The translations under genes were made by a program, and so were the position numbers. From Bythopirellula sp. (GTDB lineage: Bacteria; Planctomycetota; Planctomycetia; Pirellulales; Lacipirellulaceae), in assembly GCA_965216565.1 (NCBI GenBank), contig OZ244170.1:1600001-1664000 (forward strand): a stretch of DNA of 64,000 nucleotides, written 5' to 3'. Below the pieces are notes generated by a model. It did not search any database. It was not told where the DNA came from and worked only from the letters and a program-made list of their open reading frames with translations. Below, in pieces: positions 1-64,000 of the stretch (position 1 is its first letter; every line of letters starts with the position of its first letter).

Positions 1-126
1 CCCACGGGCGTAACATTCCAGAGTGATTACCCTAAGAGCCTGTCCCAAATCTCCCTTTTCCGTATTCGGGGGAAGGGCTTTATGTCTTGAAAGAGGCTTT
101 GAGTTTAGGAACTTGTGAGCTTGACT

Positions 127-594
127 CTAAGCATGCAAGACAGGAGCGGCAGACTCCTCGGCTATTCGCTTTACGTCCTCTAGAACAGATTCGATACACT
201 TGCTGGTGATATCGCCCGTAAGATTAACCAGAGGCAAGAGCAATCTGGCGAGCAACGTTTGCGGGGTCGCGTTGCACACCACTCGCAGATGTGTGCCAGC
301 AATATCTGGGATCAACAGAAACTCGGTCCGATAGTGCGCACCGCTCGACTCACACTCCACGACATAGCTTTGAGGCGGGTCGAACGAGGTGATTACCAAT
401 TCTTCCGTGGCTTGCTTACCAAACATCGTCCGAGTTTCACGAAACCGCGTGCCGACGCCGATAGGACCCTCCGTTAGGATCTCAAGCTCTTCGATTCCGC
501 GGATGTTCTCTGGTGCATTGTGTAGATCGGCCAGCACTCGAAACACTTCTTCTCGAGTAGCATTGATGTGTTTACCGATAGAAATCTGGGCCAT
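127..594 (-). CDS. SRPBCC (polyketide cyclase/dehydrase-like) family protein
   Basis: 155 aa; N-terminal I-x-A-x-x-E-x-V-F pattern, GPIGVGTRFRETR motif and C-terminal helix typical of SRPBCC. Confidence 0.8.
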   Translation of the reverse strand: MAQISIGKHINATREEVFRVLADLHNAPENIRGIEELEILTEGPIGVGTRFRETRTMFGKQATEELVITSFDPPQSYVVECESSGAHYRTEFLLIPDIAGTHLRVVCNATPQTLLARLLLPLVNLTGDITSKCIESVLEDVKRIAEESAAPVLHA

Positions 595-681
595 GACTGA
601 TTCGACCTCCGCGCTAGGGCAAAGTTCCGTAACACCGATTATTGGGCAGTGCGGTAGAAACCATTCTAGCGGACTGGCAGA

Positions 682-1539
682 TCAGGTAGAAATCAGTTTT
701 TTTAACGTCTTCAAATTGATGACATCCAAATCCTTGCCTTTTTCTTCGCCTTTGGGTGTCTCTAAATATTTCGGGACTTTCCGGAATCTTCGATCGTTGA
801 GCAAGAATCGGAACGGCTCGAGACCCATTTCACCCTTACCGATTCGGGCATGGCGATCGACGCGGCTGCCGAATTTGGTCTTACTATCATTGAAATGAAA
901 TGCCTTGATTTGCTGGACACCTATGGTCTTATTCAGCTGTCGCATAGTCGCCTTGTAGTCTTTCTCCGTTCCCATCGGATAGCCAGCTGCAAAGACATGA
1001 CAGGTATCGAAACAGACGCCGACTAAGTCGGGGTTCTTCACACCGTCGAGTATCGTGGCAAGATGCTCAAACTTCCAACCGAGATTGGAACCCTGCCCAG
1101 CAGTAGTTTCCAGCAGGCACTTAGCCGAGCAACCCTTGGTTTGTTTGTGCACTTCGTTAAGTGCCTTGATGATCCGCCTCAGCCCGCGGTATTCCGTACT
1201 AGTGGTGAATGCGCCCGGATGAGCGACGACGTACTCGATACCTAGCAGTTCCGCCCGCTGCAGTTCGATCACAAACGCATCGACGGATTTCTTCCACAGC
1301 TCGTCGTCGGGACTAGCCATGTTGATTAGGTAAGAATCGTGAGAAATGGGGTACTTGATCCCGTGCTCTTGCAGCGCAGACCGAAATCGCTCAACATCCT
1401 CATCCGATATCGGCTTCGCGCGCCACTGGTTGTTGTTCTTAGTGAATAACTGGACACAATCGCAGCCTGCCTTGGCCGCTGCTTCCACAGCCTTGTAGTA
1501 TCCACCAGCGATCGACATGTGCGCACCGAGAATTGCCAT
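682..1539 (-). CDS. nfo: Endonuclease IV (AP endonuclease)
   Basis: GAHMSIAGG, QLFTKN, HDSYLIN, HPG, LETTAGQG, DTCH, HFNDSK, DRH and LETP metal-binding motifs. Confidence 0.95.
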   Translation of the reverse strand: MAILGAHMSIAGGYYKAVEAAAKAGCDCVQLFTKNNNQWRAKPISDEDVERFRSALQEHGIKYPISHDSYLINMASPDDELWKKSVDAFVIELQRAELLGIEYVVAHPGAFTTSTEYRGLRRIIKALNEVHKQTKGCSAKCLLETTAGQGSNLGWKFEHLATILDGVKNPDLVGVCFDTCHVFAAGYPMGTEKDYKATMRQLNKTIGVQQIKAFHFNDSKTKFGSRVDRHARIGKGEMGLEPFRFLLNDRRFRKVPKYLETPKGEEKGKDLDVINLKTLKKLIST

Positions 1540-1748
1540 GCCTCAGAGGATAGTGGATCGTGCCGCCAGAGGGCAGGGGGGAGACGCTCCCCAGTCGGGC
1601 AAACGTTAAAGTAGCCGAGTAATCGTTAAAATCGGAATTGGAGAATCTCTACCAGGAAGATCCTCGCGTCCGTTTTCATTCAAAACAGCCCTTTTTATGT
1701 GGAAAACGTAGAGTCTTGTACTACCAGTTGTTCCTTTAATGCCTGCTA

Positions 1749-3770
1749 TTGAACCTGAGAACGAACTTCCCCGTGAACGAAAAAGCCCCCCCCATCCAAC
1801 GCGGCTCTGTGGTTGCGAATTGCGCCTTAGCTACCGGTTGCCTACTGGCAATCAGCTTCTATTCGTCCGGATTCTCCCTGCTCGCCTGGATTGCACTGGC
1901 ACCGTTAGGTGTCGTTCTGTCCACAAAAAAAATGACCCTACGCTGCTGGGCGGGAATCTACTTGGGGGGCCTGATTTTTCATCTGTGGGCGCTCGATTGG
2001 ATTCGCACCTTATACGGCGGCTTTGCGTTGGAAGGCAACTATGCACCAGGTTGGCTAATCTGCGGGCAACTCGGCGCTGTGATATTCTGCCTAATGATCC
2101 TTGCAGGTCGGCGGCTAGTTCTGACCTCGAAACTTCCCGTGACTCTCGCGCTTCCCTTTGCTTGGTACTTCTATGAAACGATGCAATCTTTGCTGATGAT
2201 GGCGTTCGACCAACACGCCATGCGCTACTTGAGCCTGGCTCATACGCAGGCCGATTACCCGCTCATCTCGCAAATTGCCGATCTAGGGGGCGAGTTAACT
2301 GTCAGCCTGCTCGTCGCCCTCGTGAATGGATTTATCTACGATCTTCACTTTGTGCGAATCGATCTCCCGTTCCGCAAGTGGGACTGGAATCTTGTGGCTC
2401 GTTGCGTCGGTGTTCCGATCATTTTCACGGGTTCGATTTCGTACGGATATTTTCGCATGCATCAACCCGTTCAAGAGACGGGACCCAACATTTGCCTCAT
2501 GACTCGGCACGACCTGCCGCCTTTGATCAAACCAGACCGATTGCCATCGGCGGACAAAACCGATCTATATGTCTGGCCCGAGCTGGCTTATCACCACGCC
2601 ATCATCGATGCCCAGAGCAGCGCTCAAAAAGAGGCCACAATTGCTGCTCATTGGCCATTAACTCGCGGCGACGTTGAGGGCTACAGACATCGAATTTCTG
2701 ACTATCTGCAGCAAACCGCACAAAACCTGAATGCGAACCTGTTAATCGGAGTCGAAAGACTCTCGGCCGAGGATGATCAAATTAGCACTTTCAACTCACT
2801 GGCGTATGTCCATCCGGAAGCCGGTGTTGTAGGAACCTACGATAAGGTGCACTGCGCACCATTCCGCGAATTTGCTCCCGCTCACTGGGAGTGGCTCCAG
2901 ATTGCTGTGCCCGTTGAATATTCCCGGGGCAAATCCCCCACAACATTTGCGCTTTCTACTTCCACGGGCGACGAGCTCACGTTTGGATGTGGCCTGTGCT
3001 ACGAAGTTGCCTTTCCTGACCATTTCCAACAGCAGATGGAAAACTCTCAGCTCGACTTTTTCGTCTTGGCTGGAAGCGAAGCAAGCGACTCAACAGGAGT
3101 CTTGGCGAAAACACTATTACGCATGGCCCAACTACGCGCCATCGAAACACGTCGGCCCATTGTTCGCAATGCACATAGGGGCTATTCGGGTTGGATCGAC
3201 AGTTGCGGACGAATCGTTTCTGTATCCGATCGCAACGAACTAGCGCAACCACGGGCTCTCACGCCCACTCAACTCGATGCCCGAATCAGCTACTACGCTC
3301 AGTGGGGCGATTGGCTTTCGCCACTCATGATTAGCCTCTTTGCAGTCGCATTGATCTTGCCCAACGTCCAGCAACTTATGAAATCACTCAGAACCATTGG
3401 CACGGGAACCACCTCGCCCAAATTCCCTCCACCAGTTCGACGAGCTCGCGGTAGCGGCTTCTCCCTCTTTGAACTGATGGCGGTTGTTGCCATTTTGAGC
3501 ACGATTGCAATATTGATACTACCTCGCGTCACGGGTGCTACCGATGCGGCCAAAGAACGGGCAGACAAAATGAATATTGCGTTGCTCAACTCTGCGGCCG
3601 AACGCTGGTATTTGGACAAAGGCGCGTGGCCCGCGATCAACCTGAGCGACATTGGCGCGGACCCCAACTATTTGCCAGAGGGTATTCCAGTTAGCCCTCA
3701 TACCGGCAAAGCGTACAAACTCAACTCATTCACGATGCGGGTCAACAGTACCGGCGGTGGCGGAAAATAA
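1749..3770 (+). CDS. lnt: Apolipoprotein N-acyltransferase with a fused C-terminal type IV pilin/pseudopilin-like domain
   Basis: N-terminal TM helices; QIADLGG; nitrilase triad motifs VWPE, YDKVH..PFRE and LCYE..FP; AQLRAIETRRPIVR; then in-frame G|FSLFELMAVVAIL prepilin motif. The TTG start is uncertain. Confidence 0.85.
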   Translation: MNLRTNFPVNEKAPPIQRGSVVANCALATGCLLAISFYSSGFSLLAWIALAPLGVVLSTKKMTLRCWAGIYLGGLIFHLWALDWIRTLYGGFALEGNYAPGWLICGQLGAVIFCLMILAGRRLVLTSKLPVTLALPFAWYFYETMQSLLMMAFDQHAMRYLSLAHTQADYPLISQIADLGGELTVSLLVALVNGFIYDLHFVRIDLPFRKWDWNLVARCVGVPIIFTGSISYGYFRMHQPVQETGPNICLMTRHDLPPLIKPDRLPSADKTDLYVWPELAYHHAIIDAQSSAQKEATIAAHWPLTRGDVEGYRHRISDYLQQTAQNLNANLLIGVERLSAEDDQISTFNSLAYVHPEAGVVGTYDKVHCAPFREFAPAHWEWLQIAVPVEYSRGKSPTTFALSTSTGDELTFGCGLCYEVAFPDHFQQQMENSQLDFFVLAGSEASDSTGVLAKTLLRMAQLRAIETRRPIVRNAHRGYSGWIDSCGRIVSVSDRNELAQPRALTPTQLDARISYYAQWGDWLSPLMISLFAVALILPNVQQLMKSLRTIGTGTTSPKFPPPVRRARGSGFSLFELMAVVAILSTIAILILPRVTGATDAAKERADKMNIALLNSAAERWYLDKGAWPAINLSDIGADPNYLPEGIPVSPHTGKAYKLNSFTMRVNSTGGGGK

Positions 3771-3773
3771 CGC

Positions 3774-4814
3774 TCAGCTGGACGCATTGTCTTCGTATTC
3801 CTGCACGGAACTCTCGTCCGAGAGCTCCTGCACTCTACGCAACCCCGGCATTTTCCAGAGGCTGAATTGCGCGATGATCACCAGCGAGACGATCATTACT
3901 AAACGATCGAGTAGTGCTGCCGCCAGCGCCTCAGCTTTAGTCGCTCCAGTCACACTCGCGCCGTAGACAATTGCGGCTTCACGGAATCCCAAGTTGCCGG
4001 GGGTGAAGCTAAAAAAGAATGCCAAGTCGGCTAACAACGAAGCGACCATCACCCCGGTGAAATGCGTCTCGACGTCAATTCCCCAAAAGGCAACTTGCAG
4101 ACGCATCGCGCGAGCAAGGATCGACGTCAGTTGCAAGCCGACCAAGCGCAACAACAAGTTTCGATTGCGGCTCAACACATGCCACGATTCGCTAAGTCCT
4201 CGGAAAAAATGGGCAAGCTTGCCGGGCCAAGAGTCGGGGACCTTAACTCGCACCAACAAGGCAATGGCGGCACCGATCACGCAACAGACAAAAACAGTCA
4301 GGATTTCCCAGGGCGGAGCGATTCCTTCCAATCGCCACAGCAGCGCAAGACCTGTCATCCCTAACATGCCAATGACAAAGCACTGCACAAGCGCGATCGG
4401 GAACAACAAACCCGTGTAAGAAGCAAATCGAACACCATAGCGTTTCTTTAAGTAGACTCCCGTCACACCGAATCCAGAACGGGGAATGAACAATCCCGAA
4501 TAGGCGCGCAGCATCAACAGATTGAATGCTTCCATCCGACCGAGGCGAGTGCCAATCGCCAGCAGCGTCTGTCGGAAGATCTCCGACGCGAAAATCCGGT
4601 TTACGAATGAGATGGCTAATATTGCCGCCACATATCGGGGACTCACTTCCAGAAGCTTCGGCAGGTCGCCCCAATAGCGTCGTCCCAGATAGGCGAGCAG
4701 TACGAGCGAGGCCACCGACAGAACCTTCCGCCACGGTCCCGACCGTTTGCGAGGGTTGGCCTCCAGAGCCTCTTCGGTCGGTGCGTCGGTTGTCATAGAT
4801 AACAGGGCAGGCAA
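3774..4814 (-). CDS. Lysylphosphatidylglycerol synthase TM / UPF0104 flippase-like membrane protein
   Basis: Multi-TM protein with TPGNLGFREAA...AAALLDR motif; start uncertain. Confidence 0.75.
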   Translation of the reverse strand: MPALLSMTTDAPTEEALEANPRKRSGPWRKVLSVASLVLLAYLGRRYWGDLPKLLEVSPRYVAAILAISFVNRIFASEIFRQTLLAIGTRLGRMEAFNLLMLRAYSGLFIPRSGFGVTGVYLKKRYGVRFASYTGLLFPIALVQCFVIGMLGMTGLALLWRLEGIAPPWEILTVFVCCVIGAAIALLVRVKVPDSWPGKLAHFFRGLSESWHVLSRNRNLLLRLVGLQLTSILARAMRLQVAFWGIDVETHFTGVMVASLLADLAFFFSFTPGNLGFREAAIVYGASVTGATKAEALAAALLDRLVMIVSLVIIAQFSLWKMPGLRRVQELSDESSVQEYEDNASS

Positions 4815-4883
4815 TCGAGTGGAGCGGGAATAAGGTAAATCTGTCCGGCAATTGGGAAAAGGAATAACTTACGCGGAGCGAAA

Positions 4884-4943
4884 TGTCATTCCGAGGTCCG
4901 CCGAGGAATCTGGCTAGATCCCTCGGCGGACCTCGGGATGACA
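4884..4943. repeat. Intergenic REP-like palindrome (TGTCATTCCG... type)
   Basis: 28-nt arms 4884-4911 and 4916-4943 with 2 mismatches around a 4-nt loop. Confidence 0.8.
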
Positions 4944-5153
4944 GCTACTGACGTAGCTGAGCATATGGCCCAAATTCCTAAACAGCTTAATGTAAGGTCT
5001 CACTATGTTAGTCTATCCTGCCTACCCGGAGCGAGAGCAGCCGACCGCTTGAGACTCAGGCAGTTTTCGCCTAAAATCTCGCCTCCTGCCTTCAGTTGAT
5101 CCGAAACTGATTGACGTCACTTTCTCCCTCGAAACAAGAGATATAAACGAACC

Positions 5154-5615
5154 ATGGAACGTACCTTTATTCTGCTCAAACCCGACTGTGTCCAGCGCCG
5201 CTTGATGGGGCAAGTGATTGCTCGATTCGAGCAAAAAGGGCTTAATTTCGTAGCGATGAAAATGCTCCGCATCACCCCCGAACTCGCCAAGCAACACTAT
5301 GCCGAGCATGTGGAAAAAGGTTGGTATCCCACGCTGGAAGAATTTATTACCGGCGGTCCTGTTTTAGCTGCCGTCGTCGAAGGACTGGAAGCGATCCAGG
5401 TGGTTCGCGACATGCTCGGTGCCACTAGCGGCTTGCAAGCAGCCCCGGGCACCATCCGCGGCGACTACAGTTCCAGCCGCCAGATGAATCTGGTCCACGG
5501 CTCGGACGGCCCCGAAGCGGCCCAGCGCGAAATCGGCTTGTACTTCTCTCCCGAAGACCTGTGCGACGACGACCCCACCATTAGCAAATGGCTCCGGGCA
5601 TCGGACGAAGCTTAA
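5154..5615 (+). CDS. ndk: Nucleoside diphosphate kinase
   Basis: ERTFILLKPD, HYAEH, PGTIRGDY, NLVHGSD. Confidence 0.97.
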   Translation: MERTFILLKPDCVQRRLMGQVIARFEQKGLNFVAMKMLRITPELAKQHYAEHVEKGWYPTLEEFITGGPVLAAVVEGLEAIQVVRDMLGATSGLQAAPGTIRGDYSSSRQMNLVHGSDGPEAAQREIGLYFSPEDLCDDDPTISKWLRASDEA

Positions 5616-5639
5616 TGCCTTGGAGCAGAGGTGCAGCAC

Positions 5640-6536
5640 CTACTCTACTGACTGAACACGCAAACGAAAGATCACGACAAGCCCTGTCGCAAGAAGAGAG
5701 ATTGTCCCAGGCTCTGGAACGGGAATTTCAATCACTACGTTGTCGATGATTCCATATTGTTCAGCAGGCACACTGCCAATCGACGCGAAAGGATCTTCAT
5801 ACCCAACCATGATGTGCCCAGCCGTCGGAGTGTCAGCAATGGAAAAGAAATTCTGACCATTAAATGAAACCTGAACTGCTCCCTGATTCGCAGACACGCT
5901 AACCTGCACCCATTGGTTGGCCGCCGCATTGGCAGTATTAGGACCCGGTTGGGCAACAGTCCTTTCAAATGCAGCATTAAACAAACTCCGATGCGTACTG
6001 CCATCCTTCCGATCTTGCTCCGCAATCCCAGAAAAGGCTACCGCATCTTCGCTGTTATATCCGTTTTCCACGGCTAACCAACCATAAGTCCCATTCCCAG
6101 CTGTAAACCGGTTATTCCTTCCCAAGGCGGTGGCATTGGTCCTTCCAATGCCCCACAAACCTTGCTCCGTGCTTCCGGTAGAAGGCAACGGGTCGGAGGT
6201 ATTCAGCCACATGTCGTACTGCAGCTCAAACACTGGATAAGTCAAGTCGGCATTCGCACCGGGAACTATCCCCACTAGATTGGCTGCTGCTGGAACTCCA
6301 CTGGACATATTAGCCTTGAATACAACGCCAGTCGTTGCTGCCGAGCCCGGAACCGGATTCGGTGCTTCTGAGATTCCCAGAAGTCCATAATCAACTATCT
6401 CAGTCGTCGTGTCAGGTTGAGCGGCAAGAAACCAGTTCGATAAGTCGTCGAAACCGTCCGCTAATACGACGACAGCAGCACACGCCTGCTGTTCCACCAG
6501 AAACACTAGCACGGCGGCAATAAGTACTAACCTCAT
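5640..6536 (-). CDS. PEP-CTERM sorting domain surface protein
   Basis: Signal peptide; C-terminal VPEPGTISLLATGLVVIFRLR (PEP, TM helix, basic tail). Confidence 0.85.
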   Translation of the reverse strand: MRLVLIAAVLVFLVEQQACAAVVVLADGFDDLSNWFLAAQPDTTTEIVDYGLLGISEAPNPVPGSAATTGVVFKANMSSGVPAAANLVGIVPGANADLTYPVFELQYDMWLNTSDPLPSTGSTEQGLWGIGRTNATALGRNNRFTAGNGTYGWLAVENGYNSEDAVAFSGIAEQDRKDGSTHRSLFNAAFERTVAQPGPNTANAAANQWVQVSVSANQGAVQVSFNGQNFFSIADTPTAGHIMVGYEDPFASIGSVPAEQYGIIDNVVIEIPVPEPGTISLLATGLVVIFRLRVQSVE

Positions 6537-6558
6537 CAGATAACCTCATGGTTCAGTA

Positions 6559-6639
6559 CGTAGGGTGCGATGGAACAAAGTGGAATCGCACCAAAACCGC
6601 ATCTTGGCGCGATTACGCGTTGCTTCATCGCACCCTACG
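6559..6639. repeat. GTAG-family REP doublet (REPIN-like)
   Basis: Perfect 14-bp outer inverted repeat CGTAGGGTGCGATG...CATCGCACCCTACG; each half has an internal GG(T/C)GCGAT...ATCGCACC palindrome. Confidence 0.8.
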
Positions 6640-6719
6640 GACTTCTTCGGTGCCTTCAGGGGCCAAATTTCAACTTATCGGGTGCCACTGCTAGCCCAAC
6701 CAAAAACGCTACGATGCGG

Positions 6720-8771
6720 TTAAACCGCCCGGGGACGTTCCTTAATAAGATCGTACCGGCGGATCTTTCGGTCGAGCGTCGAGCGTTCGATGCCCAGGAT
6801 GCCGGCGGCGCGGCTTTTGTTCCAGCCGGTGGCGTTGAGGGTGCGGAGGATGTGTTCGCGCTCTACGTCGGCTAGCGAAACGGCTTCGTATGTCCCGTAG
6901 CCGGAGGTGGTGGTCCCCGATTCGGTGTCGCCCGCTGTTTTTAGAGCAGACAGCACGAGATCATCGTGATCCACATACTCGCCACGGGCGAGTACCACGG
7001 CGCGTTCGATCACGTTTTTCATTTCGCGCACGTTGCCGGGCCAACGATAGCGGAGCAATTCTTCCATCGCCCGCGGCGAGAATCCCTTCAGCTTGCGGCC
7101 CGTCTCTTCGTTGAACTTGCGCAGGAAAAACTCCGCCAGTTCCGGGATGTCTTCCGGACGCTTCCGCAGTCCCGGTACTAGAATCTCCAGCACATGCAGA
7201 CGGAAATACAAATCCCTGCGGAATGATCCTTCGGCAACGTCTTTCTCCAAATCGCGATTGGTCGCCGCGATGACGCGGACGTCGACCTTGATTTGCTCGG
7301 CACCGCCCACACGCTCGAAAGGATGCCCCTCCAAGACGCGAAGGAATTTTGCCTGAATCGTGGGGCTCATCTCGCCGATTTCATCGAGCATCAACGTGCC
7401 CGTATCGGCTTGTTCGAACTTGCCAATCTTGCGGTCCGTGGCACCAGTGAACGCGCCTTTTTCGTGGCCGAACAATTCACTTTCCAGCAAAGTTTCCGAG
7501 AGAGCCGCACAGTTCAAACAAACGAACGGGCCTTTTTCGCGCGGGCTAGAGAAGTGAACCGCACGTGCAACAAGCTCTTTGCCAACACCACTCTCGCCGC
7601 GAATGAGCACGGTCGCACGACTGGGGGCAGCGCGGGCGATTTGCCGAGTGACTTGCATCATCACTTCGCTTGAGCCTACGATTTCGCTTTGCACACCCAA
7701 CTGCTCGCGTAGATTGGTGTTCTCTGAACGCACCTGGTTCAGGTTTTCTGCCAGCAATTGACGTTTACTTAGGTTTTCCAAGGCAACACCCACAGTGTCT
7801 GCCACCGCTAGCGTGAATTCCAAGTCCTCAGGGTCCGTGGGCTTTTCCACGTCCGTCGTGTAAAGATGCACAAGCCCCAGCACCTCGCCTTCCATTCGGA
7901 TTGGTGCACAAACTACGCTTGTCGCCAGAATTTCACCTCGGCTATCTCGGTTGCCCAGGTTGCTGTCGTCCATCACATTCCGTGCCATCACCGCCTGGCC
8001 ATCACGCAGGACGGTCGAAGACAGGAATTGGGAGACGCGGTGGTAGGAGTGGTCGCAATCGCTCCGCGAGGCAACCACTTCGAGGTCTTCGCTGGTCCGT
8101 TCGCCTTTGGAATCTCTCTGGCGAAGTAGGATCGCACCGGAATCGACCCGCGTGCCTTCAAACAAACCATTGAGCGCTGTGTTGGCCAGCGACAAGACGT
8201 CGGTGGAACGAGCAAGATCGAACGCGAGCCGGCAAAGCATTGCCGCGGCGCGCCCTACCTTGGGCAGCGATTCCTCGTCTGTCTCTTCCATCGTGGGCAG
8301 ATCAAGAAAACGACTTTGCCCTTTGCGATGCGTAATGGTGGTTGGCTCGAAGGCCTCGAAGATGCTTTCGGCTTCTTCGGTTTGATCGTCGACGCCCGTC
8401 TCACTCGTCTCAACCGACTTGGATCCACGCAGCAACGTATTCGTATCGGGAAAGGCCTGCGACAAATCGTGCACAAATGCGAGATGCGAATTGCCGATTT
8501 GAACAATATCGCCCGGCTGTAGCGTACGATCGCTGCTGACTGGATCGCCACTGACAAGCGTGCCGTTGCGACTTTCCAAATCGCGTAGTTTCCATTCGCC
8601 TTGAGCTTGAAACACTTCGGCGTGATTGCGACTGCAACGTTCGTCCTTCACGACAATTGTGTTGGTAGGCGCTCGGCCCAAAGTCACCGATTCGCCAGGC
8701 ACCAATCGCACCACGTCGGCCCATTTCGAGCCGTCGCGAATAATCAGGTATGCTGTCAAGGAGTCTGACAT
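6720..8771 (-). CDS. Sigma-54-dependent activator with FHA and GAF domains (FHA-GAF-AAA+-HTH)
   Basis: FHA (LGR..SRNH..SRNGT), GAF region, [28 protein letters not shown] and Fis-type HTH; start taken at MSDSLT. Confidence 0.92.
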
Positions 8772-9198
8772 ATGTAGCGAATTGATACAGTCGTGGTAGC
8801 GGAGATTGTAAGTATAACTGGGAAAGTAGCTTACGAAAAAGCCACTCAGCTTCATCGGCCGGGGATTCCTACTCCTAGTATGCACGTAATTAAGCCAATA
8901 GCCAAGCATCGTCCCCCCTGTTCGGGCCTGTTGGAGTCTGAGAAAGTGCGTATCTTAGAGGCCGACTCGCTCGGTCAAATTTCGCTGTGTTTACGCGGGG
9001 AAACGTCAAAAGTGTTGAATATCAAGGGGTTTGCAACTACTCTGGAGATAGGGTAGCGCGCCGTAGGTCTAGCGGTTAAGAGATCTGGCGAAACCTTAGC
9101 GCCGTCGGTGCACAGCTACTTTTACGGAACAACCTTCGAGAAGCGTATCGCAAGCCAGCGTGCCGATTGGCGAAGTTGGCGAAACAAGGAGAAAACTG

Positions 9199-10536
9199 AT
9201 GAAACGGGCATCCCTCCACACCCGTCTGGCAAGTGTCGCCGTGTTGGCTCTCACTACGCTGTTCGCATTCGCCAACAACTCCAATGCCCAGATTGTCCAA
9301 CGGGCGGTCGGTGGTGTTGCCATCGATGCCGATGGCTTGCTCAGTAGTTTGACGCTGGAAGACTCGGAGCAATTGGAAAGTCTACGTAAGACTGCTCTGG
9401 ACCGCGTGCCAGAAGAGTTGGCCGCGTTTAACAAAATGCGAGGCGTGTCGATCAAGCAAATCAACTCAGCCGTCGCCAAGAGTGTGGCAGACAGTAGCCC
9501 ACTTCCCGAAGAGATCCGCTACCTCGCCGGTTTACAGCGCATCGAGTATGTGTTTGTCTATCCCGAGCGAAACGATATTGTCTTGGCCGGTCCTGCCGAG
9601 GGCTGGCAACTTGATGCACTTGGAAATGTGGTTGGCAAAACCACGAAGCGTCCTGTGATCTTGCTAGACGATTTGGTAGTTGCGCTACGCACGGCAGCTT
9701 CCTCGCGGTTGGAGCCTATTTCTTGCTCGATTGATCCGAGTCAAGAAGGCATGCAGCGACTGCAAGGGGTGCTACGCCAACTACAACGGGAACGTAATCC
9801 GCAAGTTGCGATGACTCGCCTCGAGGATGCTCTAGGCCCGCAGGAGATTTCGCTCACAGGAATTCCCGCGTCGAGCCACTTCGCCCGCGTGATGGTAGCC
9901 GCCGATTTCCGCATGAAACGTCTGGCAATGAACTTCGACGAAGCACCTGTGGCCAAAATGCCTAGCTTCATGGAACTGGCCAGTAGCAGAAATTCGAGCA
10001 TGACGCCCCGTTGGTGGCTGGCACCTAAATACGACTCTCTCGCTCGCGATGCCGAAGGCTTGGCCTGGCAACTTCGCGGCCAAGGCGTCCAATGCAAAAC
10101 CGAAGAAGACCAATTCAATGCCGACGGCAAGCGTGAGAGCAGCCGCGCTGCCAGCCCTGCGGCCCAAAAATGGGCTGAAATGATGACTGGCAATTATCCC
10201 AAACTGGCCGAGCATGACTCGGTCTTCGGCCAACTTCGCAACGTGATGGATCTCGCCGTCGTCGCAGCACTCATCGAGAAAGAAGAATTGCTCGCCACCG
10301 CTGGACTGGAGATCTCGAATTTGATGCAGGATGTCGAACTCGCCGAGTACCCCGTCCCTCGCTTTGTCGACACACAGGCCAGCTTCGTCCGTAATAGGGG
10401 CAGCTACACGGTTAGTGCTTCCGGTGGCGTACAGATGCTACCCTGGCACGTTGCAGACAAGACGGAAGAAGTTGCTTCGGTGAGCGAAGTGCGGAACACA
10501 TTCTCAGCCGACTCCGGCAACTGGTGGCTGCAGTAG
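9199..10536 (+). CDS. Secreted DUF1598-family protein
   Basis: AAGGAG RBS, signal peptide, VGGVAIDADG, CSIDP, ADFRMKRL and SGGV motifs. Confidence 0.7.
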   Translation: MKRASLHTRLASVAVLALTTLFAFANNSNAQIVQRAVGGVAIDADGLLSSLTLEDSEQLESLRKTALDRVPEELAAFNKMRGVSIKQINSAVAKSVADSSPLPEEIRYLAGLQRIEYVFVYPERNDIVLAGPAEGWQLDALGNVVGKTTKRPVILLDDLVVALRTAASSRLEPISCSIDPSQEGMQRLQGVLRQLQRERNPQVAMTRLEDALGPQEISLTGIPASSHFARVMVAADFRMKRLAMNFDEAPVAKMPSFMELASSRNSSMTPRWWLAPKYDSLARDAEGLAWQLRGQGVQCKTEEDQFNADGKRESSRAASPAAQKWAEMMTGNYPKLAEHDSVFGQLRNVMDLAVVAALIEKEELLATAGLEISNLMQDVELAEYPVPRFVDTQASFVRNRGSYTVSASGGVQMLPWHVADKTEEVASVSEVRNTFSADSGNWWLQ

Positions 10537-10552
10537 TTCAAGTACGATTACC

Positions 10553-10586
10553 AAAAGGGTGTCCAGAACGCTGGGCACCCTTTTTT
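10553..10586. terminator. Bidirectional rho-independent terminator
   Basis: AAAAGGGTGTCCAG-AACG-CTGGGCACCCTTTTTT between convergent genes. Confidence 0.85.
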
Positions 10587-11598
10587 AATTCGCCTTCTCT
10601 TGCGTCCACACTCTCGGACGCACCACATCTTTCACCAGCCCCAGCTTTTCGAAGAGCCGAATCGTGAGCCACGTCAGATCGAATTCCCACCATTTGTGGC
10701 CGTGGGCGGCGGCGCGTTGATCGGCATGGTGGTTGTTGTGCCAGCCTTCGCCGTTGCTCCAGAGGCCCACCAAGATGTTATTGCGGCTGCTGTCGCTGGT
10801 TTCGTAATTGCGATAACCCCAGACGTGCGTCACAGAGTTCACACTCCAGGTAATATGCCAAGTTAGCACCGTGCGGACGAATACCCCCCAAACCACCAGG
10901 CTCAGACCAAATTGCACGGGTGGAAATCCGCCAATCAGCCCGGCGATTACACCAGCGGCAAAGTAAACGATCATGCTTGCCAAATAGACCCACACCCAGT
11001 TTCGATTGCGCTCAAGCTTCATATAGAAAGGATCGCGGAGGATGTCGCGGACGTAGCGCTGATAGTAGTTGACGTTTAAGAAGTCTCGGTTCTCCACCAT
11101 CAACCAACCGCAATGGCCCCAAAAGAAACTCACCAGCGGGCTATGGGGGTCGGGTTGTTCGTCGGAATGTTTGTGATGGATCCGGTGCATGGCCACCCAA
11201 CAAGCGGGCGTATCTTGCATGGTGCAAACACCCAGGATCGCGAGGCTATGTTCTAGCCACTTCGGCGCGACAAGGCCTTGATGGGTTAGCATCCGGTGAT
11301 AGCACAGGTTGACCCCCAACGTGCCAAACACATACAGTCCTAGCACAGCGAGTACGACACCCGTCCAACTGAAGAAATACGGAAAGAACGCCAAGCACGC
11401 CAGCACATGGATCCCTGGAATGGCGATGATGTACCGCCAACGAATTAACGTCGGATCGATCGTGGTTGCAGGCCAAGGAAGACGTTTCTTGGCTGGCTCG
11501 GCCACAGGGGCATCGTCATTATGGGAAGTAATATATTCGCTGTCGGCATGCGGCTCGACTTGAACTTCTGAGTCAGTAGGTTTGAGATCGGTCGCCAT
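10585..11598 (-). CDS. Delta-9-type membrane fatty acid desaturase
   Basis: His boxes HRMLTH, HRIHH, HNNHH; DPHSP; NSVTH. Confidence 0.92.
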   Translation of the reverse strand: MATDLKPTDSEVQVEPHADSEYITSHNDDAPVAEPAKKRLPWPATTIDPTLIRWRYIIAIPGIHVLACLAFFPYFFSWTGVVLAVLGLYVFGTLGVNLCYHRMLTHQGLVAPKWLEHSLAILGVCTMQDTPACWVAMHRIHHKHSDEQPDPHSPLVSFFWGHCGWLMVENRDFLNVNYYQRYVRDILRDPFYMKLERNRNWVWVYLASMIVYFAAGVIAGLIGGFPPVQFGLSLVVWGVFVRTVLTWHITWSVNSVTHVWGYRNYETSDSSRNNILVGLWSNGEGWHNNHHADQRAAAHGHKWWEFDLTWLTIRLFEKLGLVKDVVRPRVWTQEKAN

Positions 11599-11650
11599 GA
11601 TTTTCGGAGTGGTTCGTTGAGCAAGGCCGGCGCGGCGGCGTGATTAAACA

Positions 11651-12289
11651 TTATAGATGTCTGGCATGAGGTTCCAAAGTGCGAAATCTGGTCTCTTCGG
11701 GCGGATTTAGACGCAAATTGACAACTCGAAGCTGAGGAATTCCTGCGACAAACTGGCCCAAACCCTGATCAACCAGCCCGCTGGCTGTCAGCTCGGGAAG
11801 AATGTTTTCTCCGAATCGATCGGGCGTACATGACTTTAGCAGAACTAGTTCCGACGCCCCCAGACAAGTGGCTAGCCGAGCGGCGATCGAGTCGCTCGTC
11901 ACCTCCCAATTCGCTGGCAAGGCTCGACCGGGCAAATCGGGTTCACTTTCCCGCAGCCACTTAGACACATCGAAAAACGTGGCTCCGGGGGATTTCAGCC
12001 GATCTGTGAGACAACCTTCTTCCTTCGTCAGCGGTATACGTGGGAACCGAGATTGGAAAAGTCGGATTGTGGCCGACATCAAATCGACACAAACCCAGTG
12101 GGCCATTTTCTCGTCCAAAGGCCGCTGAGCATTCCAGCGCCGCACCTCCTCGACCAGGCTGCCTCCCCCGGTGATCAATACGTGGTGAGCAGGCGTCTGT
12201 ATATCGAGCCAACTCTTCAGTCGTGCATCTAAGTCTGGTAAATCGAGCAGACTGCCGCCTATCTTCACAACTCGCACGAGGCTACCCAT
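11651..12289 (-). CDS. Amino-acid-kinase family protein, MfnE-like (methanofuran/methylofuran synthesis)
   Basis: VVKIGGSL, GGG, AHW and WEVTSDSIAA motifs; overlaps the upstream MfnF-like gene. Confidence 0.75.
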   Translation of the reverse strand: MGSLVRVVKIGGSLLDLPDLDARLKSWLDIQTPAHHVLITGGGSLVEEVRRWNAQRPLDEKMAHWVCVDLMSATIRLFQSRFPRIPLTKEEGCLTDRLKSPGATFFDVSKWLRESEPDLPGRALPANWEVTSDSIAARLATCLGASELVLLKSCTPDRFGENILPELTASGLVDQGLGQFVAGIPQLRVVNLRLNPPEETRFRTLEPHARHL

Positions 12290-13301
12290 GATCGGTTATC
12301 CTCTCTCGTGCCAGCACCGCCAATGCGTGTGCCGGTCCGCATCGACTTAACGCGGGACCAAGCTCTTGGTCTAGAGAAACCAACTTGGCATCGAATCCCA
12401 ATCGATTCAAAAGACATCGCGATAGAAATTCACCATGACCACTAAGCACAATAGTCTGCGGCTGCCTATCCATACGCTCCACAACCTTGCGGAAACCGCT
12501 TTCCAATAACGATAGCTGCGCGTCCTGAATTTCCTCCGCCACGCGATTGGCATCTTCGCTGTCGAATATCGTCGTATCGGCACATACCATCCTTGCTAGC
12601 CGTGCATGGGAATTGGCCTGGGTCAGCGGCCGGCCATCGGCGGTGTCTGTACTGTTTGAATCTTCAGCAAGCTTTCCCAGTACCACGTAAGCATCCGCAG
12701 CCGTCGCGAACAGTTCCTGCGCCACGCCACAACGCTCGCCACGCCATGGCAACGATTTCACTAGAGCACACACGGGGCTCCGTTCTATGCCCGTGTAAAC
12801 TAACTCACCCGTCGCCAGTCGCTCAGGGTCTGTGATGCCCACTGCGGTCGCACCATTGGTGCCAAAGGGAATAAAATCTGCCGTCGTCGATCCAATGTCG
12901 ATCAACATTGCCGGCATTGTGTTGCTATAGCGAGCGACAAAGCTGCCCAACACGTGCCAATTACTAGCGCTGGCGAGTAAATAGTTCTCACGCGCTTGTT
13001 TCGGGCTGCAGAAATCTCCGTTGCAAAGATAAACGTGAATCTCGCGCCCTGCGGCCACAACATCCACGGCAGACAGAATTCTATCGATTCCTTCCGCCTT
13101 GGTCTGAAAGCAGTCGGCCAGTTCGCCGGTGATCGTCACAGCCAGACAATCTGCCTCAGGCGACTCGCGCATCAAATCTCGGATGCCATCGGCAATCGAT
13201 TCAGGACGCTTCCACAGAGGAAAGCGATGAGACCTGGCAAATCCCAGCCCATCGGCAGCCTTGAGATTCGCACCGCCAATATCTAATGCCAACAGGCTCA
13301 T
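12282..13301 (-). CDS. Hydantoinase/oxoprolinase-family C1-transfer protein, MfnF-like
   Basis: LDIGGANLK, TGELADCF, ASNW, DIGSTTAD, ELVYTG and RLARMVCAD motifs. Confidence 0.8.
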   Translation of the reverse strand: MSLLALDIGGANLKAADGLGFARSHRFPLWKRPESIADGIRDLMRESPEADCLAVTITGELADCFQTKAEGIDRILSAVDVVAAGREIHVYLCNGDFCSPKQARENYLLASASNWHVLGSFVARYSNTMPAMLIDIGSTTADFIPFGTNGATAVGITDPERLATGELVYTGIERSPVCALVKSLPWRGERCGVAQELFATAADAYVVLGKLAEDSNSTDTADGRPLTQANSHARLARMVCADTTIFDSEDANRVAEEIQDAQLSLLESGFRKVVERMDRQPQTIVLSGHGEFLSRCLLNRLGFDAKLVSLDQELGPALSRCGPAHALAVLARERITDHG

Positions 13302-13304
13302 GGA

Positions 13305-14330
13305 TTATCGATCGCCAAGTTTTGTAACGGTCCCATCCGAGAGAAACTCGAATGCGTCTTCATTGAAATCAATGGCGGCAGACTCGCCAATTGCAACATC
13401 GACCAAGGTCTTGGCCAGATTGTCCTGCGTCATCGCTCTCAATCCCACATACGAAGTTGTCAAACGTGGATTCACCTCGATCACCACATCTTCGCTCCCA
13501 TCGGCCTCTCTTCCTACGATAACATCGATCCCCACATATCCTCGCGCCGGCGGCAATGCTGCCAGGCATTGTTCCGCGAGATTCGTAGCCCGGTCGGCTA
13601 ACTCGCGCTGCATCAGCCGCGAGCCTCCCAAATAATGAAAGCGCCCATTGTCTGAGAGATTCTGCATGCAAACCGGCAAAGCAATCTTATGCGACGGACC
13701 ACAGAGAAAGGAAACGCTCGCGGCCATGCCAGGATAGTACCGCTCCAATCGACGGGACCAGGCGTAGGGTGGGGGTTCATCGCTCGATTTGGAGACCAGC
13801 AGTGTATCCTGAGAACCTGCGCCATCCACCGGCTTCAGTACAGCGGGATAACTAAAATCGGCGGGCAGCTTCTCCTCATCTGGTTCCAAGAGAGTCGCTT
13901 CCGGCACAGGCACTCCGCACTCTGCAAGGCGCGTGGCGGTCTGATGCTTATCGGTCGTCAAAGAGACAAAATCTAGGTCGCAACCAAGCAGTTCGTTGCC
14001 ATGGTGAGAAACCAGTTGGTGAAGCCCACCTAGAATGCCATCAAATTCTGGAGCAATCACTAGCGTGTAATCTGCTCGCTCCGCTTGGTTGAGAAATTCT
14101 TCCTCGTGATCGGAGCGCGACTGCACTTCGTGAACCTCGCAGCCGGGCAGCGACAGCGAATCTAGCCGCATATCTTTCAGTATGCTGACGTGCGAATCGG
14201 GGATCGCTGCAAGATCTTTGGCCAGAGCCGTCACCATGGCCGAGCCTTCCACCAGCAACGACTTCGGCAACTGCCCCCACTCTTCGACTAACCCGCCACC
14301 CGTGACCCATTCATAGAGAAAAAAATGCAT
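13305..14330 (-). CDS. ATP-grasp ligase, MfnD (tyramine-glutamate ligase)-like
   Basis: YEWVTGGG, EGSAM, IAPE, KPVDGAGS, GYVGID and IEVNPRLTTSY motifs; start taken at MHFFLYE. Confidence 0.78.
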   Translation of the reverse strand: MHFFLYEWVTGGGLVEEWGQLPKSLLVEGSAMVTALAKDLAAIPDSHVSILKDMRLDSLSLPGCEVHEVQSRSDHEEEFLNQAERADYTLVIAPEFDGILGGLHQLVSHHGNELLGCDLDFVSLTTDKHQTATRLAECGVPVPEATLLEPDEEKLPADFSYPAVLKPVDGAGSQDTLLVSKSSDEPPPYAWSRRLERYYPGMAASVSFLCGPSHKIALPVCMQNLSDNGRFHYLGGSRLMQRELADRATNLAEQCLAALPPARGYVGIDVIVGREADGSEDVVIEVNPRLTTSYVGLRAMTQDNLAKTLVDVAIGESAAIDFNEDAFEFLSDGTVTKLGDR

Positions 14331-14354
14331 GGCTAGAAGCAATTTCAAAGTCAA

Positions 14355-14433
14355 TGAGCCGAACGCGCTAGCGTCGGGTAGCAGCAAGACAACACCAAAA
14401 CTGACGCTACCCGCGGCAAGCGCCGTCGGCTCA
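14355..14433. repeat. REP-like inverted repeat (TGAGCCGA...TCGGCTCA)
   Basis: 28-nt arms 14355-14382 and 14406-14433, about 23/28 complementary. Confidence 0.7.
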
Positions 14434-14459
14434 CGACTGATGTGCCCTGATTTTCAACG

Positions 14460-14529
14460 ATGCTCTCGACCCTGGTCTCTCGACTCTGAGCTCTCTGCTC
14501 TTAGCTCCTAGCTCTTTGCTCTTAGCCCT
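14460..14529. repeat. Degenerate heptamer tandem repeat, 10 units of about NNGCTCT
   Basis: atgctct cgaccct ggtctct cgactct gagctct ctgctct tagctcc tagctct ttgctct tagccct. Confidence 0.8.
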
Positions 14530-14532
14530 AAG

Positions 14533-14850
14533 CTAGAAAATCCCCAATTGATCGCGGGCATCTTCGGTCATCCGATCGGGAGTCCAAGGCGGCTCCATCA
14601 CCAGTTTCACATCGACTTCGTTGACTTCCTCGAGTCGGCCAACAAAGTCCTTCGACTGACCCAGCAATTGCGGGCCGGCGGGACAGGCGGGACTCGTCAT
14701 GGTCATCTCGACCTCAACGTCCGACTTCCCGGCGTCGTTTTCGGCGATTTTGATCTCGTAGATTAGCCCCAGATCAACGATGTTGACGAATAATTCGGGG
14801 TCGATCACTTGCTTCAAAGCTTCGCGAACTTTGTCTTCTGCAATCGGCAT
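14533..14850 (-). CDS. sufT: DUF59 metal-sulfur cluster assembly factor (SufT-like)
   Basis: DPEL..NIVDLGLIY, TMTSPACP, PPWTPDRM. Confidence 0.88.
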   Translation of the reverse strand: MPIAEDKVREALKQVIDPELFVNIVDLGLIYEIKIAENDAGKSDVEVEMTMTSPACPAGPQLLGQSKDFVGRLEEVNEVDVKLVMEPPWTPDRMTEDARDQLGIF

Positions 14851-14882
14851 GATGAGTTGCTCCACAGTCGGACAGAAAGCTA

Positions 14883-15203
14883 TTAGGAATTTAGCCGTAC
14901 AAGCACTTGGTCACCATCCACCTTCACCTCGTGGCTGACCGTGGCCTTGGTGGCGGGCATCGTCATCGCGGCACCCGACTCGAGATTGAACTTGGCTCCA
15001 TGACGGGGGCAGGCAATCGACTTGTCCTCAGGATCGATGGGACCATCGCTTAGTGGACCGCCATCGTGTGTGCAGACATCGTCCAGGGCGTACCAATGGT
15101 CGGCGGCATGCACTAGCACGACTAGCCGTTCGTCGACTTCGACCAGCATCGAGCCAGGATCAGCCACTTCATCCGTTTTCGCCACACTCACAAATTCTGC
15201 CAC
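14883..15203 (-). CDS. Rieske 2Fe-2S ferredoxin
   Basis: CTH...CPRHGAKF motif; GTG start. Confidence 0.92.
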   Translation of the reverse strand: MAEFVSVAKTDEVADPGSMLVEVDERLVVLVHAADHWYALDDVCTHDGGPLSDGPIDPEDKSIACPRHGAKFNLESGAAMTMPATKATVSHEVKVDGDQVLVRLNS

Positions 15204-15229
15204 TGACGAGCCTTTATTCTTTTCTGAGT

Positions 15230-16543
15230 TTACTCTTCGATATCGCGGACACGACGACCAATCGCTTCGCCCAGGGCATCGCGTACGCTTTCGATGGTGA
15301 TGCGGTCAAATACCTGCTGGAAGAATCCTGTGACAATCATTCGGACTGCCTCTTGGCGAGTGTAACCGCGTGTCATGCTGTAGAACAGTTGCTCATCGTC
15401 TACGCGACCGGAAGTACTGCCGTGCGTGCAACGCACATCGTCGGCTTCGATTTCCAATCCTGGAATCGAGTCCGCCCGGGCCGTCGTAGCAAGCATGAGG
15501 TTGTCGTTTCGCTGATAGGCGTCAGTGCGTTGAGCGCCTTCGTCGACTTTGATCATCCCTCGCCACACGCTTCGCGAATCGTCTTGTAACGCCGTTTTGT
15601 AGAGCAAATCGCTGTGGCAGTAAGGCGCCTTGTGATGCTGGTGCGTGTTGTACGACAGATGCTGCCGACCTTGGGCAAACATGGCCCCATTAACCTGGGC
15701 TTGTGCGTCCTTGCCTGTGAGGGCGACATGCTGGTTCACCTTCGCCAATCGGCTGCCGAGGGCCCCAATGGTCCACTGCAAACTGGCTTGCTCAGCGACA
15801 TGCGCCATTTGATGAGCAAAGTGCCACACCTTGTCCGACCAGTTTTGCAGGTTCACATACCTTAGGTGAGCATTGGCTCCAACGATCAACTCGATTGTTC
15901 CGCAATGTAGGCCTTTGGCCTGTTCGTTGGTGCTGACTGTCTCGGCAAGCAAGGTTGCTTCGGCGCCTTCTTCAAGAATCACAAGTGTACGATTCAGATC
16001 CGTGGCCCCATCACTCAGAACAGACAGCCCGTGAAGTGGCTCGTCGATGACCACACCCTTTGGCACATATAGGAGCGACCCACCACTCCAAACCGCGGCG
16101 TTCAACGCTGCGAATTTATCTTTGTTCGGATCAACCAACTGCTTTTCGAAGCTGGGACGAAGTTTCTCAGAGTGCTCCGCCAAGAGTTGACCGAGATTGC
16201 CGAACAAGACTCCCTTGTCGGCCCACTTCTTCTCTAGGGCACAGTCCGTTGAGTGGCTGTCGATGGTGACGCTATGCCCGCCGAGATCGACGCCCTCGCC
16301 TAATAGTGCCGCTGGTGCCGCTACGTCGGGAGTTTCCCCCGCCAACCCAAAGTCGTTGAGCTTAAAGAGACGAATGTCCGTTCGCATCCACTCTTCATCA
16401 CGTACCGAGGGCATGTCTAATGACTGAAATTGTTGCCAGGCATCACGCCGACGCTGCGTTAGCCAGTCTGGTTCGTCTCGGGATGACAGGAACTCGTCAA
16501 ACGCTTCTTGGGAAAATGAAGACTTGGTCAGCGTAGCACTCAT
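15230..16543 (-). CDS. sufD: Fe-S cluster assembly protein SufD
   Basis: EEWMRTD, FAALN, PGLEIEADDVRCTHG, LFYSMTRG. Confidence 0.93.
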   Translation of the reverse strand: MSATLTKSSFSQEAFDEFLSSRDEPDWLTQRRRDAWQQFQSLDMPSVRDEEWMRTDIRLFKLNDFGLAGETPDVAAPAALLGEGVDLGGHSVTIDSHSTDCALEKKWADKGVLFGNLGQLLAEHSEKLRPSFEKQLVDPNKDKFAALNAAVWSGGSLLYVPKGVVIDEPLHGLSVLSDGATDLNRTLVILEEGAEATLLAETVSTNEQAKGLHCGTIELIVGANAHLRYVNLQNWSDKVWHFAHQMAHVAEQASLQWTIGALGSRLAKVNQHVALTGKDAQAQVNGAMFAQGRQHLSYNTHQHHKAPYCHSDLLYKTALQDDSRSVWRGMIKVDEGAQRTDAYQRNDNLMLATTARADSIPGLEIEADDVRCTHGSTSGRVDDEQLFYSMTRGYTRQEAVRMIVTGFFQQVFDRITIESVRDALGEAIGRRVRDIEE

Positions 16544-16626
16544 GAATAACTTCTAGGTTCGAATTATTAGGTTGTCGAGTTTTTCAACTCGTGAGCTAGC
16601 GGGATAAGGCAAGATGCGGACCAGGC

Positions 16627-18033
16627 TCAGCCCACGCTGCCTTCCATTTGAAGTTCGATCAATCGATTCATCTCGACGGCGTACTCCATCGGCAATTCTT
16701 TGATCAGTGGCTCGATGAAACCACTGACAATCATCGAACTCGCCTCCGCCTCGGTAAGACCTCGACTCATTAGGTAGAACAACTGTTCTTCGCCGATCCG
16801 CGAGACGCTCGCCTCGTGCTCGATTTGCACGTCTTGCTCTTCAACTTCAATATAGGGGTAGGTGTCGCTGCGGCTCTCGGGATCGAGAATCAGTGCGTCG
16901 CACACCACATTGCTTTTGCAGTCGGTCGCACCGTCTTCCACTTTGCACAGCCCGCGATAGCTACTACGGCCACCGTTTTTGCTGATGCTCTTGGAAATGA
17001 TCCGGCTCTTCGTATTAGGAGCACAGTGAACGACTTTGGCACCGGCGTCCTGATGCTGCCCCTTCGAGGAGAAAGCGATCGAAAGGATCTCGCCGCGGGC
17101 GCCTGGTTCCATCATGTAGACGGCTGGATACTTCATCGTGAGCTGGCTACCCAGATTGCCGTCGATCCATTCCATCAGGGCGTTCTCGTAAGCCATCGCC
17201 CGTTTGGTCACCAGGTTGTAAATATTATTGGCCCAGTTCTGGATGGTCGTGTAACGGCAACGGCCTTCCTTCTTGACCATGATCTCGACCACTGCCGAGT
17301 GCAGGCTTTCGGTCGTGTACATGGGGGCGGTACAACCCTCGACGTAATGCACTTCGGCACCTTCGTCGACGATAATCAGCGTCCGCTCGAACTGCCCCAT
17401 TTGCTCCGCGTTGATGCGGAAGTAGGCCTGTAGCGGGAACTCGATCTTCACACCGGGGGGGACATAGATGAATGAACCACCCGACCAAACCGCCGAGTTG
17501 AGCGCGGCAAACTTGTTGTCCGAAGGCGGAATAATCTTGCCGAAGTATTCGCGGAGTAACTCGGGGTGTTCTTTGATGGCGGTATCCGTATCGGTGAAGA
17601 TAACGCCCTTCTTGCCCAAGTCGTCCTGCAGCGATCCGTAGACGACTTCGCTTTCGAACTGAGCCTTCACACCGGCGAGATACTTTTTCTCTGCTTCGGG
17701 AATTCCTAGCTTGTCGAAGGTGTCTTTGATTTCCTGCGGAACATCGTCCCAAGTCCGGCCTTGTTCGTTCGCCGGCTTCAGGTAGTAGTAGATATCCTGA
17801 AAATCAATGGCGATGTTGCCGCCCCACTTGGGCATCGGCTTCGACTCGAAAATCTCGTAGGACTTCAAACGAAAATCCCGCATCCAGCCGGGCTCGCCTT
17901 TCATCTCTGAAATCTGAGCCACGATCTCGGCATTCAAACCCTTTTCGGCCTTGAATACGTCGTGAGACGGGGTGACAAAGTCGTACTTATTGATTTCGCC
18001 AATAGTGGCGTCTTGTGTAATATCGGTTGCCAT
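16627..18033 (-). CDS. sufB: Fe-S cluster assembly protein SufB
   Basis: [42 protein letters not shown]. Confidence 0.97.
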
Positions 18034-18049
18034 GTTGTTCTCTGCTTTC

Positions 18050-18862
18050 TTAAACCGTTGCGGTTTCAGTCATCTCTTCTTCAGCGGCAGCGGCCTCGGG
18101 ATAAGCCGCCCGAATGCGATCGTAGCCTTCGGTGTACAGTTCCTTAGCCAATTCCACACCGCCCGACTCGACGATCTTGCCGCCCAGCATCACGTGAGTG
18201 TAATCGGGAGTGTTGTGATCGAGTAATTTGTCATGGTGCGTGATAATGAGGATGCCCATCTGTTCGCCACCAATTTCAGCGATACTCTGGCTAGCCAACT
18301 TCACGGCATCGACGTCGAGACCACTGTCGGTCTCGTCGAGAATGGCAAACTTAGGCCGTAGCATTGCCATTTGCAGAATCTCTGCCCGTTTCATTTCGCC
18401 ACCAGAAAAGCCGTCGTTGACGTACCGGCGAGCAAACTCCACGTCCATCCGTAGCTGCTCCATTTTCTCGGTCAGCTCTTTGCGGAATTGACGCATCGGA
18501 ATGAGCTCTTCACCTTCCTTGCGGTCGGGGTTGCGGACGTTGGTGGTGGCATGGCGGAGGAAGTCGGCCATCTTCACACCCGGAATTGCCATGGGACGTT
18601 GGAAGGCCATGAAGATGCCCGCCCGGGCACGTTCCGTGGCGTCCAGTTCGAGGACGTCCGTCGAGTCCAACTCGATCGACCCGCCAGTCACTTCGTAGCT
18701 GGGATGCCCCATAATGGCGTTGCCCAACGTGCTCTTACCCGAGCCATTAGGGCCCATCAAGGCATGCGTCTCGCCCTGGCGGATGGTGAGGTTCACCCCG
18801 CGCAGAATGGGTTTCGTTTCAACAGAAACTTGCAAATCAGTAATCTTCAGCGTTTCAGACAT
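18050..18862 (-). CDS. sufC: Fe-S cluster assembly ATPase SufC
   Basis: [32 protein letters not shown]. Confidence 0.97.
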
Positions 18863-18964
18863 TTGGGAGGGGATAGGTGTTAGGGGTTAGGGACTAGTTT
18901 ATTTTCGACAATTGGATCAGCCGCGATGCCACAGTTCACTCGCCGAGGCGAGCATCGCAAGGCA

Positions 18965-19585
18965 CTAACCAGTAATCTTTTGGTGATCGTAAACGGGATC
19001 AATGTCGGCGGGAGCCGTTACGTAACCCGAGTGATGCGGCATCGGCAGTTCGTCTTCCACCTTGCGGCCAAGTTGGCCAAAGCCGGCACTTCCCGAATTC
19101 TTGGCTATCTTGTGACCTTTGATCTTGTCTTGAATTCGCATCAAACCTTCCAGCAGCGATTCTGGTCGCGGCGGGCAACCGGGAACATACACGTCCACGG
19201 GCACCACAAGATCGACGCCCTTCACAACGTGATAACCGTACTTGAAGTAAGGTCCACCACCCACGGTGCAGGCACCCATGGCGATCACGAATTTCGGATC
19301 GGGCATTAAATTGTAAAGCCGCCGCACTCGGCTGGCCATTTTGTAGGTCACCGTACCAGCCACAATCATCAGGTCGGCCTGGCGAGGCGTTGCTCGAAAC
19401 GCGCCGGCTCCAAAGCGGTCCAGGTCGTAGCGACTCGCCCCGGCGGCCATCATTTCAATGGCACAACAGGCCAAGCCAAACGTCATGGGCCAAATGCTCG
19501 ACTGACGGGCCCAGTTAATGGCCTGCTCGACCGTCGTCGTGATGACATTCTCCTCAAAACGCCCTTCAATCCATGGCTGAGACAT
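18965..19585 (-). CDS. nuoB: NADH-quinone oxidoreductase subunit B-like Fe-S protein
   Basis: [34 protein letters not shown]; start taken at MSQPWIEG. Confidence 0.92.
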
Positions 19586-19742
19586 CGAATTTCTACCCAC
19601 TCGTTCAGGTTATTGATTCGTTCACCGACCGAAATGTCTACCGCAGTTCGGCCCTACTAATACCGGTACAATCTGCCAAAAGTAACATGACTAGCACGGC
19701 ATGGCTAGTAGCTCGGCACCTCACTACCACAATCGACTTCCG

Positions 19743-20399
19743 TTATGTATTGATGGCCGGCGCCGAACTGGCCACAAAGTTGCAACTAACGGCCCCATCC
19801 AATCGACAACAATCCAAGCGGACCGATTCGCCCAACAGCTCAGAGAACAACATCTTCTCCATCGAGCAAATCGAACGATCCTGCTCAGCCAAATCGGGGT
19901 AAGGGCAGGCATATGCCTTGAGTATTGGTAATTGTTCGGGATCGTCTGCTTGTTCTACCTCAAACGAAATGTCCTGCTCCTGCATCAAGTTTTGCAGGGA
20001 GACAAATCGTTCAGCAATCGAGTCACCGCTAATTTGTTCTCTGTAAATATGACCCATCCGCTCGACAACGCGACGCAGCAAACCATGTTTGACATCGGGG
20101 TTATCAATTGCCCTCAACTCGGCCCAGAGGACCGAAGCCAGATCGCGGTAGTTATCTCCAGCGCTTCGTACGCCAGCGGAAGTCAGCGAGTAACGATGCG
20201 TAGGACGACCTCGACCGGCAGATTCCGCCTGCCGGACGATTAATCCCTGATCCATCAGCCGACTCAACCGCTGCCGAATCGCCGTAGCGGTGACCCCGGT
20301 GAAATCGACCAGTTCTTGAATCGAGCTATCGCCTGCTCGGCGAATAAACTCGACCAAGGTACGGTCAGAAATCGCTATGTTTTCTGGCTTTTCAGACAT
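19743..20399 (-). CDS. SufR-like Fe-S-sensing HTH regulator
   Basis: wHTH (GVTATAIRQRL, GRGRP..Y.LT) with C-terminal CPY..C..CC..C; first gene of the suf operon. Confidence 0.8.
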   Translation of the reverse strand: MSEKPENIAISDRTLVEFIRRAGDSSIQELVDFTGVTATAIRQRLSRLMDQGLIVRQAESAGRGRPTHRYSLTSAGVRSAGDNYRDLASVLWAELRAIDNPDVKHGLLRRVVERMGHIYREQISGDSIAERFVSLQNLMQEQDISFEVEQADDPEQLPILKAYACPYPDLAEQDRSICSMEKMLFSELLGESVRLDCCRLDGAVSCNFVASSAPAINT

Positions 20400-20714
20400 T
20401 CTTATCGCCGAATTGAGCACTCTACGGTAGGTTTTCGGTCACCTAACAACTGATATCATAACGACTTCCCTATTATTGACAATGATTAATGCGAAAATAT
20501 CAGTCTGGTGGTTCGAACGACGTAAACTGTTGATTCAAAAAAGGTTATCAGATAAAAGATCGCACTGGAGACAAGACTCCCAGCACTTCCACCCAAAATT
20601 GGTAGCAAGAGCCTTCCAAGTGCGCTTAACTACTGGAGAGGGGAAGGGGATGCCCCTCGATAGGGGTGCTCAGCGGATTCTGCTACTCCAACCACCCAAC
20701 CAGGAGCTGAAGAC

Positions 20715-22619
20715 GTGTCTAACCAAAATCAGCAAGGCAACGAACAATGGGCCACTCGGATTGGCGTCATCCTGGCGGTTGCCGGCTCGGCCGTGGGGCT
20801 GGGGAATTTTCTCCGCTTTCCTGGACAGGCTGCCCAAAACGGCGGTGGGGCTTTCATGTTGCCCTACTTTATCTCGCTGCTGATTCTCGGCATTCCACTC
20901 TGCTGGGCTGAGTGGACGATGGGCCGCTACGGTGGGCTTCGCGGCTTCAATTCTGCACCGGGCGTTTTCAGCACGATTTGGCGGCACCCGTTCTCAAAAT
21001 ATCTCGGCAGTGTTGCGCTGCTGATTCCACTAATCATCTATATGTACTACGTATTGATCGAAGCCTGGTGCCTCGGCTATGCCATTAGCTATATCAATGG
21101 CGATCTGGTGGTGGGTGGCGGCGGCTTTGTTGACGAAGTCTCGCAGCAACTCCAAAACTCGCCCGACGAACCTCCCGGACCCAACGCCGCCAATGCGGCA
21201 GCCTTTGACCAATTTTTTGGCAACTACGTAGGCATCGAGAAAGATGGCACCCTGCTATCGTCCGGCCACTACTGGAAACTTGCGCTATTGGCCGGCGTCT
21301 TTATGTTCAACTTCACATTGATCTATCGCGGCGTTAGTAAAGGCATCGAACTCTTATGCCGCGTGGCCATGCCAATCATGGTGGTCCTAGCGATCATCGT
21401 CCTCGTGCGCGTGCTCACCCTTGGCACCCCCGACCCCTCCAAGCCCGACCAATCTCTGCTCAATGGTCTAGGGTTTATGTGGAATCCCGATTTCAAAAAA
21501 TTGAGGGATCCCGAAACTTGGCTAGCCGCATCGGGACAGATATTCTTTAGTCTCTCCGTCGGCTTCGGCATCATTGTTAACTACGCCAGCTATCTTCGCA
21601 AAAACGACGACATCGTTCTCAGCGGGTTAACAAGCGCCAGTATGAACGAGTTTTTTGAAGTCTGCTTGGGTGGACTCATCACGTTGCCGGCGGCATTCAT
21701 ATTTCTCGGCGCCAGTGCCGGCGAGCAAGGAACCTTCGGCTTGGGCTTTGTTTCGCTGCCCAACGTCTTTGGCATGATGCAAGGCGGCCAGATATTTGGC
21801 TTCCTGTGGTTCTTCATGCTCTTCATCGCGGCCGTTACCAGTAGCGTTTCGATGCTCCAACCAGTCATCGCTTTCTTGGAAGAAGGCTTTGGACTCAAGC
21901 GACATGCCTCAGCCGCTCTATTGGGACTAATCTCGGCCCTAGGTTGCGGTTTTGTGATGTACTTCTCCGAGGGACTTGTGGCTCTCGATACTTTCGACTT
22001 CTGGGTTGGCAGCGTTATGATTTTCTTGCTCGCCCTGTTCCAAGCGATCCTCTATGGCTGGATTTTCGGGATCGGCAAAGGCCACGAAGAGGCACACATT
22101 GGTGCCCACATTCGCATCCCCTGGGTCGTGCAACTGATGCTCAAGTATGTTGTCCCCGTGTATCTACTAGTAATCTTTGTAATGTTCTGCTGGACGGGAA
22201 TCCCAAGCTCAGACAAAGTTCGGGAGGTCTTGCCCCCGGGAATCGTCGAAATTTTGAAGGACAACGATCTCGACGAAACAGAACGGACCACCCAACTCAT
22301 CCAACGGGCCGGCCTCGATGCCGACTCGACAGTAGAACGCAGTGGCACCGATTTGGATTGGACCATTCGCGACGAGGAGGGATCCGTCCACCAAAGAATC
22401 TTTGCCAACGCTGACGGCAAACTAGCGATCTACGATCACAAGGCCGGCTATCTGGAAACTATCGGCAACAATCAGGCCGCACTCTCTTCGGTGTTGTTTA
22501 TCGCGACGATCCTCGGGTTCCTTTTGTTGCTAATCAATATCGCCGGTCGTCGTTGGGAAGCCGAAGGCCGCTATAACGACGTAGACAGCGGAGCCAACGC
22601 AACCACCGCTGACGAATAA
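20715..22619 (+). CDS. Sodium-dependent transporter, NSS/SNF family
   Basis: [31 protein letters not shown]; multiple TM helices; GTG start after AGGAG. Confidence 0.93.
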
Positions 22620-22660
22620 CTCGTCCTCAAACCACACTATTCCCCACTCACGGTACAGCC

Positions 22661-22870
22661 ATGGAATATCTATTCGCCGCCATTGAGAATCCTGTTCGAC
22701 CCATCGAGATCAACGGTGCCGGCTGGGCGACCATGCTGCTTTCGGTCGCCTCGGTTCTGACACTCCTCAGTTTTTGTCTGTACCGAGTGTTCACGTTGCC
22801 CCCGGTTGACGAAGACTCGGTCAAAGGCGAACTCGGCATCGATACGGGCGACACCGAGGACGCCGATTGA
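22661..22870 (+). CDS. Small single-TM protein, possible NSS transporter accessory subunit
   Basis: 69 aa, one hydrophobic helix (GWATMLLSVASVLTLLSFCLYRV), acidic tail, directly downstream of the transporter. Confidence 0.6.
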   Translation: MEYLFAAIENPVRPIEINGAGWATMLLSVASVLTLLSFCLYRVFTLPPVDEDSVKGELGIDTGDTEDAD

Positions 22871-22923
22871 CTGCCGAACTTTGCTGAACTTCTCCTCGAC
22901 TTCCCAGGATTTATGCAAATCCC

Positions 22924-23349
22924 ATGGCCGGTAAACCCGCTTGGCTTTTCAACCAGTCTGCCGTGATCCCTTACTTGCTGGAAGATGGCAACTTAAAGGT
23001 GGTTCTAATCACCTCCAACTCCTCGCGACACTGGGTGATTCCCAAAGGCGTCATCGAGCGAGACATGACTCCCAGCGAGTCCGCTGCCAAAGAAGCTTTG
23101 GAAGAAGCCGGCATTACTGGCGAGACATCCGAGAAAGTGATCACGGAATACCACTACGACAAATGGGGAGGCACCTGCCACGTGCAAGTCTTCCCGATGC
23201 GAGTTACAGAAGTTCTCGATGAATGGGATGAAATGCATGCTCGCAAACGGGAAATCGTCGCAGCCGAGTTGGCGATAACACAAGTGAAGCCCGTACTACG
23301 GAAAGTCCTAGAAGAGTTTGTCGAACGATTTCGCTCCAATGATATCTAG
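22924..23349 (+). CDS. NUDIX hydrolase
   Basis: WVIPKG..E...SAAKEALEEAGI Nudix box. Confidence 0.9.
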   Translation: MAGKPAWLFNQSAVIPYLLEDGNLKVVLITSNSSRHWVIPKGVIERDMTPSESAAKEALEEAGITGETSEKVITEYHYDKWGGTCHVQVFPMRVTEVLDEWDEMHARKREIVAAELAITQVKPVLRKVLEEFVERFRSNDI

Positions 23350-23393
23350 AACCAACGTTCGACCGTAAGCCTGAATTGCTGAGGAGTCTGGCC

Positions 23394-24101
23394 ATGAAAG
23401 TCGCTGACGTCTTGAAGAAACTCAAAGCGCTGGGCTCCGAGTCGTATCGAAAGATTCTCCTCAAACATGGCGCGAAGAATCCCATCTTCGGCGTGAAGAT
23501 TTCAGAGCTCAAGAAACTTCACAAACAGATCAAGACCAACCACGAGCTGGCTTGTGAGTTGTACGAAACGGGCATTTACGACGCCCAGTATTTGGCCGGC
23601 TACCTGGTCGTCGACGAGCAGATGACCAAGCGTGATTTGCAGCGCTGGGTTTCTCAATCGAATTCTCCGACACTCTGCGGAATCACCGTCGCCTGGGTTG
23701 CCGCGGAAGGTCCGCACGGCGAGGCGATGGCGCTCAAGTGGATTGATGCCAAAAACGAGAACGCAGCCCACACCGGCTGGAACACGCTCAGCCACCTGGT
23801 AGCCCTCACGGACGATGCCGACCTTGATCTCGCACTGCTGAAGAAGCTCCTCAAGCGGGTGGAGAAGACGATCCACAACGAGTCCGACTTGGTTCGCTAT
23901 GCGATGAACGGCTTCGTCATCGCCGCGGGAAGCTATGTTCCCGAACTCACGAAACCGGCAATAGAAACCGCCAAAAAAATCGGCACCGTAACCGTCGACA
24001 TGGGCGACACCGCCTGCACCGTCCCCGCCGCCGCCGAGTACATCGCCAAAGTGCAAAAACGCGGGTCGATTGGCAAAAAGCGAAAGACGGTGAAGTGCTG
24101 A
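23394..24101 (+). CDS. DNA alkylation repair protein (AlkD-like HEAT repeat)
   Basis: GAGGAG RBS; FGVK..ELK, HELA..LY.TG.YDA, RYAMN, VDMGDTAC.VP. Confidence 0.8.
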   Translation: MKVADVLKKLKALGSESYRKILLKHGAKNPIFGVKISELKKLHKQIKTNHELACELYETGIYDAQYLAGYLVVDEQMTKRDLQRWVSQSNSPTLCGITVAWVAAEGPHGEAMALKWIDAKNENAAHTGWNTLSHLVALTDDADLDLALLKKLLKRVEKTIHNESDLVRYAMNGFVIAAGSYVPELTKPAIETAKKIGTVTVDMGDTACTVPAAAEYIAKVQKRGSIGKKRKTVKC

Positions 24102-24158
24102 TGTGATTACGATAAGTTATCGTTTGCTAGGAGAGAAACTTGCGGACAATTAAAGTTA

Positions 24159-24259
24159 AAGGGGACATTCTACTTTCTTGATCTCCACCTCGGCACCAGT
24201 ACCGACCGCTCAGCACATATCTGTTCACCCGCTAGCATAGAGAAGTAGCATGTCCCCTT
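24159..24259. repeat. Short element bounded by 17-bp inverted repeats (MITE/REP-like)
   Basis: AAGGGGACATTCTACTT (24159-24175) and AAGTAGCATGTCCCCTT (24243-24259), 1 mismatch. Confidence 0.7.
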
Positions 24260-24354
24260 AAATCCCCTGTTCCCCATCTCGCATCCTCCATTTTCATATA
24301 CAATCTGGTGTCGGATCAAAAGTCTTGACTATTCCTGAGCCGTAGAGTTGATAA

Positions 24355-25467
24355 ATGAATTCAAGGTGTTGGTATTTGGCTGCTGTTGTTGGACTCCTCT
24401 TAGCAATTCAGATGGACGCGTACGCAGCTTCGGCCTTTCGTTGTGTAGCTGAATTCCAAGGTTTCGAAAACCATATCTATTCGGTCTTCAGTAGTTCTGA
24501 TTCTAGTCAGGTTATGGCCAGCGGAGCGGGAGGAGTTTGGGTATGGGATAGATCCAGCGAAAAGCTATTTCATCACCTTGCGCCGAATGGGGCAACCTCT
24601 GCTGCATTGGCTCCTGATGATAACGTTTTCCTGGTGGGCATGGGTTATGGCAAGCTGGAGAAATGGAGCAACAGGACTGGAGACAGAATTCTTGAAGTTG
24701 ATATTTTGGACGGCAACGTCACTGCAATTGCTTTCGCTTCGGATCAAAGTTACTTCCTCGTCGGAAGTGGCTTTAAAATACGCGAGGGAATGGTCCTAGG
24801 TAGTGCCTATAAAATTCATTTATACGACGGACAAAATCTAAAACGCAAATCAAACTTTACAGGCCATATAGCTCCTGTCAGATCAATCCATGTAGTCGCC
24901 AATCGGACGAGATTCATCTCTGCAAGCGATGATGGTACACTTCGGATGTGGAATGTTAATCCGGCCGAAGAAATCAAAATTGCTGGTACAGCCATCCCTC
25001 CTGACACCACTGAATGGCAAGGAAAAGACATCATTCAGCCAAGAGACTTTCGTAATCGTGCTAGTCTATCAGTGTCTCAAGACGATAAGCTACTAATCTG
25101 GAATTCAAAAGTATGGGATATAGAAAATTGGCAAGAGATAAAGCAGTTAGTCCCCGCCAGTAAGAGTGAAAGAGTTATTTGCAGCGCGTTCTCATTTGAT
25201 AAGGAGCGATTTGCGACTGGACACACTGACGGAACAGTAAGACTTTGGAATACAGCAACACTTGAAGAAGTTGGGCGATTCTATGGGCATCTTAACAAAG
25301 CAGCTACGCTAGCAGTCGCTTTTTCACCTGATGGAAGGTTTCTATTAACTGGAGGTGAAGGATGTATCAGCGGGTTCGAGTCTATCAATTCTGGTCGTCA
25401 AACCTGCGATCTGACCGTTCGACTATGGAAGATCCCTGAAGCGAGAGAATCACCGCAAGCAGAATAG
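24355..25467 (+). CDS. Secreted WD40-repeat protein
   Basis: Signal peptide; GH...SASDDGTLRMWN, DGTVRLWN, AFSPDGRFLLTGG and TVRLWK repeats. Confidence 0.88.
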   Translation: MNSRCWYLAAVVGLLLAIQMDAYAASAFRCVAEFQGFENHIYSVFSSSDSSQVMASGAGGVWVWDRSSEKLFHHLAPNGATSAALAPDDNVFLVGMGYGKLEKWSNRTGDRILEVDILDGNVTAIAFASDQSYFLVGSGFKIREGMVLGSAYKIHLYDGQNLKRKSNFTGHIAPVRSIHVVANRTRFISASDDGTLRMWNVNPAEEIKIAGTAIPPDTTEWQGKDIIQPRDFRNRASLSVSQDDKLLIWNSKVWDIENWQEIKQLVPASKSERVICSAFSFDKERFATGHTDGTVRLWNTATLEEVGRFYGHLNKAATLAVAFSPDGRFLLTGGEGCISGFESINSGRQTCDLTVRLWKIPEARESPQAE

Positions 25468-25733
25468 GAGTTAATAAGTAATGACTAGTTTAAGGGCCAA
25501 GGTTAACTTGAGGGAAAAAGAAGACATTCAACATTTCGATTGTTTGTGTTCGGTCGATTAATCCATTGAGATGCTCCCATCGCAGTTGGAGATGTTCGCA
25601 AGCGCATTCCGCGAAGAGATATGTACTGCCCCCAAACCGAATAGTCTGATTCTCTAACGTCGTGATCCATTCAATTAGGGATACTAAACACATCTGCTAG
25701 GTTATTGCCTCGCGACCTGATACAATCACCTTC

Positions 25734-26273
25734 ATGAAGATTTCCGCGTTTATCGCCACTAGTCTCGACGGGTTTATCGCTCGCAATGATGGCGATGTCG
25801 AGTGGCTCGGCGAAGTGGAGGCGGGTGGCGAAGACTTTGGCTACTACGCGTTCATCGAAGATGTCGATTATCTGGTGATGGGACGCAACACGTTCGACAA
25901 AGTCCTGACTTTTGGCGAGTGGCCTTATGACGGGCGGCGGGTCGTTGTCTTGACCAGTCAACCGCTCTCTATCCCCGAAGCTCTGCAAGACTCCGTGGAG
26001 TCGATGGCTGCCACACCGGACGAAGTCGTCGCTGCATTGGACAAGCGCGGCGCGCAGCATTTATATGTGGATGGCGGTAAGACGATTCAGGGATTTCTAG
26101 ATGCGGGTCTGATTCAGCGGATGATCGTGACGCGCATTCCCGTTGTGTTGGGCGAGGGCATCCCACTGTTCGGCCCTGTGCAGCAGGACATTCGGTTTGA
26201 GCATGTCGTAACCCGTTCCTATGACTGCGGCAACGTCCAGTCGGAATACCTGGTTTCAAAAAGCGTCGATTGA
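25734..26273 (+). CDS. Dihydrofolate reductase / RibD C-terminal family protein
   Basis: IATSLDGFIA, MGRNTF, YVDGG, PVVLGEGIPLF. Confidence 0.9.
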   Translation: MKISAFIATSLDGFIARNDGDVEWLGEVEAGGEDFGYYAFIEDVDYLVMGRNTFDKVLTFGEWPYDGRRVVVLTSQPLSIPEALQDSVESMAATPDEVVAALDKRGAQHLYVDGGKTIQGFLDAGLIQRMIVTRIPVVLGEGIPLFGPVQQDIRFEHVVTRSYDCGNVQSEYLVSKSVD

Positions 26274-26674
26274 CTGCCGGCGCTTTGCAATTTGCTTTGC
26301 AATTTTCTTCTCGAATTTCGGCCAGTCACTCTGATAGAATGACACGCAAGGTTGGCTCCCAACTAATTAAAAACTGGCGTCACACCTAAGCCGCATTGCC
26401 ACGCAATGCAAGGCAGCACTGGATCGAGGCCAGCACCAGGATTCAATCCACAACGCCGTACCGACTCTAAGTAGCGCAACTCCGCGCCATGACGTTGAGC
26501 CACTTCAAGCCGCTCAATTTCGACCGACAATGTCCCCGCGCCAGCCGCCATTTGCTCTGTCCACACCCTCCGTCTAGCGATAAACTGAAAATCGATTTCC
26601 GAAAAAGCACAACATCCTGTGTCACGACATTTCTGTCACACAAGATTTAGATCTGCCCAGGTTAGAATGCCGCC

Positions 26675-27715
26675 ATGGCTTCCGTCGTCTCCGAATCATC
26701 CGCCGCCGCCAAACCGATCGCCGAGCCGTTTTATATCGGCCCGCTGAAGATCGATCCGCCGATTCTGCAAGCGCCCATGGCGGGGTTCACCAACTTTGCC
26801 TTCCGGCAGATCGTCCGTGGTTTTGGCGGAACCGGACTTTTGGCGACCGAGATGGTGAATGCCCGTGGATTTGTCTGGCTCGACGAGAACGAAGCGGAGC
26901 ACCCCGACCGGCTCTGGGGCGTAAAAGACGAGCCCCGCCCGCTGGCCGTGCAGATTTGGGACAATGAGCCCGCCACCTTGGCCAAAGTCGGTGCCCGATT
27001 GGCAAGCGAGTATCAGGTGAGCGTGGTCGATATTAATTTCGGCTGTCCTGTGAAGCAGGTGACCGAAAAAGCCCACAGTGGTTCCTATCTGCTAAAACAC
27101 CCCGACCGCATGGGCCAGATCATCGAGCAGGTGGTCGCCGCCTGCGATCCCACGCCGGTGACCGCGAAAATTCGGCTCGGATGCACACGCGATCAGATCA
27201 ATGCGAACGATATCGCCCAGGTGGTGGAAGGTGCTGGTGCAGCCGCCCTCACCGTCCACGGCCGCACCGCTGCCGACATGTTCCGCGGTAGCGCCGACTG
27301 GGATCGAATCGCGGCGATTAAACCTTACCTTTCGAGAATCCCGCTGATCGGTAATGGAGATTTAGATTCAGCGGAACGCGTGGTCGACGCATTCCGCCGC
27401 TACGGGGTCGATGGTGTCATGATCGCCCGGGCATCGCTCAACAAGCCCTGGTTATTTGCCCAGGCGGCCGCCGCCCTGCAAGGAGAATCTCCCCCGCCCG
27501 ACCCAACTCCAGCCGAACAGTGCGAGCTAATGCTCCGTCATTTCGACTTGGTTTGCCAACGGTTTGGTTCAGAGCGGGGATCCGTTTTGATGCGAAAATA
27601 TGCTTGTTGCTATGCCCAAGGCCGCCCAGGCGCTCGGGAATTCCGCAAACAGGTGGCGCGAATTTGTAGCGCTGAGGAGTTTTATCGGGTCGTTGATGAG
27701 ACTTTTCCGAAGTGA
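26675..27715 (+). CDS. dusB: tRNA-dihydrouridine synthase
   Basis: APMAG, DINFGCP, KIRLG, VHGRT, GNGD, GVMIAR. Confidence 0.88.
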   Translation: MASVVSESSAAAKPIAEPFYIGPLKIDPPILQAPMAGFTNFAFRQIVRGFGGTGLLATEMVNARGFVWLDENEAEHPDRLWGVKDEPRPLAVQIWDNEPATLAKVGARLASEYQVSVVDINFGCPVKQVTEKAHSGSYLLKHPDRMGQIIEQVVAACDPTPVTAKIRLGCTRDQINANDIAQVVEGAGAAALTVHGRTAADMFRGSADWDRIAAIKPYLSRIPLIGNGDLDSAERVVDAFRRYGVDGVMIARASLNKPWLFAQAAAALQGESPPPDPTPAEQCELMLRHFDLVCQRFGSERGSVLMRKYACCYAQGRPGAREFRKQVARICSAEEFYRVVDETFPK

Positions 27716-27815
27716 TTTCACGCGGAAATCGGCTGCCAACCGCACGGAACAGCCAGCTAGCTGCTACAATTAGAGGTTGCCCTCGAAGACAATCTCTCAC
27801 CTTAGCGTCCTTTCA

Positions 27816-29072
27816 ATGGCAACCTTAGCCACCATCGCCCTCTGTCTGCTGCTGTTTGTCGCTGCCGAACAAATTGCCGCTGTCGTACTATTTGTTCGAT
27901 ATTGCCGGAGGACTCCAAAAGGTGATGGCCATTATCAGCCGAAGGCATTGGTCGTGCTGCCCGTACGCGGAGCGGATGAAACGCTTGCCGACTGTGTAGA
28001 TGCACTCATTCAGCAGGACTATGCCGATTTCCGGTTGCGTGTGATTTTCGATTCACCATCCGACCCAGGATGGGAGATCGTCGAACAAGTGCTGGAATCG
28101 CATCCGAGCGCGGCTGTTGAATTGCTACAACTTGCTGAAATTCGCTCGACATGCAGTTTAAAGTGTAGCGCCGTCTATGAAGCAACAGAAGATTTGGGCG
28201 ACGCGGAAGTTGTTGCCTTAATTGACTCCGATATTGCACCAGATCGTAGCTGGCTCGCTGAATTGGTGGCACCTCTGGCTAGTGACGAAGTGGCTGTCGC
28301 GCATGGCAACCGCTGGTATTTGCCAACCGACAATAGTTGGGGATCGTTATTGCGTTACTTCTGGAACGCAGCTGCAGTTGCCACGATGTACTTCTGGGGC
28401 ATGCCTTGGGGAGGTTCGGTTGCGGTGAAACGCCAGCTGCTTGAGAAAACTGATATTCGACAGCGCTGGCTACGTGCGGGGTGCGAGGATGTGCCCCTGG
28501 GCAGTGTCGCCCGTAGCAAAGGTTTGAAGGTACGATTCGTTCCGAGCCTTATCATGCGTGATTGCGACAACACCTCGCTCCGCCAATGTTTTCCGTTTCT
28601 CGACCGCCAACTACTTTGGGCTAGGCTGTATCACCCGCTCTGTTGGTGGGCAAGCAATATTTGGCAAGTGCTGATTGCAGTGGCTATGTCGGCTGCATTG
28701 TTGAGTATTATCGTCGGCATTTGGAATGGCCAATACGCCGCGGTTGCGATCGGTGTGATGGCGGCAGCCCTGCCAAATCTGGTATCTATGGTGCTGGTTG
28801 GCTGGATCGAGCGGACGCTTCTCCCCACCGAGCAAGGCCCCGTTTCGCGCTCGCCCTTGCGAGGGCTCCTAGCCATCGCGTTCACCAATATTGCTATGAT
28901 TCGAGTTATTTTCGTCTCTTTGCTGGCCCGATCAATCGATTGGCGGGGAATCACCTATCGAATCGCTGGTCCCTGGCGGATTGAAATGGTGTTGTATCGC
29001 CCGTACGAGTCAAATCTCCAGCAGCAAAGCAAGCACGAAGCCGATCTGACAGAAGTTTCTGCTACTGTTTAA
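27816..29072 (+). CDS. Membrane glycosyltransferase, GT21/GT2 (ceramide glucosyltransferase / HpnI-like)
   Basis: N-terminal TM, PVRG.D, K, DSD, ED, RQLLW and WRGITY motifs; start uncertain (27777 or 27816). Confidence 0.8.
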   Translation: MATLATIALCLLLFVAAEQIAAVVLFVRYCRRTPKGDGHYQPKALVVLPVRGADETLADCVDALIQQDYADFRLRVIFDSPSDPGWEIVEQVLESHPSAAVELLQLAEIRSTCSLKCSAVYEATEDLGDAEVVALIDSDIAPDRSWLAELVAPLASDEVAVAHGNRWYLPTDNSWGSLLRYFWNAAAVATMYFWGMPWGGSVAVKRQLLEKTDIRQRWLRAGCEDVPLGSVARSKGLKVRFVPSLIMRDCDNTSLRQCFPFLDRQLLWARLYHPLCWWASNIWQVLIAVAMSAALLSIIVGIWNGQYAAVAIGVMAAALPNLVSMVLVGWIERTLLPTEQGPVSRSPLRGLLAIAFTNIAMIRVIFVSLLARSIDWRGITYRIAGPWRIEMVLYRPYESNLQQQSKHEADLTEVSATV

Positions 29073-29114
29073 CGCTCGGTCCAACAGCAAGCCCCGGTCT
29101 ATCATTAAGCGTCG

Positions 29115-29948
29115 ATGAAAACAGTTTTTGCCTTGGCAACCGGTCGATCGGGAACTCGATTTCTCTCTCACTTGCTTCGCAACAACGTGAAGAATGCCGT
29201 CTGCCGACACGAACCATATTTCGATTGGGGCAATCCCTCGATGTTCGGTCGGCCCATCTACGATCACACACATAGTAATTTGAAGCCAATCCAGAGACTC
29301 CTGGAACGTAAAAAGCGGTATATCTCCCGTCGCCGCACAGAAGCATATATCGAAACAAGCCATGCCTTTCTGAAGTCGTACTACGATTTGGCAGCCGACT
29401 ACTTCGACGACAGCCGCTTTGTCCACCTAATTCGCAACCCTCTAAAGACGGCCCGTAGCGAAGCTAACCGGGAACAGTGGATCGAGAGTATCCATTTCCC
29501 GTTACGACACTACCGCGTCGCCAACGGCCAGAAACTGTTCAATTGGTCGCTGACGGGGGACGAAGAGATTTACCAAAATATAGGAATTGAAGACCCTTCA
29601 CTGTTCCAGTTCTACGTCATTCAGTGGATCGAAATTGAAAACCGAGCCATGACCTTCCTCAAAGACTTCGACGCAACCGATCGCTGCGTCACCTTGCAAT
29701 CGCCACATGAACTAAACGATGCTGCCTCCATTCAGGACGCCATTTCGCGATTGGGGTTGGAACTTTCGGGCGAATCCATAGCGGTAGCTGGCAAACAAAA
29801 TCGCACACCCGGAGCTCGGACGGAAATCACAAGCCGCGAAGAGGATGAATTCCACGAGGTCGTCTCTCGCATACCGCAGGAATACCTAGAGATTTTTACC
29901 CTAGAACCCTATGCAGCCCAGGAATGGGTCCGTTGGCTAAAGAAATAG
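29115..29948 (+). CDS. Sulfotransferase-like protein
   Basis: TGRSGT (5'-PSB-like), HEP, and HLIRNP...S (3'-PB-like) motifs. Confidence 0.7.
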   Translation: MKTVFALATGRSGTRFLSHLLRNNVKNAVCRHEPYFDWGNPSMFGRPIYDHTHSNLKPIQRLLERKKRYISRRRTEAYIETSHAFLKSYYDLAADYFDDSRFVHLIRNPLKTARSEANREQWIESIHFPLRHYRVANGQKLFNWSLTGDEEIYQNIGIEDPSLFQFYVIQWIEIENRAMTFLKDFDATDRCVTLQSPHELNDAASIQDAISRLGLELSGESIAVAGKQNRTPGARTEITSREEDEFHEVVSRIPQEYLEIFTLEPYAAQEWVRWLKK

Positions 29949-29966
29949 CAGTTGAGAGGCCGGTCT

Positions 29967-31136
29967 TTACCGTCGCTGTGGTTTAACCAGAATCGAGCGC
30001 TCACCCTTCACATCATCTGTGGGTTCGCGGCGGACGTTACGGTCTTCGCCGCTAAAAGTCTGTGGGCGTGTGCGAAGCGGATTGGACGAACGAAGAGGTT
30101 CTTCGCCGCTAGTCGTAGCGACTCCCGAATTGTCCCGTCCTGGCGGGGTGACAGAGGGCGTTTCGATTAGCATGGCAACCAATCGCCCTGTGCCAACGCG
30201 GCCTGGAGAAGCAAGTTCCGTATAGCGTACGATCTGCTGGTTGTAGTCCCGCAATGCTCGGACGAATTCGCGTCGGCGGAGGCTGACTAATTCGTGGGTC
30301 TTTAGCAGCAATTTGCCATCGGACTGAGGATTGCGTTGGCGGCTTACCAAGTCGAGCCAACTCTGGTCGTCGGTTACCTGGGCCGCCTGTAGCTTGAGGT
30401 GTGCGTACATGGCAGGAACTAGTTCGTGCAAATCTCGGGAACGATCAGTCTCGCGGCCATTAAAGTTCTGTTCGTAGCGAGTCTCGTATGCACCTGCATG
30501 GGGTTTATCTGCGGGTAAGGGCATGCCATCGGTGGCGGAGCCTTTCATCAAACGGTGTAAGCGATACTGGGCCAACTCGGCAGTGCGTCGGGCCACCTGC
30601 ATGCGATTTGTTTGCAACTGACGTGCTTCTTGCCAAGCAGGACTAGGCTGCGAGATACTTTGAAGCAGGGTCTTGAGCTCAGTCGACTCCCGGGCTGAGA
30701 GATAATAGTCGGTAAGAGCAGCCGACAGATCCCAATAGGCAGAGACGACTTCGGTCTGTTCCTCACGGGAATTGCAATTGGCAATGGCCTCGGTAAGCGT
30801 AACAATTTCGCCGCCAAGTCGACCGGAGATTGGCGGACGCGAGAGCGATTCCAACAGGTCGGCGGGTTTGACCGTTTGCTGAGCCGTTGCAGGACTCGTA
30901 ACTGAGGTAGAAGCGGGAGGGGCAGATCGCTCGAGAGGCTGCGATGCAGGGGGAGTTGCCGTATCGCGAGGAGTCACGGGCGGCTGATCCCAAGGCTCTG
31001 TGGTAGATGTCGTTTCAGCCGATGACGCCACGTCTTGCGGCGAACCGCCTGCCGCGGACGAATCGTACGCACCGTACCGACTATCCCCAGCAACTTGACC
31101 CAATAACACCAGCGCGACCAATGCGAGAGACTGCAT
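29967..31136 (-). CDS. Exported hypothetical protein with Pro/Thr/Ser linker and helical domain
   Basis: GGAGGAGG RBS, signal-like MQSLALVALVLLGQ, long helical region. Confidence 0.6.
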   Translation of the reverse strand: MQSLALVALVLLGQVAGDSRYGAYDSSAAGGSPQDVASSAETTSTTEPWDQPPVTPRDTATPPASQPLERSAPPASTSVTSPATAQQTVKPADLLESLSRPPISGRLGGEIVTLTEAIANCNSREEQTEVVSAYWDLSAALTDYYLSARESTELKTLLQSISQPSPAWQEARQLQTNRMQVARRTAELAQYRLHRLMKGSATDGMPLPADKPHAGAYETRYEQNFNGRETDRSRDLHELVPAMYAHLKLQAAQVTDDQSWLDLVSRQRNPQSDGKLLLKTHELVSLRRREFVRALRDYNQQIVRYTELASPGRVGTGRLVAMLIETPSVTPPGRDNSGVATTSGEEPLRSSNPLRTRPQTFSGEDRNVRREPTDDVKGERSILVKPQRR

Positions 31137-31424
31137 TTGGAAGCCTCCTCCATGAATACTAGATTCCCTCAAACCCAATCGGGCAGATACACAATTGCCC
31201 GCGACCACTGATTAAGGTCCCACGAAGTGCGCGCAGCGTCAATAACGCGGGATAGAGAAGTGAGAGAATGGATGAAATGCGAAGCTTGGGTGGCACCTGA
31301 CATCTGAAGTTTGAGGGCCAATATAGGAGGATGCAGACTGAAAACCGATGAACTCTAGGATTAACCGCACAATCTAGTTGCGTCCGCAATATCGAGAATT
31401 TCACTACAGCGATTTAGAGCTCGC

Positions 31425-32531
31425 TCAGTCAAGCTCTTCCAACCAGAGGCGAAGCTCGTTTTCATACTCACTGGCCAAGTCGCCGATGACCAGCGTTCGT
31501 TGGAACTCCGCGAGGCCCCCGGCGCCTGTGTCCGCATCTTCGGCGCTGGCGTAACGCTTCTTCGGGTCTGGTGCGGTAAGTCGTCGGCAAATACTCATTA
31601 GCAATTCACTGTTACCAACGTCGGGCGGCAGAATGTTCTCCAATCGCTGCGGCAGAGTCCACTTGGCTTCCAGTAATTCACCCAGGGAGTTGAGCCCCGA
31701 GAACAGCGGCCGACCGGCGAGAATTTCAATCAACACATAGCCCAGACTCGCAAGATCGGCATGAGGCGTGAACTCACTCCGCTCAAGCATTTCGGGTGCA
31801 GCATATTGGGGCGTGCAGGTGCGTTGTTCCGGCATGTTATTGAGATCGAGCGCCGAACCGATATCAACGATCTTCGCGTTACCGGCACGCTTAATCATGA
31901 TATTGGAGGGTTTCAGGTCGCCATGCACAATTTCCTCGCGATGCAACGCGGCAAGAGCGGAAAGGCATTGGCGAATGATGGCGACGGCGATGCCTGGCGT
32001 GAGACGAGGACGTACGGGCCCGGATGTAACAATCACATTGTTAATATACTTCCAGCGTCGGTGGCTAACGCGTTGTTCCACGCGGGCCAGCATTGCTGGA
32101 GTGAGCAGATGATCGAGGTCGTAGCCGTCGACCCATTCCATCTCCATGATGCGAATGCGATTACGCTCGGTGAAATTCTGCACGTCCAACAAACAGTCGT
32201 GCTGAATCTTTGCTACGCTACCGGCCACCTGGGCAATTCGATTCATTGCCAAGTCGTATGCCTGTTGGCTGGGATATCGCTCGGGCGAAAATATTTTCAA
32301 CGCCAGCGGTAGCGTAAAGCCATCTGAGCCGCGGCGTTCACTCAGGTACACAACACCCTGACCACCGGTACCAAGCAGCCGTCGAAAGCGTAAGTGCTCT
32401 GTCCAACCCATGTACTGAGTGTCTAGTAAATGTTCGTATCGTTTATATAGATCGGAAGGACAGCGACTTTCCGGCTGTCCATCGTAAGTGATAGTCCGCG
32501 TTCCTTGCAGAATGGTTGTCGAGGGATTCAT
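31425..32531 (-). CDS. Soluble Hanks-type Ser/Thr protein kinase
   Basis: GTGGQGVV, ALK, HGDLKPSN, DIG, YAAPE; no TM segment. Confidence 0.9.
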   Translation of the reverse strand: MNPSTTILQGTRTITYDGQPESRCPSDLYKRYEHLLDTQYMGWTEHLRFRRLLGTGGQGVVYLSERRGSDGFTLPLALKIFSPERYPSQQAYDLAMNRIAQVAGSVAKIQHDCLLDVQNFTERNRIRIMEMEWVDGYDLDHLLTPAMLARVEQRVSHRRWKYINNVIVTSGPVRPRLTPGIAVAIIRQCLSALAALHREEIVHGDLKPSNIMIKRAGNAKIVDIGSALDLNNMPEQRTCTPQYAAPEMLERSEFTPHADLASLGYVLIEILAGRPLFSGLNSLGELLEAKWTLPQRLENILPPDVGNSELLMSICRRLTAPDPKKRYASAEDADTGAGGLAEFQRTLVIGDLASEYENELRLWLEELD

Positions 32532-32799
32532 CCGATGCCTGACGGAGGGGGAGAAATTGCTAGTCGAGAGTGGCAGAGGCTCTATAGCGGAGGGAATGGT
32601 TTCTTTAACCGTGCAAAAGCAGCGTGCGATCGGGGGTTAGGATCGAAAAGCGTCTGCCCACTAGTTCAATTTTACTCAGTTGACTGGTGCAGAGTCTACA
32701 TTGCAAATAGCCACAGCTCACGAACTTCCAGCTATTGAGTCATTCCTCAATATACGAAGATTCTGCAAAAACTTAGATATTTTGATAAGAACCAACCAA

Positions 32800-33786
32800 T
32801 TAGACACCGCCAGGGGGGTCCAGGATCGCCTCTGGCGGGGGAAATCCAAGCTTTTTGTCGACAAGATTTGTCAGCGGAGCTCCTGAGAGGTACTGGCTCA
32901 GATTTGCGCAGAAGAAGTCGGTCATGTCGTCAATGCGACTCGCACGCTGACCTCCGACATGGGGGGTTATGAGGACATTTGGCAGATCCCAGAGCGGACT
33001 TGTCTCAGCAAGCGGTTCTTGCTCAGTAACATCCACCCCAGCCCCCCACAGATGCCCAGATTGCAGGACGGCTACTAAATCGGCTTCTACGATTAGTGGA
33101 CCCCGGGCAACATTGATCACTACCGCTTCGCTGGGGAGCAGTCGGAGGCGTCGCTCGTCGATCATGCCGTGCGTTTTATCGTTCAGCGGAGCAGCAAGAA
33201 TCAAGACGTCCATGCGAGGAAGAATCTCATCAAGTGCATCGGCTGGGTGCAATTCGTCCACAAAATCGCATTTCTGATTAGGAAACCAGTCAGTGGCTAA
33301 GATCGTGGTGTCCATTTGCTTAAGAATCCTGGCCAGGTGCCGCCCATTGCCGCCCAAACCAACGATACCGACGGTTGCCCCATGGAGATCCCGCGTGGGA
33401 CGGCGAATGAATTCGCGGGCATTCTGGGCACGAAAGAAAGTTGGCAGGCTGCGGAGAATTCCTGTAAGCAAGGCAAGAGTGTGGTCGGCCACCTGCTTCG
33501 CCAAAACCCCGGAAGCGCTGGTAACAACGATCTCGGAATCAATGACGCTGGGCACCAGACAATGGTCGAGCCCTGCAGCTGAGGATTGGATCCATTTCAG
33601 CCGCCCTCCTGCCACCACTTCGTCCCAGGGAACGGGAACCTTGGCATGTCCACAAAAGATATCCGCACGCGGCAATTCCTCTGCAACACGCTCCTGACCG
33701 GCATCGACAACATCAGCGTCCGGGCACGTTTTGCGTATTTGACTGAGGTGTTTTGGCTCTACAGGATAGCAAAGAACGATTCGCAT
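32800..33786 (-). CDS. D-2-hydroxyacid dehydrogenase
   Basis: GLGGNG, INVARG, DVTEQEPL, ITPHVGG. Confidence 0.92.
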   Translation of the reverse strand: MRIVLCYPVEPKHLSQIRKTCPDADVVDAGQERVAEELPRADIFCGHAKVPVPWDEVVAGGRLKWIQSSAAGLDHCLVPSVIDSEIVVTSASGVLAKQVADHTLALLTGILRSLPTFFRAQNAREFIRRPTRDLHGATVGIVGLGGNGRHLARILKQMDTTILATDWFPNQKCDFVDELHPADALDEILPRMDVLILAAPLNDKTHGMIDERRLRLLPSEAVVINVARGPLIVEADLVAVLQSGHLWGAGVDVTEQEPLAETSPLWDLPNVLITPHVGGQRASRIDDMTDFFCANLSQYLSGAPLTNLVDKKLGFPPPEAILDPPGGV

Positions 33787-34021
33787 GGTTCGATATGTAT
33801 CGGAAAATCTGAACGGGTTGGTGGAATTACCGAATCGACGCGGTGAAGTTCGACTGGAGAGTGCAGGCCACTTGGCGTAGAATAAATAGCTTGCACAAAC
33901 CTCCGCTGGGCGGTTCTGTTGCGACTGCAGTCTCAGAGCTAGTGTAGCGAATGAGCGACCATAACAGAACGTGGTGTTGGAACAGCTATCTTGTTAGTTC
34001 CAACGAATCGGAAGAAATACT

Positions 34022-35125
34022 GTGGGAACTAATCAAAATACGGAAGTAAAACGTTCTAGTTGCTGCATGTGGAAGCTCGCCGTTGCTTTGCTGCTCTTGA
34101 GGTTGTGCGTTGGCTGGCACTTTTTCGCCGAGGGCATAAAGAAGCTGTCGTACGATGAGAGTCGCCAAGCATGGAGCATGAACGTTCCTACTGAATACCT
34201 ATTTGGCCAGGCCGTCGGCCCACTGGCAAGCTTTTACCATAGTTTCGTTCCAGGCGACCACAATTGGCGAAGCACCCTTGCCGAGCCCAAGCAATTGACC
34301 CCGGAAAGTGCCAAAGAACTTTCCGACTGGATTGGTAAGTATGTCAAACGTCGGCAAGGTGAACTCAGGAATAATAAGCACACGGAAGTCGATCTCCCCG
34401 ACTTCCTGCCCTATACCTCTTGGTACAAAGAGATCGATACGGATCGACGCGAATTATTCGAGCAATTCACCAGCGTCCCAGGGCTAGAGGAAGAGCAGAA
34501 AGCGGCAGCAGCCGAGATCTTTGAAAAACGCGATCGTCAGCTCGCTGATTATCTGGCCGGAGAGTCGCTCGAAATCCAGACATATCAGCACGAGCTTTGG
34601 CGTTTGGAAAACATGAAGCAAGAGTCCGGGGCCGAAGAGATTCCGTATCGCGCACAACGGGCCATGAAGTCTCAAGCAGAGACCAGCAACAACCCGCGCC
34701 GGTGGGTCGCAACTGTGAAGTCCTACGATGCTGAGCTCGTTAATGACCTGAAGTCGCTTCTCTCGTCGGAGCAGCGCGGGACTCCCGTGGCAGCGACTGT
34801 CGACGAAGCACTGACGTCGCCTAAGGCAAAATCGCTGCACCTTATGAATGTAGCTGCTACTTGTCTCACAATCGGTGTAGGGCTCTGCTTGCTGACTGGA
34901 TTGTTTACTAGGTTAGCCTCGGTGCTCGGCATTGTGTTCTTGGTTTCCGTCATGGCGACCCAGCCTCCTTGGGTACCAGGCGCTCAAACCATGATGTTTT
35001 ACTATCAACTAGTTGAAGTAGCCGCGTTGGCTGTCCTAGCGACGTCCCGGGCTGGTCATGTGGCTGGTCTTGATTTTGTGATACACGGTCTTTGGTCAAA
35101 GTGTTGCGGCAGTAAGAACGCTTAA
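34022..35125 (+). CDS. DoxX family membrane protein with a large soluble insertion
   Basis: LLRLCVGWHFFAEG..K; GLCLLTGLFTRLAS; AGLD; start may be ATG 34067. Confidence 0.8.
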   Translation: MGTNQNTEVKRSSCCMWKLAVALLLLRLCVGWHFFAEGIKKLSYDESRQAWSMNVPTEYLFGQAVGPLASFYHSFVPGDHNWRSTLAEPKQLTPESAKELSDWIGKYVKRRQGELRNNKHTEVDLPDFLPYTSWYKEIDTDRRELFEQFTSVPGLEEEQKAAAAEIFEKRDRQLADYLAGESLEIQTYQHELWRLENMKQESGAEEIPYRAQRAMKSQAETSNNPRRWVATVKSYDAELVNDLKSLLSSEQRGTPVAATVDEALTSPKAKSLHLMNVAATCLTIGVGLCLLTGLFTRLASVLGIVFLVSVMATQPPWVPGAQTMMFYYQLVEVAALAVLATSRAGHVAGLDFVIHGLWSKCCGSKNA

Positions 35126-35142
35126 ATAAGAGAATTGCAATA

Positions 35143-36930
35143 ATGGATCTCTCTCCCGAAGAAAAAGAAGTTGGCAAGCAGAACTTTCTCGAAGCAGCAG
35201 GTGCGACGCGCCGCGACTTTTTGAAAGGCACCGTCCTGGCGACAGCAACCGCTGGCACAACACTCGGGGCTGCCTATTACAAGTACGGCGAAATTGGCAA
35301 CGACCGATTGCGGGTGGGCATTATCGGAACGGGCGACGAAGGCGGCGTACTGATTGGTGCACTCAATCCTGACTACATCGATGTGGTTGCAGTCGCTGAT
35401 ATCCGTCCTTATAGCACGCACCGCGCTTTCCACGGCGACAACTATAGCGCCGGCACTATCAAAGCTCGCCCAGGCTTGATGAGAGTTTACGGTTGGAAAA
35501 CCGAAGATGAAGCTCGCAAGCAAGTGAAGGTCTACGAGCACCCTGACGGTGGCTACAAGCAGATGCTTGATGACAAGGACCTCGACATCGATGCCGTTAT
35601 CATCGCGTTGCCCTTGCACTTGCACAACGAAGCCGCCATCTATGCGATGAAGAAGGGCAAGCATGTCCTAACCGAAAAGCTGATGGGGCATAGCGTCGGT
35701 GAATGCAAAGAGATGGCACGCGTGGCGGACGAGACGGGCTTGATTCTCGCAACAGGCCACCAACGTCACTACAACATCCTGTATGACAACGCCGTCGACC
35801 AAATCAGCAGCGGACTTATCGGAGACATTCATCACATCCGCGCTCAATGGCACCGAGCAAACTTGCCCGGACGCGATAGCTGGCAGCCACCGTTGCCTTG
35901 CCCATTTGTCAGCGAAGACGATTACAAAAACCTGATTCGTGCAGCCCGTAAGGTGAGCAAAGAAGCAGAACAAGATGTTCGTGACGAATACAAACTATTG
36001 GGCGAATACTACGCTTGGAAGCGCAAACTTAATACCACGACCGGTGCTGAATCTGACACCTGGGCGATGAAAGTCGCTCAAAAGCGGCAGCAAATTGAAG
36101 ACTATGTGGTCAAGAGTACCGTAGCCAACTACGGCTACGAAGAGAAATCGTTACCCGTCGGCAGAAAGCGAACTGCACTTGAAGAATTGATTCGTTGGCG
36201 ACTTTGGGATCGAACAGGCGGTGGCTTGATGGCCGAGCTAGGTAGTCATCAACTCGATGCCGCCAGCATCTTTATCAGTTCACAAAGCGAAGGACGAAAG
36301 AAGATGATGCCGCTGAGCGTCACGGGTGTGGGTGGAAGACACATTTTCCCAGCCGACCGGGACGTCGACGACCACGTCTACACCATGTACGAGTTCCCGG
36401 GGCGGGGCTATTACGCAGACGACAAGCAGCAGGAAGTGGCCGACCCCAATAAGAAAATCGTCGTTACCTATTCTTCGATCAATGGCAACGACTTTGGCGG
36501 TTATGGCGAAGTCGTATTGGGAACGCAGGGCACGTTGATCCTGGAACGGGAAAAAGACGTCATGCTCTACAAGAAGTCAGAGACATCGACGAAGATCTCC
36601 GTCAAAGACGGCGCTGGTGGCCCGGCACTCGACACCTACGAGACCGGTGGTGGTATGGCAGCCGTCGCGGCGGCAGCGATTCCCACTGAGGTCAGCCGAG
36701 GTTATCAGGAAGAGATCGAGCACTGGGCTTGGTGCATCAAGAACCCCGCGCCCGATCACAAGCCCAAGTGCCATCCCAAGGTTGCGCTCGCGGATGCTGT
36801 AATCGCTTTGACCTCGAACATTGCGATGGCTCGCAAGGAACGCATCGAGTTCAAGCCTGAGTGGTTTGACATCAATAGTGACGAGACTCCGGACGACAGG
36901 CCACCTCGGGGCGGTGGCGAACTTGCTTAA
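35143..36930 (+). CDS. Tat-exported Gfo/Idh/MocA oxidoreductase
   Basis: TRRDFLK Tat motif, GIIGTGDEG, HVLTEKLM, GHQR, GGGLMAELGSHQLD. Confidence 0.9.
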   Translation: MDLSPEEKEVGKQNFLEAAGATRRDFLKGTVLATATAGTTLGAAYYKYGEIGNDRLRVGIIGTGDEGGVLIGALNPDYIDVVAVADIRPYSTHRAFHGDNYSAGTIKARPGLMRVYGWKTEDEARKQVKVYEHPDGGYKQMLDDKDLDIDAVIIALPLHLHNEAAIYAMKKGKHVLTEKLMGHSVGECKEMARVADETGLILATGHQRHYNILYDNAVDQISSGLIGDIHHIRAQWHRANLPGRDSWQPPLPCPFVSEDDYKNLIRAARKVSKEAEQDVRDEYKLLGEYYAWKRKLNTTTGAESDTWAMKVAQKRQQIEDYVVKSTVANYGYEEKSLPVGRKRTALEELIRWRLWDRTGGGLMAELGSHQLDAASIFISSQSEGRKKMMPLSVTGVGGRHIFPADRDVDDHVYTMYEFPGRGYYADDKQQEVADPNKKIVVTYSSINGNDFGGYGEVVLGTQGTLILEREKDVMLYKKSETSTKISVKDGAGGPALDTYETGGGMAAVAAAAIPTEVSRGYQEEIEHWAWCIKNPAPDHKPKCHPKVALADAVIALTSNIAMARKERIEFKPEWFDINSDETPDDRPPRGGGELA

Positions 36931-36979
36931 GCTGCTAATACTTAAATCAATTCACAACCCACGCTAACGGAACTTTCAA

Positions 36980-37606
36980 GTGAAGACATTCCAAATTCAA
37001 ATTGCTCTGGCGGCAATGTTGGTGGTTGGGTGTAGCGAGAAAGAAGTGGCTACGCCAGAACCGTCCAGTTCTGAGAAAGCCACGACAGCTGTTTCGCCAG
37101 TCGTCCCGCAGTCGGATCTCAAACCAGCCGGAGATGAGGCAAGCCCTGGCCTGGCGATCGGGACAGAGGCTCCAAAGTTCGATCTGCCCGACCAGTATGG
37201 CGAGACGAAATCGCTGGTCGAACTACTTAAAACGAGTAGCGTGGCACTCGTTTTCTATCGCTCGGCTGATTGGTGACCATTCTGTCGCAAGCAGTTGGTT
37301 CAACTGCAAGGTGAGATGGAGACTCTGCGCGCCGCTGGCATTCAAGTCGTGGGCATTAGCTACGACGATGTTGGTATCCTACAAAAGTTCAGCGACGGGA
37401 ATGAGATCGGCTTCCCATTACTTTCAGATAGCGGCAGCAAGACGATTCGCGCGTACGGCTTGCACTTCAAAGACGGTCTGCCACATCCTGGTACCGTTCT
37501 GATTGGCCAAGATGGTGTGATCCGAGCCAAGATTTTCAGAGAGGGTTTTCGAACTCGCCATACGGTCGACGAGTTGGTTGCCGCGGCTGAAGAGCTAAAA
37601 GACTAG
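36980..37606 (+). CDS. Peroxiredoxin-like (AhpC/TSA) lipoprotein with in-frame UGA, probable selenoprotein (UxxC)
   Basis: ORFs 36980-37276 and 37295-37606 share a frame and read FYRSADW-TGA-PFCRKQL; lipobox VVGC; APKFDLPDQYG, GISYD, LLSD. Confidence 0.85.
37277..37319 (+). promoter_or_regulatory. Candidate bacterial SECIS hairpin
   Basis: GCAGTTG-GTT-CAACTGC upper stem with a GU-containing loop about 21 nt after the UGA; lower pairings CCATT/GATGG and TCGC/GTGA. Confidence 0.6.
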
Positions 37607-37658
37607 CTCAATCTCTCGTATTCTTTGCAATCACATGTATTTCTCGGAGCGCCGCTCT

Positions 37659-39695
37659 TTAGAACCGATCGAGCGTATCAATCCAACGGGCAATGGCCGA
37701 GATGGTTTCCGGCTGTAACTCTCCAGACATTTCAGCGGAGTCTGCTACTGAGAGGGGTCGTTGCCACCAGCTTGTAGGGTAACCCGCGTCGGACAGCTCT
37801 TCGGCATTTTTTCGTATCAGTGGCACAAATGACGAGTTCGGAGTTTCCACGGCCAGAATACTCAACCGCCGGCCCGGCAGATTTGGTGGGAGTTTAAGTG
37901 TACGGGGTAGGGGGGCGTCGAGAGCGACGACTCCCGTCAAGTTACTGCCGCGACTAAACGCCAAGGCAAATGCCAGCTGCCCCGCTTTGCCGCTGCCTAG
38001 TACTGCGATGCGGTGCGCATCGATCGCAAAGCGGTTTCCTGCCGTCTGCAAAAGTATTTTCAAATATGCCAAGTCTTCACCCTTCCAGCCGGTATCCTTT
38101 TCTGGATGAGCAATTACCAAAAGTAACCCATTGCGATTGCAGTACTCTTGCCAACGCTCAGCTAACTGCTGATCAACTTTGTCGTCTCCGTCGGCGAGCC
38201 ACAATAAGAGTCCGTGGGGGCGTTCGTCGGACAACGGCGGGGAATAGTAATTGGCCACTTGGACAAACTCAGCCAGCTTCAAAGGCTTGAGTTCCAACTT
38301 GTCGGTTGATGACTTGCGGGCGTCATTACTGTGTTCGTCTGTGACGGGAAGCAATTCGTCGGGCATGTCAACAAGCTTTGCTGAAAACGCCAATTCTTTG
38401 GCATCTCTCGAGACCAGCAGGTCCACGGTACTACCTGCGGCCATTCCAGCAACAGTTTCTATAGCCTCTTCCAGATTCGAAAGTTCGGAATCGTTGATTT
38501 TCAGTAGCCGGTCACCCGACAGAATGCCTGCCTCAGCGGCGGGGCTTTCAGGCCAAATTTCGCGAACAGTGACGCCCGATTCTTTTTTATCGGTAGCGGT
38601 TTTCTCTGGCAGAGCACGCTCCGGTAGAACTCCCAAGAATGCGGCGCGATACGCGTCTAACTTTCCAGCTAGAACTACGTCTTGCGAGATTTCTTCATCC
38701 CCTCGCTTCACTGTAATCGAAAGCTCGTCTCCGGAGTAACGTGGCAAGAGCTCGAACCGAAGCTGGGCCTGGGTGCTTACCTGCTTGCCGTTGACGGCAA
38801 CGATAAGATCATCCTTCTGCCAACCCGCCTGTGCGGCTGGCGATCCTTGCCAGACTGTGGTGATACGAGGCGGAGTAACGTGGACCGAACCTTTCGCCAG
38901 GCCGATCCCAAGTTTGCCGGGAAGCAGATCTTCGCCTTGCTTCAATCGTGGCAGTATCCTCATGACCTGTTCGAGAGGAACCGCAAAGCCAATGCCGGAG
39001 TCATAGAATTCGGAGCCAGCTATTTCACTCTCTTCTCCCGAGGACTGTGGAGACATGGGAGTAAGCACCCCCAGGACCCCCCCCTGGATATCAACCAGCG
39101 GCCCACCATAGTTGGCCACCGATACGTTGGCGTCTGTTTGAATGACTCGTCCATACATTCTGTCCGTTGCGCTGACAATGCCCACGCTGAGGCCAACCTG
39201 CTCGGCTCGAAATGTTCGTCCAATAGCCACGGACCACTGCCCCACCTGCACTTGATCCTGCGGCGTTACTTCTGGCACAGGCAATTCCTGGTCGGCTTCC
39301 ACCTTCAGAAGCACGAGCATCCGGTTTTTATCTGAAGCCACCAACTCAGCCGGCACCTGAGAACCTGAGGGCAGGCGGATCAAAATCGAGGAAGGCTGTT
39401 GAACGAAATTGAAGGCGCTGGAAACGATGTACCCGTCGGCCGAAATAATCAAGCCAGTCGTCGGACCCTTGTTAATCGAAGTGCGACCAACACGATCGAG
39501 CCCGCCAACCGTCCTAATCTGAACCACAGAATCAGCAACACGCTCAGCGGCCGCTCGGAATGCTTCTTCCTCCAGCTGAGAAAGACTGGGAGCGGACCGT
39601 CTTACTTGGCTCTTGCATTGCGATGCGGTAGCAATCAGGCAGCACGCCACTAATGCGAACGAACCGAAGTTTAGTTGGAAAAGGCTTCCTCTCAT
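37659..39695 (-). CDS. Trypsin-like (degenerate) + 2 PDZ + alpha/beta-hydrolase-like protein
   Basis: IQTDANVSVANYGGPL, SGIGFAVP, two SPAA.AG...D PDZ motifs, IDAHRIAVLG hydrolase strand. Confidence 0.8.
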   Translation of the reverse strand: MRGSLFQLNFGSFALVACCLIATASQCKSQVRRSAPSLSQLEEEAFRAAAERVADSVVQIRTVGGLDRVGRTSINKGPTTGLIISADGYIVSSAFNFVQQPSSILIRLPSGSQVPAELVASDKNRMLVLLKVEADQELPVPEVTPQDQVQVGQWSVAIGRTFRAEQVGLSVGIVSATDRMYGRVIQTDANVSVANYGGPLVDIQGGVLGVLTPMSPQSSGEESEIAGSEFYDSGIGFAVPLEQVMRILPRLKQGEDLLPGKLGIGLAKGSVHVTPPRITTVWQGSPAAQAGWQKDDLIVAVNGKQVSTQAQLRFELLPRYSGDELSITVKRGDEEISQDVVLAGKLDAYRAAFLGVLPERALPEKTATDKKESGVTVREIWPESPAAEAGILSGDRLLKINDSELSNLEEAIETVAGMAAGSTVDLLVSRDAKELAFSAKLVDMPDELLPVTDEHSNDARKSSTDKLELKPLKLAEFVQVANYYSPPLSDERPHGLLLWLADGDDKVDQQLAERWQEYCNRNGLLLVIAHPEKDTGWKGEDLAYLKILLQTAGNRFAIDAHRIAVLGSGKAGQLAFALAFSRGSNLTGVVALDAPLPRTLKLPPNLPGRRLSILAVETPNSSFVPLIRKNAEELSDAGYPTSWWQRPLSVADSAEMSGELQPETISAIARWIDTLDRF

Positions 39696-40792
39696 GGCTT
39701 TATTTCGTCTCGTTCATTTGCGTTTTCTTGAGCGCCCTGCTGGGGGTCGTCTGCTATGGATTCCTCTGTGTTATTCACAACCAGATCAAACACATAAAGC
39801 GTTCCGTCTCGTAGCACAGAGATTGTTACTCCCTCTTCCTTTTCGAGTCGACTCAATTGCCGATTGAGCGCTAGGCAAGAAACTACCGGATCGTCTCCGA
39901 CAAACACCACCAAGTCGTCGGCCTGCATGCCAGCCTTCGCGGCTGAGGAATAGGGGAGTACCGCATCGACATAGGGCGGTGTGCGTCGCAACACATCTGG
40001 CACTAGCATGAAGCCCAAGTCTGCGGTCGTCATTGCCGACTCGGGGGGTAACGCGCTATCGGCAATGCCCTCGACTTCCCGACCGGCAATGATGTCTGCC
40101 ACAACTGGCGCCAAATCGGTAGCAGGCAATGCGTAGTTCAGCCAGGTGCCCGTCATGCGGCTGCGGAGTTCTTTTCCCAGTAATCCAATCAAGTTTCCCC
40201 GCCAATCGACCAACGCCCCTCCGGCAGCACCGGGGTTGTTGGACTGAGCATCTAGAACATACACTTCGCCGCGATACTGGGTTTGCTGAGCACCTCGTCG
40301 AGCATCGAGCGGAGCGACGGCGGTAATCACACCCTGCAACACACTGGCTGCTTCATCTCCAGTTGCGATGCCATACAGATTACTCACCGCCAGGACACGC
40401 TGTCCCGTGTGCCCAGAGACTGAGGCAGACAAATCGAAATAAGGCAGCCCGCTTAGTTCGCTCTTGGGTCGGAGGACTGCCAACTCTCGGATTGGATCGG
40501 TACCAACAATCTCGGGGTGCAATTTCCGACCATCATCGAGCACGGCCACTAAATCGTCGGTGTCCAATACATAGCTCATTGCTGTGAGAATATGTCCTTC
40601 GGCAGAAATGAGAATCCCTGTCTGATAGGCTTCCATCTGTCGCAGGCCACCAGCTCCGTAAAGCTTCACCACATTCTGCTGCGCACTGCGGATGGTGCGA
40701 TGTAGTTCCTGGGCCTCCAGAAAAGGACCAACGACAAGCATCGTGCAGCAAGTGAATAAGCCACAAACAACATTAGCGGCAGAGCGGATCAT
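39692..40792 (-). CDS. Trypsin-like (degenerate) + PDZ protein
   Basis: TGILISAEGHILTA, NNPGAAGGALVD, SAAKAGMQADD. Confidence 0.8.
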   Translation of the reverse strand: MIRSAANVVCGLFTCCTMLVVGPFLEAQELHRTIRSAQQNVVKLYGAGGLRQMEAYQTGILISAEGHILTAMSYVLDTDDLVAVLDDGRKLHPEIVGTDPIRELAVLRPKSELSGLPYFDLSASVSGHTGQRVLAVSNLYGIATGDEAASVLQGVITAVAPLDARRGAQQTQYRGEVYVLDAQSNNPGAAGGALVDWRGNLIGLLGKELRSRMTGTWLNYALPATDLAPVVADIIAGREVEGIADSALPPESAMTTADLGFMLVPDVLRRTPPYVDAVLPYSSAAKAGMQADDLVVFVGDDPVVSCLALNRQLSRLEKEEGVTISVLRDGTLYVFDLVVNNTEESIADDPQQGAQENANERDEIKP

Positions 40793-42540
40793 TTTATTTC
40801 CCAGGCATCGACGTCGAGCTCGACGAATATCTCACCGCCATGCGAAACGGTAAGTCGCCGCGGCAATTGCTTACCCTTCACTTCCACATAGTCGGCTAGT
40901 CGCAGAACGCAAGGATCAAGATAATCTGCTGGAAATAGATCGATGCCCATAAGCTCGCCCGTTTCCAGCGAAAAGAGAAAGTGCGTCAGCATGCCGTCAT
41001 AATTGCCAACCAGACAATCGACTAACTCGCCATCCGCGCCACTCGGCAATCGTCCTAGATAGTAAGTCTCGCCAAACTTACTTAGCCCCTTCTCGAGCAG
41101 ACGCTGCCACAAATGCAATGTCAGCAAAAACCCTCCAGATCCCGGCGGGCTCAACTGCGAACTAAGATCACCCCGAAAGCTAGTCCTATAATTGCCATAG
41201 GGTAGCCGCAAAGAAGCTTCGATTTGACTGAGGTTTAGTGAGAACGGCCTGCCGTCAGCAATCGTGCCAGTGGCGGACCAATCGTAGCCGACTTGCTCGA
41301 GGTGGGCGAGGTTTTGAAACGTGTCCCACAGCGATTTTTGTTTTTCTAAGTTGTACCAGTAATTCGCATAACCACGCCGCGCAATGTATCTCGCAGCAAC
41401 TTCGTCGGGAAGCTTCTGTTCCGCTTTGCGACGCACAAGCTCCTTGCGGGGACCCTGTTTGCGCGGATCGTCCTCGTCTTCTGGCTCCTTTTGGAGGGGA
41501 GGTTCGATCGGCTTTTCGGCTTCCTGCTGGACCAAGTCCCAAAGCTGTGCGCGATCGTGAGCCCCCATCAACCGGACGAATGTTTCAAACAGTTCGCCAT
41601 CACGACGGTAAGTAAGGGGGACAATCCAACCCTTAGGAAAAACACCCAACGCATTTTTTAGTGTGTTAGCCGTGCTAATCGTACGGCCTGCAAACTCGAC
41701 AATCTGATCCCCATATCGAAGGCCACGTCGATAGGCATCGGATGTTTCCAAAATATCGTCTACCAAAACGCGGTCATCTTCCGATGTGGAAACAATCGCC
41801 CCCAAGGTCGCATGATCGACGATTCGACCACTCTCGAGATACCCCAGAAAGCGGTTCACCTGACTAAGAGAAATCGCATAGCCCACTCCTACGTTTACTC
41901 GTCCGCGCTTTTCGAACGAGCAGCGACCATTGATGCCGACTAAGCGCCCGTCGGAGTCGAACAAAGGGCCACCCGAGTTGCCGGGGTTGATGGCGGCATC
42001 GGTCTGAATGCATTCTGCATATTCCAGCAGCGTCCCAGCAGGATATTGATACCGCTTAATGCCGGAGACGATTCCGTAACTTATCGACGGCGTAAAATCG
42101 TCCGCCAAGAGAAACGGATTTCCCGCGGCAAACACCCAGTCGCCTACAGCCACGGTATCACTATCGCCCATTTCAGCCACCGGAAAATCGTAGCGGCCTA
42201 GCAACTGAATGAGTGCGACATCGCCGACCGGATCGATTCCTACAATCACCGCGTCGTAAGTTTCTCCATTGTTCAGTCCACATTTCATCGCTGGGCCACA
42301 TGGTGCGGTAACGTGAAAGTTGGTTAGAGCGTAACCATCAGCAGAGATAAGCACCCCAGAGCCTCCACCTTGACCGGTGCCATCGAAGATAGCGATGGTT
42401 GCTTCCGAGGCCCGTTCAATCGCTGCAATCCGCTGTGCCTCGGCTTCAAGCACAGAACTTGGAACTTCCGCGCCGGCAGAGCATACCGCGAGACAATAGA
42501 TCAACAGAAAGGGCAGGGCGATGGTTTTCAAGTTTTTCAT
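40789..42540 (-). CDS. HtrA/S1C serine protease with PDZ and C-terminal extension
   Basis: Intact triad TNFHV / DVA / INPGNSGGPL; signal peptide. Confidence 0.9.
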   Translation of the reverse strand: MKNLKTIALPFLLIYCLAVCSAGAEVPSSVLEAEAQRIAAIERASEATIAIFDGTGQGGGSGVLISADGYALTNFHVTAPCGPAMKCGLNNGETYDAVIVGIDPVGDVALIQLLGRYDFPVAEMGDSDTVAVGDWVFAAGNPFLLADDFTPSISYGIVSGIKRYQYPAGTLLEYAECIQTDAAINPGNSGGPLFDSDGRLVGINGRCSFEKRGRVNVGVGYAISLSQVNRFLGYLESGRIVDHATLGAIVSTSEDDRVLVDDILETSDAYRRGLRYGDQIVEFAGRTISTANTLKNALGVFPKGWIVPLTYRRDGELFETFVRLMGAHDRAQLWDLVQQEAEKPIEPPLQKEPEDEDDPRKQGPRKELVRRKAEQKLPDEVAARYIARRGYANYWYNLEKQKSLWDTFQNLAHLEQVGYDWSATGTIADGRPFSLNLSQIEASLRLPYGNYRTSFRGDLSSQLSPPGSGGFLLTLHLWQRLLEKGLSKFGETYYLGRLPSGADGELVDCLVGNYDGMLTHFLFSLETGELMGIDLFPADYLDPCVLRLADYVEVKGKQLPRRLTVSHGGEIFVELDVDAWEIK

Positions 42541-43820
42541 TCCTTAATCAACCGAGCTTCCGCCAAGTGGAGTCGATCGCCGTAGTCGAGGTTTTTCCCA
42601 TAGTCGACCGTGATCTGGAGTCGTCTGGCTCGAGAAAGATCGAGCGAGATTTCCTCAGGTTGCCGACTGCCGTCGATTTCGCCTTCCCACAGCTTTGACT
42701 TATCGGCGGAAATCTCCAGCCGCACGTTGCCTTGATCTGCCGATTGCGGATCGATGCCTGCAAAAGCGCGAAACGCAACCGTGCCCTTGGGAATACGATA
42801 AGCGACAGTGGTTCGGCTCCGTAAAGCTAGCCCTTTTTCGTACGGCCGAATTTCGGAAGTCGTGCTTCCTTCCTTTGTAGGCCAGGCCAAAGTCAGACTG
42901 GAACCGGCATACGATTGATCTCGCCGTGGCAATCCATATTGCTGAATCAGTTCCGCTGAATCGGGAATGCCCACCAGTGGTGTCCATCGCTGCTGAAGCG
43001 GCTCTAAGCTACTTAGATAGACGATCTTGCCCGCTGAAAAATCTGCAGCCACGAATTCACTAATTGGTAGCTGCACGCGGAGCCCACAGAGAAGCGTGAC
43101 GCTCAAGTTATTGGAACCATCGTAGCTCATTGACGAGGCCATCAGTTTCGCGCCTGACCGGCTAGTTACAACACAGTTAGCAGTTGGTATCGAATCCTCC
43201 TGCGGATGAAAATACGTAACTGCCGCTAGCTTGGAACGCTTAACGAAGATATCTTCGCCATCCCAATTGAAATTTACCGCGTCCGGTGTGATGTCACCGA
43301 GTACACCCGATAGGTGATCAAATTGCGGTGGATCTCCTTTTTGTACGATCAGCGAATCGTCGGTCGAGTCTTCATTGAGAACATTTTGTAGATAGTTTCG
43401 GGCTTCACTTCCCAGGGGCCTCAGTTCTATCCAAGAAATCTGAGAGGCGAGAACCTGTTCACTAACTAGCTGAAGTGGGCTCTTGATCTTGGCCTTCCGA
43501 TTTAAAACCGCCACAATTTCAACAGGAAGCTGAGAACCATCGGTAAGCCCAACGAAAGTCTGGTTCACTTTGACCCGGGATTCATCCGAGTTCATCTTCA
43601 AGCTGAGTAAGTCGTGTGTGGGAATCGTGATCGCTTGATCGGACTGTTCAATCTGCACCTCCGACGGCGTGCACTTCGTGAGTGTTCCTTCGTGTGTATT
43701 CCCCGAAATGGTGCGCAGCACGACTTGCTGCGCCGCCAGCAACGGCGAGATCACAAATAACGGTGTCATCAATGCAAGGAGCAGGCCGGGCAGATGAACG
43801 AAAAGGATTCTATGGTTCAA
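42537..43820 (-). CDS. Secreted NPCBM/NEW2 domain protein
   Basis: Signal peptide; C-terminal VYLSSL..YEKGL..F.AFAGID..GNV..L.ITVD.G..D. Confidence 0.75.
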   Translation of the reverse strand: MNHRILFVHLPGLLLALMTPLFVISPLLAAQQVVLRTISGNTHEGTLTKCTPSEVQIEQSDQAITIPTHDLLSLKMNSDESRVKVNQTFVGLTDGSQLPVEIVAVLNRKAKIKSPLQLVSEQVLASQISWIELRPLGSEARNYLQNVLNEDSTDDSLIVQKGDPPQFDHLSGVLGDITPDAVNFNWDGEDIFVKRSKLAAVTYFHPQEDSIPTANCVVTSRSGAKLMASSMSYDGSNNLSVTLLCGLRVQLPISEFVAADFSAGKIVYLSSLEPLQQRWTPLVGIPDSAELIQQYGLPRRDQSYAGSSLTLAWPTKEGSTTSEIRPYEKGLALRSRTTVAYRIPKGTVAFRAFAGIDPQSADQGNVRLEISADKSKLWEGEIDGSRQPEEISLDLSRARRLQITVDYGKNLDYGDRLHLAEARLIKE

Positions 43821-43849
43821 AGGTGTTGTCTCGAAATTATCTGTAGTGA

Positions 43850-44914
43850 TTACTTTTCTGGCGTCTTATTATCGTCGGCTAATTCGCGGAAATACTGTTC
43901 GACGAGTTCCCGATAATGGGCCGGGAAGTCACGCCCAATTTGCTGCAATGCTTCCTGCCTCTGTTTGGGAGGCAGATCGCCCCACCCGCTTTTGTTGCCT
44001 ATATCCTTTTGGTCGACCTGCATCGGTGAGTTCATCGAGGGCAACTTACTATCCTGCATAGGCTGGTTACTCTGTTGGGCACCGCTGCTACCCGAGGATG
44101 ACTGTTGTTGTGCTTGTTTTTCCAGTTTATCAATTAACTTATCCAGTGAATCGAGCACTTTGTCCTCTGCCATCTGCACCGTCTTACCAGCCCGTCCGAA
44201 TTCCAAGCGACGCCGGACATCATTCATGCGTCTAGCGATATGGTCCAGCGATTCGTCTTTCAGTCCTTGCAGATCTCGCTCGAGTAGCTGCGCAACGTGT
44301 TGAAACCGCTGAGGCAGCGATTCTTCGTGCTCCATGAGTTGGACCAACAGCGCCCGACTCTTCTCGGGTTCGACCAACTGATGATAAGCCAACGTTCGAT
44401 AGAACAATAAACTGGCGGGATCGACAACATCTGCTGTCTCCAAGCCATCGAGGGTATCAAGCACTTCGTCGTAGAGTCCACGCTGAGCAAGCCAGCGGGC
44501 GTAGTAAAGCGACAAGTTGCTCCGCGCGAATTCGGCCAACTGTTGAAACTCTAGCAATGTGGCGTCAGGCAGAACCGACACATTCTGCTGATGATCGCAA
44601 GCCTCGACAAACCGGGCCACCTTAGGCTCGACTAAGACCAGAGTTTCAATCACTCTGTCGAGCAGTTCGGTACCACTGGAGTCTCGCAGGTCTACTGTAG
44701 GCCAGATGGCTCGTGCGCTCGTGGCGAGTTCCTCGCCGTATTTGCCAGACTCAATCCATTCGAATACTTCGGAACGCACCTCCCCATAAGTGGGAATGTT
44801 CCAAGTAGGTTCAAAAACAATCTCTCCAAACAAGTTGCCCGCACTCAAACAACTGAGTAACAACGCAATCAAGCTGAAACGCAGAGACACAATGGAAAAT
44901 GACGGCCGTACCAT
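43850..44914 (-). CDS. Secreted helical hypothetical protein
   Basis: Signal peptide, TPR-like segment, coiled coil, WGDLPP...P.HYRELVEQYF tail. Confidence 0.7.
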   Translation of the reverse strand: MVRPSFSIVSLRFSLIALLLSCLSAGNLFGEIVFEPTWNIPTYGEVRSEVFEWIESGKYGEELATSARAIWPTVDLRDSSGTELLDRVIETLVLVEPKVARFVEACDHQQNVSVLPDATLLEFQQLAEFARSNLSLYYARWLAQRGLYDEVLDTLDGLETADVVDPASLLFYRTLAYHQLVEPEKSRALLVQLMEHEESLPQRFQHVAQLLERDLQGLKDESLDHIARRMNDVRRRLEFGRAGKTVQMAEDKVLDSLDKLIDKLEKQAQQQSSSGSSGAQQSNQPMQDSKLPSMNSPMQVDQKDIGNKSGWGDLPPKQRQEALQQIGRDFPAHYRELVEQYFRELADDNKTPEK

Positions 44915-44915
44915 A

Positions 44916-46682
44916 TTAGTCGTTGGCCCCCTGATGCAAATCGAGCGTGGCTCGGTAGACGCGCTCTTCGCGCTGGGCCAATTCGTCGAGCGCTTCGAGC
45001 AATTCGGCCTCTAAGGCTTGCTCACCTTCGATCATGTTGCCGTACAATACAGTGCGGCGATTAATGCGGTTTTGCAATGCACGAATCATCCTGAGTTCAG
45101 CCAACTTGTCGACGAGCGACTGTTCAGGGGGTTGTCCGCTACCTTGTTGCGACTGCGACTTCTGATCTCGCAGATCCTTCAATGCTTGTTGAAAAGCAGC
45201 GAGGGTTTCTTCCAGGGCCGCAATAATGTCCTCTTCTAGAGCTTGGGTAATCGCCGCGATCTTCACTTCATTAAGCCGCTCGGCCACGGACTCCATATCT
45301 TGCTTCGCTTGCTCTAACGCTTCGGGAAAAGCCACCGACGTGCCATCCTCCCTCAGGAGTACCAAAGCACGATCGGCCTCGCGAATAATCTGCTTCTCTT
45401 TACGGCTCAGCCGGGCGCTAGCAATAACAAGCTCGTGCGGTTCGACTTGTTCTCGGCGCTGGTGATTCTCTTTCGTCTGCTCATAAACCACAACTTGGGC
45501 GTCGAGCATTTTACGAAAACGGGCTTCTAGGAGCACCAGCATCCGCTCCAGTTCTTCTTCGCGCAATTGTCGGAGTATCTTCTCCAACTCAGCCTTGGCT
45601 TGCTCTAACTCTCGAAGCGCTGCTTCCTGATCTTCTATTGCATCATCATGTTTTGATTCTTTTAGCTTTTCGATGGCCTGTTGCATCCGCTGCTGGGCCT
45701 GCTGCAGACGCTGTGTTGCTCGGTCCGCAGGCTTTTGCGGTGCATCTTGTTGTGAGCTCTTGCCACTTTGAGACTGCCCCGACTGGGATTGGCCAGATTG
45801 AGAATCGCTGGGCTGCGACTCGCTCGATTGAGAGTCACCTTGTTTTGATTCAGATTGTTTGGATTGACTTTGCTCCGACTGGGCAGAATTCTTGGAGGAT
45901 TTCGATTCCGCGCCTGATTCCCCGGTTTGTTTCTCGGACGAATTCGAATCTTTGCTGTCCTGGGAATCTTCCTGACCAGGCTGGCTTTCTTCCGATTGGG
46001 CTTGGTCGGAATCTTTGGAATCGGATTCACCAGATTTAGATCGGCTATCTTTCGAGTTACTCTCCGTCGAGTCCTGGGATTGAGAGGAGTCCGATCCATC
46101 GGAAGAATCTTCCGGGCTTCCTTCGGTACTGCGAATTTCTTCTGAGAGAGAATTTGCTTCTCTGGCGGCTCCAGTTTGGTCGTCAGTGAGTTCCTGCTGA
46201 TCGTCTCTTCCCTCGGTGCGAGACTTAATACCGCTTTGCTTGCGAATGAGCTTTTTCAATTGCGAAAGATACCTGCCGATTCGCTTCCGCTCGGCTTCGA
46301 TCTGAGTATCGCGATCCTCTTGAAGTAGCAGCTCAAGCAACTGTTGCAGCTCCCCCTGCAAGACGTCCTGATCCTTGACTGCTGTGGCTAGCTTTTCTTG
46401 TTGGAGGGCTTTTACAATATTCCCAAAGCGACCGGTGAGGTCTCGCTCACGACTCTTAGAGACAAATTCGCGAAGCAATCTCGCACGCCGGGGCTGAGTC
46501 GACCGAGAAAGTTCCGCCAGCCGGCCTGCCAACAATTCCAGCCGATCGTACTTTTCTGCCAGGCGCTGCTGAGAATCCACAATCGACTTGTCGCTATCTT
46601 GCGTTTGCGCGCAGACAGGCATCGCGCAGGCAATCAGCAACGCCGTGAGAACGAATTTCAGATTGGTTTTGGGATTTGTCAT
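44916..46682 (-). CDS. Exported coiled-coil protein with Ser/Gln-rich linker
   Basis: Signal peptide, heptad-rich helices, low-complexity SQ segment. Confidence 0.7.
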
Positions 46683-46801
46683 TTAGGCTAAGCGGAAAAC
46701 ACGAATACGAAACCCATTTCTTAGGTAGGGAGGAATAGGGGGAGGGTTGTACTGCGAGCTCTTTCTTACCTTTCACTGCTCACTCCAAAGCAGTATTTCT
46801 T

Positions 46802-49036
46802 TTATTCTCCAAGAATATCTAGCAACTTCGCGCGTCGTTTCTCTTTGGTTTGGTCATGCAGCTGTTTCTGCTCGCCGACTATACTTCGCAGCAATGCCAC
46901 TAACTCATTATAACTCTCAAGTTCCAGCATTCGATCTAGCACGCGCTTCATGGAGTCGACTATTTCGTCCGACTCCAGGACTGCCCGTTGATAAAGCTCC
47001 TGCTGGCCGGAATTCACCTCAGGTTTATCTACATAGGTCGTTTCTAATAGTTTAGTGGTTTCTTCGAAACTAGGCAGTAGATCTTCGCTAATCTCGCGAA
47101 GCGGTTCCGCAATATTCACCGCCAGACGCTGTTTTAGCTCTTCTGTATCGATGCGGTTATTCACAAGCTCAGTGACGATGCCTTCAAATCCTTCAGCAAC
47201 ACTCAGCGTTTCGTGAGACAGTTGAGCAGCATTTTGCCCGCACCCGCCGACTCGCAATCGATCGCGTTGTATGGCACGGACAGCTTCGGCCTGCAACATT
47301 GAATCGTATTTTCCAATTTCAATACGGTCCAACAACTCCCGCGTTGCTACCATTTTTTCGAAGATTGATTCAAATCGCTGCCGAAGCGTTAGCTCGCGTT
47401 TTTCCAATAGCGATCGCAGTTCCGACTCAGTGACAACATCGAGCAAGTAACGTTGGCTACGTCCTACATGTGCTTGATTCTGCAAATCGTAAAAATCACT
47501 GGCCTGGGCCGAAAGGGCCAATTGCTCGCCCGGCTTGAGGTCGATACGCGGACGGTTGGTGGCCCCGTCAACCTCGGCTAAATCGAGTGACGGAAGCCGA
47601 TCGAACTTTTGCTTGCCTCGGAATTCTCCCGCCACGCTCCAACGATCGGGCGCGGTCGCCCCGATTTGGGTCTCATACCAAATGTCTTGCAGACCGTACT
47701 CGTCAGTGACAACACCTTTCCATGGAATGTTAGCCTGCGGAGTGATCGCTGTGCCGATGCCAGAGAGCCCGACATTTACCTCCGGCGGGGAATCCGGGAC
47801 GACTGCTGCCACCAACCGATAGGGGTCGCGATTTTCGACGCCGTACAGGTCGGTGAGAGTAATCAAGAAGATTCGATCCTCCGCACTTGGCTCAAGCTCG
47901 AATACGGCTTGGGTAGGATCGTTGGAATCCAACTTGGTGAAAATCTCTCGTTGGTTTGTCGGGTCATACACCGACATCGACTGCAGCGGCTTGCTGGAGC
48001 TAACATGGCAAACTGAGAAAGTTCCTTCCAGTATCTCAATGCGATCGGTGGCCGAAATATTCTGTGGAGCAAGATCCAGATAGTCCGGATAAACGAAATC
48101 GAAGACAATCTTTGTTACGCTGGGACGCTCGACAACCTGCAGCCAGAGATCACGAATCCGGTCGTCGCCGCCTACTACGTCTAGCTGCAAGTCGGAATTA
48201 ACACTTTGCAGCGTATAGCGGAACATCTGCGATTCATCCCGACCTGCTATAGCTTCCCCCACTTTAATCATATCGTCCTGGCTACCGCGACCGTCGGGCA
48301 ATCTGTATCGCAAGTCCACTCGCTCTGGTGCTTCATGCTCATCCTCGAGCGATGCAAAGACTTCCAATTCGAAACTATCGTCCTTGGCAACTCGCGCCAC
48401 TTGGCGGCCATCGATTTCTTCGAATCCGGCCACTGAAAGCTGAACCAACCGAGGATAAAGTACCTCGCTCAATTGCAGACGCTGCAGATAGAACGCTAAC
48501 ACTTCGCTCTGTGAACCAACTAGCAGAAATATCAACAGCCAGAGAATCGTAGCTCCAGCCGCTTTCCATGCCAGGGGTTGAGGTCGAAAAATCGGGAGCA
48601 GATCCAGATTGCGAACTCCTTGCTCGGCCTTGGCGGAAGTACGTCGCAATAGCGCCGGATTTGCAGGCAGTTCATGATCGACGTTGCTACCCGCTTCCAC
48701 GGTGGTCACTAGACTTTCGTCGAAGCTGGGATACTTTCGCTCCACGAGTAATGCCAAACTAGTATCTGATATCGACTTGCCCATTCGCGAAAACAAAAAA
48801 CGATACGCGACCGAACCAGTGCCAAGGAGCACAGCTCCCCACAAGATGCCGCGGACTAAGGGACTCGGCTCTAGCAGCCAATCGATTGCCAACCCTAACC
48901 AGAATGCCACGCCAAGTAGCAGAAGAATCGCTGCGATACCTTCCGCCAGCACGTAGAGCCGCAACATCAGCCTGAGTCGGCGGATGGTCCGACGTACGGG
49001 TCGCAAGCTGAGCGGTGAAATACTGGCAGTTGACAT
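46802..49036 (-). CDS. Membrane protein, DUF4175-like (TM, beta-rich domains, coiled coil)
   Basis: Three N-terminal TMs, LALLVERKYP..ESLVT.VE, VPD.PPEV, DEYGL. Confidence 0.65.
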   Translation of the reverse strand: MSTASISPLSLRPVRRTIRRLRLMLRLYVLAEGIAAILLLLGVAFWLGLAIDWLLEPSPLVRGILWGAVLLGTGSVAYRFLFSRMGKSISDTSLALLVERKYPSFDESLVTTVEAGSNVDHELPANPALLRRTSAKAEQGVRNLDLLPIFRPQPLAWKAAGATILWLLIFLLVGSQSEVLAFYLQRLQLSEVLYPRLVQLSVAGFEEIDGRQVARVAKDDSFELEVFASLEDEHEAPERVDLRYRLPDGRGSQDDMIKVGEAIAGRDESQMFRYTLQSVNSDLQLDVVGGDDRIRDLWLQVVERPSVTKIVFDFVYPDYLDLAPQNISATDRIEILEGTFSVCHVSSSKPLQSMSVYDPTNQREIFTKLDSNDPTQAVFELEPSAEDRIFLITLTDLYGVENRDPYRLVAAVVPDSPPEVNVGLSGIGTAITPQANIPWKGVVTDEYGLQDIWYETQIGATAPDRWSVAGEFRGKQKFDRLPSLDLAEVDGATNRPRIDLKPGEQLALSAQASDFYDLQNQAHVGRSQRYLLDVVTESELRSLLEKRELTLRQRFESIFEKMVATRELLDRIEIGKYDSMLQAEAVRAIQRDRLRVGGCGQNAAQLSHETLSVAEGFEGIVTELVNNRIDTEELKQRLAVNIAEPLREISEDLLPSFEETTKLLETTYVDKPEVNSGQQELYQRAVLESDEIVDSMKRVLDRMLELESYNELVALLRSIVGEQKQLHDQTKEKRRAKLLDILGE

Positions 49037-49042
49037 CGTATT

Positions 49043-51508
49043 CTAAGCAAGCCTCGAAAGTCGCCGCAAAAGCCATTCGCAGCTTAACGCGCCGCAAATG
49101 ATGGCTAACAACAATAAGTGGATGCGTCTGGTAAAATCCTTATCAGCCGTTCCGTGCCGTGTAATGATTTCGGCCCGGCTCTCGACCTTGCTGGCGAGCG
49201 AGGCAAGACCCTCAGTCCCTGAGACGGCAGCTAGAATCGAGGGATAGTATTGCCCCTGAGTCTTGGCCGAAATCGATTGCAATAAGGTCACGTTCTGGCG
49301 CGTATTCTCAAACTCCAGATCGGGTGCCTCGGCCTGCACCAATTGCATCAGTGGTTCGCTGGCTGAATCGGGAGGGCTCAAGGTAATGCGATAAGAACCC
49401 TCGCGCCGAACGTCGAATTGTCCGACGAAGTTGCCGGGGCGGTCTTCATCGACCAACAAAACTAACTGCTTGCTCTTACCAAGAGGATCCATCACTCGTG
49501 CAGTCACACGTTCCGCCATAACCGGTTCGCGGCTGGCAGTTGTGAGGCGAGCCCGCACAACAACCTCTTCGCCAATCGAGTACCGCTCCCGCTCGACAAG
49601 CAGCTGCCCCTCTGCAGAACCGCGTAGCAATCGTCCCTGGCTAACGTGGCGAACCAATTTGGTGTAAAGCACTTCAAAGTAGCTGAGGTCAACGCTACGT
49701 AGTCGCCAGATTTCACCACTACCGATGTAAAGGACGCGGCCTCCTCCGTAAAAATGTTCGGCTATGTAAACCGGTCGCTCTTCCGACAAACCTGCGTCAG
49801 GATCGCTATAACGTCCCAAAACTCGCGCTCCAGGCTTGGGGCCTTTGACGGCATAGCACCCGAATATGCCGGCGAAATCTGACCAGGACGATTTGCTCTC
49901 ATTCGCCGAGTCGGCGAGCCATAGAAACTCCGACTGCTCACCTTCGCGCGAGAAATCGATTGGCCAAGGCTGGCTGGAACCATAGAGTCCATCGTCGAGC
50001 AGCGTCAGTCTTCGCTGAAACTCAACCGGGTACAGCGCCTTAATCTTGCTAAGCTCAGGATTCTGGGGCCACACTGAGGTGTGAATCGGACCGGCTACCA
50101 CGATTAATCCGCCTGCTTCCTCGGCTACCCAATTTTCCAACAGTTCAACTTGCGAGGCGTCTAGTAGAGACCAGTCGGGGTCGAACGCCACAATGCAGTC
50201 GTAGTCATAGAGAACCTCTTTATCTTGTGGGAACTCATGTAGTATCTGGTCGGCGTCTTGGGAAATACCCGGCACCGCGGATTGCAACCACACATCGACC
50301 GTTGCATGCGCATCGCGGCGGAGTTGATTACGCAGAAATCGATAATCGCGCGTCGGCCCGCTGGAAATCAGCAGCACTCGAGTTTGTGCTTCGACCACTT
50401 CCAGTTCGGCCTCCCGGTGATTGTCGCCAGCGTATTGGTCGTCGGTGGGAGCTGCCACGCGAAGATCGAGTACGAGTCGCCCCACTTGGGCCGGTTCAAG
50501 ATCAAACTCAATTGGAAGGATCTCGGCATCACTCAGGAACGTGATCTGCTCTCGTCCAATGCGATCCCCCGACTCCTTGGGGGCATCTGCCTCGCGAGCG
50601 AATAGTTCCACCTCGACCGTTCGACCGGCAAAACCCTCGCCATGGATTAAGCCACGCACAGTCGTTCGGTCTTCCGGATAGACGCGCGAAGGCACTTCGA
50701 ACTGTTGGACCCGCAAATTGCGACGCGGCTCTGTCGAACCAAGGCCGACGGTGTGGATAGGCACTTTCTGTTCCGCTGCAACTTCGGCCAGGGCTGCGGG
50801 ATCGAAACCACCGTTGCTACCGCCATCGGAGAAGATCACGATTCCGGCCAGCGGTGCCTGATTGCGCTGCTGCAAAGCCTTATCGATGGCATCCCCCAGC
50901 CGAGTTTCTCTGCCGGTTGGCTCGAACGACTCCTTTAGGTTTGTTGCTTTTGATCCGTTGGGATCTGGCTCGTCGATCTCTCTCTGCTGCTTGAAAGCGG
51001 CAAGTTGATGGGTCTGGGTATCGAAAGTCGCAAGCGATACCGCGTTCCTTTCGCGAAGCGAATCTAAGAATGTCTCATCATTCAAAGATTCGAGAGCAGC
51101 AGCGGCGCGAGTGAGTTTGTTTTGTGTAGACGACGCTTCATCTTCGACCGACATGCTTTGGCTTGTGTCTACAAGAATAATCAGCTGAGAGTCCTTCGTT
51201 TCTTGCCGGTCAATCCGTTTCTCAGGTCCCAGAAAAAATAGAATCGCACCGGCAATTGCAATTAGTCGCAAACCCGGCAGCAGCCATCGTTGCCAAAGCG
51301 AGAGCGCTTGCTGCTCGCGACGATAGATCCAATAGACATAGATTGCCGCCAGGACCGAAATCGCAAAAACCAGCAGCCAAAGATCTCTGGGTTCGTCGAA
51401 ATTGCTGAGGCGACTCCAGTGATAGCTGGTCAGCAGACGCACACCTTCGGCGGCCTCCTGTGTCGCAGGGCTTGTTTGTGCCAAGAGTGTGTACCAAGGT
51501 GAGATCAA
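49043..51508 (-). CDS. Membrane VWA protein with glutamine-amidotransferase-like domain
   Basis: MIDAS DTSQS, FSDG, VHTVG-like strand, GGGRV...WR, C-terminal TM ending EWLLRR. Confidence 0.8.
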   Translation of the reverse strand: MISPWYTLLAQTSPATQEAAEGVRLLTSYHWSRLSNFDEPRDLWLLVFAISVLAAIYVYWIYRREQQALSLWQRWLLPGLRLIAIAGAILFFLGPEKRIDRQETKDSQLIILVDTSQSMSVEDEASSTQNKLTRAAAALESLNDETFLDSLRERNAVSLATFDTQTHQLAAFKQQREIDEPDPNGSKATNLKESFEPTGRETRLGDAIDKALQQRNQAPLAGIVIFSDGGSNGGFDPAALAEVAAEQKVPIHTVGLGSTEPRRNLRVQQFEVPSRVYPEDRTTVRGLIHGEGFAGRTVEVELFAREADAPKESGDRIGREQITFLSDAEILPIEFDLEPAQVGRLVLDLRVAAPTDDQYAGDNHREAELEVVEAQTRVLLISSGPTRDYRFLRNQLRRDAHATVDVWLQSAVPGISQDADQILHEFPQDKEVLYDYDCIVAFDPDWSLLDASQVELLENWVAEEAGGLIVVAGPIHTSVWPQNPELSKIKALYPVEFQRRLTLLDDGLYGSSQPWPIDFSREGEQSEFLWLADSANESKSSWSDFAGIFGCYAVKGPKPGARVLGRYSDPDAGLSEERPVYIAEHFYGGGRVLYIGSGEIWRLRSVDLSYFEVLYTKLVRHVSQGRLLRGSAEGQLLVERERYSIGEEVVVRARLTTASREPVMAERVTARVMDPLGKSKQLVLLVDEDRPGNFVGQFDVRREGSYRITLSPPDSASEPLMQLVQAEAPDLEFENTRQNVTLLQSISAKTQGQYYPSILAAVSGTEGLASLASKVESRAEIITRHGTADKDFTRRIHLLLLAIICGALSCEWLLRRLSRLA

Positions 51509-53757
51509 GCCGGTACCTCGCCACGTTGCTCGTATCTACTATCTTCGCCGGCAGGCTGATGATGGCTCGCACGATAGGCAAGCCATTGCTCTAGAATTAG
51601 CACCAACGCCAGAAAGTAAAGCAGCGTATCGGAAAGATGAAAGCCGCCAAGTTGCTGTTCGTCGAGGGACATCTGGCTGGCCAGGGAATATTTGTAGTCG
51701 ATGCCCACAAGCTGTTGTGCCAACTGACTGCGATCGAGAAAATCGAGGTCGCCCTCCTCTGTGTCGACGTTAACGGCAAGCAGCCGATGATCTGATTCTT
51801 CTTCCCTAGGCATCAGAAAGAACTGCCAGACTCCGCTCTGCGCACCCGTACCGGCATCGATGGCATATCTTCCATTTTGGGCCTTGGGGTAATAGGTATT
51901 CGATTGTGCCGCTGCCGTGTGCGGGGGAACCACGCGGAACTCCGGTTCGTATTCTGATTCCGGCAAGTCAAACGCCAGAGAGTCGCCCACTTCCAATGAG
52001 GTGGTGCTCCGCTCCGCTGCGCTAAGCTGACCGATCAACTCGTTTGCGTAGATCGGAAACACTGGATTCAGACTCCAGTTGGTCCAGGTACCCAAGTCAG
52101 TCGACTTGGGAGAGAGTTTCGCCAAATGAAGTATGACTTTCCCGTCGCCGAACTCCTGTTCCACTACAAAGGGTGCACCATTTCGTAATCGCGCTAGAAC
52201 TTTGGTTTGTGATTTCGCGGAGGGCCGCCAGGCGGGTTCTAAGGAATAGTAGAAATTCACTCGCACCAAAGGTAGAAAGCTATTCCGGCGTCCCGAATAT
52301 ATACGGAACAGTGGGTGATCGGTTACCAACAGATCGGGTTCCGATTGCTCCACGTCGTGAAGCAACTGCGTAGGCACATCCAAAGGTGCAGGCAGTAATC
52401 CCGTTCCGTCCTGGTAGAGTCGCTGATTGTAAAAGGTTCGCTGTACTTCCGATCCCAAATAGAAAGCAAGTCCGCCCCCGGCGGTCACATATTCTTCGAG
52501 CGCCTCGATCTCCGACTCATCGAGCCGAGGAACGTTTAACAAACAGATTGCCGCAAACTTCTGCAGTTGCTCGTGCTGCCGAAGGAAGCTTGGCGGTTCC
52601 ACGCGGGGACTCCACCCAGGACTCGTCGTCCCCCCGGGCTGCAATGCCGTTCGCAAGTAAAAGCCGTCATCCCGGCCTGGCGAACCATCGATAATTAGTA
52701 CGGGAAATGTGGACGGCACCGTGCAGGCGAAGTAGCGGGAGTTATCGACCTCGATCGCATCGCTTTCCAGTTTGGCTTGCAAGCGATGTGCACCGGAATC
52801 GCGAAAACGAACTCGAAAGCGGCGGGTAACTTCCGATCGCGGCTCGATTTCGTCGATCACGATACTGGGAAGCTTATGCTCGTCTTGCAAGATTGTTAAC
52901 GAAACAGAGCGAGCGGTTTCGTCGTCATGATTGGCTACGGTGACCTTAAACCAAGTTTCGACGCCTGCGGCACGAATACCAGCTTCGGGCTGCAGATCGA
53001 CAATCGACAGATTCAAATCCCTGTCCTCAACACATTGAACTAGGTGGAGTTGCGAACTTTCTGTGCGGAGACGGCGAAGACGGCGCTTGACCAATTCCTC
53101 AGTCGTCCAGTGACGGTCGCGGAAGTCTGAAATCAAATAGACGATTCTTGCTTCGTCGGCCTGAGGTTCGGGCAACTTGATTGCCGCATGAATCGTTTCG
53201 TTGGGACCAGCAGCAGTTTCCGAACACTGCAGTTGGTCGAGCCAGGCCTGGAATTCTGGGAGCGTTTCGTTGGATAGCAGCCGACCGCTAATCTCAGGGG
53301 CTTCTCCCACCGCAAGCGACTGCGAAGCTGAAAACGGCAGGAACGTGATTAGCTGGTCATCTGCCTCAGCGGCGAGCTGATTGAGTACGCCTGCAACTGC
53401 ATTCTTAGCTCGATCGAATGCACGGACATCACCAGACTCGTCACTCATGGAGTAACTGTCGTCGATCAAGAACAAATGGTGTGTAGATCCCTGCCCCAGG
53501 AGCCGACCCCACTGGGAAAGCAGCGTAGGCCCGGCCAACATAAACACGACTGCCGCAACCGCAGCGGTTCTTAAGAGGAGCAGAAGCAGTTGCTGAAGCA
53601 CGATCCATTTTCGGTTCTTTTTTTGACTCTCGAGCAGAAACTGCATCGCCGCCCACTCGACCCGACGATGTCGACGCAGATTGATCAAATGGATCAATAG
53701 CGGTACTGCCAGCAACGGCAAACCAAACGTCAGCAGGGTTGGCAGAGAAAATTCCAA
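51505..53757 (-). CDS. BatA N-terminal domain + VWA protein
   Basis: PLLIHLINLRR..V.WAAMQFL (BatA), MIDAS DDSYS, ISD, C-terminal TM. Confidence 0.88.
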   Translation of the reverse strand: MEFSLPTLLTFGLPLLAVPLLIHLINLRRHRRVEWAAMQFLLESQKKNRKWIVLQQLLLLLLRTAAVAAVVFMLAGPTLLSQWGRLLGQGSTHHLFLIDDSYSMSDESGDVRAFDRAKNAVAGVLNQLAAEADDQLITFLPFSASQSLAVGEAPEISGRLLSNETLPEFQAWLDQLQCSETAAGPNETIHAAIKLPEPQADEARIVYLISDFRDRHWTTEELVKRRLRRLRTESSQLHLVQCVEDRDLNLSIVDLQPEAGIRAAGVETWFKVTVANHDDETARSVSLTILQDEHKLPSIVIDEIEPRSEVTRRFRVRFRDSGAHRLQAKLESDAIEVDNSRYFACTVPSTFPVLIIDGSPGRDDGFYLRTALQPGGTTSPGWSPRVEPPSFLRQHEQLQKFAAICLLNVPRLDESEIEALEEYVTAGGGLAFYLGSEVQRTFYNQRLYQDGTGLLPAPLDVPTQLLHDVEQSEPDLLVTDHPLFRIYSGRRNSFLPLVRVNFYYSLEPAWRPSAKSQTKVLARLRNGAPFVVEQEFGDGKVILHLAKLSPKSTDLGTWTNWSLNPVFPIYANELIGQLSAAERSTTSLEVGDSLAFDLPESEYEPEFRVVPPHTAAAQSNTYYPKAQNGRYAIDAGTGAQSGVWQFFLMPREEESDHRLLAVNVDTEEGDLDFLDRSQLAQQLVGIDYKYSLASQMSLDEQQLGGFHLSDTLLYFLALVLILEQWLAYRASHHQPAGEDSRYEQRGEVPA

Positions 53758-53784
53758 TGAGTGTCCTTTAATTCTTCGTGTTAC

Positions 53785-54690
53785 TCAGTGAGCTCGCGCT
53801 ACCGCGGTCCGTTTGCTTAAAAGGGCTGCCAGTGCCGCGTCGAGAGGCTGACTGGTTCGCAGCAAGTTGTACTCCACGGCATCTCGCGCACAACCTCGCT
53901 TAACTTTCTGCAAAAAAGTCTCCATCGAACGCAAATAACCTTCACGTAACGCACGTGGATTGCAGGTGAGCTGTTCTGGCAGCTCAAGTCCTTCGAAACG
54001 AGTTGGATTGTCAAACGGGAAATCGAGTTCGTCATCGTCTAAGACATGTAAGACGATAACATCGTGATCTCGTTGGCGAAGAAGTCGCAAACCACGGAGG
54101 ATGGAGTCGGTATCGCCAAACAGATCAGAGACAAGGACAATCATCCCCCGTCGTGGCTGAGTTTCGGCCAGCTCGCGCAAGATGGCCCCGGGATCGGTCT
54201 TGCCAGCGGGCTCATTGCTTTGCAGTGCGCTTGCAATGGCTGAGAGATGCACCCGCGTGCTGCGAACCGGAGTGCGGGCGCGAACAGTTTCGTCAAACGC
54301 AATGCAGCCCACGGAGTCTTGCTGTTTGAGTAGCAAATAAGCAAGACTGCAGGCAACGGTGGCTGCGTACTCAAACTTGTTCAGTGGCCCCGCCCCGTAC
54401 TGCATGCTTTTCGAAACATCAACCAAGAGCAAGCAGCGCAGGTTGGTGTCTTCTTCGAACTGCTTCACATAGAGACGATCTTGCTTTGCCCATACCTTCC
54501 AATCGACATGGCGGAGGTCGTCGCCTGGCGCATACTGACGATGTTGCAAGAACTCGACCGATTGGCCAAAAAAGGGACTGCGGTGCATGCCGCTTAGGAG
54601 CCCCTCGACGATGTGTCGAGCACGCAGTTCCAAACGACCAATACGCCGAATCGCGCTAGGATGCAAAAATTGCTTGGAATCGCGTGTCAT
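53785..54690 (-). CDS. DUF58 domain protein
   Basis: [35 protein letters not shown]. Confidence 0.93.
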
Positions 54691-55711
54691 TGGTCAAATC
54701 GTCTTCCAAAGTAGGGGTGGACTCGAGGAGCGTGTCGATAATGTTGTCAGCAGTAATGCCGTCACTTTCAGCCGCAAAGTTGACGACGATTCGATGTCGA
54801 AGCACCGGTTTGGCAAGTTGCTGCACATCTTCGACCGTCACGTGAGTTCGCCGATTCATCAGCGCCCTCGCCTTCGCACCGACAATCAAGAATTGAACTG
54901 CCCGCGTACCAGCCCCCCAGGCAAGCTGTTCGCCGACCGCTTCGGGAACGCCGGTCTCACCAATCCGAGTTTGCCGAACAAGCGACAAAGCATAGCGAAT
55001 CACATGGTCGCTTACGGGAACTTCACGGATTAAGTTTTGCAGCGCCAGTATCTCTTCAGGAGCGACTACCGGAGTAATCGAATCTTTCAAGGTGGCAGTC
55101 GTGCGGCGCGCGACCTCAAATTCTTCATCGAAGCTGGGATAACTTACCAGCACTTTAAACATAAAACGATCTTGCTGTGCCTCGGGCAACGGGTACGTGC
55201 CCTCCTGTTCGATCGGGTTCTGGGTGGCGAGCACGAAGAAGGGATCGGAAAGTTGGTGACGAACGCGTCCCACTGTTACTTGACGCTCCTGCATAGCTTC
55301 GAGCAAAGCCGCTTGCGTCTTGGGCGGTGTACGATTGATTTCGTCGGCCAGAATAATATTGGAAAACAAGGGCCCTTCCAGAAACCTCATCTCTCGCTGC
55401 CCCGTGGAGCGATTCTCTTCGATGATGTCTGTTCCCGTGATGTCCGCCGGCATTAGATCGGGCGTGAACTGAATACGGCTGAAGGAAAGGTTCAGCGAGC
55501 GGGCCAGGGTGCTGATCAGCAGAGTTTTTGCCAATCCCGGAACGCCTTCGAGCAAACAGTGGCCACGACTGAAAAGGCTAATTAATAGTTGCTCAATCAC
55601 CTGATCCTGACCAACAATCACTTGCCCCAATTGTTCGCGGATTGCATCAACGGCAGTTGCAAGTCGGCCGATGACTTTCTCGTCGGCAATAGAAGAGTCG
55701 CCTATGTCCAT
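54656..55711 (-). CDS. moxR: MoxR-family AAA+ ATPase
   Basis: [51 protein letters not shown]. Confidence 0.95.
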
Positions 55712-55828
55712 ATTCTATCTAAACCCTTTCGTCGAACTTACGTTCGTTCATTGACTAGTAAAGCCTTATCAGCCTCGTCCAGTGACGCCCGCTGGTATCG
55801 AATCCAGTATCTATAGTCGCGCCAGATT

Positions 55829-56866
55829 TTAACGCTGGTAAATCGGCAAACATGCCTTGTCCATCTGCAGAATTATCAAGTTCAAAGCCGTGGTGTAAAC
55901 CTCACCCACAAAGCCCTGTTTCCATACAGCCAGCTTACGATCCCCCATGTCCATAATATCTGCCTCTTGGATCAGCCGAGGTCGAATTGTTTCGATGTAG
56001 TTCTGCCATTCGTCACCGCCCTCGCGATACTTTACTTGCGAATAGTAAAAGTGAGCGTAGTGCCAGTGGCCGAAAGTATCGTGGCTCTTCGGCTGCAGGT
56101 GTTTGCGGCAATACTCCTTCATCTTGGGCACGTAGTTGTCGTCATACTCACCCGCATTGTAGAGACACGCAATCGCGGCCGCCGTAATCGCGGGACGACT
56201 GCCGCCACCCTTGGAACTGTAGTTGACTCCACCCTCGTTCTTGTTGGTACAGCGGTGAATGTACTTCACCGCGCTATCAATGATTTCCTTCGGCACGGGA
56301 ATGCCTGCGTTCCTGCAGCCGCGCAATCCTTGGACTTGCGTAATTGTCGTCGAGCCCTCGTCGTAGCCACTGCCATCTTTGGCACTAACGTACCCCCAAC
56401 CACCCGCCTTTGTCTGAGCTTGGCCGGTGAAGATGACCGCGCGGGTCAACACCTCCAGTAGTTCCTGACGTCGCTCCAAGTCTTCTTCCTCTCCTAGTAC
56501 CTGAGAGAGAAACAACATGGCAAAACCATGGCCGTAGGTGTAGCGATCGTCTCCGACGTCACCGATCAACCCGTTAGAACGAGTGCGCCGAGTGAGGAAG
56601 TCGACCGCCCGACGGAGATTTTCTGCGTACTTGCCTTGCGTGGTCGTCGAGCCTTCGCACAAGAACGCCATACCGGCCAACGCAGTCATCGCCGTTGGGT
56701 AGCGGCCCTGGGCGTTCCAATGCCCGAGTTTATGCTGCTGAAACGCCAGCCAATCGAGTCCTTGGGTAATCACCTGTTCAGACTTAGGATCGACTGAAGA
56801 CGCGGCCTGCACCGGCAGCGTCTGAATAAGAAAAAGGATCGCAATCCCTAGGACCATCAGACGCAT
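55829..56866 (-). CDS. Secreted prenyltransferase/squalene-cyclase-repeat alpha/alpha-barrel protein
   Basis: Signal peptide; GLDWL..QQ...G.W, Q...GGWGY, YTYGHGFA, HYAHFY. Confidence 0.8.
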   Translation of the reverse strand: MRLMVLGIAILFLIQTLPVQAASSVDPKSEQVITQGLDWLAFQQHKLGHWNAQGRYPTAMTALAGMAFLCEGSTTTQGKYAENLRRAVDFLTRRTRSNGLIGDVGDDRYTYGHGFAMLFLSQVLGEEEDLERRQELLEVLTRAVIFTGQAQTKAGGWGYVSAKDGSGYDEGSTTITQVQGLRGCRNAGIPVPKEIIDSAVKYIHRCTNKNEGGVNYSSKGGGSRPAITAAAIACLYNAGEYDDNYVPKMKEYCRKHLQPKSHDTFGHWHYAHFYYSQVKYREGGDEWQNYIETIRPRLIQEADIMDMGDRKLAVWKQGFVGEVYTTALNLIILQMDKACLPIYQR

Positions 56867-57068
56867 GGCGATTCTATCGATTTTATAAGTCCGACACAGG
56901 TTCATAGTTTGTATTGCAGGATTACCAGCGGAAGTTCCAAAAACTCGAGTTCATAGCTGTAACCATTTATATCCCTCGCAATTCGCACAGGCCACGGGTG
57001 TGAAATCAGTTGCAGTCGTTTGCAATTGATTGGCACCGAATAGGCCTGTGCTACTACCCAGGGGATTT

Positions 57069-60000
57069 CTATTGGCCTAGCAGTTTCTTCCCAATCTCCA
57101 ACAGTCCGCCCGACGACTCCTTTTCTTTGGCAGTGCTGTCGACATTTGCTGGCGGCTCGGGCGGGCGGGGCTCGTTCGTAAACTTCACTCGAACGGTCCG
57201 GCTTGCCATGGCTACTTCCATCTCGGCATTGTTCTGGTCGACCATTCTTAACGCACAATAATTGCCGCCGGTTTGGGGTAATTTTTCTCCGTGATACAAC
57301 AACCGTCCCGAGGCTTTTTCTAATAGCAATAGACTCGTGGCCGGCCTGCCACCGCTACGTGTGCGATGATGCACCGTGCCAGCAAACGCCACCACCGGTA
57401 GGTCCACAGGCTGAGATAAGATGAACGATTCCTGCTTCACTTCGGCAGGGCCTTCCCACGCCATCTCGCCCGTGGTTCGATCGAAGGTATAGACGCTGCC
57501 CTCGATGACTCGATAGTCCCAGCTGTTTAGCGGAGAGATTCTTCTCTCGCGGGAAAGTTTGAAGGGCCTCTCGGTCACGACAACAAAGTTATCCGATCCG
57601 GCGAGCACGTAAACATTCCTCAATACATCAGCGTTTTCAAGTTTCTGATCTACCAACACTTCACCGCTCGCCACATCGATGATGGTGCAGTTACCTTTGG
57701 GTTCAGCCACCACGGCATAACGTCCCTGGGTGATATCGATCCGCGATCCGCGTTTGTACTGCTTTTCCCACAGCACCTCTTCACTGAAGGCATCGATCGC
57801 AGAAAGCTCCTGTTCGCCGGAGGCCAGTCGACGCCAACGCACAAAAGTTCGGCCAATGGTGGCCAACTGCTCTTCCCACCGTGGCACCTTCACTTCGCGG
57901 ATATATCTGCCATCGATCGTGCTGTAGACAAGTGCCTGCTGGCTTCCGGGCGGCACGGCAAAAACGTATTCTTCATCGCCGTAGAGATCGCACCCTGGCG
58001 GTACATCGGTTCGCCACCATCTTTCGTCTCCCGTCATCGTGTCGACACATATCAAGCGCCTTTGGTCTTGAAAGACACATCTGTCGTAAGTCACTGGCCC
58101 AATGACACCAATCCACTGGCTATCTCGCTGTGCCCGAGGAGCCTTGGAGGGTCCAAACTGACGTACACGACGACCACTCACTACCACCCGATATTGGTAC
58201 TGGCTTTCGAGATCGACACCCTGCAGAACATTTCGCTTCCACAGCACTTGCTTTTCATTTGGTTGTTGATCTGCCAAGGTGTTGAAGGCGACGAGTTGAT
58301 TACCTTGGGACACCACGAGTAGATTGCCCCGGGTGACACCGTAAAAATTACCGATATCGTGCGCCTGGACGCGCTGCGGATCCTGAATATCAGCTGAGAA
58401 AATGTTAGTCCCGACGCTGTCGCGCACTTCAATCCGCCCATTGGTACGCGTGGATGTCAGCACTGAACAACGTCCCAGGATCGAGTCGGTTCGTTCCAGA
58501 CGAATCCGAGAAATGGGAATGTGTCTGCCTGTCCGTTTACCTGTGAAGGGAATCGTTGAGACCTCAACCTTTCCTTCAGGCCAATTCAAACCGATCAGGA
58601 CATTGGTCGTATCGCGCCACGCATCGAGGCACTCTTGGCCCGTTTTCCCGTCTAGGCAAACTACGTCGCTCAACTCACCACTTAGCAGACTGTCGAATTC
58701 CGAGGCCAGCCTGGGCAAACTTTGCTGATGGAGCAATTGGGAGCAACGAGCAATCGAAGCGGCGCGAGTTCTAGGCTCGTCCGATTCAACCAGTCGCAAG
58801 AAAATTTGCTGCGCAATATGATTCTCGCCCATCGTCAGATGCTTTTCGGCTAGTTGAAACAGAGCAAGCTCCGCGACGGTGAGACTTCCGAAACTATCTG
58901 CGAAGCGTTTCAATCCAAAGTGAGCCGGATCCTTTTGAACTTTGGCAAACAACAACAAAAGTGAGTCGTTCATATGCTGGCGAAGTTCAGGGTCCGCCTT
59001 GTCAAAGATCAATGCTGTTTGAGCTCGGGTCCATTGGGTGGTGCTCGCGTGATGATCACGGTCCATCGTATGAATGAGTTCGGGAGCGTCAGCCACTTCG
59101 TAAAGCTGCAGACACTTTTCAAACGATTGATCGAGATTGCCTAGTTCGAACAGGCCTTCCGCTTCGATCCGCAGCAACTTGCTTTCGCCCGACGTGGTTG
59201 ATTGAACCAATTCTCTCAACAAAGGAAGTCGATCTTGGTAGGAAACGAAGTCCTTTTTGAGGGCCCCTTCGAGGCACTCAATCAATACATCTTTCGTGCG
59301 AACGCTGTCGCCCGCCCCCTGCCAGGCTCGCTGCAAGTATTTAATGGCTTCATCAAGTTCACCTTGGTTATAAGCAATCTCGCCCAGCACACGCAGCGCT
59401 TCGACATCGTGAGGATTTTCAGCAAGTGTGCCTTGCGCCTTCTCGCGGAGGACGTCGACCATGTCGAAGCATTCCAAGAAGCGTCCTGTTTGAGAGAGAA
59501 TCGATCCCCGATGGCAAATCAAATTTCCAAGCACTTGTCCGTCGCGCGAAGTTGACTGCCCGTCGATACTGCCCGTTTCGAGATCCACGGCCACAACCTC
59601 GGCCGACGTCAATGGCAGGTAATACTTAGACTTACTAAAGAAGCCCCGTCCACTGGGCAGGGCACCTTTGGGAAGTTTCAGATTGCCCCGAGGCCAAACT
59701 GGTTTGCCATCGGCAAGGTCCAACGCCATCAGATGCGAATTGCCTACGACCAAGACTTTGCCGTCATGAACACCTGCTACCCAGAGAGATTTCGATCGCT
59801 GAATTTTCCAGACGAGTTCGCCGGTAACAAGGTCCAAGCAATGCAGTTCCTTCGACTCTGGCGGAGAGAGAAGTACCTTGCCGGAAGCGATAATGGCGGC
59901 CGGGTCGGCCCAGCGGAGATTCCACTTCTTAGATTGATCGATCCGCGCCCGAAGTAGGTTGGCCACGTTTCGCTCTGCTTTGTAACGATATGCCCAACTC

Positions 60001-61679
60001 AGTGCCTGTTTTGAAAGGTCGACACCAACTACGACGCCAGCTCCGGTTGGACAGATCAGCATCCCGGAATCGTAGGAGGGCACCGCAGCCTGCAGTCGAC
60101 GTTTTTGGTCGAGCAAGATATCTGCCTCCAACCCCACCAATTGCTGCTGCCACAGGAAGGCTCCTGTTCGGCGGTCCAAGGCTACCAGGTAGATTGCACT
60201 CTTGATCTCTGCCAATGCATAGAGTGATTGGCCGACCCACACAGGCGCACCCAAAAAGAAGGCACCCGCCAATTCCGACTGATTGTCCGCGCCATCCGCC
60301 TCCCACACTAACTTACCTTGAGAAGCCAGCTCGTAGGCACACAAGCGATTGGTCCCAGCCGAGCGGCCCGCAGTACGGGGCGTCCTCATTCCTAAAGCCG
60401 CCAACGGTTGTCTACTCATATTCTCTGGCTGCGAGAGGTCGCGGATCACGAACACTCTCTCACCATCGCTGCTGATGCTGTTGTATAGATAGTCGTGCCA
60501 GAGACGTTCATTCAGAGTTTGAATCGGAGCGGGACTCGTCGCAGTGCGAGCAGTCGCTTTCGACTTACTAGAAAGCTGCTCAAAGGCTGCAACTCGCTGC
60601 GGCTGCGAGCGCCACACTCGTTTGCCTGTTCGGTAATCGACGGCGATTAGGTTGTGTGCCGAACGAGTAATGATGTAGTCGCCGACGGCAAGCGGAGATG
60701 CCGCGACGGGAAAGCTCTTTTTATTTCGTACTTTGTCACTAACCAAAGTTTCGTGAAATTCTTCCAGATCGGGATGCGTGAGTAAGCGAACTGTCCAGCG
60801 CTGACGCATGTGGGGCAATCCGCCCTCGGCATGACCGTTGCGTTGCGTATTACCACGGAACGTCAACCACTGCGTGTAGTTCTTAAGCGCGATCGTCGCG
60901 GGCGAGCCAACCACTCGGCCTAACCAATCCAGCGGCGTGGCTCCAAGACTATCGAGACGAATCTCCTTACCAGCGATCGTTACACTGCGAAAGCCACTGT
61001 ATGCCAACTTCTTCAGGACGGTTTCTGCTTTGCTAGAATCCCCTGCAGCGATCCAGGCTTCTGCCTCAAGCAAGGAGAGCTGAGGTTCGAAACGCCGCGC
61101 CGCCTCGTCAGTATTCCGTAGCTCCTCGTACAACAGAGCCGCAGAGAGGTGACGTCCCAAATCGGCCTGCTGCTGCGCCAACAGCAGAGCTGCTTCATAG
61201 CCTGCGTCGGTGTAGAAATAGCGATAAGCAATCCGACGCACAGAATCGAGATCCCCGGCAATTCTCGCTTTCTTCAATTCGCGTTTGGCAACGGGACCGT
61301 ACGTAGCTTTGTAGATAGCCCTGCCTTCAGTCGGAAGGTTGCGTATGATCTGTCTCGCGGTTTCCTTCAGGCCGGAGTATTCGTCCTTCTCGCCACTAAG
61401 CACAAAAAAGTCTTCTTGATCTGCTGCGAGCACTTCGTCCAGAAAACGGATGGCTTGGGTGTACTCCCCCTTTTCGAGTCGCTCCTTGGCCCTACGAACG
61501 CCCCGTGATAGCAAGCGATCTGTAGGCAAGAAAACCTGATTTTGCGAATCGGCTTCGGCAACCTGGAGAACTCCTCCGATGGCAGCTTGCGCATGGCAAT
61601 ACTGAGCTGATCCGGAAATCAATAGACCGGTGGCTGATAGCAAACTAACAAGCAGCTTAGGCAGTGGAAAACGAGTCAT
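57069..61679 (-). CDS. Large secreted PQQ-like beta-propeller / TPR protein
   Basis: 1536 aa; repeated A.D..TG...W motifs; W.TFRGN.QRNG; TPR segments. Confidence 0.85.
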   Translation of the reverse strand: MTRFPLPKLLVSLLSATGLLISGSAQYCHAQAAIGGVLQVAEADSQNQVFLPTDRLLSRGVRRAKERLEKGEYTQAIRFLDEVLAADQEDFFVLSGEKDEYSGLKETARQIIRNLPTEGRAIYKATYGPVAKRELKKARIAGDLDSVRRIAYRYFYTDAGYEAALLLAQQQADLGRHLSAALLYEELRNTDEAARRFEPQLSLLEAEAWIAAGDSSKAETVLKKLAYSGFRSVTIAGKEIRLDSLGATPLDWLGRVVGSPATIALKNYTQWLTFRGNTQRNGHAEGGLPHMRQRWTVRLLTHPDLEEFHETLVSDKVRNKKSFPVAASPLAVGDYIITRSAHNLIAVDYRTGKRVWRSQPQRVAAFEQLSSKSKATARTATSPAPIQTLNERLWHDYLYNSISSDGERVFVIRDLSQPENMSRQPLAALGMRTPRTAGRSAGTNRLCAYELASQGKLVWEADGADNQSELAGAFFLGAPVWVGQSLYALAEIKSAIYLVALDRRTGAFLWQQQLVGLEADILLDQKRRLQAAVPSYDSGMLICPTGAGVVVGVDLSKQALSWAYRYKAERNVANLLRARIDQSKKWNLRWADPAAIIASGKVLLSPPESKELHCLDLVTGELVWKIQRSKSLWVAGVHDGKVLVVGNSHLMALDLADGKPVWPRGNLKLPKGALPSGRGFFSKSKYYLPLTSAEVVAVDLETGSIDGQSTSRDGQVLGNLICHRGSILSQTGRFLECFDMVDVLREKAQGTLAENPHDVEALRVLGEIAYNQGELDEAIKYLQRAWQGAGDSVRTKDVLIECLEGALKKDFVSYQDRLPLLRELVQSTTSGESKLLRIEAEGLFELGNLDQSFEKCLQLYEVADAPELIHTMDRDHHASTTQWTRAQTALIFDKADPELRQHMNDSLLLLFAKVQKDPAHFGLKRFADSFGSLTVAELALFQLAEKHLTMGENHIAQQIFLRLVESDEPRTRAASIARCSQLLHQQSLPRLASEFDSLLSGELSDVVCLDGKTGQECLDAWRDTTNVLIGLNWPEGKVEVSTIPFTGKRTGRHIPISRIRLERTDSILGRCSVLTSTRTNGRIEVRDSVGTNIFSADIQDPQRVQAHDIGNFYGVTRGNLLVVSQGNQLVAFNTLADQQPNEKQVLWKRNVLQGVDLESQYQYRVVVSGRRVRQFGPSKAPRAQRDSQWIGVIGPVTYDRCVFQDQRRLICVDTMTGDERWWRTDVPPGCDLYGDEEYVFAVPPGSQQALVYSTIDGRYIREVKVPRWEEQLATIGRTFVRWRRLASGEQELSAIDAFSEEVLWEKQYKRGSRIDITQGRYAVVAEPKGNCTIIDVASGEVLVDQKLENADVLRNVYVLAGSDNFVVVTERPFKLSRERRISPLNSWDYRVIEGSVYTFDRTTGEMAWEGPAEVKQESFILSQPVDLPVVAFAGTVHHRTRSGGRPATSLLLLEKASGRLLYHGEKLPQTGGNYCALRMVDQNNAEMEVAMASRTVRVKFTNEPRPPEPPANVDSTAKEKESSGGLLEIGKKLLGQ

Positions 61680-62140
61680 GCGACGATCTGTTCCTCCTGT
61701 TTGTCGTCACTACCTCAAAAGTGCCAAAATGCCGCGGCGAGGTCCAGTTTCGCCGCCTCATGTTCCTAGATCTTTGAGGCAATTGCCTCGATGAGTGTTC
61801 CCGATCGGCCGTTTGACAGCGGGCAAGCGATCACGCATATCGCGTAACACATTGCCAAACATAAGTTTACAGTCGATTACAAGATATATCAATTAGGCGG
61901 AGTGTAACGACCAAGTTGCCTCCCGAGAGGGGGTCGAGAAATGCTCTCCAACCTTCTCCATGGGGTCTCAAAAAGGCCCAGGAACGAGGTTTATAGGGAA
62001 AAACCCTGTTTTTCTGCGGAATTATGCCAGTTTCGCCTTGTAATTTACTGCCAGCAACCATTAAATCAGCACGTTGCGTCAACTAGATGCTAGATTTCCA
62101 GGTATTTCAATTTCCCGAATGCACTAAGGAGGGTCCTCAC

Positions 62141-62461
62141 ATGGCGAAGGCCGCAGCGAAGAAACCACCAACCAAGACAGAGATTTACTCGAACATCGCC
62201 GATAGCACCGGCCTAGCAAAGAAAGACGTCGGTGCTGTATTCGATGCCCTGAACGATGAGATTGCCAAAGCACTTAGCAAGAAGGGTCCACAAACCTTCA
62301 CCTTGCCAGGTCTTTGCAAAATCGTTGTCCAGAACAAACCAGCCACCCCAGCCCGCGAAGGTATCAATCCCTTCACCGGTGAAAAGACCATGTTCAAGGC
62401 CAAGCCGGCTCGCAACGTGGTTAAGGTTCGTCCTTTGAAGAAGCTGAAGGACATGGTCTGA
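62141..62461 (+). CDS. HU family DNA-binding protein
   Basis: AAGGAGG RBS; TKTEI, LPGLCKI, AREGINPFTGE, KPARNVVKVRPLKKLKD. Confidence 0.92.
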   Translation: MAKAAAKKPPTKTEIYSNIADSTGLAKKDVGAVFDALNDEIAKALSKKGPQTFTLPGLCKIVVQNKPATPAREGINPFTGEKTMFKAKPARNVVKVRPLKKLKDMV

Positions 62462-62504
62462 GCTTAGCTGCCGTTTGGCCGCTCAGATTGGCGCTGAAAC
62501 TAAG

Positions 62505-62563
62505 AACCGCCCAATGCCCGACGTGTGCTGTCCAGCACACCAAAGGCAAAGGGCGGTTTTTTT
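62505..62563 (+). terminator. Rho-independent terminator after HU
   Basis: AACCGCCC...GGGCGGTT stem with inner GTGTGCTG/CAGCACAC stem, followed by a T run. Confidence 0.75.
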
Positions 62564-63092
62564 GTTTGGACTTCTAGACACGTTTTCCGTATCGAGTCCG
62601 ACACTAGGGGAAGTCCGTCGGTAATATTATTGGACTACACATCACGTCGAGTGCGGAGCATTCAATTTCTAAATATCGACTGCATTATCCATTAGGTCAA
62701 AGAATGCATCATAAAGACGACTATAAAGCAGGCGCAGATCCCAACTAGGACGCATGTGATCGATGCGGTGAAGAGTATTCGGTAGATAAGATTAAGCCCG
62801 TCTGGCGTCCAATACGCATCTTGGCATTTCCCGTAATCGTCGTCGTGACGCTTGCAAGGTTAAATCCCTTTGCAAAATGGGAATTTGTTGATCATTACTG
62901 CCCGAGTTGCCGAACCTGGTTAACCTTTTGCTACATAGTTGTAGCGATCTGGTCGAGCAGTTTTATCTACTTCTTGGTAACAGAAGAGTTCCGAAAGTGA
63001 TCTTGGAACAAGGATCCTAGTTGAAACCTGCTTTTAAATTCAAAGCAACTTCTAGATACAAAACGAATCCAGGCGAGACATACATAACCAAG

Positions 63093-63136
63093 TGGTCAGG
63101 GCCGGGATCGAACCGGCGACACATGGATTTTCAGTC
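63093..63136 (-). other. 3' fragment of tRNA-Phe(GAA), probable att site
   Basis: Minus strand GA-CTGAAAA-TCCAT-GTGTC-GCCGG-TTCGATC-CCGGC-CCTGACC-A; D arm and 5' acceptor strand are absent. Confidence 0.85.
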
Positions 63137-63334
63137 TTACCTAAGCGAAGCACTGAATCGTGTCACCGAGCTGCTCGAAAAGATCCTCAACAAAGAGGGC
63201 GGCCCCTAGGGAACCAATGGATAGGTAGCAAGGAAGCTGCTTCCGCACGACTATCGTGGACGGCAAGCGGCGAGACGAAGAAGCATTTCGGGCGTTTGCC
63301 TGGGAACTTGGTATGGCGGCTGATTTTGGGGCGG

Positions 63335-63865
63335 CTATTTCGGCTTGTAGATATTGAGAACAACCATATGCGCATGACAAACGAGCAAGAACTGGGATCT
63401 CGGATCAAACGCATTAAGAGGTGGTTCGTCTCCGAAGAGAAAATACCTATTCATCTTGGAGAGATATTCCCTTTCTATCGATTCATCAAGGGTAAAGGTC
63501 TTCCAATTGTGTGCGCAGTGGTTTCGAAGCTTTCGAATGCGGTGCAAGTCAGCAGCGGACTCTGCATTCACTTCACCCAAGCAATGAAGAAGGTGGATGC
63601 GAGCAGAAAAACTTGATAACGGACCTAGTCCTTCAAAGAGAGCCCTTGAGGACTTTTTACTTCCATGGCTTAGGAGCCTCTTGGCTCTTTCGAGAACCAA
63701 GTCATCGATATACGAACAAGCGCAGATTACGAGACTGCGATCCGCCTCATCATGGAGCGTTTTCAGGAAATCATTCACGACTTCCCTGGCTTGGAACTCA
63801 ATAACCCCAGGAGAAAGTACCGAATCTTCCCCAACTATAAGTCCAGTTATTCGGTGCCTCTTCAT
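63335..63865 (-). CDS. MtlR-like / HEPN-superfamily protein
   Basis: DRSLVI...YIDD, LFEGLGPLSSFSARI, DL..IRKLRNHCAH (Rx4H). Confidence 0.7.
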   Translation of the reverse strand: MKRHRITGLIVGEDSVLSPGVIEFQAREVVNDFLKTLHDEADRSLVICACSYIDDLVLERAKRLLSHGSKKSSRALFEGLGPLSSFSARIHLLHCLGEVNAESAADLHRIRKLRNHCAHNWKTFTLDESIEREYLSKMNRYFLFGDEPPLNAFDPRSQFLLVCHAHMVVLNIYKPK

Positions 63866-64000
63866 ATTTCACAACCACTCAAAAGATCATGGGAAACCAT
63901 ACTAATTTTGCCCCCCCGCGCCCGGTTGAGCAATACTGTACCTGCTTGGTCTCTGGACAAGTTGCGATTAACTGAATCGCTTAATCTAAGCTGGAACGAT

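Follow-up and report, generated by a model that had tools for sequence, protein, structure and literature searches.

The window studied here, that is, the whole 64,000-nucleotide segment of Bythopirellula sp. DNA, carries at positions 1749–3770 of the forward strand one open frame of 673 aa, in which an Lnt-fold enzyme, a paralog of the lipoprotein N-acyltransferase Lnt that we call Lnt2, is joined through a linker to a type IV pilin. Its likely start is TTG 1749 or GTG 1773, the latter being that of the gene call in the protein collection, which corresponds to residues 9–673 of the fusion. The enzyme part shows the complete Lnt layout, with the LNT_N membrane domain (aa 30–194, 1836–2330; above the Pfam cut-off), a nitrilase-like periplasmic domain (about aa 244–512, 2478–3284) and the last membrane helix (TM8, 3315–3368). 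The catalytic triad recognised in the preliminary description is present as E278 (2580–2582), K366 and C417 (2997–2999), corresponding to E267, K335 and C387 of E. coli, and is accompanied by the fourth residue E374 (E. coli E343; K366 and E374 span 2844–2870). Two neighbouring histidines, H282-H283 (2592–2597), are typical of the pilin-linked clade described below, and the sequence GSEASD (aa 442–447, 3072–3089) stands where ordinary Lnts have the acceptor-site loop TND(A/G)W(F/Y).

Behind TM8, a basic, poorly conserved linker (3369–3455), which would lie in the cytoplasm and includes an unconserved ATG at 3378, leads into the class III cleavage motif G570|F571...E575 (3456–3473), in the context RRARGSG|FSLFELM, with the Gly codon at 3456–3458 and Glu at +5 as originally proposed. 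The predicted mature pilin (3459–3767) has 103 aa and no Cys, and it ends in a GGGGK tail (3753–3767) that had gone unmentioned before; its last residue, K673 (3765–3767), is our proposed acyl acceptor.

The NCBIfam lnt model (TIGR00546) gave 128.2 bits against a cut-off of 132.9, so that the fusion falls just below the score of an Lnt equivalog. The GspG and ComGC models matched aa 569–629, both below cut-off (33.5 against 88.85 bits for the GspG equivalog of type II secretion systems, T2SS), while a 130-aa pilin piece scored above cut-off with TIGR02532 and below it with Pfam N_methyl. In the AlphaFold model of the fusion (mean pLDDT 85), the linker was disordered, and Foldseek matched this model first to solved Lnt structures (PDB 5n6h, 5n6m; E 1.8e-21). 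The pilin part modelled alone formed a 52-residue helix (aa 3–54) with a small head (pLDDT 86), and all of the first 13 listed Foldseek matches were pilins or pseudopilins, the best at E 0.2 and none significant. The motif has the basic stretch, G at −1, F at +1, E at +5 and hydrophobic helix of class III signals, but in place of a short N-terminal leader it has 570 residues up to the cut; of the 73 class III-like ORFs in the genome, no other has its motif beyond the first 200 aa.

Regarding the surrounding genes, a convergent LPG_synthase_TM (flippase-like) gene (window positions 3774–4814, reverse strand) ends 3 bases from the stop codon of the fusion; it was discarded as a functional partner, as different genes follow the fusions in genomes G020 and G045. 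In addition, a polyketide-cyclase-like ORF at 127–594 (reverse strand) has its C-terminal 99 residues repeated just upstream of the window (L004:15128–15427, reverse strand), which is a short local duplication.

The continuous frame is not an artefact. In sequencing run X1, which may be the source of the assembly, one contig carries the whole stretch without indels, and the same is true of run X5, from another study and a second strain, with 19 substitutions; inside the fused gene these alter 14 codons, 10 of them silently, and no codon becomes a stop. In X6, a contig covers 2524–3450, also without indel. An assembly error or lost stop, which the preliminary description had advised checking for, is thus ruled out by indel-free contigs from two studies and by the same architecture in 15 other proteins: 10 full-length fusions (37–51% identity, among 35 matches), four more among the best 150 representatives, and one in genome G045.

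Among 11 aligned fusions, mean identity was 42–44% for the enzyme, 12% for the linker, 70% for the pilin helix, 58% for the pilin head and 67% for the tail. The cleavage site was kept in the 14 fusions checked, always with G or A at −1, F at +1 and E at +5 behind a basic linker. A free prepilin initiated at ATG 3378 (M544), suggested earlier, found no support: at the DNA level, no start codon occurs in G020 (protein P0007) or G045 from the last Lnt helix to the cleavage site, and ATG 3378 itself is unconserved and lacks a Shine-Dalgarno-like, purine-rich stretch of the kind that precedes the conserved pilin of the filament cluster of this genome. A Met does occur somewhere in the linker of 7 of 14 fusions.

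Prepilin peptidase cuts on the cytoplasmic side of the membrane. Both ends of E. coli Lnt are reported to be cytosolic (PMC5500890), that is, on the same side, and the layout of the fusion would therefore allow the cut. Judged from sequence conservation, prepilin peptidase probably cleaves at G570|F571, so that the enzyme would be the leader of the pilin and both would be made 1:1. This agrees with the polyprotein proposed in the preliminary description, given a site kept in 14/14 fusions while the linker drifts to 12% identity. The genome encodes both a PilD-like prepilin peptidase and a cognate assembly system. The peptidase appears to be split into two genes, L259:1258–2646 (reverse strand), whose N-terminal domain has no Cys, and a stand-alone Cys-bearing A24_N protein at a separate locus, L286:1249–1794 (reverse strand). 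A second, short A24 peptidase (L258:1300–1929, reverse strand) lies beside a gene that we take from its sequence to be CpaB-like, presumably of a Tad/Flp system, and in G045 (L099:8377–11272) the fused gene faces TadE/TadG-like genes.

Lnt2 as a divergent second Lnt

An ordinary lnt gene, whose presence had been raised as a check, is located elsewhere in the genome (C1:3960152), and its product is 25% identical to the fused copy. A profile of the Lnt2 clade scored above 500 bits in 8 of 120 genomes of the family, with ordinary Lnts below 245, and matched 22 of 401 genomes of the order and none of 400 other genomes drawn across the phylum (E 1e-85); among the genomes searched, Lnt2 was not found outside the order. 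Named relatives belong to Planctomycetota. A metagenome scan returned 80 loci, mostly of distant, ordinary Lnts, a genome scan six loci, three of them close, and the ESM Atlas Lnt clusters only, under 0.9.

The residues E278, K366, E374 and C417 are invariant in all 22 pilin-linked Lnt2 proteins. In contrast, positions 252, 373, 419, 443, 446 and 447, which are Q, G, E, N, W and F/Y in 11–12 of 12 ordinary Lnts, are mostly replaced in them; those replaced include the equivalents of E. coli G342, N412, W415 and F416, within a mapping that is approximate at aa 442–448, where a shift of the register by one or two positions is possible. In E. coli, G145, V339, G342, Y388, E389 and F416 are reported as essential, with G342 and F416 lining the substrate cavity, and E343 is tied to formation of the lipid acyl-enzyme (PMC5500890). 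The present protein keeps Y388 and E389 and shows A157, A370, R373 and D447 for G145, V339, G342 and F416, respectively. Conversely, H282 and H283 are each found in 20 of 22 pilin-linked Lnt2 proteins, in 3 and 4 of 14 of those linked to DUF1559 proteins, and in none of 12 ordinary Lnts. By its sequence, then, Lnt2 keeps the catalytic core with the lipoprotein-acceptor side rebuilt, and it is by these acceptor-site residues that the fused protein falls outside the ordinary Lnts.

An enzyme tree (quick IQ-TREE, 73 rows) placed the 13 fused and the nine pilin-adjacent Lnt2 proteins in one clade (SH-aLRT 100). Inside it, the fusions are nested (support 93) next to the unfused pair of G044, whose pilin groups with the fused pilins; two proteins lying within the fused clade, P0008 and P0017, have no pilin, and the P0010 sequence is truncated. 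Nine relatives encode enzyme and pilin as separate genes, and such unfused pairs are arranged tail-to-tail and not as one operon.

A prepilin-like gene was fused to, or within about 1.5 kb of, 21 of 30 Lnt2 loci versus 0 of 22 ordinary lnt loci, counts in which some contigs end early and two loci with an identical ORF list (L273 and L278, from different genomes and contigs) may represent one event. At nine of the 30 loci, Lnt2 is fused to a small pilin or lies tail-to-tail with one, at 12 it adjoins or is fused to a DUF1559-type prepilin, and the other nine have neither. DUF1559 is a large, unexplained family; its three fusions to Lnt2 (P0065, P0101 and G182) fall on other branches than the pilin fusions. 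The idea of a dedicated Lnt paralog coupled to pilus biogenesis is thereby borne out, and it is compatible with the polyprotein reading, the two not being alternatives.

At several of the DUF1559-linked or other Lnt2 loci (L055, L056, L057, L132, L265, L269, L284), genes for a C39 peptidase, MauE, rhodanese and DUF1573 proteins were observed and, in some of them, small Cys-rich secreted ORFs, in what looks like a recurrent locus for the maturation of peptides or surface proteins. In one of them, an ORF joining MauE and DUF1559 domains (L056:9432–11297, reverse strand) lies directly upstream of Lnt2.

The Gly-Lys tail of Lnt2-linked pilins

The small pilins linked to Lnt2 belong with those of a type IV filament cluster located about 48 kb from the fusion (C1:1.549–1.561 Mb), which includes genes for a response regulator, an ATPase, a platform protein, pilins, PilX- and PilN-like proteins, a secretin and a lipoprotein. 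The lipoprotein is PilP-like (L002:5047–5565), and a protein with a lipobox-like VVSGC sequence follows the secretin. Of 120 family genomes, 106 were found to have pilins of the cluster, as against 8 with Lnt2, and the fused pilin is a fourth one, since none of the three cluster pilins is missing from G000 and G020. In many genomes, the reverse pilin of the cluster is faced by a LamG-type protein, a possible pilus adhesin, which varies greatly in length but is conserved at its C-terminal end (L039:8916–11540, L097:14730–15572, L035:628–5637, L036:4144–7974).

The tail, taken as the residues after the last conserved strand, contains Lys in 24 of 24 Lnt2-linked small pilins, as Gly-Lys in 23 and as Gly-Trp-Lys in P0038 (P0179 was excluded from this count, as its end leaves the family, probably by a frameshift). 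Among 158 unlinked pilins, Lys was present in the tail of five and Gly-Lys in one, and among the 94 of them with a tail of at least five residues the counts were four and one. When the rule was relaxed to GK anywhere within the last 12 residues, two unlinked pilins were added, from G065 and G115, with the GK before the last strand, and the per-genome match of G056 is of the same type. By genome, the tail occurred in 8 of 8 with Lnt2 versus 1 of 74, in genomes that are related rather than independent and in many of which the pilins were only partly sampled. The exception, G015, has a tail but no Lnt2 match; there, the pilin gene sits at the end of a contig, and the assembly gave no match to any Lnt.

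In six cases the tail Lys is internal, which points to its side chain. The codons vary (AAA and AAG for Lys, mixed Gly and stop codons), and the tail is found on both Cys-containing and Cys-free pilin lineages. In view of the varied codons and the different downstream genes, we rejected the idea that the tail merely reflects DNA signals (a terminator or an overlap, for example), and a scan for promoters and terminators remained at chance level.

Comparison of related loci showed the same association. G007 and G008 share flanking genes and have sister pilins (support 98), but only G007 has Lnt2 in between and a GGK tail. Similarly, Lnt2 lies between the pilin and the LamG gene facing it in G014, G021 and G102, whereas in G004, G009, G010 and G016 the LamG gene faces the pilin with neither Lnt2 nor tail. 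As for independent contrasts, there are two pairs on well-supported branches, which agree in direction (sign test p 0.5), and seven on all branches. These are too few for significance, and the correlation may reflect few events. In addition, the partner ends seen at 12 DUF1559-linked Lnt2 loci have no Gly-Lys tail, yet the changed active site is shared there, so the acceptor of the Lnt2 family may be something else.

A proposed pilin-lipidating module and its alternatives

The preliminary description missed the main point of this work, to which the rebuilt acceptor site, the Gly-Lys tail that occurs with it and the interface modelled between enzyme and pilin all lead. When enzyme (aa 12–550) and pilin (aa 571–673) were modelled as separate chains, the complex scored 0.66, against 0.01 for the best of three controls, in a model of two halves of one gene built on a custom alignment and with unrelated proteins, not pilins, as the controls. 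Of 157 solved complexes, 116 attained this score, as did 2 of 215 mismatched pairs. Between runs, at least 89% of the contacts agreed, with 86–111 contacts and a partner pLDDT of at least 76, and no Lnt-pilin entry was among the structure matches listed.

In the model, helices aa 64–81 and 99–126 of LNT_N contact the pilin helix, which runs along aa 64–75 and 94–107, and the pilin head lies on aa 253–259, 282–283, 303–304 and 383–389, with H282-H283 as the closest contact. Enzyme aa 89–107 and 383–389 align to the E. coli segments A72–L101 and N336–S364, which are described as forming the lipid-facing cavity (PMC5500890). Thus, in the model, the pilin helix probably docks at the lipid-facing opening of Lnt2, the site of the diacylglyceryl chains in ordinary Lnt. 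Pilin residues 659–664 touch the enzyme, and residues 665–673, including the lysine, are outside the confident contacts. Taken together, the altered acceptor residues, the tail and the modelled interface suggest that the pilin itself is the substrate of Lnt2.

We propose that the locus could encode a pilin-lipidating module, consisting of an eight-helix Lnt with both ends in the cytoplasm, the basic linker and a prepilin helix that would cross back out. Prepilin peptidase would cut G570|F571 at the cytoplasmic face and free the pilin, whose helix would then dock on Lnt2 at the place that a lipoprotein's diacylglyceryl chains would take (PMC10313180); Lnt2 would pass a phospholipid's acyl chain, via C417, to the lysine of the tail, on the periplasmic side. 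The product would be a fatty-acylated minor pilin for the type IV filament system of the genome, with the acyl chain as a lipid anchor or hydrophobic tag. This full chain, from release by the peptidase to periplasmic acylation of the lysine, is a tentative proposal to which we give slightly less than even weight. With similar reserve, it may represent a second bacterial route of lipid modification, derived from Lnt and without lipobox, Lgt or signal peptidase II, in which a pilin helix is recognised instead of diacylglycerol, and sister branches of Lnt2 may do likewise for DUF1559 proteins. Acylation of the N-terminal Phe of the pilin was set aside, as the model contacts would place it on the cytoplasmic side. 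To our knowledge, the N-terminal cysteine of lipoproteins has been regarded as the sole residue on which Lnt acts, and lysine acylation by an Lnt fold is a step that we infer; ordinary Lnt is reported to need only diacylglyceryl-Cys (PMC10313180). The main weakness of the acyl-lysine reading is that the DUF1559-linked relatives share the rebuilt site without the tail.

This same weakness favours a rather unlikely alternative, in which the pilin, cleaved or not, would stay bound as a partner subunit with a role in targeting, gating or priming Lnt2. The enzyme would acylate a different molecule of the envelope, be it a further pilus protein, a peptide or a glycan, and the lysine of the tail would serve as a contact or transient acyl carrier. 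The large interface of 86–111 modelled contacts, the C39 peptidase, MauE, rhodanese and DUF1573 genes of the tail-less loci, and a pilin part better conserved than the enzyme (58–70% versus 42–44%) would fit with it, but the cleavage motif is intact in 14/14 fusions, a free amine on a flexible tether suits Lnt chemistry, and the presence of the tail follows that of Lnt2. A different thioester chemistry would also suit the tail, as a terminal lysine on a flexible end is apt for cross-linking, and amidases are among the enzymes with the nitrilase fold. In Braun's lipoprotein, an L,D-transpeptidase joins a lysine to peptidoglycan. Lnt2 might cross-link the lysine to a protein or wall peptide, or remove an acyl group, or an L,D-transpeptidase might tie it to peptidoglycan. 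However, we consider this improbable, since the membrane domain is retained whole, as is the equivalent of E343, tied to lipid acyl-enzyme formation; an anchor made by a transpeptidase would not follow the presence of Lnt2, and the lysine is internal in six tails.

Two further readings keep the chemistry or the proteins ordinary. The full Lnt fold and catalytic residues could belong to a second lipoprotein N-acyltransferase for pilus lipoproteins, such as the PilP-like and VVSGC proteins of the cluster, whose fusion would only couple expression; second copies are reported in mycobacteria and Streptomyces (PMC3850990). Nevertheless, this is quite improbable, as essential acceptor-side residues are replaced, ordinary Lnt is described as promiscuous (PMC10313180), so that no special copy would be needed, the cluster occurs in 106/120 family genomes but Lnt2 in eight, and the tail is left unexplained. 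Very improbable is an incidental fusion of two independent proteins without functional link, the pilin being cut off or made from ATG 3378. This codon does exist, seven of 14 fused linkers have a Met, and nine relatives have separate genes, but G020 and G045 lack a linker start codon, 3378 lacks a ribosome-binding stretch, linkage persists in unfused genes on opposite strands, and Lnt2 is also fused to DUF1559 prepilins on other branches.

Comparison with known systems

In conclusion, the finding of a prepilin-coupled Lnt clade is real, conserved and unexplained by known systems. Such a clade with a rebuilt acceptor site was not found in the literature searched, and it stands even should the lysine idea fail; the tie between Gly-Lys tail and Lnt2 linkage is a new observation. 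Nothing was found on Lnt, pilin and Planctomycetes together in main texts, mostly of papers outside subscription, nor on polyprotein cleavage by prepilin peptidase in mainly open literature. If true, acylation of a pilin lysine in the periplasm, fed by phospholipids, would be a new pilus modification and a new reaction for a well-studied enzyme, and a directly testable one, as it names one residue and one enzyme; likewise, prepilin peptidase would be able to split a polyprotein with a 570-residue leader. The clade is also a first handle on the DUF1559 family, members of which adjoin or are fused to the same enzyme clade.

Lnt2 has in common with the Lnts of E. coli and P. aeruginosa (PDB 5n6h, 5n6m; TIGR00546) the fold, the eight-helix layout, the E-K-C triad plus E343, and both ends in the cytoplasm. 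It differs in being an extra copy beside an ordinary lnt, with the QGN, PFGE and ND(A/G)W(F/Y) motifs replaced, a score below the NCBIfam cut-off, and linkage or fusion to prepilins. In mycobacterial Lnt-Ppm1 (Rv2051c, BCG_2070c), a second domain behind an active Lnt is likewise fused in some species and split in others; however, the added domain there is a glycosyltransferase, the Lnt keeps its usual job, and the available text describes no cleavage site (PMC3850990).

With type IV pilins and T2SS major pseudopilins (GspG, ComGC, PilA), the pilin part shares the class III motif and, in its model, the long N-terminal helix and the small head, but its leader is a 570-residue enzyme where theirs is described as a short peptide (PMC13721041). 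The Gly-rich Lys tail is a further difference. Pilins are reported to be methylated, glycosylated and phosphorylated, acylation not being seen in the available text of these sources (PMC10450907, PMC13721041). A dedicated enzyme modifying its own pilin is described for PilO/TfpO (PMC10450907). Those enzymes add glycans or phospho-groups, whereas Lnt2 would fatty-acylate. As would be the case for Lnt2, enzymes of the PilO/TfpO type act in the periplasm and are encoded adjacent to the pilin.

Finally, fatty acylation of lysine side chains is carried out by the RTX-type acyltransferases HlyC, CyaC and CdiC, which are an analogy only. These act in the cytoplasm with acyl-ACP as donor. The acylated lysines of HlyA are reported to lie in Gly-Lys motifs (PMC8510554), as would that of the Lnt2-linked pilins, but the site of CdiA itself is not Gly-Lys, and these enzymes are unrelated to Lnt2.
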